DNA from: Minisyncoccota bacterium
Lineage (GTDB): Bacteria > Patescibacteriota > Minisyncoccia > Minisyncoccales > JAGOPM01
DNA length: 64,000 nt
Assembly (NCBI GenBank): GCA_041651395.1
Contig: JBAZJI010000001.1
Coordinates: forward strand, 507,920-571,919
Direction: 5' to 3'
This document shows positions 1-64,000 of this stretch, piece by piece (positions within the stretch are counted from its first letter, which is position 1; every line of letters begins with the position of its first letter). The notes under the pieces are model-generated. The model did no database searches, was not told the DNA's origin, and saw nothing but the letters and a program-made list of their open reading frames with translations. A program made the position numbers and the translations under genes.

Positions 1-7710: not shown

Positions 7711-9042
7711 TTAGTAAATCTCGGCTTGAAGCTCCATGCCAAAGTCACTTCTGACGCAAACCGGCAAGTTAATACATGCCACAGAATTAACCCCAGCCAA
7801 TCTTTTTTTGTGGTGCAAAAATCCGCTGCTACTATCCCCGGTATTTTTGCGTTGCCACTGGCTTGAGTCCCCTACGCAGGCAAAACGCGTTCGGCCTAAT
7901 CCCCTGGTCATAACCATTTTCAAATCGCTATGGCTGATGTTCTGTGCCTCATCAACAACGATAAATTCATCGATAAGGTTTCGGCCCTGCATGAAATTGA
8001 CCACATCAATGATTACTGTCTTTTTAGCTTTAAGTGCCTGTTCAGCCTCTTTGAGCTCGCCTGCCTTATTGCCATTGCCGTTACCGTTGCCATTTTCTTT
8101 TCGGCTGTAAAGCTCTTCTTCGGTAATCATGAGCGGATATTCATGGGGGTCGAGTTTCAAAACCTTATACATCAGGTCATAAACAACCATGGAAAACGGC
8201 CCGAATTTTTCCTGCAAACCGCCTTTTCTATATCCGAGGTCATCGCCACCTTCTTTTGTTGGCCGCAAAACGCGCACAGTCGGTAATTTATAAAGGATGC
8301 CGGCATTCAAGGCACAAATAGTCTTTCCGCTGCCCGCTGCACCATCGGCATAAACGGCTGTAATATCGCCACATTTCATAAAGGCATAGTAAAAGGCCTG
8401 TCCTTCATTTTGGGGCGCTAGCTCGCCAAAACCTTTGATGCTATCCAGAATATTGCCCGGGTTACTTACAGGCTCACGCACACGCCGAAAACCATCCAGT
8501 GACCACTTATAATACGCCAAAAGCCTCTCGCCTTTTTCTGAGATAAAAGCGCAAGGCGCATTGGCATAAATATCATAAAATGTCTTCTCGGGATCGGGCG
8601 AGCGCATTGCACTGATAATCTTGCCAATCTCCATCACCTTATTCTCAGCTCCCGGGCCGGCGAAATGATGTTTAATCATCTTGAAAACATCATTGGATAC
8701 CGGCAAAGGCAGAATCGCTCCCGGCTCATTGGCTAGGCGGCGAAAATACCTTTTCCCCACCCCTCCATCGCGTAAGTCGATTTTTGCTAAAACCTCGACA
8801 CGGTCATCGTCACACCGGAACGTAATTGGCGTATTAACTCTGGCCGTCGAGAGCTTTTTGTCGCGCTGGGAATCTTCAGAAATTTTGGAACTAAGAGCAC
8901 CCAGCAGTTCCGTAAATTCACAATGTGAGCGTTTTAGAAAAAATTGTTTCTTAATATTCCTAAGTTCGCTCTGAGTCACATTAAAAATCAGTGACTCATT
9001 TTTTTCCTCCGCTTCACTGGAGCCCTGATAAGTATCGGTCAA
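7711..9042 (-). CDS. PhoH-like ATPase with an unrecognised N-terminal domain
   Basis: Walker A GAAGSGKT and the block FIVVDEAQNISHSDLKMVMTRGLGRTRFACVGDSSQ are typical of PhoH. An NGNGNGNGN insert is present. Confidence 0.7.
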   Translation of the reverse strand: MTDTYQGSSEAEEKNESLIFNVTQSELRNIKKQFFLKRSHCEFTELLGALSSKISEDSQRDKKLSTARVNTPITFRCDDDRVEVLAKIDLRDGGVGKRYFRRLANEPGAILPLPVSNDVFKMIKHHFAGPGAENKVMEIGKIISAMRSPDPEKTFYDIYANAPCAFISEKGERLLAYYKWSLDGFRRVREPVSNPGNILDSIKGFGELAPQNEGQAFYYAFMKCGDITAVYADGAAGSGKTICALNAGILYKLPTVRVLRPTKEGGDDLGYRKGGLQEKFGPFSMVVYDLMYKVLKLDPHEYPLMITEEELYSRKENGNGNGNGNKAGELKEAEQALKAKKTVIIDVVNFMQGRNLIDEFIVVDEAQNISHSDLKMVMTRGLGRTRFACVGDSSQWQRKNTGDSSSGFLHHKKRLAGVNSVACINLPVCVRSDFGMELQAEIY

Positions 9043-9103
9043 TTAATACCTCCTTTAGTGTTTAGATTTTCAAACTCCTGCCCTTCTTATAGCACACCAT
9101 TAA

Positions 9104-10003
9104 TTATGGGCAAGCCAAAGGAATTACTTGCTGCACTTTTAAGATAATTTCCTTGCTTGTTATTATTCCGCCAAAATCGGTTACATGGATACCGTCGCTT
9201 TCCCGCGCCAAACGCATTACACCTTTATTGTCAGGCAAATAATCAGAATAATTCCCCTTACTATCCTTAAGCGTTTCCCAAAGGGAAATAAATTTAATAT
9301 TTTCGTATTTGGCGGAGCTCGATGCATAAATAGAATTGAGTTTTTCCATTTTTTCACGATAATCGCTGCTTCTGGCAATCGGATTGCCTATCCAAAAAAC
9401 CTCGACATTTTCTTTGCTTAAAATATCCATGAACTCCGATACCCTGGAGAAATACAAGCTATCCCATTCGGGCGTGCCATAATATACCGCTTTATTACCC
9501 TCCAATGGTATTCCTTGCCCGTCATTAGCCCCAAACATGACATAAACTACATTTGGCTGGCGTAAAGCCAATAGTTCCTTAATCTCCTCCCGCCAATCAA
9601 AATAATCGCGCCTAGAAAGGCCAGTAGAAGGTTTACTGGTGCGATAAACAGTTGTCGAGACGCAGCCAAGCAAGGCCCGCTCTAATTCCACGCCCACTCC
9701 GCCATTTACAAAAGAATCTCCGGCAATCAAAATTGTAAAAGGCGCGCCAATTTCTTTTTTAACAGCAGTTGGCGCGTCAGCCGGGCATTTGCACTGGCAA
9801 GTTTCTTTGCCTAATGCCTTTGGAGAAAATTTGGCAACTCCTGCAAGCCATGGTGAAAGCCACGGCTTAAAGTAAGAGAACTTCATATTTTCCTCCCAAA
9901 AATAAAACTTTTGCGCCTGAAAAAAAACCGCCATAACCAGAATTAAAATATATGCCGCAATAATAACTCCCAAATCTTTTTTATCCATAGCCTTATTTTC
10001 CAT
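9104..10003 (-). CDS. SGNH/GDSL-type hydrolase-fold protein, likely partner of the MBOAT acyltransferase
   Basis: An N-terminal TM segment is followed by ILIAGDSFVNGG (GDS motif). I moved the start to the ATG at 10003 (MENKAMDKK), which avoids the 94-nt overlap with the upstream gene. Confidence 0.6.
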   Translation of the reverse strand: MENKAMDKKDLGVIIAAYILILVMAVFFQAQKFYFWEENMKFSYFKPWLSPWLAGVAKFSPKALGKETCQCKCPADAPTAVKKEIGAPFTILIAGDSFVNGGVGVELERALLGCVSTTVYRTSKPSTGLSRRDYFDWREEIKELLALRQPNVVYVMFGANDGQGIPLEGNKAVYYGTPEWDSLYFSRVSEFMDILSKENVEVFWIGNPIARSSDYREKMEKLNSIYASSSAKYENIKFISLWETLKDSKGNYSDYLPDNKGVMRLARESDGIHVTDFGGIITSKEIILKVQQVIPLACP

Positions 10004-10005
10004 AA

Positions 10006-11403
10006 TTAAAAACTGAAATAAATAAATGGCGGTATAAGCGAAGGTGAAAGCTCCACAATCAATATCACCAAAAGAGCGATGGTAATCGGCCTTAGCCATT
10101 GCTCTGAGGCGGCATAAAAATCACAAAAAATTTCCTTAATCGCTTTTTCGGTCGCGACAAGCAGCGCCCCCAACACTAAATACCAAACCGCACCGGTCAA
10201 AGCGGGGTCAAAAGCAAAGCGGAAACGAGCCAAGGCACCAAACATCTCGGTGGCCGTGGCTAAATCCGGAGAGCGGAAAAATATCCAAGCTAAAGCCACG
10301 AAGAGGAAATTAAAAATCCATGCAATACAGGGCAAAAAATACTTCGTCTTTTTATTATGGTGCGTAAGGGCATAAAATACGCTGCCCAAGCCATGGCAAG
10401 CGCCCCAGATGACAAAAGGCCACCCCGCTCCATGCCAGAGCCCGGAAACAACCATCACTAAAAATAAATTAAAATAATATCGCCACATTCCCACCCGATT
10501 GCCCCCTAACGGAATGTATAAATAATCGCGAAACCATGAAGAGAGCGAAATGTGCCACCGCCGCCAAAAATCTTGGATATTACGCGAAAGATACGGATAG
10601 TCAAAATTTATCGGCGACTCAAACCCCAAAAGCCCGGCAACACCAATGGCAATCTCGCTATAGCCGGAAAAGTCACAATAAATAGTCAAAGTAAATGCCA
10701 AAACGGCCAAAAGCGACTCAAAAGTGCCATAATTGGCGGGCACGGCAAAAACATTATCGACTACCAAAATAGTCAGCCAACTAGAAACCACTAATTTCTT
10801 AAAAAGCCCCATTAGAATAGAAAAAATGTGCTGACCGGGATTGCTGATATTTTTGGCCCCGCCGTTTTTTAATTGGGGCAAAAACTGATCGGCCCGCGCA
10901 ATCGGCCCACTTAACAGCTGAGGGAAAAAGGCCATGTAAAGCGTGAAATCGAGCAAAGACTTTTCCGGCTCATACTTTTTCCGATAAATATCTATGCAAT
11001 ACGAAATTGCACGAAAAATATAAAAAGATAAGCCAACCGGCAAAACAATATATAAAACCGCCAAAGAAGGTTTGAAGCCAAATTTTACAAATGCCTGTTC
11101 CAAAGCCGTGCGAAAAAAATCATAGTATTTGAAATACAGCAAAATCGCCAAATTACCCCCAACGCTCAAAGCCAAAAAAATTTTGCGGTATTTGTGGCTG
11201 CGCTGGATATAAATACCAAAAAGCCAATTAAAAACTGATAGACCAATCAAGATAACAACAAAATTCCAGCCCCAAACACCATAAAAAACATAACTCGCCA
11301 AAAGTAAAAATATCCGCCAAACAAGGGGCCATTTTTTTAAGAGCCAATTAAGCGCCAAAATTAACCCGAAAAATATAAAAAAATCCAAAGCCGCAAATAT
11401 CAT
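10006..11403 (-). CDS. MBOAT family O-acyltransferase (AlgI/DltB-like)
   Basis: Polytopic membrane protein with the block WRRWHISLSSWFRDYLYIPLGGNR, which contains the conserved His. Confidence 0.9.
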   Translation of the reverse strand: MIFAALDFFIFFGLILALNWLLKKWPLVWRIFLLLASYVFYGVWGWNFVVILIGLSVFNWLFGIYIQRSHKYRKIFLALSVGGNLAILLYFKYYDFFRTALEQAFVKFGFKPSLAVLYIVLPVGLSFYIFRAISYCIDIYRKKYEPEKSLLDFTLYMAFFPQLLSGPIARADQFLPQLKNGGAKNISNPGQHIFSILMGLFKKLVVSSWLTILVVDNVFAVPANYGTFESLLAVLAFTLTIYCDFSGYSEIAIGVAGLLGFESPINFDYPYLSRNIQDFWRRWHISLSSWFRDYLYIPLGGNRVGMWRYYFNLFLVMVVSGLWHGAGWPFVIWGACHGLGSVFYALTHHNKKTKYFLPCIAWIFNFLFVALAWIFFRSPDLATATEMFGALARFRFAFDPALTGAVWYLVLGALLVATEKAIKEIFCDFYAASEQWLRPITIALLVILIVELSPSLIPPFIYFSF

Positions 11404-11603
11404 TCCTCCACTTGTTTTTTAATTTCTTCAAATTCATTTTCTATCTCGCCTAAGCGCTCGCGGCTTTCTTTAATCAGTTTAGCCCCCTCTTTAACTTTGC
11501 TAAGGCCAGCCTCAACATCTACCTCTTTTTGGCTCTCAAACCACTTAACGATTTCTTCGAGCTTTTTGAGCGAGTCATTCAGATTTGTTGCATTTTTTGC
11601 CAT
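11400..11603 (-). CDS. xseB: Exodeoxyribonuclease VII small subunit
   Basis: A 67-aa helical protein (LEEIVKWFE...EAGLSKVKEGAKLIKESRERL) immediately downstream of xseA. Confidence 0.85.
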   Translation of the reverse strand: MAKNATNLNDSLKKLEEIVKWFESQKEVDVEAGLSKVKEGAKLIKESRERLGEIENEFEEIKKQVEE

Positions 11604-11631
11604 ACTAATAATTTATTTTATGAATAATAAT

Positions 11632-13062
11632 TTATTTTTGGTGTGAACTTTTATGGTTGACAGAGGCTTGTAATGTTCCGTCTTGCAACTGGACATCAAT
11701 TTGCGCCCCGATTTCTAGTTGCTTGATGCTTTTTACAACCTGGCCCTGTTGCCGCAAAATACTATAACCTAAAGACAACAGCCTTTCAGGGTTAAAAGCA
11801 GCCAGGGAGCGCGAAAAACTTTCTAGTCTTTCCTTAAGCTGGCCAAGGGCAAAACCAATTTGGATAGCGCAACGCGCCAAGCCTTCCTGCACTTTGCGGA
11901 ATTTCTCAAAAAAATCTTCAAAATATGATTTTATGATTTCACTGCTCTGGCGGATAAATTCTTTTTTCTCGGATAAATTCACAGAAAACCCGTTGATAAG
12001 ATCGCGGCGGAGAATTTCAATTTTGCTCATAGCCTGCTCCCAGCTTTTATTAATGGCCCGGGCGCAAGCCGTGGGCGTTGAAGGGGCAAGGTCTGCCGCT
12101 AAACAGATTAACGGCACATCTTTATCATGACCAATGCCGGCAATAACGGGAACCGGAAAATCGCAAACCTCGCGAATTAGCATTTCATTATTAAAGGCCT
12201 GCAGCGATTCCAACGAGCCGCCACCCCTGATAATCACCAACAAATCAATTTCCTGCTTCTTAAAATATTTCACCGCACCGATTAAATCACTGACCGCCAC
12301 CTGCCCCTCGACCCGCGAATCATAAAATTTTATTTTATAGCCAAAACGCCCCAAATTATTCAAAAAATCATGAATAACCGCGCCGGTTTTAGAAGTTATC
12401 AGGCCGATTTTTTGCGGATATTCGGGCAAGGGCCGTTTTTTCTCAAGGGCAAAAATCCCTTCGGCCTCAAGCTTGGCTTTTAGCTCATCATAAGCTTTTT
12501 TTAAGGCGCCCTCGCCCACCAATTCTACAGTTTCGGCACGCAAAGAAAAACGCCCGCTGGGTTTATAAATATTGGGAGTTCCGGTAACTATAACTTCCAT
12601 ACCAACCTGCATATTAACCCCGCACATTTCGTATTGTGCCAACCAGATAAAACAATCCAAGGTTGATTGGTCGTTTTTATCCTTAATTGTAAAATACATG
12701 GCCCGACCCTGCACTTTGGCACTGCTCACCTCGCCCAAAACCCGGCCCTTAAACTGCGCCAAGCCCCCATTAACAAAATCCAAAAATAAGCTGACGGGCA
12801 GAGCTTTATTATCCTCGTGGCTTTGCTCATCGGCCGTAGTTGAAGAGGCGCCCAAAACGATTTCGAGAATCTTTTTGCCATATTTGGAAATCTTATTGGC
12901 GGTTAAGCCGCTGATTTTCGCTAAATCTTCGGTATTGGCAATGTGCGCTTGGGAGATTTCCAGCAAAGTGGTATTTTTCAAAACCATGTAATAAGGCACG
13001 CCCTCAGCTTGAGCCTGCGCGTCGCGCCAAAATTTTAGTTTTTGCACAAGACCTTCAGCCAT
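11632..13062 (-). CDS. xseA: Exodeoxyribonuclease VII large subunit with an N-terminal HRDC-like extension
   Basis: OB-fold region (GEVSSAKVQGRAMYFTIKD) and catalytic core (IGLITSKTGAVIHDF, IIRGGGSLESLQAFNNE, AGIGHDKD). Amino acids 1-72 resemble an HRDC domain. Confidence 0.85.
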   Translation of the reverse strand: MAEGLVQKLKFWRDAQAQAEGVPYYMVLKNTTLLEISQAHIANTEDLAKISGLTANKISKYGKKILEIVLGASSTTADEQSHEDNKALPVSLFLDFVNGGLAQFKGRVLGEVSSAKVQGRAMYFTIKDKNDQSTLDCFIWLAQYEMCGVNMQVGMEVIVTGTPNIYKPSGRFSLRAETVELVGEGALKKAYDELKAKLEAEGIFALEKKRPLPEYPQKIGLITSKTGAVIHDFLNNLGRFGYKIKFYDSRVEGQVAVSDLIGAVKYFKKQEIDLLVIIRGGGSLESLQAFNNEMLIREVCDFPVPVIAGIGHDKDVPLICLAADLAPSTPTACARAINKSWEQAMSKIEILRRDLINGFSVNLSEKKEFIRQSSEIIKSYFEDFFEKFRKVQEGLARCAIQIGFALGQLKERLESFSRSLAAFNPERLLSLGYSILRQQGQVVKSIKQLEIGAQIDVQLQDGTLQASVNHKSSHQK

Positions 13063-13162
13063 AGCGATATTATATCCTAAAATTTTATATTTTAGAACTT
13101 GACCAAAAACACTATTTAGTGTAAATTGTTAAAACTTTCAAAACTTCATAATAGGAGGAAAT

Positions 13163-13612
13163 ATGCAGGAATCCAAAAAACTTTTTGAAGCTGATTTGCA
13201 GGAGGCCATTGTTAAAGGTAACGCATCAAGCGCCATTGTTAACGCCAAATTGCTGCACCGCGACCTCAGCCAGAACGAACTCATCGAACTGGGCGTCCAC
13301 GCGCTTTTTTCCCGCAAGGTTGAAGCATTCTGCCATCTTCTTGAACAAGGATCATTAAAGTACAATGAAACAGCCAAAAATACCATTTGGTTGCGTCTTG
13401 TGGCTGCCGGAGAAGAAAAATCGATTAAAAATTTTTGTACTATCTTTGAGGGCCGAGAAATTTCTAAAAACGACTTGCAAGCTCTAACTTCACCCGATGA
13501 AAGAAGCAAAGCCCTTTCTGCACTTGGGCTCAAAAACGGTGTCGAATACCCGAAAGAACCGATGACTGCTCAGCCAAACATTTCTGAATTGGGCGAAATT
13601 ATCACCCCTTAA
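13163..13612 (+). CDS. Hypothetical protein (149 aa)
   Basis: A GGAGG RBS precedes the ATG and a terminator follows. The overlapping antisense ORF 13138-13533 has no RBS. Confidence 0.55.
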   Translation: MQESKKLFEADLQEAIVKGNASSAIVNAKLLHRDLSQNELIELGVHALFSRKVEAFCHLLEQGSLKYNETAKNTIWLRLVAAGEEKSIKNFCTIFEGREISKNDLQALTSPDERSKALSALGLKNGVEYPKEPMTAQPNISELGEIITP

Positions 13613-13621
13613 CCCTCCTTA

Positions 13622-13657
13622 AAAAAAATCCCGCCATAACCGGCGGGTTCTTTATTT
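13622..13657. terminator. Bidirectional intrinsic terminator
   Basis: cccgcc (13630-13635) pairs with ggcggg (13642-13647). The stem is flanked by an A-run and a T-rich run. Confidence 0.6.
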
Positions 13658-13910
13658 AGGCTAAAATCGTCACTTCGACTTTAGCTTCGTTAATCGAGTC
13701 AATCTTCTCCTTGAGAGAAATTATCTCATTTTCTGGCGCATCGCAAATTAAAGTAATAACCCCCAAACAATCCGCAACACATTTGGGCTCAAGGTTATAA
13801 CCGGCGCGCACCCGAATAATCCCGCTGTTATCAGTCAAAATTTTATTTAGTTTTTCCGCATTGCTTTCCCTTTTGGAAAGCAAAATACTTATGACGCCTA
13901 TATTATTCAT
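13656..13910 (-). CDS. Small ACT-like protein resembling TM1266-family regulators
   Basis: An 84-aa protein with the pattern IGVISILLSKRE...KLNKILTD...IRVRAG...GVITLICDAP...ISLKEKI, recalled from the TM1266 family. This is a weak call. Confidence 0.4.
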   Translation of the reverse strand: MNNIGVISILLSKRESNAEKLNKILTDNSGIIRVRAGYNLEPKCVADCLGVITLICDAPENEIISLKEKIDSINEAKVEVTILA

Positions 13911-13964
13911 ACTTTTTCTTATTATATCGCTTTTTGGCTGACAAAAAAACGGCTTAACGCCGTA

Positions 13965-14519
13965 TTAATTTAATTCTCTGAATTTGCTGCGGATTTCGCC
14001 CCAATTATGGACTCTTTCGATATCCGCAAGGTCTTGGTTATAACTTTGATCGAAAAGATAAACCTTTATACCAACCCCTTCTAAAGCCTTGGCAACTTTG
14101 GGATCATCCTCCACAAAATTTTCTATCCCTAATTGCTGGCAAAGCTCAACCTTAGCCTGAGCGCGATTTTTCCAACCAACTAGATAAATATTTTGCGGCT
14201 CCAAAACCCCAGCTAAAACCGAGCGTGTTATCGCCGCAACCTCTTCGGCTCGCCCGCTAATAGCCTTGATTTGATGGTGGTCGCATTGGAGCATTTCCCT
14301 GATTGCTCTCTTGGCTCCGGGCATAAAACCAATGGTCTGGATAAATTCCGGCTGGCGGAAAGTGTTATGTATCTTATCAAAATGCTCAGGCACTAAATTT
14401 TTCAAATCACAAACCATCCAAGTGTCGCAAAAATTACTGATTTTTTCCCCACTGCACCACTGCCGAAAGCGGCCAAGCGTGTCGAAAACCACTCCGTCCA
14501 AATCAATTCCGATTACCAT
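13965..14519 (-). CDS. HAD-superfamily 5'(3')-deoxyribonucleotidase-like hydrolase
   Basis: IGIDLDGVVFD (DxDxV motif) and a C-terminal FVEDDPKVA...KVYLFDQSYN block. Confidence 0.6.
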   Translation of the reverse strand: MVIGIDLDGVVFDTLGRFRQWCSGEKISNFCDTWMVCDLKNLVPEHFDKIHNTFRQPEFIQTIGFMPGAKRAIREMLQCDHHQIKAISGRAEEVAAITRSVLAGVLEPQNIYLVGWKNRAQAKVELCQQLGIENFVEDDPKVAKALEGVGIKVYLFDQSYNQDLADIERVHNWGEIRSKFRELN

Positions 14520-14634
14520 TTATCCTCCTTGTGTTTGTAATGTGCGGCTCAGCATAACAGCAAATAAATGATTGTCAAAACCCCGCCTTAGAGGCGGGGC
14601 TTAGCTTACTATTAAATTGTCGCTTTCACATCTG

Positions 14635-14808
14635 TTACTTTGCCGCCATAAAGGCCCAAATACCAATGAGCAACTTCACGATTCCGTACCATAAAGGAGC
14701 CACTATGCCAAACATTGGAATGGCGGGCATATAAAGGGCCAAAATGAACCAAGCGCCCATTATAATGAGTAAAATTCCAATTATCTTAAGGACTTGTTTG
14801 CTGTCCAT
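14635..14808 (-). CDS. Small two-TM membrane protein (57 aa; below the track cutoff)
   Basis: Manual translation gives MDSKQVLKIIGILLIIMGAWFILALYMPAIPMFGIVAPLWYGIVKLLIGIWAFMAAK. A CCCCGCC/GGCGGGG hairpin lies downstream at 14581-14600. Confidence 0.4.
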   Translation of the reverse strand: MDSKQVLKIIGILLIIMGAWFILALYMPAIPMFGIVAPLWYGIVKLLIGIWAFMAAK

Positions 14809-14965
14809 AATGTTTAATTTGACTATTATTAACTACCTTAGTTTGTAAAAGCGACCTTTATCTAATTCTACCCTCGACTTTTGAGGGGGCAAATCAATTA
14901 TCCACAGCACAAAATACTCAACTTCTGATTGGAAAATAAGCTAGAAACATCGCAATATCCTAAGA

Positions 14966-15328
14966 TCAGCTGATTTTAACAATTATCGCCCCATCATTGG
15001 GGCCACTGCCAAAAGCCGTATCAAATTTATAACTCTTAATAACTTTTTGCTTCTGAAGCATGTCTAAATACTTCAAAACTATCGGCTTGATTACTGGGCC
15101 ATTTTTTGAATGAATACCCCGACCGGTAATTATTTTAATTGTCGGAAACGATTGCTGCTTAGCATCCATAATGGCGCGCAAAGTCCGGCTCATTATCGTT
15201 TGCGGGTTAATATCCTCGCCTAAATCATGAAAGTCCCACTCCTGCCTGGGTTGCACCAAATGGGCATATTTGTCTTTTTTCCGTATTTGGGCCATATTTC
15301 TTTTTATATTTATCACCGATTTTGTCAA
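14966..15328 (-). CDS. Smr domain protein
   Basis: WDFHDLGEDI...IKIITGRGIHSKNGPVIKPIVLKYL matches the Smr/MutS2 C-terminal domain pattern. Confidence 0.65.
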   Translation of the reverse strand: MTKSVINIKRNMAQIRKKDKYAHLVQPRQEWDFHDLGEDINPQTIMSRTLRAIMDAKQQSFPTIKIITGRGIHSKNGPVIKPIVLKYLDMLQKQKVIKSYKFDTAFGSGPNDGAIIVKIS

Positions 15329-15371
15329 CTAAGCCCCGACTTAAACGGCATCGCTTTGGCAGTTTTTTAAT

Positions 15372-15393
15372 GCAAAAACCCGCTAGGGCGGGT
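15372..15393 (-). terminator. Intrinsic terminator
   Basis: On the minus strand, AACCCGCC-CTA-GCGGGTT is followed by TTTTGC. It lies just after the stop of the 110-aa ORF. Confidence 0.6.
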
Positions 15394-15395
15394 TG

Positions 15396-15728
15396 TTATT
15401 GGAGATCGATGACTAAGACCTTAAAGGCCTTGGGGCGGTAAATGTCGAAAACCTTGGCGGCCATATCTGAAAACTCCTCACGTTTTTCCGGATTTGGTTC
15501 GCTATTGATAACAAGCACTTTTTTGTCCATCAGCTTGTTGTAGTCGACTACCCCGACAGTCCCTTCTTCTGTATTAAAAACAACACAGGCAGTCGGGCCA
15601 TCTTCGCGTCGAAAATCAATTTCATCGTAATACTTGTCTTTGAATGCCTGGGTGCAAACTAAAAGGTTAAATCGACCCGAGTCGAGATTTTTCAACACTT
15701 CCGCAATGATAAATTTCTTTTTTACCAT
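15396..15728 (-). CDS. Hypothetical protein (110 aa)
   Basis: ORF track entry followed by a terminator. I recognise no family. Confidence 0.5.
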   Translation of the reverse strand: MVKKKFIIAEVLKNLDSGRFNLLVCTQAFKDKYYDEIDFRREDGPTACVVFNTEEGTVGVVDYNKLMDKKVLVINSEPNPEKREEFSDMAAKVFDIYRPKAFKVLVIDLQ

Positions 15729-15857
15729 TAGCCCCTCTCTTTCTTTTTGTTTGAATTTTCTATCCTTAAACTACACTATTTTCTTTATCTTGGCAATTTT
15801 CCAGGCCTGAGGCTTGCCAAAACCCTTAAAAATGTTTAAGATGTATAACGTAAGTTT

Positions 15858-15929
15858 GGGCGCGTAGTTCAGTGGTAGAACGCCGTCCTGATAAGACGGA
15901 GGTCGTAGGTCCGATTCCTTCCGCGCCCA
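15858..15929 (+). tRNA. tRNA-Ile (anticodon GAU) with an atypical T-arm
   Basis: Cloverleaf folded by hand. The acceptor is GGGCGCG/CGCGCCC and the anticodon loop is CTGATAA. The T-loop reads TCCGATT (C at position 55) and the T-stem has one U:U mismatch. Confidence 0.75.
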
Positions 15930-16004
15930 CATCAGATTCTGTGGCAAACTATACTTTATCAATTCTGCCTTTTGAATTCGCCAACTGCTTTGGCAGCTGG
16001 CGCT

Positions 16005-16075
16005 GGGCCTATAGTTTAGTGGTAGAACACCTCATTTGCAATGAGGAAACACCAGTTCGATTCTGGTTAGGTCCA
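16005..16075 (+). tRNA. tRNA-Ala (anticodon UGC)
   Basis: Acceptor GGGCCTA/TAGGTCC with the G3:U70 identity pair, anticodon loop TTTGCAA and T-loop TTCGATT. Confidence 0.9.
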
Positions 16076-16119
16076 CCCCGTTTAACATCAGAAAAACCCA
16101 TTGCCTCCCGGCTAATGGG

Positions 16120-16686
16120 TTATTTTTGCACACCATATTCCTCTTGAGCTTGCGCCCAGTCTATCTCATATTCCTTCAAAAGTTCCGTGGCTAAAGCCGG
16201 CTCAAAAAATATGTTGCTGATTTCGGCATTATTCTCAAAACCATTGCGAGTCCAATTATGAGAACCGCAACAAATGACCGACCGGTCAATTATGCAAAGT
16301 TTGCGATGCATGGTCCGAGAACTATTTTCCCAACGCACGCATACTCCTGCCTCCTCAAGAACATTTTCAGGCAAGCCTGTTCCGTTTTTATTATCCGGAT
16401 CATTCGCCCCTTGGTTGTCGGCTAAAATCCTAATGCAAACGCCCCTTCGTGAAGCCGCTTTCAAAGCCGCAATGGTCTGAGGGAAATTATTGATATTATA
16501 AAGCTCGACATCAATACTGGCCCGGGCCGACTCGATTTGCGCCAGCAAAGCAGGCAAATACGCTTTATCATAATAATACTGCACTGATGCTCCGCCCTTA
16601 CACTCGCAATTTAATCCGATAAATATCCCGGATACAAAGATAAGCAAAGCGAGGATAACCGTCCAGAACGCCCAATTTTTTTTCAT
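16120..16686 (-). CDS. Membrane-anchored phospholipase D-family (single HKD, Nuc-like) nuclease/phosphodiesterase
   Basis: An N-terminal TM segment, plus the HKD motif MHRKLCIIDRSVICCGSHNWT. Confidence 0.75.
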   Translation of the reverse strand: MKKNWAFWTVILALLIFVSGIFIGLNCECKGGASVQYYYDKAYLPALLAQIESARASIDVELYNINNFPQTIAALKAASRRGVCIRILADNQGANDPDNKNGTGLPENVLEEAGVCVRWENSSRTMHRKLCIIDRSVICCGSHNWTRNGFENNAEISNIFFEPALATELLKEYEIDWAQAQEEYGVQK

Positions 16687-16717
16687 TTCTCCTCCTTACA
16701 AAAAGCGCCTTGGGGCG

Positions 16718-17212
16718 CTATTTTATCTTAACTTCTGCAAAATCAAGATTTTTTCTATTGGCCGCAAACCACTTCCGGGCTTGCCTAAGGCAATTAGCTT
16801 TAGCTATATCCAAATGGCTATTGCCGATTAAAAACACATCGCTTTCAAAAGCCACACTACCATGCTCAAATAAAACAGCGCGCACTGATTTTGGATCAAT
16901 GAGATTATCCTCAAAAAATTCCAAAAAACGTAAAGGTCTTTCGCGAACCGTAAGCCTATAACCCGCAATCGGCAGCTTGAAAATTTCCAAATCAACGACA
17001 ATTTGCCCATCGGAGTTACGAATCAAACCGCTTAAACCATTCCAATAGACTGCGCGCCCATTAAGCAATCGTAGGCCCCGGTAACATGTAATACCATCAG
17101 CCAAACCGGCAACAATGCGACAATGGTGTTTTTTCAGAACCCTTCGGCAATCTTCGCTTATTTGCCGGACTGCAACGGGAAATCGTGCGTATATTCCTTG
17201 CCTTTCTGCCAT
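16718..17212 (-). CDS. Hypothetical protein (164 aa)
   Basis: ORF track entry on the same strand, 31 nt upstream of the PLD-like gene. A GGAGG RBS lies upstream of the ATG. Confidence 0.5.
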   Translation of the reverse strand: MAERQGIYARFPVAVRQISEDCRRVLKKHHCRIVAGLADGITCYRGLRLLNGRAVYWNGLSGLIRNSDGQIVVDLEIFKLPIAGYRLTVRERPLRFLEFFEDNLIDPKSVRAVLFEHGSVAFESDVFLIGNSHLDIAKANCLRQARKWFAANRKNLDFAEVKIK

Positions 17213-17364
17213 ATATCTTCCTCCTTATATGATGGTTATAAAGTCCTGTTCAAGCATAGCAGGACCAAAATATCAGTCAAATGTCCATTTGCGTTTATGA
17301 TTCGATTATGGTATACGACGCGTAGCATTCTATACAAATAAATATTCAAGCCAAAGGAGGCCAA

Positions 17365-18690
17365 ATGTTTGCACAACATCTCAAAAATGTTGACGTAAAA
17401 GGCAAAAAAGTAATTCTACGGTTCGATGGCAACGTCCCCCTAAAGACCTTGCCTGACGGCTCAATAGAATTGCGCGACACTTATCGAATTACACGCGTGG
17501 CGCCAACAATCGAGTATATAATCATGAATGGTGGGATACCAATTCTCTTTACCCACTTTTCCGACGATGAAGGAAAGGAAAAGCCCTCTTCTCCTGGAAG
17601 TTTCCAAACCACCAAAGTTTTACTTGATGACTTGGAAACCATCTTGGGCATCCGCCCAATCCATTGCGAAGAATGCATCGGCGATCCAGCCAAAACATTT
17701 ATAGAAAACAACGCTAAGCCCGACCAGATCCTTCTTATGGAAAATCTGCGCAAGGATAAGGGCGAAAAAAAGGACGATCCGGAATTTGCCAAAGCTTTAG
17801 CGAGCCTTGGCGATATTTATTGCAACGACGCTTTCGGTGTCTGCCATCGCAAACATGCTTCGGTTCACGGGATTGTAAACTACTTTCCAAAAAATTGCGT
17901 AACTAGCGGTTCTCTTTTACGCAAAGAAGTCAACACTCTACAATACCGCCTTATTGACCACCCCACCTATCCTATGGCGGTTTTTATCGGCGGTTCCAAA
18001 CTCTCCACAAAGAGCAAAGTCATCAAGAAATTCCTTGATCGCCACGATGAGAAAGGTAATTCCCCTGATGTTTTCCTGATTGGCAAACTCGCCCGCGAAT
18101 TTGCCCGCTTTTATGGTATGACCCTCATGGGACCGATGCCTAATCCAGAAATAATCGACATTATCAAATCTGTCGACATCTTTAATCCCAAATTGCACAT
18201 TGCTCGCGGCAGAATTTATCATGAAAACCACCGCGACACCGTCAAAGACAATGACTCCCTCGAAGAGCGTTTTCAAATGGCTTACAAAGCAGCAATTTCG
18301 CCAGAGGCTAAAATCACCCCCGAGCTAGTTAATAATCTAGCAATGGGCTATCAGTACTTCAAAACGGCTTGCGAAAACCTTGACGTCTATGACATTGATG
18401 ATGACTCGGTAGAAAGCTTTAGCCCCTATATCAAACAGGCAAAAACCATTATGTTTAATGGCCCAGCAGGATTCTTCGAGAATGGCCGCAATCAAAGTAC
18501 TGTTAATCTGCTTCGCTTGATTGCCGACAATAAACGCGCCTATACTATCGGCGGCGGCGGAGAAACAAACAGCGTAATTGCAGAAAACAACCTCACTATC
18601 AAATACCTCTCTACCGGAGGCGGCGCCTTCCTAGACTTTGTGGCTGGCGAAACGCTCCCTGGGCTTGAAGCACTTGGTTACTACGACTAA
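17365..18690 (+). CDS. pgk: Phosphoglycerate kinase (divergent, longer C-domain)
   Basis: ENLRKDKGEKKDDPEFAKALASLGDIYCNDAFGVCHRKHASVHG, GGGETNSV and STGGGAFLDFVAGETLPGLEAL. A GGAGG RBS is present. Confidence 0.9.
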   Translation: MFAQHLKNVDVKGKKVILRFDGNVPLKTLPDGSIELRDTYRITRVAPTIEYIIMNGGIPILFTHFSDDEGKEKPSSPGSFQTTKVLLDDLETILGIRPIHCEECIGDPAKTFIENNAKPDQILLMENLRKDKGEKKDDPEFAKALASLGDIYCNDAFGVCHRKHASVHGIVNYFPKNCVTSGSLLRKEVNTLQYRLIDHPTYPMAVFIGGSKLSTKSKVIKKFLDRHDEKGNSPDVFLIGKLAREFARFYGMTLMGPMPNPEIIDIIKSVDIFNPKLHIARGRIYHENHRDTVKDNDSLEERFQMAYKAAISPEAKITPELVNNLAMGYQYFKTACENLDVYDIDDDSVESFSPYIKQAKTIMFNGPAGFFENGRNQSTVNLLRLIADNKRAYTIGGGGETNSVIAENNLTIKYLSTGGGAFLDFVAGETLPGLEALGYYD

Positions 18691-18696
18691 AACAAA

Positions 18697-18732
18697 ACCC
18701 CGCCTCTGCGTATGCAGAACCGGGGTCTTTTT
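18697..18732. terminator. Bidirectional intrinsic terminator
   Basis: An accccg...cggggt stem with an inner ctgc/gcag stem. An A-run precedes it and a T-run follows it. Confidence 0.6.
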
Positions 18733-18744
18733 AATAAACAAAAA

Positions 18745-20025
18745 TTAATCGACAAGCTTTTCAAAATAATCTTTGACACTGGAGCCCAAGTCAGAATTTT
18801 TTGCCGGCGAGGCATTGCATTTGGAATCAGGCGTGCAGGTTCCCTCCCCGCTTTGCAAATTATTATCAACACAGTAATTTGCCGCCTCAATACATATAGC
18901 TTGCCCATCGCCGGAAACATTAATTCCGGGTTCCTTACCGGAATTTTTCAAAAAATCATCGCATACTTTTTTTGTAGCCTCATTTACAGAACAATTAAAA
19001 CCGGCATAACTCCCATTGTGCTCACCTTTGTAAACTTGGGCACTACTTATAAGCTGGGTCGCGTCTAAACTGCCCAGAATATTATCCGATTTAATATTCT
19101 TTTGGGCCCAAGAGACCAAGCCCAGAATTAATACAAAAGTAAAAAATGCTATGAGTATCCATTGAAAAACAGAAATTATAATCATCCAAATAAAATCATG
19201 GGATTTGGCAAATGATTTCCCGGCTTCTTTGGCGTCACGAATTTTTTCGTAAAGCACAAAATGAAAGGCGGAAAAAAATGGAGCAATAATTATCAGAGCC
19301 GGGAAAAGAATCAAGGGCACAATAAACACCGCGACAATCTGCAAAACCGGGATAGCTAACAAAATCGCAAAGAATATGCCCAAAGCAAGCCCAACTCCCA
19401 AGCAAACCAACCCCAAAAGAAATTGGCGCATAAATACCGCACCGATATTACCCTCCATGTATTTTTTACTCAATCCTATGGCATTAAAAGTGTCTGTATC
19501 CTTATCAACGATAATAAGGGCCGTCAAAACAAACCAATAAGAAAAAATAATACCCGGGACTATAAAAAACAAAAATCCAATCCCGGTTATAATGCTGATA
19601 ATTAAAGAAGCCAGCCAAATCCAGAAGCCTTTGCGCAATCCAAAAATAAAAGCCTCGGAAAATTTAGGATTGGAATTCCTTTTACTCAGAATATAAAAAA
19701 TAGCCGCACCTCCTGCCAGACCCAGATAAACCCCTAGCAAGTCAAGAATTCCAGAAGCTCCGGCCGTGCCCACAAAAGCCGGAAAAGTCGTTACCGTCAA
19801 TTTTTGCGGTTCGGCCAGTTTAATAAAAAATCGAGGAAGCCCGGAAAATAAAAAACTTAAACCGAAAAATGCCAAAGACATGGCGACTAGCTGCCACTTT
19901 TTTGCATTATAGGCAACCCATGCTGCTTTCCAAATTTCTGGAAATGAGGGAAATTTTGGATTATCAGAGGTCGCCGCAGCAGCTTCTGGCATTGCCTGAT
20001 TGGGGCTATTTTGTTGATTTTCCAT
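18745..20025 (-). CDS. Polytopic membrane protein with a Cys-containing extracytoplasmic C-terminal domain
   Basis: ORF track entry with multiple hydrophobic segments. The C-terminal 110 aa are soluble and contain the pilin-like stretch LISSAQVYKGEHNGSYAGF plus six Cys. Confidence 0.5.
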   Translation of the reverse strand: MENQQNSPNQAMPEAAAATSDNPKFPSFPEIWKAAWVAYNAKKWQLVAMSLAFFGLSFLFSGLPRFFIKLAEPQKLTVTTFPAFVGTAGASGILDLLGVYLGLAGGAAIFYILSKRNSNPKFSEAFIFGLRKGFWIWLASLIISIITGIGFLFFIVPGIIFSYWFVLTALIIVDKDTDTFNAIGLSKKYMEGNIGAVFMRQFLLGLVCLGVGLALGIFFAILLAIPVLQIVAVFIVPLILFPALIIIAPFFSAFHFVLYEKIRDAKEAGKSFAKSHDFIWMIIISVFQWILIAFFTFVLILGLVSWAQKNIKSDNILGSLDATQLISSAQVYKGEHNGSYAGFNCSVNEATKKVCDDFLKNSGKEPGINVSGDGQAICIEAANYCVDNNLQSGEGTCTPDSKCNASPAKNSDLGSSVKDYFEKLVD

Positions 20026-20098
20026 ATTTTTATTATTATCGCATTCCTTAAAAACAATAGCAAGCTAACCAGTTTCCAAAATCTCCCCGATCCCCTCT

Positions 20099-20123
20099 GC
20101 CTTTGCTAAAGCAAAGGCTTTTT
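20099..20123 (+). terminator. Orphan terminator-like hairpin (no plus-strand gene upstream)
   Basis: A perfect 8-bp stem, gcctttgc-taaa-gcaaaggc, followed by TTTTT. Confidence 0.35.
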
Positions 20124-20140
20124 GTTCGAATCCAAGTCCC
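20124..20140 (+). repeat. Inverted 17-nt copy of the tRNA-Gln T-arm/acceptor 3' segment
   Basis: gttcgaatccaagtccc is the exact reverse complement of 20196-20212, which lies inside the tRNA-Gln gene. Confidence 0.8.
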
Positions 20141-20191
20141 TAGTTCCTAAACAAACAAGAAAAGACCCCTTTTAGAGCCTTTTCTTTTTTG

Positions 20192-20262
20192 TTGCGGGAC
20201 TTGGATTCGAACCAAGATACTCGCCTCCAAAGGGCGATGTCCTACCATTAGACGATCCCGCA
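20192..20262 (-). tRNA. tRNA-Gln (anticodon UUG)
   Basis: Acceptor TGCGGGA/TCCCGCA (U1:A72, as in bacterial tRNA-Gln), anticodon loop CTTTGGA and T-loop TTCGAAT. Confidence 0.85.
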
Positions 20263-20323
20263 ATATTGCAATGAAATATAGCATAAAGAAGTAATTTTGG
20301 CAACAAAAAAGCGCCGATTGGCG

Positions 20324-20698
20324 CTATCGAACCTTAACCAAATATACAACCTTGGCGCGCATTTGGTCTAGATGGGCCATAATTCGCCGATGCTCTTCCA
20401 AGTCTGAACCGTCGTCAGACAAACAAACGATAAGTTTTTCCCCTTGAGCTATCCGGAGCTTGGCTTCATCACTAAAAACTAGCCCTCCCTCTTGAGATTC
20501 ATCGGGAACCAGCCAAGAATGTTTTGGCTCAGAGGCAAAAAACCTGCTGAAATAGTCAACATCTGCGGCAATCTTCCCAAACACTTTTTCTCCGCAAACA
20601 ATAATACCAACCTTCCTTGCCAAAGCATTTTTCAAAAAATCATCTGGACCAGCATAGTCCAAAACAGCTACTCTCTCATCTCTCTCACCTTCGATCAT
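20324..20698 (-). CDS. Hypothetical protein (124 aa)
   Basis: ORF track entry with a GGAGG RBS upstream. I recognise no family. Confidence 0.5.
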   Translation of the reverse strand: MIEGERDERVAVLDYAGPDDFLKNALARKVGIIVCGEKVFGKIAADVDYFSRFFASEPKHSWLVPDESQEGGLVFSDEAKLRIAQGEKLIVCLSDDGSDLEEHRRIMAHLDQMRAKVVYLVKVR

Positions 20699-20737
20699 CT
20701 TTCCTCCTTTGGTTTTCTATTTTTAGACTACTGAATT

Positions 20738-21841
20738 CTAATTATTAATGCCGCTGGTAAATTTTACCACAGTTAGCTCAATTGGCAACTGGGCGATGGG
20801 GCTAAACTTTATTTGATTTTTGGCGTCAAGAAAAGCCGTAATAAGGTTAAAAATCTGACCTTGGCTGAGCTGGATAATCTGGTCGTTAAGTTTAAGCAAA
20901 TCCTCCTTGGAGAAATTCGCCATAATCGGTTCAAAACTGCGCTTATCAACTTTCAAAAGCATAGCTTGGCGCAAATAATCAATGATATCCTTGGCAAATT
21001 CGTTTGGGTCGTAACCATTATCCATAATTTCCGCCAAAAAACCAATGGCGCTTTTGGCATCTTTGGCCAAAAGGAAATCTAAAAATTTAGCGATAACTTT
21101 AACATCTATCAAGCCTAAAATCCCTTTGATATCCTCGGGGGTAATTTCGCTTTTCCTAGAAAAAGTCCGCACCTGATCAAGCAAAACCTCGGCATCCCGC
21201 AGGCTGCCTTGGCCGTTCTGAGCCACAAGCTCGAGCGCCTCACGCGATATTTTTATCTCTTCCTTTTTTGCTATTTGCTCCAAAGTATCGGCAATATCTT
21301 TGGCGGTAATTTTTCGAAAGTCAAAACGCTGGCAACGAGAAAGAATTGTCGGGATAACTTTATGCAGTTCAGTCGTGGCCAAAATGAAAACGGCATGCGC
21401 AGGCGGCTCTTCTAATGTCTTAAGCAAAGCATTGAGCGCGGCTTTGGACATTTGATGGCATTCGTCAATTATATAAACCTTGTATTTGAGGTAAGTCGGG
21501 GCGAAACGGATACCATCGATAAGCTCGCGCACATTATCCACGCTAGTATTGGAAGCTGCGTCGATCTCTATCAGATCAATAGCCCGGCCATCATTAATAG
21601 CAATACAATTAGCGCACTCATTGCATGGCTCGCCTTTTTTAGGGTTAAGGCAATTTATGGCCTTGGCAAAAACCCGCGCCGTAGAAGTTTTACCCGTGCC
21701 CCGGGAGCCGCAAAAAAGGAAGGCATGCCCAAACTTTTTGTTTTGCACTTCATTTTTTAGCGTAGTCGTTATAATTTCCTGTCCGGCAATATCGGAAAAA
21801 TTAGACGGCCGATATTTTCGATATAAAACTAAATTGCTCAT
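20738..21841 (-). CDS. dnaX: DNA polymerase III subunit gamma/tau (gamma-length, 367 aa)
   Basis: LYRKYRPSNFSDIAGQE, Walker A GSRGTGKTS, a zinc module CNECANC, and sensor motifs. Confidence 0.95.
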   Translation of the reverse strand: MSNLVLYRKYRPSNFSDIAGQEIITTTLKNEVQNKKFGHAFLFCGSRGTGKTSTARVFAKAINCLNPKKGEPCNECANCIAINDGRAIDLIEIDAASNTSVDNVRELIDGIRFAPTYLKYKVYIIDECHQMSKAALNALLKTLEEPPAHAVFILATTELHKVIPTILSRCQRFDFRKITAKDIADTLEQIAKKEEIKISREALELVAQNGQGSLRDAEVLLDQVRTFSRKSEITPEDIKGILGLIDVKVIAKFLDFLLAKDAKSAIGFLAEIMDNGYDPNEFAKDIIDYLRQAMLLKVDKRSFEPIMANFSKEDLLKLNDQIIQLSQGQIFNLITAFLDAKNQIKFSPIAQLPIELTVVKFTSGINN

Positions 21842-22452
21842 TTTTTGAATACAAAAAATTTATACCCTACAAAATCCCAAACAAAAACTATTATAGCTGC
21901 CACTACCCCGGCAATAATCCCCCAACCCTGTTTGGATAGCTCCCCTTGCGGGCCCAAAACATTCACCAGATAAGAAGCAATAAGATTATTAACAAGTATC
22001 CCACTCCCGGCAACAGCAAAAAATTTAACCGCCTCTTTAGTTGCCTCCGAATTATCTTTTTGCTCAAAAGACCAAAATTTATTCCACAAATAGCTGTTAA
22101 AAATAGAAACCAATGAGGAAATCGCCTTAAAAACACTATACCAATAACCCGAAGCGATACCAGTGGCAAACTGTAAAAGGCCCAAAACTCCCAAATCGAC
22201 GAAAACATTAGAAGTTCCGACGAGTAAAAATTTTGCTAATTGCCAAAGGACTTTTAACCAGCGGGCCAAAAAATCAGCAACAATAATACCCAGAAAGGCC
22301 AAGGCGGGCAAAATCAGCCAAATATAAGAGATAACGCTTTGCGCATAAGAAATTTGCGCCAGTTGCCCGGAAAAATTTCGGGCCAAAAACATAATAATTA
22401 AAGCATCCAGCTCGCCGATGATTAATGCAAAATAACAGTCTTTTTTAACCAT
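21838..22452 (-). CDS. GtrA-like membrane protein
   Basis: KFLLVGTSNVFVDLGVLGLL and a second half with KFFAVAGSGILVNNLIASYLV. The start overlaps the dnaX start region by 4 nt. Confidence 0.55.
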   Translation of the reverse strand: MVKKDCYFALIIGELDALIIMFLARNFSGQLAQISYAQSVISYIWLILPALAFLGIIVADFLARWLKVLWQLAKFLLVGTSNVFVDLGVLGLLQFATGIASGYWYSVFKAISSLVSIFNSYLWNKFWSFEQKDNSEATKEAVKFFAVAGSGILVNNLIASYLVNVLGPQGELSKQGWGIIAGVVAAIIVFVWDFVGYKFFVFKK

Positions 22453-22560
22453 ACCAGAAGTTTAGCACGCAGCGAATTTTGCCACAAGTTAAAATGGCTT
22501 GATTTAATCTAATAAGCATGTTTTAGTTAAATCAGAACATTCCCAAGAGAAAGGAGAAAA

Positions 22561-23049
22561 ATGAGCATCACTATCTGCCACAACTTCCTCAAAGAATATT
22601 CTTTGGGTAACCACCGACTGACCAATGTTGAGCCTCGCATTAAGCAAGGCAATAAAGTTATTTTTTTGATCGAGGGATACGGGTTGGGACTGATGCAAGG
22701 CGATTATATAGCCTTCAATTACCAGAACACCAATTCCATTGATGAACGAGACAATCATACTTTTTTAATCGGTAAAATCAAAAGAATCACCTATAAACAA
22801 GCAGCTGGGCAGCGTGATCATTTTTGTACCATTGTCGAATCGAAAAATTTGACAGAGTGGCTTTTGGCTGAGCTCAATTACACCCGGATCCCGATGGTGC
22901 GCCTTTATCGAGAGATAGGCAGTAATCCGGGCCAAATATTAGCCGGAGACAGCCGCGATTTCGGTTTTATAATTTTTACCGATTTGCTGGAAAAGGCCAA
23001 ATTCCGAGAAATGATTGAAAGGCAATTAGCATACCATGGAGGAAAATGA
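22561..23049 (+). CDS. Hypothetical protein, paralogue A (162 aa)
   Basis: A GGAGA RBS is present. It shares the HNFLxEYS, GxGxGxxxGDxIxxN and hydrophobic-strand motifs with the next ORF. Confidence 0.6.
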   Translation: MSITICHNFLKEYSLGNHRLTNVEPRIKQGNKVIFLIEGYGLGLMQGDYIAFNYQNTNSIDERDNHTFLIGKIKRITYKQAAGQRDHFCTIVESKNLTEWLLAELNYTRIPMVRLYREIGSNPGQILAGDSRDFGFIIFTDLLEKAKFREMIERQLAYHGGK

Positions 23050-23558
23050 AAGAATACCATAATTTTTTGGATGAATATTCTCACGATCTGCATGGCATAG
23101 TGGAGCTAAATGAAATCCCTCCGGTAGATGGCATAACTTTCCCCAAGGGCACACACCAAGTATCAATCAAGGGGTTTGGCATGGGCATAAAAACCGGCGA
23201 CATCATAGTTTACAATCCCAGTATTGGGCGCAGCATACAGGAGACCGATAGTTTCTCTTTACTTATCGCCACTGCCCGGGTGATTAATATTGATTATGAC
23301 ACAGGCAGCTCGGCTGATGTATTTTGCGCCTTAACGTTGGCCCAAATCGCCACCTCCACTACACTTTTAGAAATGATGACTAGCAACGTGATATTAATAC
23401 AAAAATATCTTGTTTCTGATGGCATCCGTTGCTGCTCTTGGAAAGTTTCTCTGGACCTGCTTGATGATTTGGAAAGCAAAGCCGCCCTGCGACTAAGCCT
23501 TGATACGAGCCAGCTTTCTCCTTATTCATACGGACATCACAACCCAGATTTTACATAA
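23046..23558 (+). CDS. Hypothetical protein, paralogue B (170 aa)
   Basis: The start overlaps the stop of paralogue A (ATGA). A GGAGG sequence lies inside the end of paralogue A. Confidence 0.6.
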   Translation: MKEYHNFLDEYSHDLHGIVELNEIPPVDGITFPKGTHQVSIKGFGMGIKTGDIIVYNPSIGRSIQETDSFSLLIATARVINIDYDTGSSADVFCALTLAQIATSTTLLEMMTSNVILIQKYLVSDGIRCCSWKVSLDLLDDLESKAALRLSLDTSQLSPYSYGHHNPDFT

Positions 23559-23617
23559 CAGCCTTTGGCTGTTTTTTTGTTGATAAAATGCCCGATTTGC
23601 GCTAAATTTAAGGCATC

Positions 23618-25021
23618 ATGGCGATTAAGCTCTACAACTCACTTGGCTGCCAAATACAGGAATTCCAGCCGCTCAGAGATAAGCAGGTCGGTCTTTATAC
23701 TTGCGGGCCGACAGTTTATTGGTATGCCCATCTTGGTAACCTCCGCACTTATGTTTTTGAGGATATCCTCAAGCGTGTTTTGGAATTCAATGGCTTGAAG
23801 GTAAAACATGTCATGAATATCACCGATGTCGGCCACCTGACCTCCGATGCTGACCAAGGCGAGGATAAACTGGAAAAGGGTGCGGCGCGGGAAAATAAGA
23901 CGGTCTGGGAAGTCGCCCAATTTTACACCGAAGCTTTTATAAATGATTTGAAAGCCCTAAACATCATCATGCCTGATGTTTTAGTTAAAGCCACCGATAC
24001 CATCAAAGAACAAATCGAGCTTATTCAGGAGCTCGAGAAAAAGGGCTACACTTATAAAATTGAAGATGGGATTTATTTTGATACCTCAAAGCTCCCCACT
24101 TACGGCGCGCTCTGGCCAAATAAAATGGAACTTAAGGCTGGGGCACGCGTGGAAATGTCTGAGGGCAAAAAAAATGCTACGGATTTCGCCTTATGGAAAT
24201 TTTCCCCTAAAGATAGCAAGCGCCAGATGGAATGGGATTCTCCTTGGGGCATTGGCTTCCCGGGCTGGCATACCGAATGTGTGGCCATGGCAGCCATGCA
24301 CTTAGGCCTTCCTTTTGATATCCACTGTGGAGGTATAGACCATGTTTTGATACATCACACCAACGAAATTGCCCAAGCAGAGGCCTCATCTGGCAAAATT
24401 CCGGCAAACTTTTGGCTGCACGGAGAATTCATGCTTATTAAAACTGAACAATCAAGCGAGGCAGATAAAATATCCAAATCTAAGGGTAATATAATTTTAG
24501 TCAGCGACATTTCAAAAAAGGTCCTTAACCCATTGGCCTTCCGTTACCTGTGCCTCACCACCCATTACCGTTCCAAAATGAATTTTTCTTGGGAGGCATT
24601 GGAAGGCGCTAATAATGCCTTGCTCTCCGTTTATACTAAAATTGAAGAGTTGCAAAAAACCGGTTTACCGAAAGCTTTATCCTCTGAAGGGCAGAAACTT
24701 TTAGAAGAGTTTATGGCTGATATTAATAACGATTTGGATATGCCTAAAGCCTTAGCCCTGCTGCACGAAACTCTTAAATCATCTTTGCCCTCCACAGAAA
24801 AATATGCCCTTTTGCTTGAATATGATAAAATCTTTGGCCTGGGCTTTGGTAACATTAAGACCACCATTATCCCTCCAGAAATCCTTGCCATAGCCCAAGA
24901 ACGCCAACACGCGCGCCAGAATAAAGATTGGAATAAATCAGACCTCTTAAGGCAAAAAATCGAGAACATGGGCTGGGCTATAAAAGATTCATCTCAAGGG
25001 TTCGAACTGCATAAAAACTGA
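23618..25021 (+). CDS. cysS: Cysteine--tRNA ligase
   Basis: YTCGPTVYWYAHLGNLRTY (HIGH region), KISKSKGN (KMSKS), and WHTECVAM. Confidence 0.95.
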   Translation: MAIKLYNSLGCQIQEFQPLRDKQVGLYTCGPTVYWYAHLGNLRTYVFEDILKRVLEFNGLKVKHVMNITDVGHLTSDADQGEDKLEKGAARENKTVWEVAQFYTEAFINDLKALNIIMPDVLVKATDTIKEQIELIQELEKKGYTYKIEDGIYFDTSKLPTYGALWPNKMELKAGARVEMSEGKKNATDFALWKFSPKDSKRQMEWDSPWGIGFPGWHTECVAMAAMHLGLPFDIHCGGIDHVLIHHTNEIAQAEASSGKIPANFWLHGEFMLIKTEQSSEADKISKSKGNIILVSDISKKVLNPLAFRYLCLTTHYRSKMNFSWEALEGANNALLSVYTKIEELQKTGLPKALSSEGQKLLEEFMADINNDLDMPKALALLHETLKSSLPSTEKYALLLEYDKIFGLGFGNIKTTIIPPEILAIAQERQHARQNKDWNKSDLLRQKIENMGWAIKDSSQGFELHKN

Positions 25022-25024
25022 ATC

Positions 25025-25051
25025 CAGGGGCTTGCCCCTGTTTTTATTTTT
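25025..25051 (+). terminator. Intrinsic terminator after cysS
   Basis: cagggg-cttg-cccctg followed by TTTTTATTTTTT. Confidence 0.75.
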
Positions 25052-25094
25052 TGCGATAATTAATTGGTTCTTTACTAACCAGAAGGAGGCAGAA

Positions 25095-25715
25095 ATGTAT
25101 GATCTCCGTGAGGTAGTAGCGTTTTTTCCCGGTCAAGATATTGAGCGAAATTTGTTTAGCAACGATCTTGGTGATTGGGATGATGAACCAGAATCTGAAG
25201 ATGAGGGAGCCGCGCAGCCCGATATGACGGCTCTTGGTGTGCCCGAGTATGGTGAAGAAAATCCTTTAACCATATACTCAAAGGTATTTAATGGCACGCC
25301 ATGGGTACTTATCTCCGATGTGGAAAAAATCACGCAAATGCCCGCCCGAAGTATTTCCAAGAAATATACTCAGGGTATCGCCAGAGCATTTTACTTGCAC
25401 ACTCAAATTGCGATGATAGTCATGACGAATCCGGATATTCAACTCGAAACAACTCCCCACAATCTTTGTCGTAATTTTTCCCAATGCTATCAAAACCACT
25501 GTTCTTGCTACCAATTTCACACCTATATCCCAGAAATTGTCGGCCTAACCATCATTGACAGCTATGCAAATGAATTGCTCGGAATACCAAGCTTGGAAAA
25601 TGAATTGCCCGCAAATCCACACAGAGAAGTACGTGATATATCATTTCTTTCTTTGATGGAATATGAAAATGAAGTCCAGACAAAGTATGCTCACTTATTA
25701 AGAAAAGAGGCTTAA
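25095..25715 (+). CDS. Hypothetical protein (206 aa) with an acidic N-terminus
   Basis: I moved the start to the ATG at 25095, which follows an AGGAGG RBS. The track start at 25032 lies inside the cysS terminator. Confidence 0.5.
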   Translation: MYDLREVVAFFPGQDIERNLFSNDLGDWDDEPESEDEGAAQPDMTALGVPEYGEENPLTIYSKVFNGTPWVLISDVEKITQMPARSISKKYTQGIARAFYLHTQIAMIVMTNPDIQLETTPHNLCRNFSQCYQNHCSCYQFHTYIPEIVGLTIIDSYANELLGIPSLENELPANPHREVRDISFLSLMEYENEVQTKYAHLLRKEA

Positions 25716-25831
25716 AACGGCCTCTCTTTATTTTGTCTAAACATATAAAGACTGTTCAGCTTTTATTTACAGTGGATAAACTGTGTAAAAATACGTGTAA
25801 AACTCTGTTTATTTTTTGTGAACACTTTTGC

Positions 25832-25860
25832 TTGCCCGTCAGCCAACCTTGGCTTAGAAT
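25832..25860 (+). promoter_or_regulatory. dnaB promoter with leaderless geometry
   Basis: TTGCCC (25832-25837), a 17-nt spacer, then TAGAAT (25855-25860). Only 6 nt separate the -10 element from the ATG at 25867, and there is no SD. Confidence 0.5.
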
Positions 25861-25866
25861 AGTTTA

Positions 25867-27300
25867 ATGACTGAAGAACGCATTAAGAAAGAATTTAAGG
25901 AAAGGAACTTTAAGGACAAAATCCCGCCCCAAAATATCGAGGCGGAAAAATCTGTCTTGGGTTGCCTAATGATAGACAAGAACGCCATCGTGAAAGTGGC
26001 CGATTTTCTTATTCCCGAAGATTTTTATAAAAATTCCCATTTGCATATTTATACGGCCATGCTGGAGCTTTTCCGCCGGGGTGAGCCGATAGATATTTTA
26101 TCCCTTTCGGGATTCCTAAAAGAAAAAGGCTGGTTTGAGGAAATTGGCGGGCACAACTATTTAACTGAGCTCATTAACTGCGTTCCCAATGCCCTGCATG
26201 TTTTGACCTATGCCAAAATAGTCCAAAAGAAGCGGATTTTGCGCGATTTAATTGACGCCGCTTACGATATTAATGACATGGGTTATAACGAAGACGAAGA
26301 CCCTGAAGTCTTACTCGATAACGCCGAACGGGCGATATTTAATATTGCCCAAAAGAGCATTACCAAAAAATTCGTCCCTATCAAGGAAGCTCTTTCTGAT
26401 GCTTTTGAACGTTTTGATAAAATGTCACGCCATCAGGGGGCGATGCGTGGCGTGCCTACGGGCTTTCGCGAAATTGATAATTTGCTTTCCGGCTTACAAA
26501 AATCCGATCTAGTGATTTTAGCTGCCCGGCCTTCTTTGGGAAAATCATCCTTAGCCCTTGATATTGCCCGCCATGCGGCCGTCAAAGAAAATGTGCCGGT
26601 CGGTATCTTTTCTTTGGAAATGAGCACTGACCAAGTAGTTGATAGGATGCTAGCTGCCCAAGCCAATGTTGACTTATGGCGCTTGCGCAACGGCAAGCTT
26701 TCAGGTGAAGATTTTCAACGTTTGCAAATTGGCTTTGGCGAGCTTTCCGAAGCCCCGATTTATATCAATGACACGGCAGCCATGGGCGTTTTGCAGATAA
26801 AAGCCATGGCGCGAAGATTGCAGGCCGACCGTAAATTGGGCTTGATTGTTATCGACTACTTACAGCTAATGCAACCATCCTCTTCGGTTATTAGTGTCGT
26901 GCAGCAGGTTTCAGAAATTTCCCGCTCGCTTAAAATTTTGGCGCGCGAACTTGATGTGCCTATTTTAGCCCTCTCTCAGCTTTCTCGCGCCGTCGAGCAA
27001 AGGATGCCCCCGATTCCTCGCCTTTCGGATTTGCGCGAATCAGGCTCCTTGGAGCAAGACGCCGACATCGTCGCCTTTATTTATAGAGAAGATAAATATC
27101 GCCAAAATTCAGATAAAAAAAATATCGGTACTATTATTGTCGCTAAACACCGCAATGGCCCAACCGGCGTTATTGATCTATATTTTGATGCGGAAAAGGC
27201 CAGCTATCGCAATTTAGTGAAAGAAGGAATGGGTATGGCTCCGAGCTTCCCGACTGAAGAAATCGCCCAACCCACGCCAGAACCGGAAATGAATTTTTAA
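25867..27300 (+). CDS. dnaB: Replicative DNA helicase
   Basis: PPQNIEAEKSVLGCLMID, Walker A ARPSLGKSS, and IVIDYLQLM. Confidence 0.95.
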   Translation: MTEERIKKEFKERNFKDKIPPQNIEAEKSVLGCLMIDKNAIVKVADFLIPEDFYKNSHLHIYTAMLELFRRGEPIDILSLSGFLKEKGWFEEIGGHNYLTELINCVPNALHVLTYAKIVQKKRILRDLIDAAYDINDMGYNEDEDPEVLLDNAERAIFNIAQKSITKKFVPIKEALSDAFERFDKMSRHQGAMRGVPTGFREIDNLLSGLQKSDLVILAARPSLGKSSLALDIARHAAVKENVPVGIFSLEMSTDQVVDRMLAAQANVDLWRLRNGKLSGEDFQRLQIGFGELSEAPIYINDTAAMGVLQIKAMARRLQADRKLGLIVIDYLQLMQPSSSVISVVQQVSEISRSLKILARELDVPILALSQLSRAVEQRMPPIPRLSDLRESGSLEQDADIVAFIYREDKYRQNSDKKNIGTIIVAKHRNGPTGVIDLYFDAEKASYRNLVKEGMGMAPSFPTEEIAQPTPEPEMNF

Positions 27301-27328
27301 TTGCTTCAATAATTCTGCATAATCAAAA

Positions 27329-27352
27329 ATCCTCCGCCAGCTGGCGGAGGAT
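27329..27352. terminator. Bidirectional intrinsic terminator (dnaB / rplU)
   Basis: atcctccgcc-agct-ggcggaggat is flanked by an A-run and a T-run. Confidence 0.75.
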
Positions 27353-27363
27353 TTTTCTAATAA

Positions 27364-27672
27364 TTATTTAATGGAAAGAATTTCAACCTCGGCAAATTCC
27401 TGCCTGTGGTTCTTAGTCACGCTATAGCGGGATTTGCTCTTGTATTTCAAGACATGGATCTTGTCGCCCTTGCCGAATTTGGTGATTTTAGCCTGCACTA
27501 AGGCACCCTCAACTAAAGGGGTACCGATTTTAACATCCCCATTGTTTTCAACGAGTAAAACCTCTTTGAAATCAACAGTATCGCCTTCTTTGCCCACAAT
27601 CTTCTCAATTTTGAGCTTCTGGCCGGGTACAGCCATATATTGTTTTCCTCCGGTTTTTATTACTGCAAACAT
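27364..27672 (-). CDS. rplU: Ribosomal protein bL21
   Basis: MFAVIKTGGKQYMAVPGQKLKIEKI. Confidence 0.95.
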   Translation of the reverse strand: MFAVIKTGGKQYMAVPGQKLKIEKIVGKEGDTVDFKEVLLVENNGDVKIGTPLVEGALVQAKITKFGKGDKIHVLKYKSKSRYSVTKNHRQEFAEVEILSIK

Positions 27673-27689
27673 GGTATTTTTTGGTTGGT

Positions 27690-28676
27690 TTAGTCCAATA
27701 GATTATTATCTTTTTTTCCGGAAATGTCAAGCACCTTATTGACTCTCTCGGAAAGCAGGCCCACCCTTTTTTGGCTATCCTCAAAGGACGATTGGGCGTT
27801 CTTCAAATGCCCTCCCAGCTTATCAAAGGTGCTTTGCAGGGTCACAGCATCTGCACTAATGCGCTCCAATTTCTTCAAAATGTCCTGAGTTTGCCTAGTT
27901 ATCTGGGTATCCTTTACCCAATGCATAATGGTTTTTAAGCTTAGGTAAATAGTGTTCGGGCTGCAAATAACTACTTTTTTCTTCCAGGCGTATTCCAAAA
28001 TACTTTCATCGGCCTGGTTAAACATTAGTTCGTAATAAATAGCTTCGGCCGGGATATACATTAGAGCAAAATCGACCGTGCCTTCGCTTGGCAAAATATA
28101 CTTAGCGGCAATTTCATCAACCCGAAGCTTCGTATCGGCGACAAACCCCTTGCGATAAGAGGCCTTTTGCGATTCGTCTTGAGTAAAGGCCAATTTTTCA
28201 AAATTATCAAAAGAAAACTTGGAATCAATGGGCAGCAGTTTTCCGTCGGGCAATTTCAGAACTGCGTCTACCGCTTCTTTGGAGGAAAAATAATGCTGTT
28301 CCTCGATAAGCTCCTCGGGAAAATACTGTTTCAAAATATAAGCCAAAGATGCTTCGCCCCACTGTCCCCGAAGCTTAGGCTGCCTAAAAATTTCCTGAAA
28401 ACTGGAAATATCTTCCACTTTCTCCTGTACGGCCAAAAAAGCCTGCTTAAGCTCAGTCGTTTCCTTAGTAAATGACATAATCCGGTCATTGACTAACCGG
28501 CCGGTGTTATCGTTTTGCTCCCGGGATTTTTCCATTTCCCGCGAGACCAAGTCACTTATCCGTCTTTCCAAATCCAAAAGACCTTGCTGATCGGCAGACC
28601 GTTTTTTGAAGAACAAAAGATAAAAAACCGCAGCTAAAAGTATAATTGTTATAATCTGCCAAAAATCCATTTTCAA
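27690..28676 (-). CDS. rmuC: DNA recombination protein RmuC
   Basis: An N-terminal TM segment and coiled coil, RGQWGEASL, and DAVLKLPDGKLLPIDSKF. Confidence 0.85.
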   Translation of the reverse strand: MKMDFWQIITIILLAAVFYLLFFKKRSADQQGLLDLERRISDLVSREMEKSREQNDNTGRLVNDRIMSFTKETTELKQAFLAVQEKVEDISSFQEIFRQPKLRGQWGEASLAYILKQYFPEELIEEQHYFSSKEAVDAVLKLPDGKLLPIDSKFSFDNFEKLAFTQDESQKASYRKGFVADTKLRVDEIAAKYILPSEGTVDFALMYIPAEAIYYELMFNQADESILEYAWKKKVVICSPNTIYLSLKTIMHWVKDTQITRQTQDILKKLERISADAVTLQSTFDKLGGHLKNAQSSFEDSQKRVGLLSERVNKVLDISGKKDNNLLD

Positions 28677-28894
28677 ATTTGGTAATTTTCAATTTCTTTA
28701 GCTAATTGGACGCCCTCAATAGTCAAAAGTGCCGCCTGCGACAAGCTATTTATCAACGACAATCTCTCCTTAATGTTCATAATTTCTACTTTTTGGGAAA
28801 GCTCCTCGATTTCCGCCTCAGTAAAATCAAGCATTCTCACTAAAGAAACTATCGTTTCGTTGCGTAATAAATAATTGGCTTGTATTTCGTCCAT
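28673..28894 (-). CDS. Hypothetical protein (73 aa)
   Basis: ORF track entry. Its stop overlaps the rmuC start by 4 nt, which suggests translational coupling. Confidence 0.45.
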   Translation of the reverse strand: MDEIQANYLLRNETIVSLVRMLDFTEAEIEELSQKVEIMNIKERLSLINSLSQAALLTIEGVQLAKEIENYQI

Positions 28895-28895
28895 A

Positions 28896-30275
28896 TTATT
28901 CTGGATTAATTGCTTTTATAAGCCTGTCCACTCCCGCACTTATTTTATTATTGAGCGATGTTGGATAGCCCTTAGTTCCAATCTCCCAAGCCATGGGGAT
29001 AATATCTTTGAAAGCCCACAACAACCAAAGGCCGCTCAAGGCAAATAAGATCATCAAGGCCCATTCAGGAGCGGCTTCGCCGAATTTCTCTAAAGCCGAA
29101 GCGTCGGGTTTGCCCTCGGGCAAGCCTGCAGCTTTGGCTTCGGCCGGCGTGAGACTCTTGGCAACTTCGGCGGGCAAATTCGCCAAATTAATTCCCGGGC
29201 CGCCAAACTGCTTCTTGAGCTCCTCGGCCTCCTGAGGGGTTTTGGCGCTCGGCTCAATAGCCATTATTTCGTTTTTCCGCTTTTCGGCAGAGCGGGCATA
29301 TAAACTCCTTAGGTTCTCATTATCGGCGGCAAAGCGGTTAAATTCTTCGTCGCTAATCCGGTAAATTTCCTTTTGTGATTCGGCCGGGTCATTAATATTT
29401 TTTGTCCGCTCGGCAAATTTTTCATCCAAAGTGTTCTGCCCATTTATACTTTCATAAAGCTTTTTCCGAAGTTCAAAAGTCTTGCTCCATTCTTGGGACT
29501 TGCCTTCTAATAAATCTTTGTTGCCGGTCAAATCCAAGGCTTCGACTTCGTCCCCCAAATCATTGGATTTCTTATTTAGTTCCTTAAGTGCAAAAAACTT
29601 CGCGGCAATGCTGGGATCTTCTTTTGAGATGTTATTGGCAAGCGCTTCCAAAGTCTTAACGCTTTTTCTAATCTGGTCGTAATCAACATTCATCCAATTA
29701 GGCATATCAGCCCGGCCCTCGCCGGTGCCCGCCGGCTTTTCATTAAAAGCTCCTAGCTTCTTAGCCCAATGATAAAATACTTCTGGATTTTGCTCCTGCG
29801 ATAAATCAATGCTTATTTTCCCCTGGTTTTCCTCGCACCACTGCCGCGCAAATCGGCAATCCGCTTCATGGGCCGCCCCTTTAAGCTCCGTGGCTATGCT
29901 CGCCTTCTCCTCCTTTGATAATTTCGGTTTATCTTTATTAGCCCGGTCAAGCTCGGGTGACTGCATGACATGTTCCCCTTTAGCCCGCGCTTCGGCTGAG
30001 CCATAAAGATTTTCTAAATGAGTTTTAAGGCTAGCTACCCGCTCGGCTTTTTCAGCCTTCGTTTCTTTACGCGGCATGCCCGCAGTATTGGGTGTGGGCA
30101 CGGCATCAACACTATTATCGATTTTATTCGAGTTATCAGATTCTTCCTCTTGGTCTTCTTCCTCCTCTTCTTCCCCGTTATCAATAAGATTCTCATCTTC
30201 CGGGTCAAGACCATCGGTAAAAATATCTTTTTCTTTGTTTCTTGCCATATTGTTAGAAATTCCATCTTTGGGCAA
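28896..30275 (-). CDS. Hypothetical acidic/coiled-coil protein with C-terminal TM segments (459 aa)
   Basis: ORF track entry. It has a poly-Glu tract (EEEEEEDQEEE), a long charged region, and the C-terminal hydrophobic stretch WALMILFALSGLWLLWAF. Confidence 0.5.
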   Translation of the reverse strand: MPKDGISNNMARNKEKDIFTDGLDPEDENLIDNGEEEEEEDQEEESDNSNKIDNSVDAVPTPNTAGMPRKETKAEKAERVASLKTHLENLYGSAEARAKGEHVMQSPELDRANKDKPKLSKEEKASIATELKGAAHEADCRFARQWCEENQGKISIDLSQEQNPEVFYHWAKKLGAFNEKPAGTGEGRADMPNWMNVDYDQIRKSVKTLEALANNISKEDPSIAAKFFALKELNKKSNDLGDEVEALDLTGNKDLLEGKSQEWSKTFELRKKLYESINGQNTLDEKFAERTKNINDPAESQKEIYRISDEEFNRFAADNENLRSLYARSAEKRKNEIMAIEPSAKTPQEAEELKKQFGGPGINLANLPAEVAKSLTPAEAKAAGLPEGKPDASALEKFGEAAPEWALMILFALSGLWLLWAFKDIIPMAWEIGTKGYPTSLNNKISAGVDRLIKAINPE

Positions 30276-32760
30276 TATCAGCCTCCACTATTTCTTTGGC
30301 CAGCCCGTATTTAAGCTTAGAGATTTTCCTAATAGGTTCAACTATTGCCAAATTCCCCTTTTGTGGTTTTTTAGTAATCACCTTAAAAGAAGAAGTGATA
30401 TTATTATGCAGCATCATTCGGATAATAAAATTGAAGTTATCCAAATTCACTAAATCTTGGCGGGTAAAACCGGGCTCAAATTGCTTTTCCAAAAATTCGG
30501 CGTCCTGCACCCCAACCCGAAAAGAGGCGATCGTGCCGGCATTGCCCATCACAGCATTTTTTATCGGCTCCTGCAGCTGGGGCATGTATTGGTGCGCCAA
30601 AATCAAATTGAGCCGATATTTGCGCGCTTCCGAAAGTATGGTGGCAATATTATCAGTCGTAAAATTATGGAACTCATCAATGTAGAGATAAAAATCCTTG
30701 CGCGCCTCCATAGGCAAGTTGCCCCGTTGCATGGCGGCTACCTGCATCTTGGAAACCAGAATCAAACCCAAGAGCGAGCTATTCATCTCCCCGGTTTTAC
30801 CCTTGGAAAGATTAGCCAAAAATATTTTTTTGTTATCCATTATCTCGCGCAAATCAAAGCCCGAGCGCTGCTGGCCGATAATATTGCGCATCATCTCGTT
30901 TTCAACAAAGCGGCCAACTTTAGAAACCACATAACCCAACATATCGCTCTTAGTCTGCCCAACAGTCTGCTTCCATTCGCGCAGCCAGAAAGAGCGCACT
31001 AAAGGGTCGGTGACCATAGCCAAGCGGCTTTCCATATAATCCTCATCAGTAAAAATCCGAGGAATCTCCACTAAAGTGCCCAAATTATCCTTGTCGGCTA
31101 TTAAGGCCAGCATGGCATTACGCATATAATGCTCAAACATTGGCCCAATAATTTCTGGCGGGAAAAGCTTGGTAAATATCATTATCATTTCGGAAACGAC
31201 AAAATCCTTTTGCTCCGGCGTTTCCCATTCCAACATATTAAGCCCCACGGGGCGCTCCATATCGGAAGGCTCGAAGAGTACCACATCATCAACCCGCTCC
31301 CGCGGAATAATAGATAAAACATCTTCTACCAAATCGCCATGCGGATCGATAACGCCCACGCCCTTGCCAGCCATTATATCTTGGCGGATCATCTCATACA
31401 AAAGCGATGATTTACCAGTACCAGTTTGCCCAACAATATAAAAATGCCGTCGCCTATCATCTTCACTGGCAAAAAATACTTCTTTCTTTTCTCCGCGAAA
31501 AAGAGTTTGCCCAACAGAAACATCGCCGGTTTCCGGCAAAGTGGCGGGCGGCTCCACTTCCCGCGTCTTGGCCCACTTAATACTGGGGCTCAAAATAGTT
31601 GAGGCTGGGAAATGCAAAATACTTGCCAATTCCTCGGTATTAAGTACCATAGCTTGCGATTTCCGAAAATTCCTAAAGCTATAATCAAAAACGATTTTGT
31701 CTTCCGCTCCCCCGGACACATCCTTAAACTTAAATGCGTTAAAAGTAGAGGCAAATTGGGAAAAAGCGGCTTTCAGATCCTGTAAAATAAAATTTGAGCG
31801 GCTAATATCATCGGAAGCGGCCAAAAGCCGAATATTGGCATAAAGCGAAGGCTTCTGTAACTTCTTTTTTACCGCCTCCACCAGCATTTGGTCTGGCTCG
31901 CGCATCATTTGCTGCTGTTGCATGGCATAGGGGTTGTGCTGCCCAGGCTGCTGCGAATATGGCTGCTGCGGATTTTGCGGATAGGACTGCCCCGAATAAG
32001 GCCCGGACGGATAAAAAATTGGATCGCCACGCAAGCTCTTCAAAAATGATCCGGAAGCCGACTGGTCCGCAGACACATTAATCGCCCCAGCAAAACCGCG
32101 CATCAACTGGGCTACATACTGCGCCCCTTTGGTGCGAATGTCAAAATCCAAAGGTTGAATGACAATTTGGATAGCCGCTCCCTCATCATCGCGAATCTTG
32201 CTTAGCGAATTGGTAATAATAGAAATCGGATCGGATTGAAGCGTGGTATAGGTGGAAAGCGGCTGATAATAATTTTTCTCCTGCTGCACATAGGCGGCCG
32301 CCACGCGGCAACCAGGCTCAAAAACCGTATAGTCTTGGCCGACTCTTTCGACGACGGCCCCGGGATACACGCCTTGAATAACTTTTTCAACCGCGAACTC
32401 GTAAGATTTAGGAATAGCGATATAAAAAAGAATGTCGCTACCCCCAACTTCGGAAGCAATCTCTAAAGAAATTCGGGGCACATTACCCGCTAAGCTCTTG
32501 CCAAAATCATTCTCCTTAAGATAAAGAAAATTGGAGTAGACTTGCTCCATGGACCCAATTATCTGGCGGAAATCCTGTGGCCGTTCATCTTTTTTCTCAA
32601 AGCGCGGCATCTTAACCGAAAAAACTACGGTTTCCAAACTGGAAAACATTTTTGCCTCATTAAGCTTACGCAATAAAATCGCAACCATTAATAAAACGAA
32701 TATGCTGCTAAAAAACAGCAATACCAGCTGCCCGATTTGGATCAGGATCTCGGTATCCAT
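30253..32760 (-). CDS. Membrane-anchored TraD/TraG/VirD4-like (T4CP / HerA-FtsK-type) P-loop ATPase (835 aa)
   Basis: An N-terminal TM segment, a Q/P-rich linker, Walker A GQTGTGKSS, Walker B LYIDEFHNF, and the block RKYRLNLILAHQY...GNAGTIASFRV. Confidence 0.75.
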   Translation of the reverse strand: MDTEILIQIGQLVLLFFSSIFVLLMVAILLRKLNEAKMFSSLETVVFSVKMPRFEKKDERPQDFRQIIGSMEQVYSNFLYLKENDFGKSLAGNVPRISLEIASEVGGSDILFYIAIPKSYEFAVEKVIQGVYPGAVVERVGQDYTVFEPGCRVAAAYVQQEKNYYQPLSTYTTLQSDPISIITNSLSKIRDDEGAAIQIVIQPLDFDIRTKGAQYVAQLMRGFAGAINVSADQSASGSFLKSLRGDPIFYPSGPYSGQSYPQNPQQPYSQQPGQHNPYAMQQQQMMREPDQMLVEAVKKKLQKPSLYANIRLLAASDDISRSNFILQDLKAAFSQFASTFNAFKFKDVSGGAEDKIVFDYSFRNFRKSQAMVLNTEELASILHFPASTILSPSIKWAKTREVEPPATLPETGDVSVGQTLFRGEKKEVFFASEDDRRRHFYIVGQTGTGKSSLLYEMIRQDIMAGKGVGVIDPHGDLVEDVLSIIPRERVDDVVLFEPSDMERPVGLNMLEWETPEQKDFVVSEMIMIFTKLFPPEIIGPMFEHYMRNAMLALIADKDNLGTLVEIPRIFTDEDYMESRLAMVTDPLVRSFWLREWKQTVGQTKSDMLGYVVSKVGRFVENEMMRNIIGQQRSGFDLREIMDNKKIFLANLSKGKTGEMNSSLLGLILVSKMQVAAMQRGNLPMEARKDFYLYIDEFHNFTTDNIATILSEARKYRLNLILAHQYMPQLQEPIKNAVMGNAGTIASFRVGVQDAEFLEKQFEPGFTRQDLVNLDNFNFIIRMMLHNNITSSFKVITKKPQKGNLAIVEPIRKISKLKYGLAKEIVEADIAQRWNF

Positions 32761-32764
32761 TTTA

Positions 32765-33148
32765 TTATTTCTTTTTGAATTTCAAATATAGCTGGTCTTT
32801 GGCTAAAATATCATGGAATAAATCGATAAGATAAGGATCTTTGGTTTTTTTAGCCAGTTCGACGGCCGCATACAAATTCTGGGTGGTGGCTACAGTTAAA
32901 AGCTTTTTTATTTTCCCCTGCGCCTCCTCTTTTTTAAGTATCTTTACATCATTAGGCTGAACTGGGGCTTGGGGCGTGCTTTGGCTGTATTTAAGAACAT
33001 CCTGCTCCAGCTTACGCCTGATTTCCTGCTCCTGGAGCGTAAGCTCGTGCTTTTCTAAAATGCCCTCTGGGGAAAACCATTGCTCCAGAGTTTTCTCAAC
33101 AATGGGGGCTTCCTTTTCAACTGAACTTTTTTCCGGGTTGCGTGGCAT
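32765..33148 (-). CDS. Hypothetical protein (127 aa)
   Basis: ORF track entry, 4 nt upstream of the ATPase gene. Confidence 0.45.
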   Translation of the reverse strand: MPRNPEKSSVEKEAPIVEKTLEQWFSPEGILEKHELTLQEQEIRRKLEQDVLKYSQSTPQAPVQPNDVKILKKEEAQGKIKKLLTVATTQNLYAAVELAKKTKDPYLIDLFHDILAKDQLYLKFKKK

Positions 33149-33165
33149 ATTTTTATTAAATTATA

Positions 33166-34146
33166 TCATCTAGGAACACTTTGGAAATAGCTTTGTAATA
33201 AAATCTCGGTTGCCGTAAATAAAACATAGAACAAAACTAGGCCAAAGCCTTCATTCTTGGTTATTTTGCGATCCGATCTTACCGAAAGCAGAAAAGCGAT
33301 ACAAACAATAATCAAAAATATTCGAGGCACGATCATAATGGTCGGGATACGGAAACTAATCGGATGAATCATGGCCACTAAGCCCAAAAGAGCGGAAGCA
33401 CAAAATACCACCCCGCCCATCAAATCACCCAAAACCATCCAGCCCTGCCCCTTGCGGGAAGCTTGAACTGAAAAAAATGCCTCAGGCATACAATTGCCTA
33501 AAGCGACAATAAAAACACCGATGATACCGATCTCCAGCCCAAAAACCTTGGAAAACTGCGTTGCCGACTCCACCATCAAATAACCACCGACGATTAAAAT
33601 CAGTAAAGATAAAATAGCCTTAAAAACGCTCCAAACAAATTCCGAAGACTTGGGTTTTTTCTCGCCCTTCTCATACTGGCGGGTCACCCGGGATTTGCCA
33701 GAAAATAACCAACCAGCATAAGCAAAATATCCTAAAAACATAATTAAACCGTCAATGCGCGAGATTTGCCCGTCAAAAGCCATTAAAATCGGCATTATGG
33801 CGAAAAACATAGTGGCAATAGAACTAGCTTGAACGGTTCGGCTATCAGCATCTAGCCCGTCTTTAGAAATGAGAACGGCTAAACCCAAAACAATCGAAAG
33901 GTCAAAAATATTTCCGCCCACAACATCGCCAAAAGACAATTCCGGCATGCCGCGCACAGCCGAAATTATTCCCACAACCAGATTGGGCACCGAGGCGCCA
34001 AAAGCCATCAAAAAAAAGGCAATAATAAATTCCCGCACCCGCAAAAAAAGCGCCACCCTTTCCAATGATTCAACCAATATGCGGCTAGAAATTGCCAACA
34101 TAATGACAGCTGCAAAAAACATCAAGATATAATAAATAAAGGCCAT
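33166..34146 (-). CDS. Sodium/calcium exchanger family (CaCA, YrbG-like) antiporter
   Basis: GASVPNLVVGIISA...GDVVGGNIFDL alpha-repeat and a second repeat GNCMPEAF...GDLMGG. Confidence 0.85.
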   Translation of the reverse strand: MAFIYYILMFFAAVIMLAISSRILVESLERVALFLRVREFIIAFFLMAFGASVPNLVVGIISAVRGMPELSFGDVVGGNIFDLSIVLGLAVLISKDGLDADSRTVQASSIATMFFAIMPILMAFDGQISRIDGLIMFLGYFAYAGWLFSGKSRVTRQYEKGEKKPKSSEFVWSVFKAILSLLILIVGGYLMVESATQFSKVFGLEIGIIGVFIVALGNCMPEAFFSVQASRKGQGWMVLGDLMGGVVFCASALLGLVAMIHPISFRIPTIMIVPRIFLIIVCIAFLLSVRSDRKITKNEGFGLVLFYVLFTATEILLQSYFQSVPR

Positions 34147-34150
34147 TTGA

Positions 34151-35299
34151 TTAAATAAATTTGAAAAATATTAAAATTTGTGAAATCATGCCCAAGATAA
34201 AAATTATTGCCAAGGGCCAGATGTTAAAACGATTTGGAAATAATTTCTTATACATAAACAGAATCAAAATACCCTCTAATCCCATCACTACTCCTCCGAT
34301 AAATGAAGTCACTGTCAAAAAACTTCTAAACCCCATGCAATACATTAAAATCGGCACAAGACAAACCAAGATCCAAGATAAAAACTTATTAAGCTTCAAA
34401 TCGTAATGCAAAACCTTTTTAAGGGTCAACCCCATGACCACAAAGGCATTAAAGGTGCAAATTATGCCTAAAGCAAGAGCTAAAGAGTAAACCTTGGGCC
34501 CAATTATCGCGCCCAGCCCAGCAATGGCCGATTCGGAAACATTAGGCCCGACCACTCCCAAGATAAGAACTGTAAAAAAAATATAAACCAAGAAAGGAAT
34601 CAAGACAGCCAAGGGAACGATTTTACGTAAATCTTTTTTATCCTCACGCAAAAATTCCTCAGCTTCCGGTATTAAGCCAAGGCCCCAGAGGGCAAAAACT
34701 ATCGCCCCATAAGGCAAGAGCAAATCCGACATTGTGCCGATTCTTATTGCTAAATTTGCCGGATTAAAATGGGGCATAACCGCAATGGAGATAATCGCCA
34801 AAATAGCCAGAAACAGCAAAACCGTTACTAAAGAAATTTTACTGACAATTTCTACACCGATAAAAATCAAAATGGCTCCAATTGCAAAATAGGCTAAAGA
34901 ATATTGGGTTTGAGTAAAGGGCAAAAAGGGCTTTAGGAGCTCGTTTAGAAATTCTCCGCCCACCAGCATATAGGCCAATAAACCAAAAAAGGAAGTTCCG
35001 AGGGTGGTAATATAGGAAAATATTTCTCCGGGCTTGCCTAAATAATGCCTAGCAAAACCGGGAAGGCGCATATAGTCGGGAGTGCGGATAGCCACTTCGG
35101 TAAATATCATGTGTTCAATGACGGCAAAAATTCCCAAAAAGATAAAAAAGCCAATCATGATCGGTAGACCAACCCGCGCCGCGATATAGGGCAAGGAAAA
35201 AAAACCTACACCGATAATAGATCCGGCAATAATGCCAAAAGCATAGACGTCTTTCTGCCACCTCTGCATATGTTTAATTATAACTGATTTTCCGGCCAT
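34151..35299 (-). CDS. Amino acid permease (aromatic amino acid/Trp-Tyr permease-like)
   Basis: Polytopic membrane protein with IIAGSIIGVGFFSLPYIAARVG. I set the start at the ATG at 35299, because the track start lies inside a terminator hairpin. Confidence 0.6.
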   Translation of the reverse strand: MAGKSVIIKHMQRWQKDVYAFGIIAGSIIGVGFFSLPYIAARVGLPIMIGFFIFLGIFAVIEHMIFTEVAIRTPDYMRLPGFARHYLGKPGEIFSYITTLGTSFFGLLAYMLVGGEFLNELLKPFLPFTQTQYSLAYFAIGAILIFIGVEIVSKISLVTVLLFLAILAIISIAVMPHFNPANLAIRIGTMSDLLLPYGAIVFALWGLGLIPEAEEFLREDKKDLRKIVPLAVLIPFLVYIFFTVLILGVVGPNVSESAIAGLGAIIGPKVYSLALALGIICTFNAFVVMGLTLKKVLHYDLKLNKFLSWILVCLVPILMYCMGFRSFLTVTSFIGGVVMGLEGILILFMYKKLFPNRFNIWPLAIIFILGMISQILIFFKFI

Positions 35300-35310
35300 C
35301 AGCTGTGCAA

Positions 35311-35339
35311 AAATATAAAAAACCATCTTTTAGATGGTT
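35311..35339 (-). terminator. Intrinsic terminator closing the tRNA-Glu transcription unit
   Basis: On the minus strand, AAACCATC-loop-GATGGTTT is followed by TTTTATATTTTT. Confidence 0.6.
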
Positions 35340-35578
35340 TGCTTTATTAATCAGTATAAAATGGCGCGAATTATGGCCAAAATTTCATCCAAGGATTTTC
35401 CGGGCAATAGTTGCATGATTCTTTGGGCTCTGAGCAAAAAGCTTAGGTGAATAAACTCACTCCATGTAGATTCTCTGAGGATTTCGCACTGCCATCGGTC
35501 TTCGAGTCTGCAGCCGCAGTTTATGTTATGTAACTCTACAGCTAACATTATTAAGTGTCGTTTTTGTCTACTTTAGGG

Positions 35579-35651
35579 CGCCGCTAACCGGAGTCGAACC
35601 GGTGTTACGCCCGTGAGAGGGGCGTGTCCTAGGCCACTAGACGATAGCGGC
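35579..35651 (-). tRNA. tRNA-Glu (anticodon CUC)
   Basis: Acceptor GCCGCTA/TAGCGGC, anticodon loop CTCTCAC and T-arm ACCGG-TTCGACT-CCGGT. Confidence 0.85.
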
Positions 35652-35677
35652 TAACGAAAATTAATATAACAAAATTA

Positions 35678-36352
35678 TCAAGAATTGTCTACACTGCGAA
35701 AACGATCAAATTCTGTGTAATACTTAAACTCTTGAGTCATTTCCACTAAATTAAGCCCAAATATATCGGCCAAGCATAAACAAGCGGCCACGGAGCCAAC
35801 TTCTTGTGCAGTTGAACCCCCATTCATCCAAACCGGCCAAACTCTTCCGTTATAATTTGCCTTAAAATGCGTTTTATCCCCGGCGACGATATCGCTTATT
35901 TGCAGATCCGGCTCACCATTCTGGCCAAAACTGCACACTTGCAAACCTTTAATTTTTGAGAAGTCCTCCCCGAAAGCAAAATCGCTGTTATAAATCAATT
36001 TGACACTTTGCGGATTGCGCACCGACTTAAGTGCCGCCCAAGTTTCTAAAGTCTTAGCTTTAGCCCTAGGCCCCATACACCAATCCAAAATAAAATAACA
36101 TTGCGAACAATTTTCTACTAAAAACATTAAGTCGCGCGGGGAAAATTCTGAAACATTGACGATCATTTTCCCGTTCCTCAACCAAACGAAACTCTGGCTA
36201 AACCCAACGAAAGCTCCGGCCTTTTCGGCCACAAACAATTTCTTGGCCAAAAAATGCACCAGATCGACTAAAAGGCTACCATGATCAGAAGCGATCAGGA
36301 TTATTTGCGGTTTTTTGAGCGCGTAAATAGCGCTAAAAATCGGGGCTTTCAT
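35678..36352 (-). CDS. Truncated, P-loop-degenerate Mur ligase-like protein (224 aa)
   Basis: Its start overlaps the ftsI stop (ATGA). IILIASDHGSLL sits where Mur ligases have the GxxGKT P-loop. LIYNSDFAFG...VCSFG...GSVAACLCLADIFGLNLVEMTQEF resembles the end of the MurE/MurF central domain. Confidence 0.45.
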   Translation of the reverse strand: MKAPIFSAIYALKKPQIILIASDHGSLLVDLVHFLAKKLFVAEKAGAFVGFSQSFVWLRNGKMIVNVSEFSPRDLMFLVENCSQCYFILDWCMGPRAKAKTLETWAALKSVRNPQSVKLIYNSDFAFGEDFSKIKGLQVCSFGQNGEPDLQISDIVAGDKTHFKANYNGRVWPVWMNGGSTAQEVGSVAACLCLADIFGLNLVEMTQEFKYYTEFDRFRSVDNS

Positions 36353-38070
36353 TGTATGGGCTTATATTTGAATTCCTCCACCGCTCGCTCAGTCGGGACA
36401 TGCGCATAATTAAGTGCATATTCCCCCAGCTTGGCAAAAATCGGAGCCGCTGAAGCCGAAGCCTCTGAAGCCGCCGGATTATCCAGCTTAATAATTATAA
36501 CATATTTAGGATTATAAATCGGGGCAATGCCGGCAAAAGTATGCCAGGTTTTTTTAGTATAGCCACCCGGGCCCGGCTGCTGAGCGGTCCCCGTTTTGCC
36601 ACCGACAAAATAACCTTTGACCCGCGCGTGTTGGCTGTAGCCAGATTCGGTCACTGCATTAAGCATTTGGCGCACGGTCGCAGCGGTCTCGGGCGAAATA
36701 ACACTAGGATACTCGATTTCTGGTTTTGTCTCCTTTATCGTCCCATCAGCTTTAACAATTTTTTCAACAATGTAAGGCTTCATGACATTGCCACCATTAG
36801 CTAAAACCGAATACGCAACCGCTAAGCGCAAAGGAGTGATGGAAATTCCTTGCCCAAAAGAACAAGTGGCAAAATTGATATCGCGCATCGACTTCAAATT
36901 CTCATTGGCGCTTACAGCCTCACCAGCCATATCCACCCCGGTTTTTCTGAAAAACCCAAAATTAGAAAGGTATTCATAATATCTTTTATGCCCGATTTGC
37001 CTTTCTACAAAAATCATTCCCGTATTAATCGAACGTTCCAAAACTTCGGTCATATTCCGCTTGCCCCAGCAGCGCCCGTCATAATTACCGATTAAAAACC
37101 TATCAAATTTTTCTTTGCACGGGTCGGTGTAGGTGGTAGTGGGAGAAACGCTGCCCGTCTCAATACCGATAGCCATGGTAACAGCCTTGAAAACCGAACC
37201 CGGTTCGTAAAGTTTCTGCACGGCCCAATTTTGAAAAACCGCCATATTGCCGGCATATTTACTGTAATCATTAGGGTCGTAATCAGGGTAATTAGCCAAA
37301 GCAATTATCCGGCCGCTGTAAGGGTCCATAACGATAATTTGCCCGCTCTCCATGTTGAATTTTTGGCCGGCCTCCTCTAATAATTCTTGGGCTTTTTTTT
37401 GAATATTGACATCGAGCGTCAAAACAATATCCGCGCCATTTTTCATTTCCCGAGCATCTGGGGTTAAATATTCCTGCAAACCCTTCACACTGGCTACCAT
37501 GCCCTGGCTTGGGCTTAGAATTTCATCGTAATAACCTTCAACACCATAAAGCCCTTTCCCATCGCGATCGACATAGCCTAAAACATTTGAAGCAACTTTG
37601 CCATGCGGGAAAAAACTCACATACTTTTTCCGGACATAAACACCTTTGAGCGCTAATTTGCCCAATGCGTTTACCTCTTCAGGAGAAAGCTTATCCTTTA
37701 ATTCGGCAAATTGGCTCTCTTGAGCGGAAAGTTTAGTGGAAATAACATCCTCCCCAATATTAAGCAATTTAGCCAACTCAGTTTTAGCCTTTGCCTGATC
37801 TTCAATTTCTTTGGGCACGGCAAAACAATAATATTGCTCTTTGACCGTAGAAAGAACCGTCAATTCCCCATCGTCAGTGGCAAAAATTTTACCCCTCTGG
37901 CCATTAGCATCAAAAAACTGGGTTTGCTGGCCATTAGCTAAGGCACGATAAAAAGCCCCATGGGCAATTTGTAAATCATAAAGACGCCAGCCAGTCAGGC
38001 CAGCGACCAATAGAAAAAACAGTAAAACAAATAAGGCTCTCAATGGCAGCTTCATTTTACAAATAATCAC
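36349..38070 (-). CDS. ftsI: Peptidoglycan D,D-transpeptidase (class B PBP)
   Basis: GSVFK (SxxK), SINTG (SxN) and KTGTA motifs, with an N-terminal TM anchor. Confidence 0.9.
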   Translation of the reverse strand: MIICKMKLPLRALFVLLFFLLVAGLTGWRLYDLQIAHGAFYRALANGQQTQFFDANGQRGKIFATDDGELTVLSTVKEQYYCFAVPKEIEDQAKAKTELAKLLNIGEDVISTKLSAQESQFAELKDKLSPEEVNALGKLALKGVYVRKKYVSFFPHGKVASNVLGYVDRDGKGLYGVEGYYDEILSPSQGMVASVKGLQEYLTPDAREMKNGADIVLTLDVNIQKKAQELLEEAGQKFNMESGQIIVMDPYSGRIIALANYPDYDPNDYSKYAGNMAVFQNWAVQKLYEPGSVFKAVTMAIGIETGSVSPTTTYTDPCKEKFDRFLIGNYDGRCWGKRNMTEVLERSINTGMIFVERQIGHKRYYEYLSNFGFFRKTGVDMAGEAVSANENLKSMRDINFATCSFGQGISITPLRLAVAYSVLANGGNVMKPYIVEKIVKADGTIKETKPEIEYPSVISPETAATVRQMLNAVTESGYSQHARVKGYFVGGKTGTAQQPGPGGYTKKTWHTFAGIAPIYNPKYVIIIKLDNPAASEASASAAPIFAKLGEYALNYAHVPTERAVEEFKYKPIQ

Positions 38071-38360
38071 CTGCGCGCAACGCTGCTTGGTGCTACCTCA
38101 ATATACTCGATTTCAGAAATTTTTTCAAAATTCTGGCTTTGGGCAAGCTGCTCGGGATTAAGCTCCGAAAGCCGCAAAGAAACATATGATTCCATGCTCC
38201 GGTTTTCCATGCGTAAATTTTCTAATGTGGCTTCATTTTTTTCAATACGCGCATGATGGCAATTCAGTTCGCAGGCTTGCCAAACAAAGGAGATGCCAGT
38301 CAAAACAAAAACCAAAGCGATTACATTGAAATAAATTGGCGAACATCTTTTGGAAATCAT
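38067..38360 (-). CDS. ftsL: FtsL-like cell division protein
   Basis: A 97-aa protein with a single TM segment followed by a coiled-coil-like region, positioned between rsmH and ftsI. Confidence 0.5.
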   Translation of the reverse strand: MISKRCSPIYFNVIALVFVLTGISFVWQACELNCHHARIEKNEATLENLRMENRSMESYVSLRLSELNPEQLAQSQNFEKISEIEYIEVAPSSVARR

Positions 38361-38366
38361 ATTTGT

Positions 38367-39263
38367 TTATATTTTTTGAAGTACTCTCATTTTGGCGGAG
38401 CCGCTCCGGCTATTGGCCGTTATCTCTTTTTCTCCGGCCGTTACCGGCTTTTTGGTCAAAATTTCCGCCAGCCCTTTATCTTTTAATTCCCGGAAATAAT
38501 TTTTTACTATTCTGTCCTCTAAAGAATGAAATGATATTACTGCCAGCCGCCCGCCGCTTGGCAATATCTCCAGGGCCTGCGGCAAAACATTTTTTAAGTT
38601 GGCTAATTCCTGATTTGCTTCTATTCTTATGGCCTGAAATGATCTACCTAAATCCTTTTTCCACCCCGGCAAACATTTTTTAATCAGAGCGGCCAGTTCA
38701 AAAGTTGTAGTAATAGGTTTGGTTTTCCTTTGGCCCACAATCATCCGGGCAATCCGGCGGGCAAATTTTTCTTCACCGTATTCGCGTAATACTTTTTCCA
38801 AATCATCTTCACTGTAACTATTCACTATCTCGTAAGCACTTTTAGGCGCGTCGGGGGAAAACCTCATATCCAGGGGCTCGTCTTTTTGGAAAGTGAAACC
38901 CCGGCCAGATTGATCAATATCGAAACTCGATATTCCGATATCTAACAAAATTTTTTCCACTGGAGCAAAGCCGTGCCTTCGGGCGATTGCCTCCAAATGT
39001 GCATAATTATCGTTTTCTACCACGGCACGCCCTTGTTTTATCTCGACAGCAAATTTTTCCCTTAAAGCTTCAGCTACTTGCGGATCCCACTCAATCATCA
39101 GCACCTTGCCATTGACCCCAACCTTTTCTAAAATTTTTTGCGAATGTCCCCCGAACCCTGCAGTGCCATCAATCACCTTTTCATTAACCCGGGGATCCAA
39201 ATACGCTATAACTTCTTCTAATAAAACCGGTATATGTTTTTCTTTGCTCTCACGCTCCGACAT
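38367..39263 (-). CDS. rsmH: 16S rRNA (cytosine1402-N4)-methyltransferase
   Basis: HIPVLLEEVIAYL, DGTAGFGGHS, and SFHSLEDRIVK. Confidence 0.95.
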   Translation of the reverse strand: MSERESKEKHIPVLLEEVIAYLDPRVNEKVIDGTAGFGGHSQKILEKVGVNGKVLMIEWDPQVAEALREKFAVEIKQGRAVVENDNYAHLEAIARRHGFAPVEKILLDIGISSFDIDQSGRGFTFQKDEPLDMRFSPDAPKSAYEIVNSYSEDDLEKVLREYGEEKFARRIARMIVGQRKTKPITTTFELAALIKKCLPGWKKDLGRSFQAIRIEANQELANLKNVLPQALEILPSGGRLAVISFHSLEDRIVKNYFRELKDKGLAEILTKKPVTAGEKEITANSRSGSAKMRVLQKI

Positions 39264-39288
39264 TTGGATTTTGAAATTGGGATTTCTA

Positions 39289-39720
39289 TTATATTCCCAA
39301 ATCTTTTAGTTGTTCTGACATTTGCTCTAAATTATTCTGAGCCTTGGCTTTATATTCGCCCCATTTCTGCGTGTCCCAAATTTCAATCCTATTAAATAAT
39401 CCGATAACTGTCGCCTCCTTGCCTAGCCCCGCATATTGTTTCAAATTTTCCGGAATAAGCATACGCCCGAGCTTATCAAATTCCACTTGAGCGGCGCCCG
39501 AAAGCATAATACGGGAAAAACTTCTGGCAGCTTCAGTGGATAGCGGAAGACTGCCCCATTTTTTGGAAAAATCTTGCCATTCCGCGGCAGGATAAACAAC
39601 CAAAGATTTATCAAAACCGATGGTTACAACCGCGCCTCCTTCCAAATCCGGCCTGAATTTTGCAGGCATCGAGATGCGACGCTTTTCATCAATTGTGTGT
39701 TGGTATTCTCCGACAAACAT
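39289..39720 (-). CDS. mraZ: Transcriptional regulator MraZ
   Basis: MFVGEYQHTIDEKRRISMPAKFR and a second SpoVT/AbrB-like half (DKLGRMLIP). Confidence 0.95.
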   Translation of the reverse strand: MFVGEYQHTIDEKRRISMPAKFRPDLEGGAVVTIGFDKSLVVYPAAEWQDFSKKWGSLPLSTEAARSFSRIMLSGAAQVEFDKLGRMLIPENLKQYAGLGKEATVIGLFNRIEIWDTQKWGEYKAKAQNNLEQMSEQLKDLGI

Positions 39721-39762
39721 TGCTTTTATAATAGTTATCCACAGAAAACGGGGTTCTTAACA

Positions 39763-39794
39763 CACTTTTCCACAGTTTCCCACTTACTCCCACA
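39763..39794 (-). promoter_or_regulatory. Candidate MraZ operator: phased GTGGG/GTGGA direct repeats
   Basis: The minus strand reads GTGGGAgtaaGTGGGAaactGTGGAAaaGTGTT. The boxes repeat at exactly 10 bp (plus-strand cccac at 39789-39793 and 39779-39783, tccac at 39769-39773). They lie about 50-75 nt upstream of the mraZ ATG. Confidence 0.6.
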
Positions 39795-39934
39795 TTTTAA
39801 GCGTTTAGCTGCCTCGCGTCAAATACCTTTTCCACACCCCAAGGCTATCGAAAATTCGCTCCTTTTCTTATTGACTTTTAGTGCAATAATGCTATAATTA
39901 TAGTATTCAAAACTGCATATTTAGGAGGAAAAAA

Positions 39935-40483
39935 TTGGATAAAGTCGCCATTAAAATAATTACAGCTAATGCAAATCGCTGGGATTGGATTTATTGGAAA
40001 ATTCGGGCCATTTATTTTTTCTGTTCCCTCTTCAATGCCCCGCCCTATTCGCAAAATTACTCTTTTGGCGATATGTGGCGGCTTATCTCGAAAAACTCCG
40101 AACAGAAAAACTACCGCCTCTATGCTGCCTTGCACCGAGGCCAATTGGTTGGCATGTATGAATGCATGCAATTACCCGAAATAATCGATGAACAAAACAT
40201 CGCGATAGTCCAAACCGCCCAGCTGCCGCTGGCCAGAGAGTGGAAGTGTTATTACACTTTCCAAATGGGAGTGCTAAAACCCTATCGGCGCCACCACGTC
40301 GGGCGTAAAATGTTTCTGAAAATGCTTCACGACGCCCGAATCATGCATTACACCCATGCCGTGCTCTGGACTGATTACCGACCATCTCCTGCCCAAGAAT
40401 TCTGGCGCAATAACGGATACGCCCCTCTCCCCAAAATAGAATCCCTGCCCGAACAATGCCAATTCTTTCTGAGAAAAATTTGA
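39935..40483 (+). CDS. GNAT family N-acetyltransferase
   Basis: A TTG start 6 nt after an AGGAGG RBS, plus the acetyl-CoA motif FQMGVLKPYRRHHVGRKMFLKML. Confidence 0.75.
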   Translation: MDKVAIKIITANANRWDWIYWKIRAIYFFCSLFNAPPYSQNYSFGDMWRLISKNSEQKNYRLYAALHRGQLVGMYECMQLPEIIDEQNIAIVQTAQLPLAREWKCYYTFQMGVLKPYRRHHVGRKMFLKMLHDARIMHYTHAVLWTDYRPSPAQEFWRNNGYAPLPKIESLPEQCQFFLRKI

Positions 40484-40491
40484 ATTCAAAA

Positions 40492-40520
40492 AACCCTGCC
40501 GAGAAGCAGGGTTCTTATTT
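40492..40520. terminator. Bidirectional intrinsic terminator (GNAT / pyrG)
   Basis: accctgc-cgagaa-gcagggt is flanked by an A-run and a T-rich run. Confidence 0.65.
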
Positions 40521-40526
40521 TGAAAA

Positions 40527-42158
40527 TTATTTTTCTTTTTTTATCGCTGCCTTTATTAATCCCATAAATAAAGGATGGGGCTTGAGAGGCCGAGATTTGA
40601 GCTCTGGATGAAATTGGCAACCCATAAAAAATGGGTGATCGGGCAACTCAATTATTTCCACTAAATCGCGCTTAGGATTAATCCCGGAGAATACCATGCC
40701 TTTCTTCTCTAAAGCTTCGCGATACTTATTATTAAACTCATAGCGATGCCTGTGCCTTTCGGAAATTTTCTCTTGGCCGTAAAGCGCAAAAACTTTTGTA
40801 TCTTTTTTTAATTTACAATCATAAGCGCCCAAACGCATGCTGCCCCCCATATTGCCATGCTCGATATTTTCTTTCTGCTCAGCCATTACATCAATTATCG
40901 GATGAGTGGTCTTTGGGTCGATTTCGGTAGTGATGGCATCTTTCATGCCGCAGACATGGCGCGCAAATTCCACCGTGGCCAGCTGCATGCCAAAACATAA
41001 TCCCAAATATGGGATCTTTTGCACGCGGCAAAACTGAATGGCCTTTATTTTCCCTTCTACCCCCCGTCCCCCAAAACCACCAGGCACGATAATACCATCA
41101 TATTCTTTTAATTCTTTGATATTCTCCTCATTTTCCAAATACCTTTCCGAATCCAGCCACTGGATAACTGGCTTGCGCTTATTGGCCCAAGCTGCATGCT
41201 TAATGGCCTCAATTACGGATATGTATGAATCCATCAAGGTAAAGTTCCCGCTCTTAAAATACTTGCCGACAATGCCAATTTTTACTTCTTCCTTTTCTGC
41301 GGTAATGGAATGCACTAACTTAAGCCACTCATTATTCTTTTTTTTCTTGGGCTTAAGCTCAAAAATCTTCAAAATCTTGTCCGCCAATTTATCCTTTTCA
41401 AAATTGACCGGAACTTTATAAATAGAATCTATGTCGGGTGCCGAAATTATATTACTGGCCGGCAAATTGCAAAAAATTGAGAGCTTCTGCTTGCGCGGCT
41501 CATCAATCGGGTATTCGCCGCGGGCCACAATAAAATCCGGCTGGATACCTGCGGAATTAAGCGTGCGCACCGCATACTGCGTGGGCTTGGTCTTCATTTC
41601 ACCCAAGGTCCTTGGCACTGGCAAAAAACTCACCAAAACAAAAACCACATGCTTAGGATTTTGTAAATGCATCATGCGAGACGCTTCCAAAAATAACGAA
41701 TTTTGAAATTCACCAACCGTACCGCCGATTTCCGTAATCACGAAATCCGCTTTGGCTTTTTGGCCAGCCTTGGTGATGCGGCTGATTATTTCCCCGGTAA
41801 TATGCGGCACAGCCTCTACGCATTTGCCCCCGTAACCCAAATTGCGTTCGCGATTTATAACTGTTTGATAAACCATGCCAGCCGTCATGTAATTAAAGGC
41901 CGACATATCCTGCTCCAAAAACCGCTCATAATTGCCCATATCTTGGTCGCATTCCATACCATCATCGGTTACAAAAACTTCGCCATGCTCCACGGGATTC
42001 ATGGTGCCGGCGTCCACATTAAGATATGGATCAATTTTAATATTGGTGACTTTATATCCTTTATCCTGCAAAATCCGACCAATAGAAGCTGAAGTAATGC
42101 CTTTGCCGATTCCCGACATTACTCCGCCGCAAATGAAAATATATTTTGTTTGGGGCAT
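40527..42158 (-). CDS. pyrG: CTP synthase
   Basis: KYIFICGGVMSGIGKGITSASIG, and a glutaminase domain with GLCFGMQ and HRHRYE. Confidence 0.97.
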   Translation of the reverse strand: MPQTKYIFICGGVMSGIGKGITSASIGRILQDKGYKVTNIKIDPYLNVDAGTMNPVEHGEVFVTDDGMECDQDMGNYERFLEQDMSAFNYMTAGMVYQTVINRERNLGYGGKCVEAVPHITGEIISRITKAGQKAKADFVITEIGGTVGEFQNSLFLEASRMMHLQNPKHVVFVLVSFLPVPRTLGEMKTKPTQYAVRTLNSAGIQPDFIVARGEYPIDEPRKQKLSIFCNLPASNIISAPDIDSIYKVPVNFEKDKLADKILKIFELKPKKKKNNEWLKLVHSITAEKEEVKIGIVGKYFKSGNFTLMDSYISVIEAIKHAAWANKRKPVIQWLDSERYLENEENIKELKEYDGIIVPGGFGGRGVEGKIKAIQFCRVQKIPYLGLCFGMQLATVEFARHVCGMKDAITTEIDPKTTHPIIDVMAEQKENIEHGNMGGSMRLGAYDCKLKKDTKVFALYGQEKISERHRHRYEFNNKYREALEKKGMVFSGINPKRDLVEIIELPDHPFFMGCQFHPELKSRPLKPHPLFMGLIKAAIKKEK

Positions 42159-42182
42159 AAAAATAAATGATATTTATAAAAA

Positions 42183-42204
42183 GGCGCAAGCGACTGGCGC
42201 TTGC
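42183..42204 (-). promoter_or_regulatory. Terminator-like hairpin in the pyrG 5' leader (candidate attenuator)
   Basis: On the minus strand, GCAAGCG-CCAGT-CGCTTGC is followed by GCCTTTTTAT. It lies between the promoter at 42238-42267 and the ATG at 42158. Confidence 0.35.
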
Positions 42205-42237
42205 TTTGCAATCGGAGTTTTTTAATCCTGCCTCCTC

Positions 42238-42267
42238 ATTATAGCATTGAGGTATAAAATAAAGCAA
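42238..42267 (-). promoter_or_regulatory. pyrG promoter
   Basis: On the minus strand, TTGCTT, an 18-nt spacer, then TGcTATAAT (an extended -10). Confidence 0.55.
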
Positions 42268-42304
42268 AAGGTGAGTTTTCCACTGGTTTTTACCCAAACA
42301 AAAA

Positions 42305-43105
42305 TTATTGGGGGTTATCGCTGAAAAGAAAAGACCACCACGGCTTTTTAACGCTTTCCACATTACCGGTCTTTGCATCGATTATTAGTTCTAATTTCAA
42401 ATTAAAAGGTATCAATCCTAAAAATTTTGCCCTCCGATAACCTTTAACATTATATTGTTCCTTATCCTTCTTGATACTTTCGATGGAGCTTATGTGCTTT
42501 TTTTTAATAAGTTTAGCAGATACTTCTTCTGTTTCTTTGGTTTCATCAGTTTTTTCCGCCTCATCTTCCTTTACTTCGCCCGGCTTTTCAACTTTTGGCT
42601 TAGACGAAGTTTCGTTTGAATCTTTTTCCTCCTCCTTATCAAGCTCATCTTGTTCGTCTGACTCGTCTTGCTTGCCAGCCTCAGTATACTCGAACAAAGT
42701 CCAACCAGTACCGCGCCCGTCGATAATGGGCGTGCCCTTAATTCTAACATTAATCTTTTCCCCAACACTTACCCCTGGCAGATTAAGCCCACGTTCAGAA
42801 GAATCATTAATGAAAATTTTTTTAGCCCCCCATTGAAAAGTGATGGGAATTATATCGCCAACTTTTAACGCTTCGTAATTAGCGCTTGGGTGGTGTTCGT
42901 ACTCTAAAATTTTATCAATTTTTACCTTGCCAGTATCAAGATTGGCAGCAGCAATATTTTTAATCTCTAAAATTGTTGCCTCAATCCTCCCGGAATCTAA
43001 TATCGGCGCCGGTGCAACCGAAGAGGCCTCCGATATGGTGGCAAAAGAAAAAAATAATGCCCCGATAAGAAAAAAGAGTGCAAAACTTTTGCTAATAATT
43101 TTCAT
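42305..43105 (-). CDS. Hypothetical secreted protein with an acidic low-complexity region (266 aa)
   Basis: The signal-like N-terminus is MKIISKSFALFFLIGALFFSFATISEA. A D/E/K-rich central tract is present. Confidence 0.5.
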   Translation of the reverse strand: MKIISKSFALFFLIGALFFSFATISEASSVAPAPILDSGRIEATILEIKNIAAANLDTGKVKIDKILEYEHHPSANYEALKVGDIIPITFQWGAKKIFINDSSERGLNLPGVSVGEKINVRIKGTPIIDGRGTGWTLFEYTEAGKQDESDEQDELDKEEEKDSNETSSKPKVEKPGEVKEDEAEKTDETKETEEVSAKLIKKKHISSIESIKKDKEQYNVKGYRRAKFLGLIPFNLKLELIIDAKTGNVESVKKPWWSFLFSDNPQ

Positions 43106-43216
43106 AATAAATTATGCTTTATTATACCAGCTCTTTTACTAATAGTGAAAATTTCAATTTTCCACTGTTTTTAAGCAAGAAAAAATCCCCTATAGGGGCG
43201 CAAAAACGATTTTAAT

Positions 43217-43291
43217 TGGTGCACGGTATAGGATTCGAACCTATGACCCCTGCAATGTGAATGCAGTGCTCTACCACTGAGCCAACCGTGC
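43217..43291 (-). tRNA. tRNA-Val (anticodon CAC), CCA encoded
   Basis: Acceptor GCACGGT/ACCGTGC, anticodon loop TTCACAT, T-loop TTCGAAT and a 3' ACCA end. Confidence 0.9.
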
Positions 43292-43367
43292 AAATAAATA
43301 CAAATACCAACTTTTTCTCTCCACAACCATAACACTTTTTTTGTTAAAAGAAAAGAGCTAAAATACA

Positions 43368-45074
43368 ATGCTAAGGAACATGAAATCATTCCAATTCCAT
43401 TTTAATATCAAGCGCAAAGACGAGACGATTTACGACAGTTTTATCTTTAATCCTGAAAAAAAAGACCAAGAAAAACTCGGCAACCTTTATATTGCCGGAC
43501 AAATTTCTAATGCCCTGCCCCAAAGCTTTAAGCTACTCAAAACACTTTCCGAGATTATCAGGCAAGAATATTTTAATAGTTACCACAAAGATTCTAACGC
43601 TGCTATAAAAGCCGCTTTAGGCAAAGCCAATGAATATTTGGAAGAAATTGTGCGCCAAGGCAATGTTAACTGGATGGGTAATATGGATTTTGCCGTCTTA
43701 GCCGTGTCTTCCCTATTTTTGAATTTTGTTAAAATTGGCAATATAAAAATATTGCTCTCGCGCAGCGGTGAAATTTATGACATCAGCGAAAATCTCGAAT
43801 ACCAAGATTCAGATATGGGCCCGGGCAGCGCCTTTCCCAATGTAGCTATCGGCAAGCTTTCGCACCGCGATCGGTTAATCGTTAATACGGCCGATTTTAA
43901 TGAATTTGCCCAAGACCAAAGCCTTATTACCGAAATCATCGACCTCCCGGAATGGAGCGAAAAAACAATTTCCAAACAGCTCAAACTTTATAATGAAGAA
44001 CTAAAAAGAGTATCGGGCGTCATGTTACTTTTAGATGTGGGTAATGAGCCGGGCAAGGCGCAATTCAACTTTTCTCTGCCCTCTTTGGGCAATAAGCCCG
44101 CAGGGAATAAAAAGCCCGCCGAAATCCAAACCGATGGAAATAATTTTCTCAAAATTGCCGCCGGCCTCATTTCCCTTGGCCTTCTCGCCTTGGTAGCTTT
44201 TGGTTTTTATAAATACAGCCCATTTTTCGGCCAACAAAAACCCGCGGCCCAGATTACGCCGCAAGCCATTCCTAGCACGCCCAGCTCCAGCGAGTCGGCC
44301 AAGGCGCCAACTAACGATATTGCCACCGCTACTTTACCGTTTTTTGAAATCAAAGATGAAAGCGTCAAAGCTACGGGGCTTTTGGCGGGCAATGATCAAC
44401 TTTTAGTATTTTCCTCAGGCAATAAAAATATTTGGAGAATAGATCAGAAAGACAAAAAGCTCGAAATGATAGCTACGGATAGCCCGATAAAATTTGCCGA
44501 TTCGCAACAGGGCATTTTCTTCCTTTTTGCCAATGACAACACAATCCTCAAATACGACCCCAAGGCCAATAAGATCACCAAAGTCCAACCAGTAAAATTG
44601 GACAGCAAAGCCATTATCACTGGATTTAATGTTTATACTTCCAAATTTTATCTGCTCGATTCTTTTAATGGGCGCATTCTGCGCGCCACTGGTGGGGCCA
44701 CTGGCGATTGGCTGACTGCCAATACCCGCAAGCCCAGTGGCGCCAAATCCTTGGCCATCGATAAATCACTTTGGATTTTAACTAAGAATAATGATTTGGA
44801 CAGGTATTTTGAAAACTCCTACAAAGAAACTATCAAGCTCAATGCTTCGCCCAGCCTGCAAAACCCTGTAAAAATTTGGACATCCCTGGCTACGCCCAAT
44901 ATTTACATTCTTGAACCGCAGCAGAACCGACTTTGTGTTTTTGATAAAAAAGGCAAACTGGTTAAAGAATATAAAGAAAGCACCTGGGCTGATTTGCGCG
45001 ACTTTGCCGTGGGCTCGGACGGATTCATTTATATTTTAGATGGTGGAAAAATTTACCAGATAAAAAACAATTAA
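43368..45074 (+). CDS. Hypothetical membrane protein: PP2C/SpoIIE-like (probably inactive) N-domain, TM segment, and a repeat-rich C-domain that could be a beta-propeller
   Basis: ORF track entry. The ATG at 43380 (preceded by AAGGA) is an alternative start. A TM segment is at ISLGLLALVAFGFY. The C-terminal half shows recurring blade-like segments of about 45 aa. Confidence 0.5.
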   Translation: MLRNMKSFQFHFNIKRKDETIYDSFIFNPEKKDQEKLGNLYIAGQISNALPQSFKLLKTLSEIIRQEYFNSYHKDSNAAIKAALGKANEYLEEIVRQGNVNWMGNMDFAVLAVSSLFLNFVKIGNIKILLSRSGEIYDISENLEYQDSDMGPGSAFPNVAIGKLSHRDRLIVNTADFNEFAQDQSLITEIIDLPEWSEKTISKQLKLYNEELKRVSGVMLLLDVGNEPGKAQFNFSLPSLGNKPAGNKKPAEIQTDGNNFLKIAAGLISLGLLALVAFGFYKYSPFFGQQKPAAQITPQAIPSTPSSSESAKAPTNDIATATLPFFEIKDESVKATGLLAGNDQLLVFSSGNKNIWRIDQKDKKLEMIATDSPIKFADSQQGIFFLFANDNTILKYDPKANKITKVQPVKLDSKAIITGFNVYTSKFYLLDSFNGRILRATGGATGDWLTANTRKPSGAKSLAIDKSLWILTKNNDLDRYFENSYKETIKLNASPSLQNPVKIWTSLATPNIYILEPQQNRLCVFDKKGKLVKEYKESTWADLRDFAVGSDGFIYILDGGKIYQIKNN

Positions 45075-45081
45075 ATAAAAA

Positions 45082-45103
45082 CAGCCCTTTGGGGCTGTTT
45101 TTA
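45082..45103. terminator. Bidirectional intrinsic terminator
   Basis: cagccc-tttg-gggctg is flanked by an A-run and a T-run. Confidence 0.7.
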
Positions 45104-45115
45104 TTTACTCAGCTA

Positions 45116-45517
45116 TTACTTGAGTTCAACAGTAGCGCCAGCGGTCTCGAATTTCTTCTTAATCTCGTTGGCTTCATCCTTCTTAACGCCCTCCTTAACA
45201 ACCTGCGGAGCGGACTCGGCGGCATCGGCCATATCCTTAGACTCCTTAAGGCCCTTCTGGGTGACATCGCGGATAACCTTGATGACCTCGATTTTCTTCT
45301 CGCCGGTCTTGGTTAAGACGATAGAAAATTCACTCTTTTCTTCCGCGGCGGCGGCACCAGCAGCCGGAGCGGCTCCGCCAACGAAGGTCGGAGTAGCGGT
45401 AACGCCAAACTTGCCTTCAATGGCTTTGACGAGCTCGGAAAGTTCCATAATGCTCATCTTCTCAATTTTTTCGATTATGTCCTTAAACTGTTCAGGGACT
45501 TGGAATTCTTCTGCCAT
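45116..45517 (-). CDS. rplL: Ribosomal protein bL12 (L7/L12)
   Basis: [16 protein letters not shown], an Ala-rich hinge, and C-terminal [12 protein letters not shown]...AGATVELK. Confidence 0.97.
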
Positions 45518-45544
45518 AGTTTTGTATGTTTTATTAATTCTTAA

Positions 45545-46057
45545 TTACGCTGCCTGCTTTTCTTTCTGCTCCTTTACAGCATTAACGACTCTGGCAAAGC
45601 TTGCGGCAGTGTCATTAAGGGCGAAGGCCAGCATGGCATAAAGCTCTTCGCGGGACGGAATAGTGGAGAAAGCGACTACTTCAGCAGTATTGATGAAGTG
45701 GTATTTGCCCTCGTCCATGTAGCATCCGCCAAGGATTTTCAGGTTTTTGTTTTGCTTAGAAAATTCAACAAGAGGTTTTGTTGGAGAAAACTGGTCTTTG
45801 AATCCGAAAGCAATGGCAACCTGGCCTTCAAGATCTTTGGGATTGAATTCAATGCCCTTTTCCTTGAAAAGCACGTTGGTCAAGCTCTTTTTGACAGCTA
45901 CGAGCTTGCCATCTTTGATTTTGAGTTCCTTCTTGATTTTTAAGAGGTCCTCGTTCTTCAAACCTTTGTAATCCACAAAATACATGGACTTTTGCATAGA
46001 CAAAAGTTCACGCATGGCGGATAACTCGGTTGATTTTTGCTGTTTTGTTTTTGCCAT
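45545..46057 (-). CDS. rplJ: Ribosomal protein uL10
   Basis: I moved the start to MAKTKQQKSTEL (ATG at 46057). The typical L10 N-terminus is followed by YFVDYKGL. Confidence 0.9.
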   Translation of the reverse strand: MAKTKQQKSTELSAMRELLSMQKSMYFVDYKGLKNEDLLKIKKELKIKDGKLVAVKKSLTNVLFKEKGIEFNPKDLEGQVAIAFGFKDQFSPTKPLVEFSKQNKNLKILGGCYMDEGKYHFINTAEVVAFSTIPSREELYAMLAFALNDTAASFARVVNAVKEQKEKQAA

Positions 46058-46082
46058 AAAAATAAAAAAATGCCTGTTTTCT

Positions 46083-46159
46083 CCGCAGACATCGACCAAG
46101 CCTAAAAGGCTCTATTCCTAGGTGGGGCTTATTGAGTATACCCTGCCCACTGTCTACGG
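46083..46159 (-). promoter_or_regulatory. Structured rplJ 5' leader (candidate L10 autoregulatory leader)
   Basis: On the minus strand, CCGTAGACA (46159-46151) pairs with TGTCTGCGG (46091-46083). The pairing encloses two inner hairpins (GTGGGC..GCCCCAC and AGCC-tttt-GGCT). Confidence 0.4.
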
Positions 46160-46167
46160 TATGACCC

Positions 46168-46195
46168 AGTATAACAAAAAGGCAGGCCATGTCAA
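46168..46195 (-). promoter_or_regulatory. rplJ promoter
   Basis: On the minus strand, TTGACA (46195-46190), a 16-nt spacer, then TATACT (46173-46168). The -35 element sits in the loop of the upstream terminator. Confidence 0.5.
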
Positions 46196-46202
46196 GGCCT
46201 GC
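46176..46202 (-). terminator. Intrinsic terminator after the metalloprotease gene
   Basis: On the minus strand, GCAGGCC-TTGACAT-GGCCTGC is followed by CTTTTTGTT. Confidence 0.65.
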
Positions 46203-46208
46203 TCTAAA

Positions 46209-48584
46209 TTACTTACCAAATATTTGTCTTAAACCTGCTAAATCGCCAGAACCGATTTCCTGTGCATAGTTCATTATCTCATTAGGGCACTGAGGGGCAA
46301 AATTTAAGTCGTTATACAAATCATTCAAACCTAAACAATGGCCGAATTCGTGAGGCATCACTCTTGTCCAATATTTAGAATTTTCATAATAATTGAAATC
46401 AAGGCCCTTAGAACTATTAATCTCAATATCGCACTCCCGGACATAATGTTTGCCGCTAGCCGGATCAATAGTATCATCAACCCATGTCCAAGCCGTGGTC
46501 CCACTTTCCCAAATTGATTCCGAATTATTGGCAATTTCCCAAAGACCGTTATAGTCCCATTGCCCGTTATTCTTTTGCATATTGACCCTCGCGCTCAGAG
46601 AAGTGCTGGTCGCGATGCTAACCTTTTCAAAAAACTTGGTGTTAAATTTATTCTCCCAAGCTTTTTGCGCCTCAAGGAGCGCCTGCAAAGAGACATCCTT
46701 GCTAGCAAAAAATTTAATGGGCTTAAAGTATTTGGCCGTACAGCCGCCGGGCTGCCCGCAAATAGTTTTGAAGCATTTCTCGGCCGGGATTTTGCAATCC
46801 TGTGGACAGTTTTGTATAGTTTCGCCACGCTCACACAGCTGATTAGGGCAATCAAATTCATTGTAATTGAGCCAAAGCCAAAAAATATTACCAATATATT
46901 TTTCCCCAACATCATTTTCCATTTCCGTAAAAACCATATAAGGAACCTGCTTATTAAACTTTTTATAATCCACAAAATAAGTTCCCCGATCATCAACTTC
47001 TACCCATTGGGTTGGCTCCAAATTAACATCCATACCTCCCGTCACAACTTTTACCCCGAGCCTTGCCCGTGCTTTGGCGGCCTTGCCTAAACCGATAACC
47101 GTGAAGTATAGCCGCACAGATCCGTCGGCGCGTTCCTCATAATCACCATAAAAAACCGACTTGAGCTGCAAAGAGATAGGATTGATGTATTCTTTACAGA
47201 TATTATTGCAAACCTGCGGGTCTTGATAGCAATTTTTCCCGGCCTGTGAGCCCCACCATTTTCTAACCGCAGCCTCGCAGGTGGCGCGATCTTTGTAATT
47301 TACCCAGGTCCCATTCTTTTGCTGCTGCCCAAAGGTCGGGCGGCACTGACCATTATTCTTCACGCAAAAATACCAAGTACCGGCCGGATCTTTCTTGTCC
47401 TGGCATTGCTCTTTGGATAATTTTCCGCCCTGCCTAAAATAATAATCAATACCGATTTTAGCAGTCGCCACGGAATCATATGAAGTTTTGGGCGAATCCA
47501 AATTCTGGGTAAAGGCTGTCCCGTTTTTATTTTTATTTATCCAGACTTTGCGATAGCACTCCTGCGTTGCGCCAACTTCAGGCTTCCCTTTGTAATAATC
47601 GCAAGAAATATCACAGGACAAAAATGTCGAATGGCAAATACCAGTAGTTAACTGCTCCCCCGAGGCATTAACTTCGGTTTTTTGGATATCGGCTTCGCAT
47701 TCGTCTTTGGATTGGTAAAGTTTTTTGCTGGGGCTGCACTTCCCATCACTCTTTTTGCAAAGCTGCCAATACATTCTAGTTGCCTCTGCACTGGGCTTGG
47801 CCGTAGTACTGCTACTGCTGCCACCAAATACTAAATTACCCTTAATAAATCCTGAATCTTGCTTGACGGCCAGCTGCACCCAAGAACCCTCTAAGTTTAA
47901 GGCTTTATCCAGAAATAAACTGACCTGCGTCGGGTCAAGAATCGGCACGGGCTTTACCTGAAAAGCGCTCTCTTTGCCTTCCTTAAACGAAAATTCATAA
48001 TAGCCCTCCAAGGGCTGTGTGCTGCTCGCAAAGTTAAGAATTTTGGAAGTTATTTTGTTCCCGAGAGGAGTTGACTCGATTGGCCCGGTTTTAATTTCCG
48101 GGGCCAAAATATTGCCTTGGCTGTCATAATAATTAAAACTGGGTTTCTTTTCTCCGCCCATTTTTGGCTTGGGCGCATTGGCGCTTGGACAAAAGGCATT
48201 GCTTTGGCTTGAGCCTTGAAAATTTTTTGCAAAAGCGATGATGCAATATTTTTTCCCGGCTGCTAATTTCACCGGCTCACTGAAAAATTTTCCCTCGGAA
48301 AACATTTGAACTTTGGCCGTTTCCTTGACCATGGGCTTATCTTGATCAAAATACACAAAATACACAGTCGCAAAACTGCTTACACCCTTTTGAGTGAGCT
48401 CTCCCTGGAATACGGCTCCGTTTGGATCCATACTCAGTGGCTCAAGCGTGGCCACTAAGGGCACGCCATAACCGGGCTGAAATTCCATATAAACTTTAGT
48501 TTCGGCCTGTGCCAAGCCACAAACAAAAAACAAGGCCAAAAATATGCCCAAAATTAAACCTGCGTTGAATGTGCGGCCACTCAT
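46209..48584 (-). CDS. Secreted zinc metalloprotease (HExxHxxGxxD metzincin-like) with two six-Cys modules (791 aa)
   Basis: The signal peptide is MSGRTFNAGLILGIFLALFFVCGLAQA. The C-terminal catalytic motif is HEFGHCLGLND (46320-46352), followed by a Met-turn candidate EIMNY. Confidence 0.75.
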   Translation of the reverse strand: MSGRTFNAGLILGIFLALFFVCGLAQAETKVYMEFQPGYGVPLVATLEPLSMDPNGAVFQGELTQKGVSSFATVYFVYFDQDKPMVKETAKVQMFSEGKFFSEPVKLAAGKKYCIIAFAKNFQGSSQSNAFCPSANAPKPKMGGEKKPSFNYYDSQGNILAPEIKTGPIESTPLGNKITSKILNFASSTQPLEGYYEFSFKEGKESAFQVKPVPILDPTQVSLFLDKALNLEGSWVQLAVKQDSGFIKGNLVFGGSSSSTTAKPSAEATRMYWQLCKKSDGKCSPSKKLYQSKDECEADIQKTEVNASGEQLTTGICHSTFLSCDISCDYYKGKPEVGATQECYRKVWINKNKNGTAFTQNLDSPKTSYDSVATAKIGIDYYFRQGGKLSKEQCQDKKDPAGTWYFCVKNNGQCRPTFGQQQKNGTWVNYKDRATCEAAVRKWWGSQAGKNCYQDPQVCNNICKEYINPISLQLKSVFYGDYEERADGSVRLYFTVIGLGKAAKARARLGVKVVTGGMDVNLEPTQWVEVDDRGTYFVDYKKFNKQVPYMVFTEMENDVGEKYIGNIFWLWLNYNEFDCPNQLCERGETIQNCPQDCKIPAEKCFKTICGQPGGCTAKYFKPIKFFASKDVSLQALLEAQKAWENKFNTKFFEKVSIATSTSLSARVNMQKNNGQWDYNGLWEIANNSESIWESGTTAWTWVDDTIDPASGKHYVRECDIEINSSKGLDFNYYENSKYWTRVMPHEFGHCLGLNDLYNDLNFAPQCPNEIMNYAQEIGSGDLAGLRQIFGK

Positions 48585-48607
48585 ATCAATTTAACAAATT
48601 ATAACAA

Positions 48608-48664
48608 AAAAGGCGCACTAATAATAAAGCGCGCCTGTGGAAAGAAAAAACCGGATAAATCCGG
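48608..48664 (-). terminator. Two tandem intrinsic terminators
   Basis: On the minus strand, CCGGAT-TTAT-CCGG followed by TTTTTTC, then AGGCGC...GCGCCT followed by TTTTTTGTT. Confidence 0.65.
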
Positions 48665-48847
48665 TTAGATGATTTCGTGGACAAAGCCGAGTTTCAAGGC
48701 CTCTTGGGCGCTGAAATACTTTTCATTGCGGTAAAGCTCGGCGAATCTGCCTGCGCTTAACTTTCTCCCACAGGCTTCGCGAATGATCCTTGGGGCGGGG
48801 TCATCATTCTTAATAAACGGCAATTCTACCCGTCTGGTCACTCTGAT
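48665..48847 (-). pseudogene. ClpP/crotonase-fold C-terminal remnant (60 open codons, no ATG)
   Basis: Manual translation ends ...IIREACGRKLSAGRFAELYRNEKYFSAQEALKLGFVHEII*. It aligns by eye with the ClpP C-terminus (..DRDNFLTAEEAKEYGLIDEV). Only GTG or TTG starts are possible, and it overlaps the 3' end of the neighbouring ORF. Confidence 0.3.
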
Positions 48848-50414
48848 CTAGTCGGAAATAATACTCTCCCGGTGTCGCAAAACTATAAGTAAAATCTTCC
48901 CCATCAGGGATTAGCCCGCTACGCAGAAAGTCCTCCCCGCCGCGAAAAACCTTAATGTCGTGCCACTCCCTGTCTAGATTTACAAAATGCACATCCGTAT
49001 TTTGAGGCACTTTCAAAAATATTGGCGTAATCTGCCCGTTCTTAATAACTATACTATTGATAAATTCATATTTACCAAGCAACAGATAATCATTAGGAAC
49101 AACTGCCACAATCCCCTCGTCTTCAAAAGCAGAATAGGCAGAGCGCTTGCTCGGATACTGCCAGCCGCAACGCGCGTTACAGTTCGTATTATTGGTTTCT
49201 TTTGTTTTGGAATCATTAAAAAGGACGTAGCGCAATTTTCCCAAAGAAGAATTGCCCGGTTTCCAACCATTATCGTTAACATAGAGATGATTCAGGTAAT
49301 TCTTGCCATTGGGCGCCAAATACTGGCCGTATCCCTGAAATCCAAGGACAACAAGTTGATGCTGGTTGCCCGAATCCCAAAACTTACACGTGTTCAAGGA
49401 TGGTCGGCACAAAATCACAAATGGAATATAGTTATCTGTATAAACCTGTTTTAGAGTCAGCGGACTGATGGGACCAATGTGCACCACGCTCATACCCAAT
49501 GTGCGCCACAAAGATTTTTCCGCCGGCCGAGTATTATACATATCTCCCCATAATCCGTATTTCAAAAACATTTCGCGGCAATCAATAGGATTGGGCTTGT
49601 TTTTATTTATCTTATCCCAATTAGCCCGGACCTTTGAATCGTTCTGATACCAATAATCAATCAGCATAGTAGCGGCCGCGTGACGACAGCCGACTACTTC
49701 ATAGCTGCCTTCCCCGGTCATAATCGTATTCCAAGGATAATCGTGGATATTGTAATATGGCACATTAAGCAAAACCGAACAGGCCGGATTACTTTCGGCT
49801 AAAATATTTTTATCTTTATCAAATATGAAAGCCTTATAACAAAAGCCACGGCTGGAATAGATATTAAGCCCGGTAAGCGCTATCGTGGCCTCGAAGTAGC
49901 CATTATTTTTAGGCGTGACGATTTTTGCCTTGGCGATGTCGCTAAAAAAAATCGGGGCGCTGCCCATAATATCCTTCTGAAAAAATTTCAAACCGATTTT
50001 TGCCCCCAAGGGCAGATTAGAGACAACACCGGAAAGTGCATAGCGTATGTCGCCCGTTAGCGAATAAATTCGCGGATCATTAATATTGACGTTTGGCACA
50101 ATACCCTTAAAAGTTTTGCAAGGATTACTGATAAACAGATTAATATTGGAATCCCCATAAATATCCTGTATTTCCTCAGAAAAACTGCCATCGGAGGTAG
50201 GGGTAATCTTCAAGGTATCGACATCCTCCTCTGCTACGATATGCAAGCAAAAATTTTTAGAGCTGCTCTCCACTTTGCCAAAAATCATTATCCGGCCATC
50301 CTGACGAGTATGGTAAACATACTCCTCGGCCCGGGCAGCACTAAAACAAAAAGAAAAAATTGCCAACGCAGCTAAAAAAATATTTTTCAATTTCCAGTTT
50401 GATTGATTATTCAT
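48810..50414 (-). CDS. Secreted protein with a C39-like cysteine peptidase core and a cupredoxin-like C-terminal domain lacking Cys (534 aa)
   Basis: I set the start at the ATG at 50414 (MNNQSNWKLKNIFLAALAIFSFCFSAARA signal), which avoids overlap with the upstream gene. VGCRHAAATMLIDYW and HQLVVLGFQG resemble the Cys/His blocks of peptidase C39-like proteins. Confidence 0.5.
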   Translation of the reverse strand: MNNQSNWKLKNIFLAALAIFSFCFSAARAEEYVYHTRQDGRIMIFGKVESSSKNFCLHIVAEEDVDTLKITPTSDGSFSEEIQDIYGDSNINLFISNPCKTFKGIVPNVNINDPRIYSLTGDIRYALSGVVSNLPLGAKIGLKFFQKDIMGSAPIFFSDIAKAKIVTPKNNGYFEATIALTGLNIYSSRGFCYKAFIFDKDKNILAESNPACSVLLNVPYYNIHDYPWNTIMTGEGSYEVVGCRHAAATMLIDYWYQNDSKVRANWDKINKNKPNPIDCREMFLKYGLWGDMYNTRPAEKSLWRTLGMSVVHIGPISPLTLKQVYTDNYIPFVILCRPSLNTCKFWDSGNQHQLVVLGFQGYGQYLAPNGKNYLNHLYVNDNGWKPGNSSLGKLRYVLFNDSKTKETNNTNCNARCGWQYPSKRSAYSAFEDEGIVAVVPNDYLLLGKYEFINSIVIKNGQITPIFLKVPQNTDVHFVNLDREWHDIKVFRGGEDFLRSGLIPDGEDFTYSFATPGEYYFRLDQSDQTGRIAVY

Positions 50415-50424
50415 ACAATTATCG

Positions 50425-51789
50425 CTAGATATCATATACCACTGCCCTTTCCACAATTTGGCTTTCAATGCCTAATTTTTCTTTTATGCCATCTTGAAGC
50501 ATTAGCTGGCCCTTTTCCTCTCCGTGATTGATAAATACTTGTTGGGGCTTGGGGGTCTGCATTTGTTTTAACCAATGCAAAAGCCTTGGCTGGTCGGCAT
50601 GCGAAGAATAGGCTCCGACAGCCTTTACTTTGGCGCGCACCTTTACCTCTTCCCCATTGATATTAACCGTCTGCGCCCCTTCCATCAGCTCTCGGCCCAA
50701 AGTCCCCTCGGCTTGAAAACTAACGATAAGCAAAAAATTATTACTATCGGGAAGATATTTTTTTAAGTGGTAAAGTATGCGCCCGCCATTACACATGCCC
50801 GAACCGGCCAAAATCACTTTGGGGGGCTTGGTCTCATTAATCTTTTTCGATTCCTCGGGCGAGGGAGTATATTCCAAACCGCGGAAAGCAAATAAATCAT
50901 CGTCCTTCTTCAGCTTCTTTTGCGCCTCCTCATCAAACCAATCTTCGTATTTACGATAAATATCCACGGCCTTAATAGCCAAGGGGCTATCCAAAAACAT
51001 TTTTACTTTAGGCAGTTGATGAGCCTCCACCATAAAATTAAGCTCGTATAAAATTTCTTGCGAGCGCTCCAAGGAAAAAACCGGCAGCATTAATGTTCCG
51101 CCGCGGGCAATGGATTCTTCAATGGCTTCTTTAAGTATGAGAGAACGTAATTCAGGCGCTTCATGTATCCGGCCGCCATAAGTCGCCTCGCAAACCACAT
51201 AATCAGCCCCGCTTATAATATCGGTATCTTTAACCAAGGGCACGGGGCTATTGCCCAAGTCTCCGGAAAAAACTATTTTCTTTTTTTTGCCCTCTTCTTC
51301 AATTAGAATTTCTATGACCGCGGAACCCAAAATATGCCCCGCATTACGCATTACCACCTCAATACGGCCTTCGGGGCGAAAAGAGCGGCCATATTCTTTG
51401 GTTTCAAAATTCTCCAACAAACCACCGATGTCTTCGGCTGTAAAAAGCGGCTTGATATTTTTTGTCCGTGCTTCCTCGGCAATAATCTTGGCCGAATCCA
51501 AAAAAGTGATTTCTGCCAATTCTTTAGTGGGCGGCGTGCAATAAACTTTTCCGCTAAAACCCTCACTAAAAAGCCGAGGCAATCTTCCGCTGTGGTCGGC
51601 ATGCGCATGAGTAAGCAAAACAAAACTGATTTCTTTGGGTTCAAAACCAAACGGCTTTAGATTTTCATCCGTGGCAAATTCTATCCCCTGGAAAAGCCCG
51701 CAATCGACTAAAAATTTTATGCCATTGGCTTCGACGAGCGCACAAGAACCGGTAACAGTTTTGGCCGCGCCATGAAAAGAAATCTTCAT
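50425..51789 (-). CDS. MBL-fold beta-CASP RNA-metabolising hydrolase (RNase J/CPSF-like)
   Basis: LTHAHADHSGRLP (HxHxDH), a beta-CASP-length insert, and a C-terminal SSHAD motif. Confidence 0.85.
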   Translation of the reverse strand: MKISFHGAAKTVTGSCALVEANGIKFLVDCGLFQGIEFATDENLKPFGFEPKEISFVLLTHAHADHSGRLPRLFSEGFSGKVYCTPPTKELAEITFLDSAKIIAEEARTKNIKPLFTAEDIGGLLENFETKEYGRSFRPEGRIEVVMRNAGHILGSAVIEILIEEEGKKKKIVFSGDLGNSPVPLVKDTDIISGADYVVCEATYGGRIHEAPELRSLILKEAIEESIARGGTLMLPVFSLERSQEILYELNFMVEAHQLPKVKMFLDSPLAIKAVDIYRKYEDWFDEEAQKKLKKDDDLFAFRGLEYTPSPEESKKINETKPPKVILAGSGMCNGGRILYHLKKYLPDSNNFLLIVSFQAEGTLGRELMEGAQTVNINGEEVKVRAKVKAVGAYSSHADQPRLLHWLKQMQTPKPQQVFINHGEEKGQLMLQDGIKEKLGIESQIVERAVVYDI

Positions 51790-51847
51790 TGTTTAATTAT
51801 ATCAAAACTTAAAACGAAAGAAAAAAGCCCATAAGAGCTTTTTAAAT

Positions 51848-52234
51848 TTATTCCTTAGCTAAATAATAAAGCCCGGCCAAAATAATTGTCGGCAAGGAAA
51901 TGGTCAGAAAAGATCCCCAAAAAGTATAGGTCCGAAAATATAAAGTAAAAATCAAGGCCAAAACACTAAAACTATAAAAACCGATTTTGGGATTTTTCCA
52001 AGAAAAATAAACTAAGATGCCCATAATAATTGAAGGGATAAGGTGCATAAAGATTCCCAAAATTGTTCCCACAAACCCCAGTTGCATATCAAATATATCC
52101 AGGGCAAAAAGTGAAATAAAGCAAATAAATAATATAGAAATTATACGCGCTGCCAATAAAAATTTTGTTTTATTGATCTGCATATTTTTGTTTAATTTGA
52201 TTATACTCTTATTTTCCAAAGAAAAAACCGCCAT
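51848..52234 (-). CDS. Hypothetical membrane protein (128 aa or shorter)
   Basis: ORF track entry with four hydrophobic segments. Confidence 0.45.
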   Translation of the reverse strand: MAVFSLENKSIIKLNKNMQINKTKFLLAARIISILFICFISLFALDIFDMQLGFVGTILGIFMHLIPSIIMGILVYFSWKNPKIGFYSFSVLALIFTLYFRTYTFWGSFLTISLPTIILAGLYYLAKE

Positions 52235-52284
52235 ATTGGCGGTATTATTTTTTAATCAAGCTTCGGATCATTAGAATGGTTTTT

Positions 52285-52491
52285 TCATTTTCGAGCGAAA
52301 TTTTTTATAGCCACTTCCTTAAGCTCTTCTGGATATGCCCTAATCAAGCTGGCAGCAACGGAACCGATAGCCTTATCATCAGAAATCCTAAACACCGCCT
52401 TAAACCCATCTGTTGCTGCAGAGACGGCAATTCTAGCAATTTCACGGAATATTTCCTCGTTCTCGCCGTATTCTACTGGTGCTTTTGCCAT
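52285..52491 (-). CDS. Hypothetical small protein (68 aa)
   Basis: I set the start at the ATG at 52491 (MAKAPVEYGE), which follows a GAGGAG RBS. Confidence 0.4.
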   Translation of the reverse strand: MAKAPVEYGENEEIFREIARIAVSAATDGFKAVFRISDDKAIGSVAASLIRAYPEELKEVAIKNFARK

Positions 52492-52502
52492 TTTTTCTCC
52501 TC

Positions 52503-53489
52503 TCAAGGATATGCATCTTTATAGAGCTTGCAAACGCCCGGCCAATCAAGGAAGGGCGTGGTGCTTTTTACAACATGGCCGCCATTAGCTTCGAGAAGCT
52601 CCAAAAACTTTTCTCCCCGATCTTCAAAGCCGGCAACATTAGAAGTGCAATCACTGACAAGATAAATTTTCTTGCCCAGATTGGCCTCAACGAGATCGCG
52701 GAGGGTTTGGCCCACGCAGTGCGAAAGTGCCTCCCCCATAACAATAATGATATCTGAGCTGGCGAAAGTTTGTGGTGTGACTGCCGGAGTGCTCGCCAAG
52801 GGCTTGCCGTCATAGTTAGTATTAACGACGGGGCTGAATACCGAGTAATACTCCGTATCCAAATCCATCCCCTTGTAGAAAACATTGGCTGAAACTTTGC
52901 GGTAGGTTTCAAAAACCTGTTTGAAAACCGCAATCGGCTCAACGATTTTCTTGCCTTCACTGCCTTCCATGCAATGGTGCGGCCAAAGCGTTAGCGGAAT
53001 TTCTTTTTTGGCTGCTTCCAAACAATAGTGGATGACTTTGTTGTCTTGCTCGTTTTGTTCTCCAGACTTCGGGTTCGATCTCCAATGATTGTAAAGATAA
53101 TCCTCGGCCGTCACTGACGTGAAGGGTGGCGGATTGCTTCCATTGGGCAACAAATGCCTCTCCGGGAAGAAAATTGCTCCCGGATAATGCCTGTCCCCGC
53201 TGATGAAAACCTGAGTTACCACTCCGACGATAGAGCAAAGTAATGCGAGTGCCCTCTCCATATCTTGGTCGGCACCTTCAACGAACAGCGAGCCGCCAAT
53301 TTTGGCAAAGTCTTTTTGCGGATCAACAATCAAAACACTTGTTTTGACCTTGTCGCCCAGCGCCGAAGTAACAAGCTTTTTTGGGAACTGGCACAAGAAG
53401 CCTGGCAAATTTGCTTTCAGGTCGTTTGGTGAAAGGCCTTTCAGAAAATCGTAAAGGCCATTAAGCGGATCCAGATCCAACTGAACCAT
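52503..53489 (-). CDS. pncA: Isochorismatase-family hydrolase, probable nicotinamidase
   Basis: VLIVDPQKDF and the catalytic-Cys block IVMGEALSHCV. I set the start at the ATG at 53489, after a GGAGG RBS. It lies immediately downstream of pncB. Confidence 0.7.
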   Translation of the reverse strand: MVQLDLDPLNGLYDFLKGLSPNDLKANLPGFLCQFPKKLVTSALGDKVKTSVLIVDPQKDFAKIGGSLFVEGADQDMERALALLCSIVGVVTQVFISGDRHYPGAIFFPERHLLPNGSNPPPFTSVTAEDYLYNHWRSNPKSGEQNEQDNKVIHYCLEAAKKEIPLTLWPHHCMEGSEGKKIVEPIAVFKQVFETYRKVSANVFYKGMDLDTEYYSVFSPVVNTNYDGKPLASTPAVTPQTFASSDIIIVMGEALSHCVGQTLRDLVEANLGKKIYLVSDCTSNVAGFEDRGEKFLELLEANGGHVVKSTTPFLDWPGVCKLYKDAYP

Positions 53490-53505
53490 CTCTTTCCTCC
53501 TTTTA

Positions 53506-54795
53506 TTAGACAATGCAGTCTTTTTGATACTGGGATTTATAGCCAAAAACCCGCTTGTAACGTTCCACTTCCTCGGGTTGGCCAATCGCCTTAGCAATGT
53601 TGTCGGAAAGCTTCACTAAACCTTGACCGTCAGCCCCCACCGCTTTAATAACCAGTGAGAGTGGTTTGATTTCCGGCCAGTCAAAAGTAAGGTTTGTGCC
53701 CCAGCCAAAGAGGCAATTTACTTCCGGCGAAAACCTTTTATACAATGCTTCGATTTTCTCCAGATCTAAACCGTCGCTAAAAACAATGGTTTTGCTTTTG
53801 GGATCAATCCCGTTTTTTTGCCAAAGAGCGATGGCATTTTCTGCGAATTCAAACGGATTGCCGGAATCCTGGCGGAAGCCGCTGACCTGTTTGAGCTGCC
53901 TTGACGTTAAATCCTCAAAAAAGAATTCAGTGCCAAAGGTATCAGAGAGCAGAATTGAAAGATCGCCACCATAAAATGACAACCATTCTTGGATGACCAA
54001 ATTATGGCTCCGACGCAAAAGCTTGTCATTTTTTCCAGCTACCCCGGCTCTGACCATGAAAAGTTCATGAGCCATTGTGCCCATAGGCTTCAGTCGCAAA
54101 CTTCTGGCTGCCAAAACATTTGACGTGCCAATCATTGAGCCATGCCTGAGCTTCTGCGCCATCTCTGTGATGACATGCTCCTGCCAGGAGAAAGAAAATC
54201 TCCGGCGTGTCCCAAACTCCATGAATTTTATCCCGGGCATCTCATTAAGCCTGGCGATTTTTTCATCAAGACGGGCTTGGGCGATTTCGCGCAAAGTGTG
54301 GTAATCCAGTCCGAGCTTAGCCATCACGGCACGAGCGTAAAGCTCGTTGACGATTGCTAAAGCCGGGACCTCCCAGAAGATTACCGAATTCCATCGGCCA
54401 AAAAACTTTAAGTGGAATGAATCTCCGCTAGGCTCGAGTGAAAAATACGGCAACCGGATACCTGAAAGAAAATCCAAATATTTGCTGTTGAACCGACAAT
54501 TTGCTCCATCGGAAGTCCGCAAGGAAGAAAGGTAGTCGATTTCAAAACGGGAAAAGGACAATGCCCTCACCTGTTCGAGCTGCCAACGCAACTCCTTGAT
54601 GTCGATATACTCTTCCAGCTTTACGGATTTTGTTCGATTGGTCAGTGCGAAGGTAACACAAGTCTCCGGGGAAAAATGATTTACAAATTGTCCCATGGTG
54701 AACTTATACATATCGGTATCCAAAAGGCTTTTAACTATCGCACGCTTTTTGAATTCCGATACCTTACCTTCAACTGCCGCTCCTCCTTTTTCCAT
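53506..54795 (-). CDS. pncB: Nicotinate phosphoribosyltransferase
   Basis: LLDTDMYKFTMGQ, EFGTRRR, and GTSN motifs. Confidence 0.9.
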   Translation of the reverse strand: MEKGGAAVEGKVSEFKKRAIVKSLLDTDMYKFTMGQFVNHFSPETCVTFALTNRTKSVKLEEYIDIKELRWQLEQVRALSFSRFEIDYLSSLRTSDGANCRFNSKYLDFLSGIRLPYFSLEPSGDSFHLKFFGRWNSVIFWEVPALAIVNELYARAVMAKLGLDYHTLREIAQARLDEKIARLNEMPGIKFMEFGTRRRFSFSWQEHVITEMAQKLRHGSMIGTSNVLAARSLRLKPMGTMAHELFMVRAGVAGKNDKLLRRSHNLVIQEWLSFYGGDLSILLSDTFGTEFFFEDLTSRQLKQVSGFRQDSGNPFEFAENAIALWQKNGIDPKSKTIVFSDGLDLEKIEALYKRFSPEVNCLFGWGTNLTFDWPEIKPLSLVIKAVGADGQGLVKLSDNIAKAIGQPEEVERYKRVFGYKSQYQKDCIV

Positions 54796-54862
54796 ATCTA
54801 TCCTCCTTATTCAATTTTTAATATAGGAATCCAAGGCATTTTACATCCCTAGAATCATTATT

Positions 54863-54891
54863 ATTATAGCATATTATTTTCTTTCTGTCAA
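54863..54891 (-). promoter_or_regulatory. Consensus sigma70 promoter for pncB
   Basis: On the minus strand, TTGACA (54891-54886), a 17-nt spacer, then TATAAT (54868-54863). An AAGGAGG RBS precedes the ATG. Confidence 0.65.
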
Positions 54892-54919
54892 AACAAAAAT
54901 CGCCCCTATTAAGGACGAT
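54892..54919 (-). terminator. Intrinsic terminator after asnS
   Basis: On the minus strand, ATCGTCC-TTAATA-GGGGCGAT is followed by TTTTGTTTT. Confidence 0.6.
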
Positions 54920-54945
54920 TTTTTACTTAAAAGACTGAGGATATT

Positions 54946-56337
54946 TTAGAATTCAGCATTGCCCGGAACCCGCGGGAAAGGTATCACGTCGCGGATATTT
55001 TCCATACCGGTCAAATACATTATCAGCCGCTCAAAGCCCAAGCCAAACCCCGCATGCTTAACCCCGCCATACTTGCGCAAATCCAAATACCACTCTAAGT
55101 CCTTCTCGTTTATGCCAAGCTCTTTGATACGCGAAAGTAATTTTTCTTGCCTCTCTTCTCTTTGGCTGCCCCCGATTATTTCGCCAATACCGGGCACTAG
55201 CAAATCCATGGCGGCCACAGTCTTGCCATCATCATTCTGGCGCATGTAAAAAGCCTTAAACTCTTTGGGATAATCAATGACGAAAACCGGCTTCTTATAA
55301 ACTTGTTCGGTCAAATAACGCTCATGCTCGGTTTGAAGCTCTTTGCCCCAACCAACCGGAAACTCAAATTTTTCCCCAGACTTTTCCAAAATCTCAACGG
55401 CCTGCGTGTAAGTGATGCGTTCAAAGTTTGAGTGCATTACATTTTGCAATCTCTCCGTCAAACCCTCATCAATAAACTTGCCGAAGAAAACCATTTCCTC
55501 GGGCGCATTTTCCAAAATATATTTGATGATATATTTGACCATCTCTTCAGCCAGATCCATATCTTCTTTGATTGTGGCAAAGGCAATTTCCGGCTCAATC
55601 ATCCAGAATTCGGCCGCATGCCTTTTGGTATTGGAATTTTCGGCGCGAAAAGTCGGGCCAAAAGTATAAACCTTGCCAAAAGCCATAGCAAAAGATTCGG
55701 CCTCCAGCTGCCCGGAAACCGTCAGCCCGGTCTCGCGGCCAAAAAAGTCTTTGGAAAAATCTATTTCTCCTTTCTCGGTTTTGGGAACATTTTTCAAATC
55801 CAGAGAGCTGACATGAAACATCTCCCCGGCGCCCTCGCAATCATTGCCGGTAATTACCGGGGTCTGCACATAAATAAAACCTTTCTCTACGAAAAATTTA
55901 TGAATCGCATAAGCCGCTAAAGAACGCACGCGAAAAACTGCCGAAAAAGTATTGGAGCGCGGGCGCAAGTGCGCAATGGTACGCAAATACTCAAAAGTGT
56001 GCCTCTTTTTTTGTAAAGGAAAATCGCTTTCTGAAACGGCCGCCACTTCAATATTTTTGGCTTTAAGCTCCACGGCCTGTTCACCGGCCGGAGATTTTAC
56101 CACTTCGCCAAAAACAATAAGTGCCGAACCGATTGGCAATTTTTCCATTTCTTCAAAATTAGCCAAAGATTTATCAAAAACCACCTGAAGATTTTTGAAA
56201 AAACTGCCGTCATTTAATTCTATAAAACCGGTATCCTTACCGGTGCGCGTAGTGCGCACCCAACCGTTAACCTGCACGCTCTGCCCTAAATGTTTTTCCG
56301 GCTCGCGCAAGATTGTTTTTATTTCTATTATCTCCAT
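54946..56337 (-). CDS. asnS: Asparagine--tRNA ligase
   Basis: [21 protein letters not shown] (motif 2) and GFGLGFERL (motif 3). Confidence 0.95.
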
Positions 56338-56391
56338 ATTTTATCAATATGATTATATGGCATTAAACCATAATTTTCCATATCTGGCAAA

Positions 56392-56413
56392 TAAAAAAGC
56401 TGCGGAAGCAGCT
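56392..56413 (-). terminator. Intrinsic terminator after the kinase-like gene
   Basis: On the minus strand, AGCTGC-TTCC-GCAGCT is followed by TTTTTTATTT. Confidence 0.65.
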
Positions 56414-57026
56414 ATTTGATTTCACTGAATAAATATGAAATGGATTCTTCGATAGTTTTATTTGGGGCAATTTGCAGAATAGCAATCCGATTTTTGGATA
56501 AAACCGAAACAACTCGTCCAAAATCTTCTTTAATGCCATGGAACTGCACTTCGACTAGCTCGGAAACGAAACTTTCACCCAACACTTCCTTCTGTTTTTT
56601 TACTAGGCGCTGCAAGCTTAGTTTTTCGCTAACCTTGGGCAAAATAACCAAGCAGCGATGTCTAGCCCCGATCTGGATAATAAACTCCGCAAACTTTTCT
56701 GCCTGTTCTTCATCTCGAGGGAAGCCACTGATTACCGTACCATTGGAATAGCTTATTAACTTCTCAAAAACTTGTTTGCAAACAAATTCATTTTCGCAGT
56801 TCTCCCCTCTCTTTTTGCGCCGCTCCTGTTTTTCTGCTTCATAATCAATCTTTCCAAAAATTGTTTGCGATTTTTCTTTTGCCTCGACTATTGCTTTATC
56901 GATTAAAGAGCTCGTCTCAAAATAGTCCAGTCTATACTTCAGGGCTAGCAACTTCCCAAGAGTGCTCTTCCCGCAACCCGGCAGACCAATAAAGACAAAA
57001 AGGTCATAACCATTGCAATAACCCAT
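56412..57026 (-). CDS. P-loop nucleoside/nucleotide kinase-like protein (adenylate kinase superfamily)
   Basis: The Walker A motif is IGLPGCGKSTLGK. I set the start at the ATG at 57026, after a GGAGG RBS. Confidence 0.6.
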   Translation of the reverse strand: MGYCNGYDLFVFIGLPGCGKSTLGKLLALKYRLDYFETSSLIDKAIVEAKEKSQTIFGKIDYEAEKQERRKKRGENCENEFVCKQVFEKLISYSNGTVISGFPRDEEQAEKFAEFIIQIGARHRCLVILPKVSEKLSLQRLVKKQKEVLGESFVSELVEVQFHGIKEDFGRVVSVLSKNRIAILQIAPNKTIEESISYLFSEIK

Positions 57027-57210
57027 CGTTACCCACCTCCTTTTTATTTTTCGCGAACCAACCATTTTATAACCGTAAAACAGTCTTTGGTCAAATTAAG
57101 TAAAAAGAATCGCCCTCGAGTCGCTCGCTTTGCTCGCGCTCTCGAGGCCCGGCTCGCGCCCAGTCGGCGCTCCGCCTTCTCATCCTATCCGCCCCCATAC
57201 CAACAAAAAT

Positions 57211-57240
57211 AAAAAAGCGCACACTTTGGTGCGCTTTTTT
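57211..57240. terminator. Bidirectional intrinsic terminator after tRNA-Trp
   Basis: gcgcac-actttg-gtgcgc is flanked by AAAAAA and TTTTTT. Confidence 0.7.
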
Positions 57241-57244
57241 GTTT

Positions 57245-57318
57245 TGGCAGGGGCGGAAGGAATCGAACCCTCAATAGCGGTTTTGGAGACCGATGTGATA
57301 CCGTTTCACCACGCCCCT
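57245..57318 (-). tRNA. tRNA-Trp (anticodon CCA), CCA encoded
   Basis: Acceptor AGGGGCG/CGCCCCT, anticodon loop CTCCAAA and T-loop TTCGATT. Confidence 0.9.
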
Positions 57319-57382
57319 ATCACCTCGCCATAGCAATTATGCAACGGCGAGTATAAACAAAGCCGACAAAAGCCGGCTTAGT

Positions 57383-57544
57383 TTACTTTTTGATTTCCTT
57401 GTGAGCTTTGTGTGCGCGGCAGAATTTGCAATATTTCTTAAGATTAAGCTTCTCTTCAACCTTCTTTGACTTAAAAGCAAAATAGTTAATCCTCTTGCAA
57501 CCCGTGCATTGGAGCTTCACGTATGGTTTTCTTTTTGCTGCCAT
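57383..57544 (-). CDS. rpmG: Ribosomal protein bL33 (53 aa; below the track cutoff)
   Basis: Manual translation gives MAAKRKPYVKLQCTGCKRINYFAFKSKKVEEKLNLKKYCKFCRAHKAHKEIKK. Confidence 0.9.
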   Translation of the reverse strand: MAAKRKPYVKLQCTGCKRINYFAFKSKKVEEKLNLKKYCKFCRAHKAHKEIKK

Positions 57545-57578
57545 ATTTTTGTTTTTTATTTAGCCCTTCAAGCTTCTG

Positions 57579-57651
57579 AGCCAAAGACCGGGATCGAACC
57601 GGTGACCTCATCCTTACCATGGATGTGCTCTACCAACTGAGCTACTTTGGC
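57579..57651 (-). tRNA. tRNA-Thr (anticodon GGU)
   Basis: Acceptor GCCAAAG/CTTTGGC, anticodon loop ATGGTAA and T-loop TTCGATC. Confidence 0.9.
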
Positions 57652-57667
57652 GTTTAGGACACAAAAT

Positions 57668-57696
57668 AATTTAGCATAAATATCAGAAATTGGCAA
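57668..57696 (-). promoter_or_regulatory. Promoter for tRNA-Thr
   Basis: On the minus strand, TTGCCA, a 17-nt spacer, then TAAATT. The -10 element ends about 16 nt upstream of the tRNA 5' end. Confidence 0.5.
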
Positions 57697-57803
57697 GAAG
57701 TGTAATTTCGAGCGCCACCTTAATTCTGAACAGAGAGGGGTTTAGCAGTTCGTCTGCTGGCTCTCTGGCATAAATTTCAACTCCCTCTTTTTCTGTATAC
57801 CAC

Positions 57804-57831
57804 ACAAAAAAATCCACCCGCAGGGGTAGAT
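57804..57831 (-). terminator. Intrinsic terminator after tRNA-Tyr
   Basis: On the minus strand, ATCTACCC-CTGC-GGGTGGAT is followed by TTTTTTTGTG. The G-U pair forms only on the minus strand. Confidence 0.7.
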
Positions 57832-57841
57832 CTTTTTTGTG

Positions 57842-57924
57842 TGGGCAGAGAGGGATTTGAACCCCCGTAGACCGAAGTCAACTGGTTTACAGCCAGTCCT
57901 ATTTGGCCACTCTAGCATCTGCCC
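57842..57924 (-). tRNA. tRNA-Tyr (anticodon GUA), long variable arm
   Basis: Acceptor GGGCAGA/TCTGCCC, anticodon loop CTGTAAA and variable arm TGACTTCGGTCTAC. Confidence 0.9.
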
Positions 57925-57956
57925 GTTTTACAAATCAAAATATAACAATATTTTGG

Positions 57957-58661
57957 CTATTTTGCAATATCAGGGGAAATTTTTTTAGACTTCCCTTCCT
58001 TCCACTCCTGAACTTTTTTATGGTCCCCAGAAAGCAAAACCTTGGGCACGCGCCACTTCTTACCCTCTTTAGTAATAAACACTTCCGGCCTTGTGTATTG
58101 CGGATATTCCAAAACCTTCTGGCCCTTCACTTTATTAAAGGATTCGCTCTCCAGAGAATCACTTTTAATTACTCCCGGCATTAATCTGGCAATAGAATCA
58201 ACTACCACCATGGCCGGCAATTCTCCACCCGTTAAAACATACTCACCGATAGAAATTTCTTCATCAGCAATTTTCTCGGCCACACGATTATCCACGCCTT
58301 CATAACGGCCGCAAATCATCACCAGACGGTCATATTTAGCCCATTTTTTAGCCATATCCTGGTTAAATTTCTTGCCATTGGCGGAAAACAAAATTATTCT
58401 CGTTTTCTTGTCTTTATCTTTGGCGATTTCTTTTTTAATATCCTCAACTGCCAAATAAATCTGCTCCAATTTCAAAATCATGCCCGCTCCGCCGCTATAG
58501 GGATGGTCGTCCACTGATTTATAATTATCCGTAGAATATTGTCTTAAGTCCCAGGGCCTAATGGCAATTTTTCCCATTTTTTGCGCACGCAAAACAATAC
58601 TCGTATTAAAATACGAATCAAATATCTGCGGGAAAATTGTAACAATGTCGAACTTTAGCAT
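57957..58661 (-). CDS. trmD: tRNA (guanine37-N1)-methyltransferase
   Basis: MLKFDIVTIFPQIF, GRYEGVDNRV, and IGEYVLTGGELPA. Confidence 0.95.
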   Translation of the reverse strand: MLKFDIVTIFPQIFDSYFNTSIVLRAQKMGKIAIRPWDLRQYSTDNYKSVDDHPYSGGAGMILKLEQIYLAVEDIKKEIAKDKDKKTRIILFSANGKKFNQDMAKKWAKYDRLVMICGRYEGVDNRVAEKIADEEISIGEYVLTGGELPAMVVVDSIARLMPGVIKSDSLESESFNKVKGQKVLEYPQYTRPEVFITKEGKKWRVPKVLLSGDHKKVQEWKEGKSKKISPDIAK

Positions 58662-58741
58662 AAATTATAGTATCAAATCATGGCGCCTTGCGCCATACCA
58701 AAATTTGTCATTCGCAATTTGAAATTTGGGTTTGAAAATAA

Positions 58742-58766
58742 AATAACCCCCATTGCGGAGGTTATT
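58742..58766 (-). terminator. Intrinsic terminator after the KH-domain gene
   Basis: On the minus strand, AATAACCTCC-GCAATG-GGGGTTATT is followed by a T-rich tail. Confidence 0.6.
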
Positions 58767-58777
58767 TTATTTTTTTG

Positions 58778-59095
58778 TTATATATTCAGATCGTCCAAAC
58801 TTGGCTTTGGAGCATCATCGTGCTTGCGGGGACCCCTGCCACCTTCCGGTTCCTCAATCTTGAGGTTAACCCTTGCATGGTTGCGCAGACCCACAATGCG
58901 GACCAAGGTCCTAATGGCCTTGGCAGTGGAACCTTGCCTTCCGATCAACTGTCCCATATCTTCGGGATTACACTTGAGCGTGAGCAAAACTCCCATCTCG
59001 TCTACATCCCTGCCGATTTTGACATCTTCGGGATGATCAACCAGAGTCTTCACGATAAACTCCAGAAATTCCTGGTCGTTCACGTTTTTTGTCAT
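58778..59095 (-). CDS. KH-domain RNA-binding protein (YlqC/UPF0109-like) with a C-terminal extension
   Basis: LEFIVKTLVDHPEDVKI...LIGRQGSTAKAIRTLV (contains a GxxG motif). Confidence 0.85.
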   Translation of the reverse strand: MTKNVNDQEFLEFIVKTLVDHPEDVKIGRDVDEMGVLLTLKCNPEDMGQLIGRQGSTAKAIRTLVRIVGLRNHARVNLKIEEPEGGRGPRKHDDAPKPSLDDLNI

Positions 59096-59199
59096 GTTCT
59101 GAAATATGGTTATTTACTATCGACCTTTGTATTAACAATGGTTAATACGCAAATCAAATCAATCAGCAATCAGGTATCACGGACAGAAAAAATCGGGGA

Positions 59200-59496
59200 T
59201 TATTTAGCCTCTTCCCCTTCTTTCTTCTTTGGTTGTTTATGCGAGGCTTTCTTTTTGGCATCAATCAATTTCTCGGCCACTAATGCATTGTGCACCGTAT
59301 CAGAAACCGTGGCGCCTTGGGAGAGCCAGTGCTTAACCCTTTCAATATTCAACTTTCTCTCTTTGGTCTTGGGGTTATAGTATCCCAATTCCTCCAGAAA
59401 TTTGCCGGACTTGGCAGACCTGCGCTTATCAGTGACTACTATCTTGAAAAATGCGCTGTTTTTCTTGCCAACCCGAATATATCTGATATTCAGCAT
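59200..59496 (-). CDS. rpsP: Ribosomal protein bS16
   Basis: MLNIRYIRVGKKNSAFFKIVVTDKRRSAKSGKFLEELGYYNP. Confidence 0.95.
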   Translation of the reverse strand: MLNIRYIRVGKKNSAFFKIVVTDKRRSAKSGKFLEELGYYNPKTKERKLNIERVKHWLSQGATVSDTVHNALVAEKLIDAKKKASHKQPKKKEGEEAK

Positions 59497-59542
59497 ATTA
59501 TTTTTCAGTGTAGATATTTTGTAGCATTATTTGCAAAATAAA

Positions 59543-60274
59543 TCAAGACCCACGGCCGTGCCACCCCTTGGCCCTAAACCCGGCTTGAGCAGCTGCCTCC
59601 TCGGCTTCCTTTTTAGACATGCCCTGCCCGGTAGCAATCTCTTCTTCTCCCAAATATAGGCCAACCTTAAAATGCTTATCGTGATCCGGCCCCCATTCTT
59701 CCAAAACTTTATAAACCGGTGTCAGCTTTTCAATTTCTTGGGCCTTTTCCTGAAAATGGCTTTTGGCATCGATAAAAGAACCATTGGCGATAATCTCCTG
59801 TAATTCCTTTTTAATTAACTCTTTTTCAATGAGTTGGCGGCAAGGTTCAATGCCTTGGTCTAAAAATAAAGCTCCGATATAAGACTCAAAAGTATTGGCC
59901 AAAATAAAAACCCGCGCCTTACCAGTGTCTTTTTGCTCACCCTTGCTCAAGAGCAAATAATTTTCAAAATTTAATTCCGTGGATTTTTTTGCCAACATCA
60001 TGGAATTTACCAAGGAAGAGCGCCACACGGTCAGAGTGCCCTCATTTTCATTAGGATAATGCGAATATAAATATTGCGTTACTACTAATTCTAAAACTGC
60101 ATCGCCTAAAAATTCGAGGCGTTCGTTGTGCGGCAAATGCATCCACTCGTTTTCATTCAAAAACGATCGATGGATAAAGGCGGCAACAAGCAGCTCTTTA
60201 TTTTGGAAATTAATCCCCAAAGAATCCTCCAGATTCTTGAACTTTACCAATAAATTTTCGAAATTATTATTCAT
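59543..60274 (-). CDS. rnc: Ribonuclease III
   Basis: [16 protein letters not shown] signature and a C-terminal dsRBD. I set the start at MNNNFENL (ATG at 60274), which overlaps the nusB stop by 8 nt. Confidence 0.9.
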
Positions 60275-60845
60275 CTTCGTTTTCCTCTCCTTCCTCGCCC
60301 TCTTTTTTGGCTTTTTTGGCCGTCTTCTTCTTGGCGATTTTCTTGGCCTTTTTAGGTTTATCTCCCTCCTCGTCAGCCTCATCTTCAACGGGCGGCTCCA
60401 AGGTTTCGCCTTTGGCCTTAGCTACTTCTTCGAGTTGTTTATAAACCGTGCCTAAAACGCCGTTAATAAAACGGCCCGAAGATTCCTCTCCAAACATTTT
60501 TCCGAGTTCAATGGCTTCATTAATAGCCACCTTAGGCGGGACAGCCTTGCGATCCCCCATGACCAGCTCATATAAACCGATTCTCAAAACATTGCGGTCT
60601 ACTACCGAAATTTGATCAACCGGCCAGAGCGGTGCGGTCTTGGCGATAATCTCATCAAGCTCGGTAAGGTTGTCGGCAATATGGTGCGACAGCTCATAAA
60701 CAAAATCCGTTTCTTTGAGCCCGGGGCCGAATTCCTCGATGTTGTGTTTAATTATCTCGTCGAGTAGCTCGGATTTTTTTCCGCGGAAGTCCCATTCGAA
60801 AAGGGATTGCATTGCTATTGATCTTGCAAGGTGCCTTGATGCCAT
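60267..60845 (-). CDS. nusB: Transcription antitermination factor NusB with a K/E-rich C-terminal tail
   Basis: [14 protein letters not shown] and [26 protein letters not shown], followed by a charged tail of about 50 aa. Confidence 0.9.
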
Positions 60846-60881
60846 AAGTAAAGAACTAATTTAGATGCGAAGAAGGGTCTT

Positions 60882-61121
60882 TTATTCACCCTTCTTGTCG
60901 GCGAGTTCTGCCTCTTTCGCTTTCTTTTGCTTTTTATCCAGCTTCTTTAGCACGTCTATGACCTGCCTGCCTTTGTAGGTTCCGCAGTTGGGGCACACTG
61001 TGTGCATCATCGCGTCTTTGCCGCACTTGGGGCATTTCTGAGTTTTGGGGCTAGCGAGCCTCAAATTTCCTCTCCTCTTGCCTTGGCGGGAACTGGTAAG
61101 CCTTCTTTTTGGTGTTGCCAT
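60882..61121 (-). CDS. rpmF: Ribosomal protein bL32 with a C-terminal extension
   Basis: MATPKRRLTSSRQGKRR and the zinc ribbon CPKCG...CPNCG. Confidence 0.9.
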   Translation of the reverse strand: MATPKRRLTSSRQGKRRGNLRLASPKTQKCPKCGKDAMMHTVCPNCGTYKGRQVIDVLKKLDKKQKKAKEAELADKKGE

Positions 61122-61127
61122 ACTGTT

Positions 61128-61155
61128 ATTCTAGCTTATTTTTGGAATTTTCCAA
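61128..61155 (-). promoter_or_regulatory. rpmF promoter with leaderless geometry
   Basis: On the minus strand, TTGGAA, a 16-nt spacer, TAGAAT (61133-61128), 6 nt, then the ATG at 61121. There is no SD. Confidence 0.45.
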
Positions 61156-61307
61156 TCAAGCTAACTTAACATAAAAGCCAAAAAAGCGCAAGGGTATAAG
61201 CTTAAAATCAAAAATTCCAAAACCTGAATAAACTCCGAAGATAAAAAGATAGCATTATTAAACTAGAAAATATTATTACCACGCCATTAAAAAGCTCTTT
61301 TGCAATA

Positions 61308-61336
61308 TTGGCTGACATCTCGATTGGCGGTATAAT
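61308..61336 (+). promoter_or_regulatory. dnaE promoter with leaderless geometry
   Basis: TTGGCT (61308-61313), a 17-nt spacer, TATAAT (61331-61336), 6 nt, then the ATG at 61343. There is no SD. Confidence 0.5.
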
Positions 61337-61342
61337 TGCCCT

Positions 61343-64000: not shown

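Follow-up and report, generated by a model that had tools for sequence, protein, structure and literature searches.

A six-cysteine module shared by a probable metzincin-type protease and a TasA-like fibre-type protein of CPR bacteria

CPR bacteria (Patescibacteria) lead a life attached to other cells. Most of the proteins that they secrete or display at the surface lack annotation, although these proteins probably mediate the attached lifestyle. In a Minisyncoccota genome, a stretch of 64,000 nucleotides (the window), the genes of which are for the most part housekeeping genes, encodes two cysteine-rich proteins, here called A and B, at a distance of 42 kb from each other. The initial annotation of the window read a recurring six-Cys pattern in both as a lineage-specific extracellular module shuffled between a fibre protein and a protease, and suggested that the module may target the two proteins to the same surface structure or ligand. 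The locus raises three questions: whether the A and B segments are one homologous module, where else this module is used, and what it might do.

Architecture of proteins A and B

The features of the two proteins are listed in Table 1. Protein A is secreted and is probably a zinc-dependent metzincin-type protease. It starts with MSGRTFNAGLILGIFLALFFVCGLAQA/ET, which reads by eye as a Sec signal peptide, and three homologues were found with 92, 49, and 30% amino acid identity. The zinc motif of A satisfies the pattern HExxHxxGxx(H/D), with the H, E, H, and D invariant across four homologous sequences, and its Asp variant matches the aligned HETGHVLGLPD of snapalysin, structures of which were matched at an E value of 0.89. 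Weak matches were obtained to Peptidase_M10 (E = 0.015 to 0.17, under the 24-bit cut-off) and to an M6 domain (E = 7.5e-4; 19.5 bits versus a cut-off of 110.8). A candidate Met-turn is present in the invariant CPxEIMN, with M771. Modeled by AlphaFold from an alignment of just four sequences, full-length A reached a pLDDT of 43, which is too low for judging domain packing or the catalytic fold.

The cysteine spacing is x6/x12/x20/x6/x3 in module 1 of A, all six cysteines of which are invariant across the A family, and x6/x21/x15/x6/x3 in module 2. Module 2 is the most conserved segment in the whole of protein A: invariant columns make up 48% of this module, 33% of the catalytic region, and 22% overall. 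The insert between the modules was considered as a possible shared domain and rejected, as its profile matches A-type proteins only. Motifs resembling the mini-motif of A are visible in P0025, P0035, P0038, and P0043.

Protein B itself gave a weak match to PF12389 (TasA/camelysin; Peptidase_M73) at an E value of 0.051, under the cut-off, and N-terminal homologues of B carry PF12389. The gene beside B (positions 1204 to 1785) encodes a TasA-like protein, with PF12389 at 3.5e-13 and a match to a SipW-type signal peptide model. Further paralogues and an S24-type peptidase were found at loci related to that of B, and a lamin-tail-domain gene adjoins B-type loci. The nine B repeats have a typical cysteine spacing of x6/x11-12/x7/x6/x3, and apart from the cysteines only a few residues of structural importance (Y, T, Y, G, Y) are conserved between them. 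No disulfide-forming enzymes were seen by Pfam among the approximately 34 ORFs scanned in the window.

Table 1. Features of proteins A and B in the window
Feature	Position	Strand	Description
Protein A gene	46209..48584	minus	791-aa ORF; secreted, probably metzincin-type zinc peptidase; two six-Cys modules
N-terminal beta-rich domain of A	48177..48503	minus	aa 28-136; also in module-bearing papain-type proteases
Six-Cys module 1 of A	47595..47771	minus	aa 272-330; C276, 283, 296, 317, 324, 328
A-family insert domain between modules	47379..47594	minus	aa 331-402; invariant Cys pair C343/C394
Six-Cys module 2 of A	47190..47378	minus	aa 403-465; C407, 414, 436, 452, 459, 463
Second, distinct Cys-rich mini-motif in A	46740..46850	minus	aa 579-615; C-x4-C-x2-GE-x4-NCPxDC...; invariant in A family
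Zinc-binding motif HEFGHCLGLND of A catalytic domain	46320..46352	minus	aa 745-755; H745, E746, H749, D755 invariant
Protein B gene	2022..4766	minus	914 aa; TasA/camelysin-like N-terminal domain, nine six-Cys repeats, ~190-aa C-terminal domain
Nine tandem six-Cys repeats of B	2598..3929	minus	aa 280-723; short-loop subtype; 50-59 bits per domain

Homology of the A and B modules

The initial annotation had placed the A modules correctly, with residue 271 of A beginning at base 47774 and residue 465 ending at base 47190. Its cysteine formula was right in the six-Cys architecture and wrong in the element C(Y/H)-x6-7-C, since the gap between Cys4 and Cys5 is six residues with the Y or H included.

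The HMM of the nine B repeats marks exactly both module sites in A, with a score of 10.2 bits. This similarity survives the shuffle controls: the real score was reached in 0 of 2000 shuffles of the whole protein, in 0 of 2000 shuffles restricted to the module regions, and, when every cysteine was fixed and the other residues were permuted, in 1 of 2000. The last result shows that the noncysteine residues carry signal. Among the 726 six-frame ORFs of the window, A is the best nonself match to the B-repeat HMM (E = 0.033). HMM-HMM comparison by hhalign aligned the profile of each A-family module with the B repeats end to end and with all six cysteines paired (P = 1.2e-5 and 1.9e-6).

The direct similarity of A to B is weak yet above every control, and it is the transitive evidence that is decisive. 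A profile of 99 third-party modules recognizes B at an E value of 1e-48 (nine domains) and A at 6.4e-15 (two domains), with E values of at least 0.75 for all 724 window-ORF decoys. An A-only profile matches B at 1.1e-5, and a B-only profile matches the A-like protein P0043 at 4e-6. The third-party set was gathered with a mixed A and B profile and is partly circular, which is mitigated by the recognition of modules by both single-type profiles: 40 single third-party modules from 19 proteins were matched by the A-only and the B-only profiles alike, with no decoy matches. Long-loop and short-loop modules are moreover neighbors within P0024, P0044, P0045, and P0048.

The segments at aa 272 to 330 and 403 to 465 of A are homologous to the stalk repeats of B, and together they form one real family; the same six-Cys module is present in both proteins, as had been claimed. 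That unrelated segments came to share their cysteine spacing by coincidence, in Cys-rich and compositionally biased sequence, is scarcely credible and already refuted: the direct score of just 10 bits and the failure of a broader B-type profile to retrieve A itself (E = 8.6) are outweighed by the shuffles, including those with cysteines held fixed, the full-length hhalign matches, the third-party profile with its clean decoys, and the dually recognized modules, and the joint alignment yields a confident common fold.

Definition, subtypes, and distribution of the family

The modules are about 45 to 65 residues long and follow the pattern C-x6-C-x(10-21)-C-x(7-24)-C-x6(8)-C-x3-C, with modal gaps of 6/12/15/6/3; both A modules fit. 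Beyond the cysteines, the alignments show conserved aromatics directly preceding Cys1, T/S following Cys2, Y/F some five residues ahead of Cys3, E/Q following it, and Y/H/F following Cys4; all of these are present in the A modules. Long-loop modules have in addition a conserved loop motif, YLPGxTTG, between Cys3 and Cys4, which is the most conserved noncysteine motif of the family and lies in the loop that differs between the subtypes.

The A modules represent the long-loop type, which is the common one, and by nearest-neighbor scores their closest relatives are third-party long-loop modules. The B repeats belong to a short-loop minority type, with a Cys3-Cys4 gap of x7 versus x15 and without the conserved loop, and are nearest to the B orthologues and to P0024, P0045, and P0048. 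That A and B exchanged modules directly in recent times was rejected, as these scores place each of them closer to other proteins, and the special link between A and B that the initial annotation had drawn falls with it. A ligand common to A and B is likewise unlikely, because the subtypes differ in precisely this loop and B lacks its conserved motif.

When 1.84 billion proteins (representatives) were searched exhaustively with a profile, 35 carrier clusters were recovered, 16 of them with E values of 1e-10 or less. The carrier contigs open to checking are CPR-like and bacterial, which bears out the narrow distribution suggested at first. An archaeal (Pacearchaeota) origin, as some NCBI names would have it, was considered and is doubtful: the contigs concerned encode GroES/GroEL as well as YceG and match the bacterial window in gene order. 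The family is new to Pfam and NCBIfam, neither of which has a model for it; no family covering the module was returned when A, B, the isolated module region, and 34 carriers were scanned against the two collections. A word-indexed homologue search with the 140-module alignment gave no matches, as short Cys-rich modules share too few 5-residue words, and the literature on the module, or on TasA in Saccharibacteria, yielded nothing specific, just general comments on Cys-rich CPR proteins.

Nearly all full-length carriers have an N-terminal hydrophobic signal peptide or membrane anchor. The modules occur as tandem arrays, ranging from about 1 to 10 or more copies, between or beside many unrelated domains, including Peptidase_C1, Dockerin_1, SpaA/SdrD_B, Flg_new_2, DUF4434, NAGPA, TasA-like, HExxH, and glycosidase-like domains. 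Copy number differs in related proteins: there are 9 modules in B versus 3 in P0026, and 2 to 7 in the papain types. P0023, P0032, and P0046 contain little beyond modules and a dockerin. We count 8 protease clusters among the 35, four of A type and four with Peptidase_C1. In the papain-type proteins P0019, P0020, P0030, and P0036, the modules stop 10 to 20 residues ahead of the papain domain; none of the four gave a match to an I29 propeptide. A profile of the N-terminal domain of A recognizes P0019 at an E value of 1.5e-7 and P0020 at 5e-6, and no decoy falls below 0.34; A and these two proteins have this domain and the modules in common and differ in the catalytic head. The module is homologous, extracellular, and shuffled among unrelated secreted proteins, among them a metzincin-like protease and a TasA-like protein of fibre type, in agreement with the first reading of the window. 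It is a rare family, used by ultra-small CPR bacteria in many different secreted proteins.

Predicted fold and disulfide pattern

AlphaFold modeling of module 2 of A, from an alignment with 140 family members, gave a pLDDT of 92.4 and a pTM of 0.76. The predicted fold is a beta-hairpin (residues 4 to 7 and 12 to 15) followed by a helix (32 to 46), a strand (47 to 52), and a second helix (55 to 62). Among the 140 modules, 115 retain all six cysteines, 16 from several proteins have the pattern -CCCC-, and 3 have C-CC-C; Cys3 and Cys4 are lost in none. This co-loss of cysteine pairs, together with the predicted secondary structure, points to nested disulfides C1-C6, C2-C5, and C3-C4. Cys1 and Cys2, opposed across the hairpin, would thereby be linked to Cys6 and Cys5, respectively, which form the CxxxC pair of the final helix, and the Cys3-Cys4 bond would close a loop of variable length (7 to 24 residues).

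Possible functions of the module

We favor, with moderate confidence, the explanation that the A and B segments, as one six-Cys extracellular domain family, serve as a disulfide-cross-linked connector. Judged from architecture, the module would be a compact unit that spaces and rigidifies functional domains in secreted and surface proteins of CPR bacteria, and linker regions that contain it would probably resist proteolysis. The signal peptides and anchors, the diverse partners, the variable copy number, the conservation of little more than cysteines and structural residues between the B repeats, the different catalytic heads that follow the N-terminal domain and modules common to A, P0019, and P0020, and the rigidity or attachment suggested for Cys-rich CPR proteins (PMC4736985) all count for this reading; the diversity of partners and the variability in copy number argue for a general connector over a targeting signal. 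In B, the module stalk would keep the C-terminal domain away from the TasA-like fibre, and in A the two modules would flank the insert particular to this family, with the N-terminal beta domains on one side and the protease on the other. Should Cys1 and Cys6 be bonded, the ends of each module would lie close together, which argues against a straight rod and for an arrangement like beads on a string. Other observations speak against a connector: in the dockerin proteins P0023, P0032, and P0046 the module looks like cargo rather than a spacer, the YLPGxTTG surface motif is conserved in the long-loop form, and module 2 of A is conserved beyond the needs of a passive spacer. Because module 2 and the end of the insert are the most conserved part of A, the insert and module 2 unit probably has an extra, specific role in this protein, for example as an interaction or regulatory surface.

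It is rather unlikely that the module is a binding or targeting domain which recognizes a ligand, such as a glycan, some component of the host-cell surface, or the TasA-like fibre itself, and brings proteases, fibre subunits, and dockerin proteins to their target. The existence of module-plus-dockerin proteins and the conserved loop of the common form would fit such a role, as would the exposed aromatics (KWWGS, TFG) of module 2, which tops the conservation of A, and the attachment that the CPR literature suggests for secreted Cys-rich proteins. However, the A and B subtypes differ, with x7 instead of x15 and no conserved loop in B, the repeats of one protein have almost only fold-determining residues in common, copy number varies freely, and Pfam, NCBIfam, and PDB searches show no similarity to known binding domains.

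We also consider it unlikely that the module is an active element and not a passive spacer, that is, a separate fold family restricted to CPR bacteria that acts as a Kunitz-like latency or inhibitor module or as a host-surface adhesion unit, with the insert and module 2 as the functional core of A. As an inhibitor, it would control metzincin-like and papain-like proteases secreted by episymbionts; as an adhesion unit, it would fix proteases, fibres, and dockerin proteins on the host-cell surface.

A Kunitz-like protease regulator, namely, a distant analogue of BPTI/Kunitz domains that keeps the protease joined to it, metzincin-like or papain-like, in a latent state or shields the bacterium's own surface proteins from proteolysis, was considered because such domains ranked at the top of the PDB-profile and Foldseek searches, and it is quite improbable. 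The best PDB matches by sequence profile were boophilin and TFPI (E of about 3), and Kunitz domains made up most of the top 50 Foldseek matches, with TM scores of 0.40 to 0.51 and a best E value of 0.95; the presence of proteases among the carriers, and of modules just before papain domains in which the I29 propeptide went undetected, would suit such a regulator. Every one of these matches is nonsignificant, however, and the registers conflict: Cys2/Cys3 correspond to C30/C51 by HMMER, whereas Cys3 to Cys6 correspond to C14/C30/C51/C55 by hhalign, in which approximate Kunitz sequences were aligned at a probability of 39% in this other register. The cysteine spacing is unlike that of the module, as is the order of secondary structure elements (b-b-a-b-a in the module), and the disulfides inferred here (C1-C6, C2-C5, C3-C4) differ from those of Kunitz domains (C1-C6, C2-C4, C3-C5). 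Most carriers have no protease domain, and more than 150 residues separate the modules of A from its catalytic domain. Membership in the Kunitz family was rejected on the nonsignificant matches, the inconsistent registers, and the different inferred disulfide topology; Pfam gave no Kunitz match.

Significance

On present evidence, the module represents a small domain family that is new but of a familiar general kind, and no long-standing question is opened by it. It provides a recurrent, confidently modeled building block with a cysteine pattern, a likely disulfide map, and a list of partners, by which several "hypothetical" giant proteins become readable as architectures. One chassis, consisting of a signal peptide, beta domains, and six-Cys modules, takes interchangeable heads, either metzincin-like or papain-like. 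The module also gives defined constructs for structural and binding work.

Comparison with known systems

Large secreted Cys-rich proteins of CPR bacteria were noted in a Peribacteria genome paper, where rigidity or attachment was suggested (PMC4736985), and in Roizmanbacteria one such gene adjoins a lamin-tail-domain gene (PMC6509639). Both papers deal with whole proteins and their cysteine content, and a module with its spacing, fold, and distribution is not defined in them (PMC4736985, PMC6509639). The same adjacency to a lamin-tail-domain gene is seen at the B-type loci described here.

Kunitz domains have the pattern C-x8-C-x15-C-x7-C-x12-C-x3-C with disulfides 1-6, 2-4, and 3-5. The module resembles Kunitz/BPTI domains (PF00014) in its size of about 55 to 60 residues, its six cysteines, its aromatic-rich beta-hairpin followed by a helix, and the CxxxC in its C-terminal helix. 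It differs from them in spacing (x6/x12/x15/x6/x3 versus x8/x15/x7/x12/x3) and in having an additional helix and strand.

In the CS-alpha-beta motif of defensins and scorpion toxins, a CxxxC in a helix is bonded to a CxC on a single strand of a beta-sheet. The proposed C1-C6 and C2-C5 bonds would likewise join a helical CxxxC pair to two beta-sheet cysteines, but in the module these partner cysteines would be on the two strands of a hairpin, and neither Foldseek nor sequence searches matched the module to CS-alpha-beta proteins.

The EGF-like repeats of eukaryotes are an example of tandem disulfide-rich spacer modules. The six-Cys module gave no Pfam EGF-type match and differs from them in its predicted helical fold, its CPR hosts, and its proposed nested disulfides; neither a sequence nor a fold relationship to such repeats was detected. 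It resembles EGF-like spacers in having six cysteines and three disulfides, in the conservation of the cysteines and a few structural residues alone, and in its occurrence in tandem and in variable copy number between the functional domains of secreted proteins.

Six-cysteine segments of proteins A and B

The secreted, probably zinc-dependent protease A contains two six-cysteine segments, and the fiber-like protein B contains a tandem array of units with the cysteine spacing x6/x11-12/x7/x6/x3. The module description in the initial annotation is accurate except for an off-by-one in the gap between Cys4 and Cys5. None of the twelve module cysteines of A varies among its homologues, even at identities as low as 30%. 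Another cysteine-rich mini-motif of A, unrelated to the module and located at aa 579 to 615, is likewise invariant across all A homologues; it has no Pfam match, and what look like further copies, some of them arranged in tandem, can be seen in the module carriers P0025, P0035, P0038, and P0043.

Coordinates in the window of the genes and segments discussed
Feature	Position	Strand	Remarks
Protein A ORF, 791 aa	46209-48584	minus	Typical signal peptide at start; HEFGHCLGLND near C terminus
A, N-terminal beta domain, aa 28-136	48177-48503	minus	
A, six-Cys segments, residues 271-465	47190-47774	minus	Residue-to-base mapping exact
A, six-Cys segment 1			C276/283/296/317/324/328
A, six-Cys segment 2			C407/414/436/452/459/463
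A, mini-motif, aa 579-615	46740-46850	minus	CPNQLCERGETIQNCPQDC...
Secreted protein directly upstream of A, 552 aa	48810-50468	minus	Weak Peptidase_C39_2 and cupredoxin-like matches
Protein B ORF, 914 aa	2022-4766	minus	Nine tandem six-Cys units, aa 280-723
Neighbor of B, 193 aa	1204-1785	minus	TasA-like; SipW-type signal peptide
MBOAT acyltransferase and DUF459/GDSL-like pair	9104-11403	minus	Few genes from B
tRNA-Ile(GAT) and tRNA-Ala(TGC)	15858-16078	plus	Adjacent
835-aa protein	30253-32760	minus	VirD4/TraG-type type IV coupling-protein domains; amid housekeeping genes

Homology of the A modules and B repeats

When the nine B repeats were made into an HMM, it matched exactly the two segments of A and nothing else in that protein, with a low score of 10.2 bits, and A was its top non-self match among the 726 six-frame ORFs of the window. 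The real score was reached by 0 of 2000 whole-protein shuffles of A, by 0 of 2000 shuffles restricted to the module regions, and by 1 of 2000 shuffles in which the cysteines were fixed and the other residues permuted; because of the last result, the signal goes beyond cysteine spacing. In profile-profile (HMM-HMM) alignments, each A module (four orthologues) aligned end to end with the B repeats, with all six cysteines matched (P = 1.2e-5 and 1.9e-6). Taken alone, the direct pairwise signal between A and B is marginal.

Word-based searches yielded no more than three homologues for A and a single full-length one for B. A 15-module profile, run exhaustively with HMMER against 1.84 billion cluster representatives, recovered 35 proteins at E <= 1e-3, 16 of them at E <= 1e-10. 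To avoid circularity, separate profiles were made from A-type modules only, from B-type modules only, and from 99 third-party modules excluding all A-type and B-type proteins, and the three were run against the carriers with 724 window ORFs as decoys. The third-party profile matched B over nine domains at E = 1e-48 and A over two at 6.4e-15, with the best decoy at E = 0.75. The A-only profile matched B at 1.1e-5; the B-only profile recovered P0043, which is A-like, at 4e-6. Both of these profiles significantly recognized 40 individual third-party modules, spread over 19 proteins, with no decoy matches, and long-loop and short-loop modules, which differ in the Cys3-Cys4 gap, lie adjacent inside single proteins (P0024, P0044, P0045, and P0048). 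Because of the third-party matches, the doubly recognized modules, and the adjacent long and short forms, homology of the A modules and B repeats is established. The claim that A and B carry the same module was borne out by the shuffles, the profile-profile alignment, and the third-party profile with decoys; chance resemblance is excluded by the shuffle controls and the third-party profiles.

Carriers and partner domains

Nearly all full-length carriers have a signal peptide or membrane anchor at the N terminus. Their partners include a C-terminal papain-type Peptidase_C1 domain (P0019, P0020, P0030, and P0036), the A-type HExxH domain (A, P0001-3, and P0043), a TasA-like N-terminal domain (B, P0004, P0026, and P0049), a C-terminal dockerin (P0023, P0032, P0039, P0040, and P0046), SpaA/SdrD_B with a C-terminal anchor (P0028), Flg_new_2 (P0042), DUF4434 (P0033), and NAGPA (P0038). 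The number of modules per carrier goes from one up to at least 10, and related proteins differ in it. Individual genomes hold several carriers, as with P0019, P0022, and P0025, which have the same longest contig recorded (136,755 bp), and P0020, P0035, and P0072 (301,968 bp). The papain-type carriers P0019 (E = 1.5e-7) and P0020 (E = 5e-6) have an N-terminal domain homologous to the beta domain at the N terminus of A; one chassis thus bears different catalytic heads, metzincin-like in one case and papain-like in another.

Module anatomy and predicted fold

An alignment of 140 nonredundant modules gives C-x6-C-x12-C-x15-C-x6-C-x3-C as the modal spacing. Among the 115 complete modules, a minority of 23 are of the B type, in which Cys3 and Cys4 are x7 apart; the A modules fall in the prevalent long class, with a single expanded loop apiece. 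All six cysteines are present in 115 of the 140 modules; Cys1 and Cys6 are jointly absent in 16, from several different proteins, Cys2 and Cys5 are jointly absent in 3, and Cys3 and Cys4 are retained in all 140. Such joint losses around a constant pair point to nested disulfides C1-C6, C2-C5, and C3-C4 as the probable pairing. AlphaFold2, given this alignment, modeled A module 2 confidently (pLDDT, 92.4; pTM, 0.76), with strands at 4 to 7, 12 to 15, and 47 to 52 and helices at 32 to 46 and 55 to 62. Cys1 and Cys2 occupy cross-strand hairpin positions in the model and Cys5 and Cys6 are separated by one helical turn, a predicted placement that, as judged from the secondary-structure elements of the model, would agree with the co-loss pairing.

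Genomic context and taxonomic assignment

In all homologous contigs, A is flanked by a conserved secreted protein of 528 to 552 aa and by rplJ-rplL; A is a stable chromosomal gene and not an island. In the P0002 contigs (L002-L004) the 552-aa gene is found in synteny with A; in L005 its position is taken by a 660-aa gene with no Pfam match. The module protein P0078 (locus L013) also adjoins a C39_2-like gene.

B sits in a cluster of TasA/camelysin-like paralogues, and related contigs (among loci L006, L007, L011, and L012) hold more TasA-like paralogues, an S24-type peptidase, and lamin-tail-domain proteins. By association, the cluster supports the label of B as a fiber protein, and it looks like a TasA-like fiber system in a CPR bacterium. 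The MBOAT and DUF459/GDSL-like pair also occurs together with the B-type genes of L006 and L011, a recurrence that hints at a linked function in surface-polymer acylation. The adjacent tRNA-Ile and tRNA-Ala genes form a pair that sits in the rRNA spacer of many bacteria; no rRNA was detected in the whole window.

The gene content of the window is bacterial (bL12/uL10, PBP2, MraZ-type neighbors, and DnaB). Several module-bearing proteins (P0021, P0060-P0063, P0068, and P0074; loci L011-L013) are labeled "Candidatus Pacearchaeota archaeon" at NCBI. This label is doubtful, because a contig with P0078, a member of the P0031 cluster that includes P0074, also has GroES/GroEL and YceG, and because in contigs of P0026, whose cluster has the same kind of labeling, the genes around the B locus are ordered as in the bacterial window. 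Misbinning or misclassification is the probable source of the archaeal label on module carriers.

Function of the module

The initial annotation had proposed a lineage-specific extracellular module, shuffled between a fiber protein and a protease and perhaps targeting both to one surface structure or ligand. This proposal is supported in part. A shuffled, extracellular, and narrowly distributed module agrees with the 35 proteins, their signal peptides, and their partners, but joint targeting of A and B is unsupported: they carry different module subtypes and are not mutual nearest relatives, so nothing links them to a single target. We slightly favor a role as a general disulfide-stapled connector of secreted proteins, because architectures are promiscuous, copy number is variable, and conservation within arrays is confined to fold-determining residues. 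Such a connector would be in line with what has been written about rigid surface proteins of CPR bacteria that are rich in cysteine (PMC4736985). A purely passive role calls for caution, because some carriers consist only of modules and a dockerin and because conservation in the A family is highest in module 2 together with the end of the A-specific insert (48% invariant, versus 22% overall and 33% in the catalytic region); a binding role seems unlikely.

A Kunitz-like regulatory role is more doubtful still. A sequence-profile search of the PDB with the module returned Kunitz domains only, at E ~3, and Foldseek against the PDB gave nothing significant (best E = 0.95). Kunitz/BPTI chains made up most of the top 50 Foldseek matches, at TM scores of 0.40 to 0.51. 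The six-cysteine module has no model in Pfam or NCBIfam and represents a rare family of small domains whose general kind is familiar.
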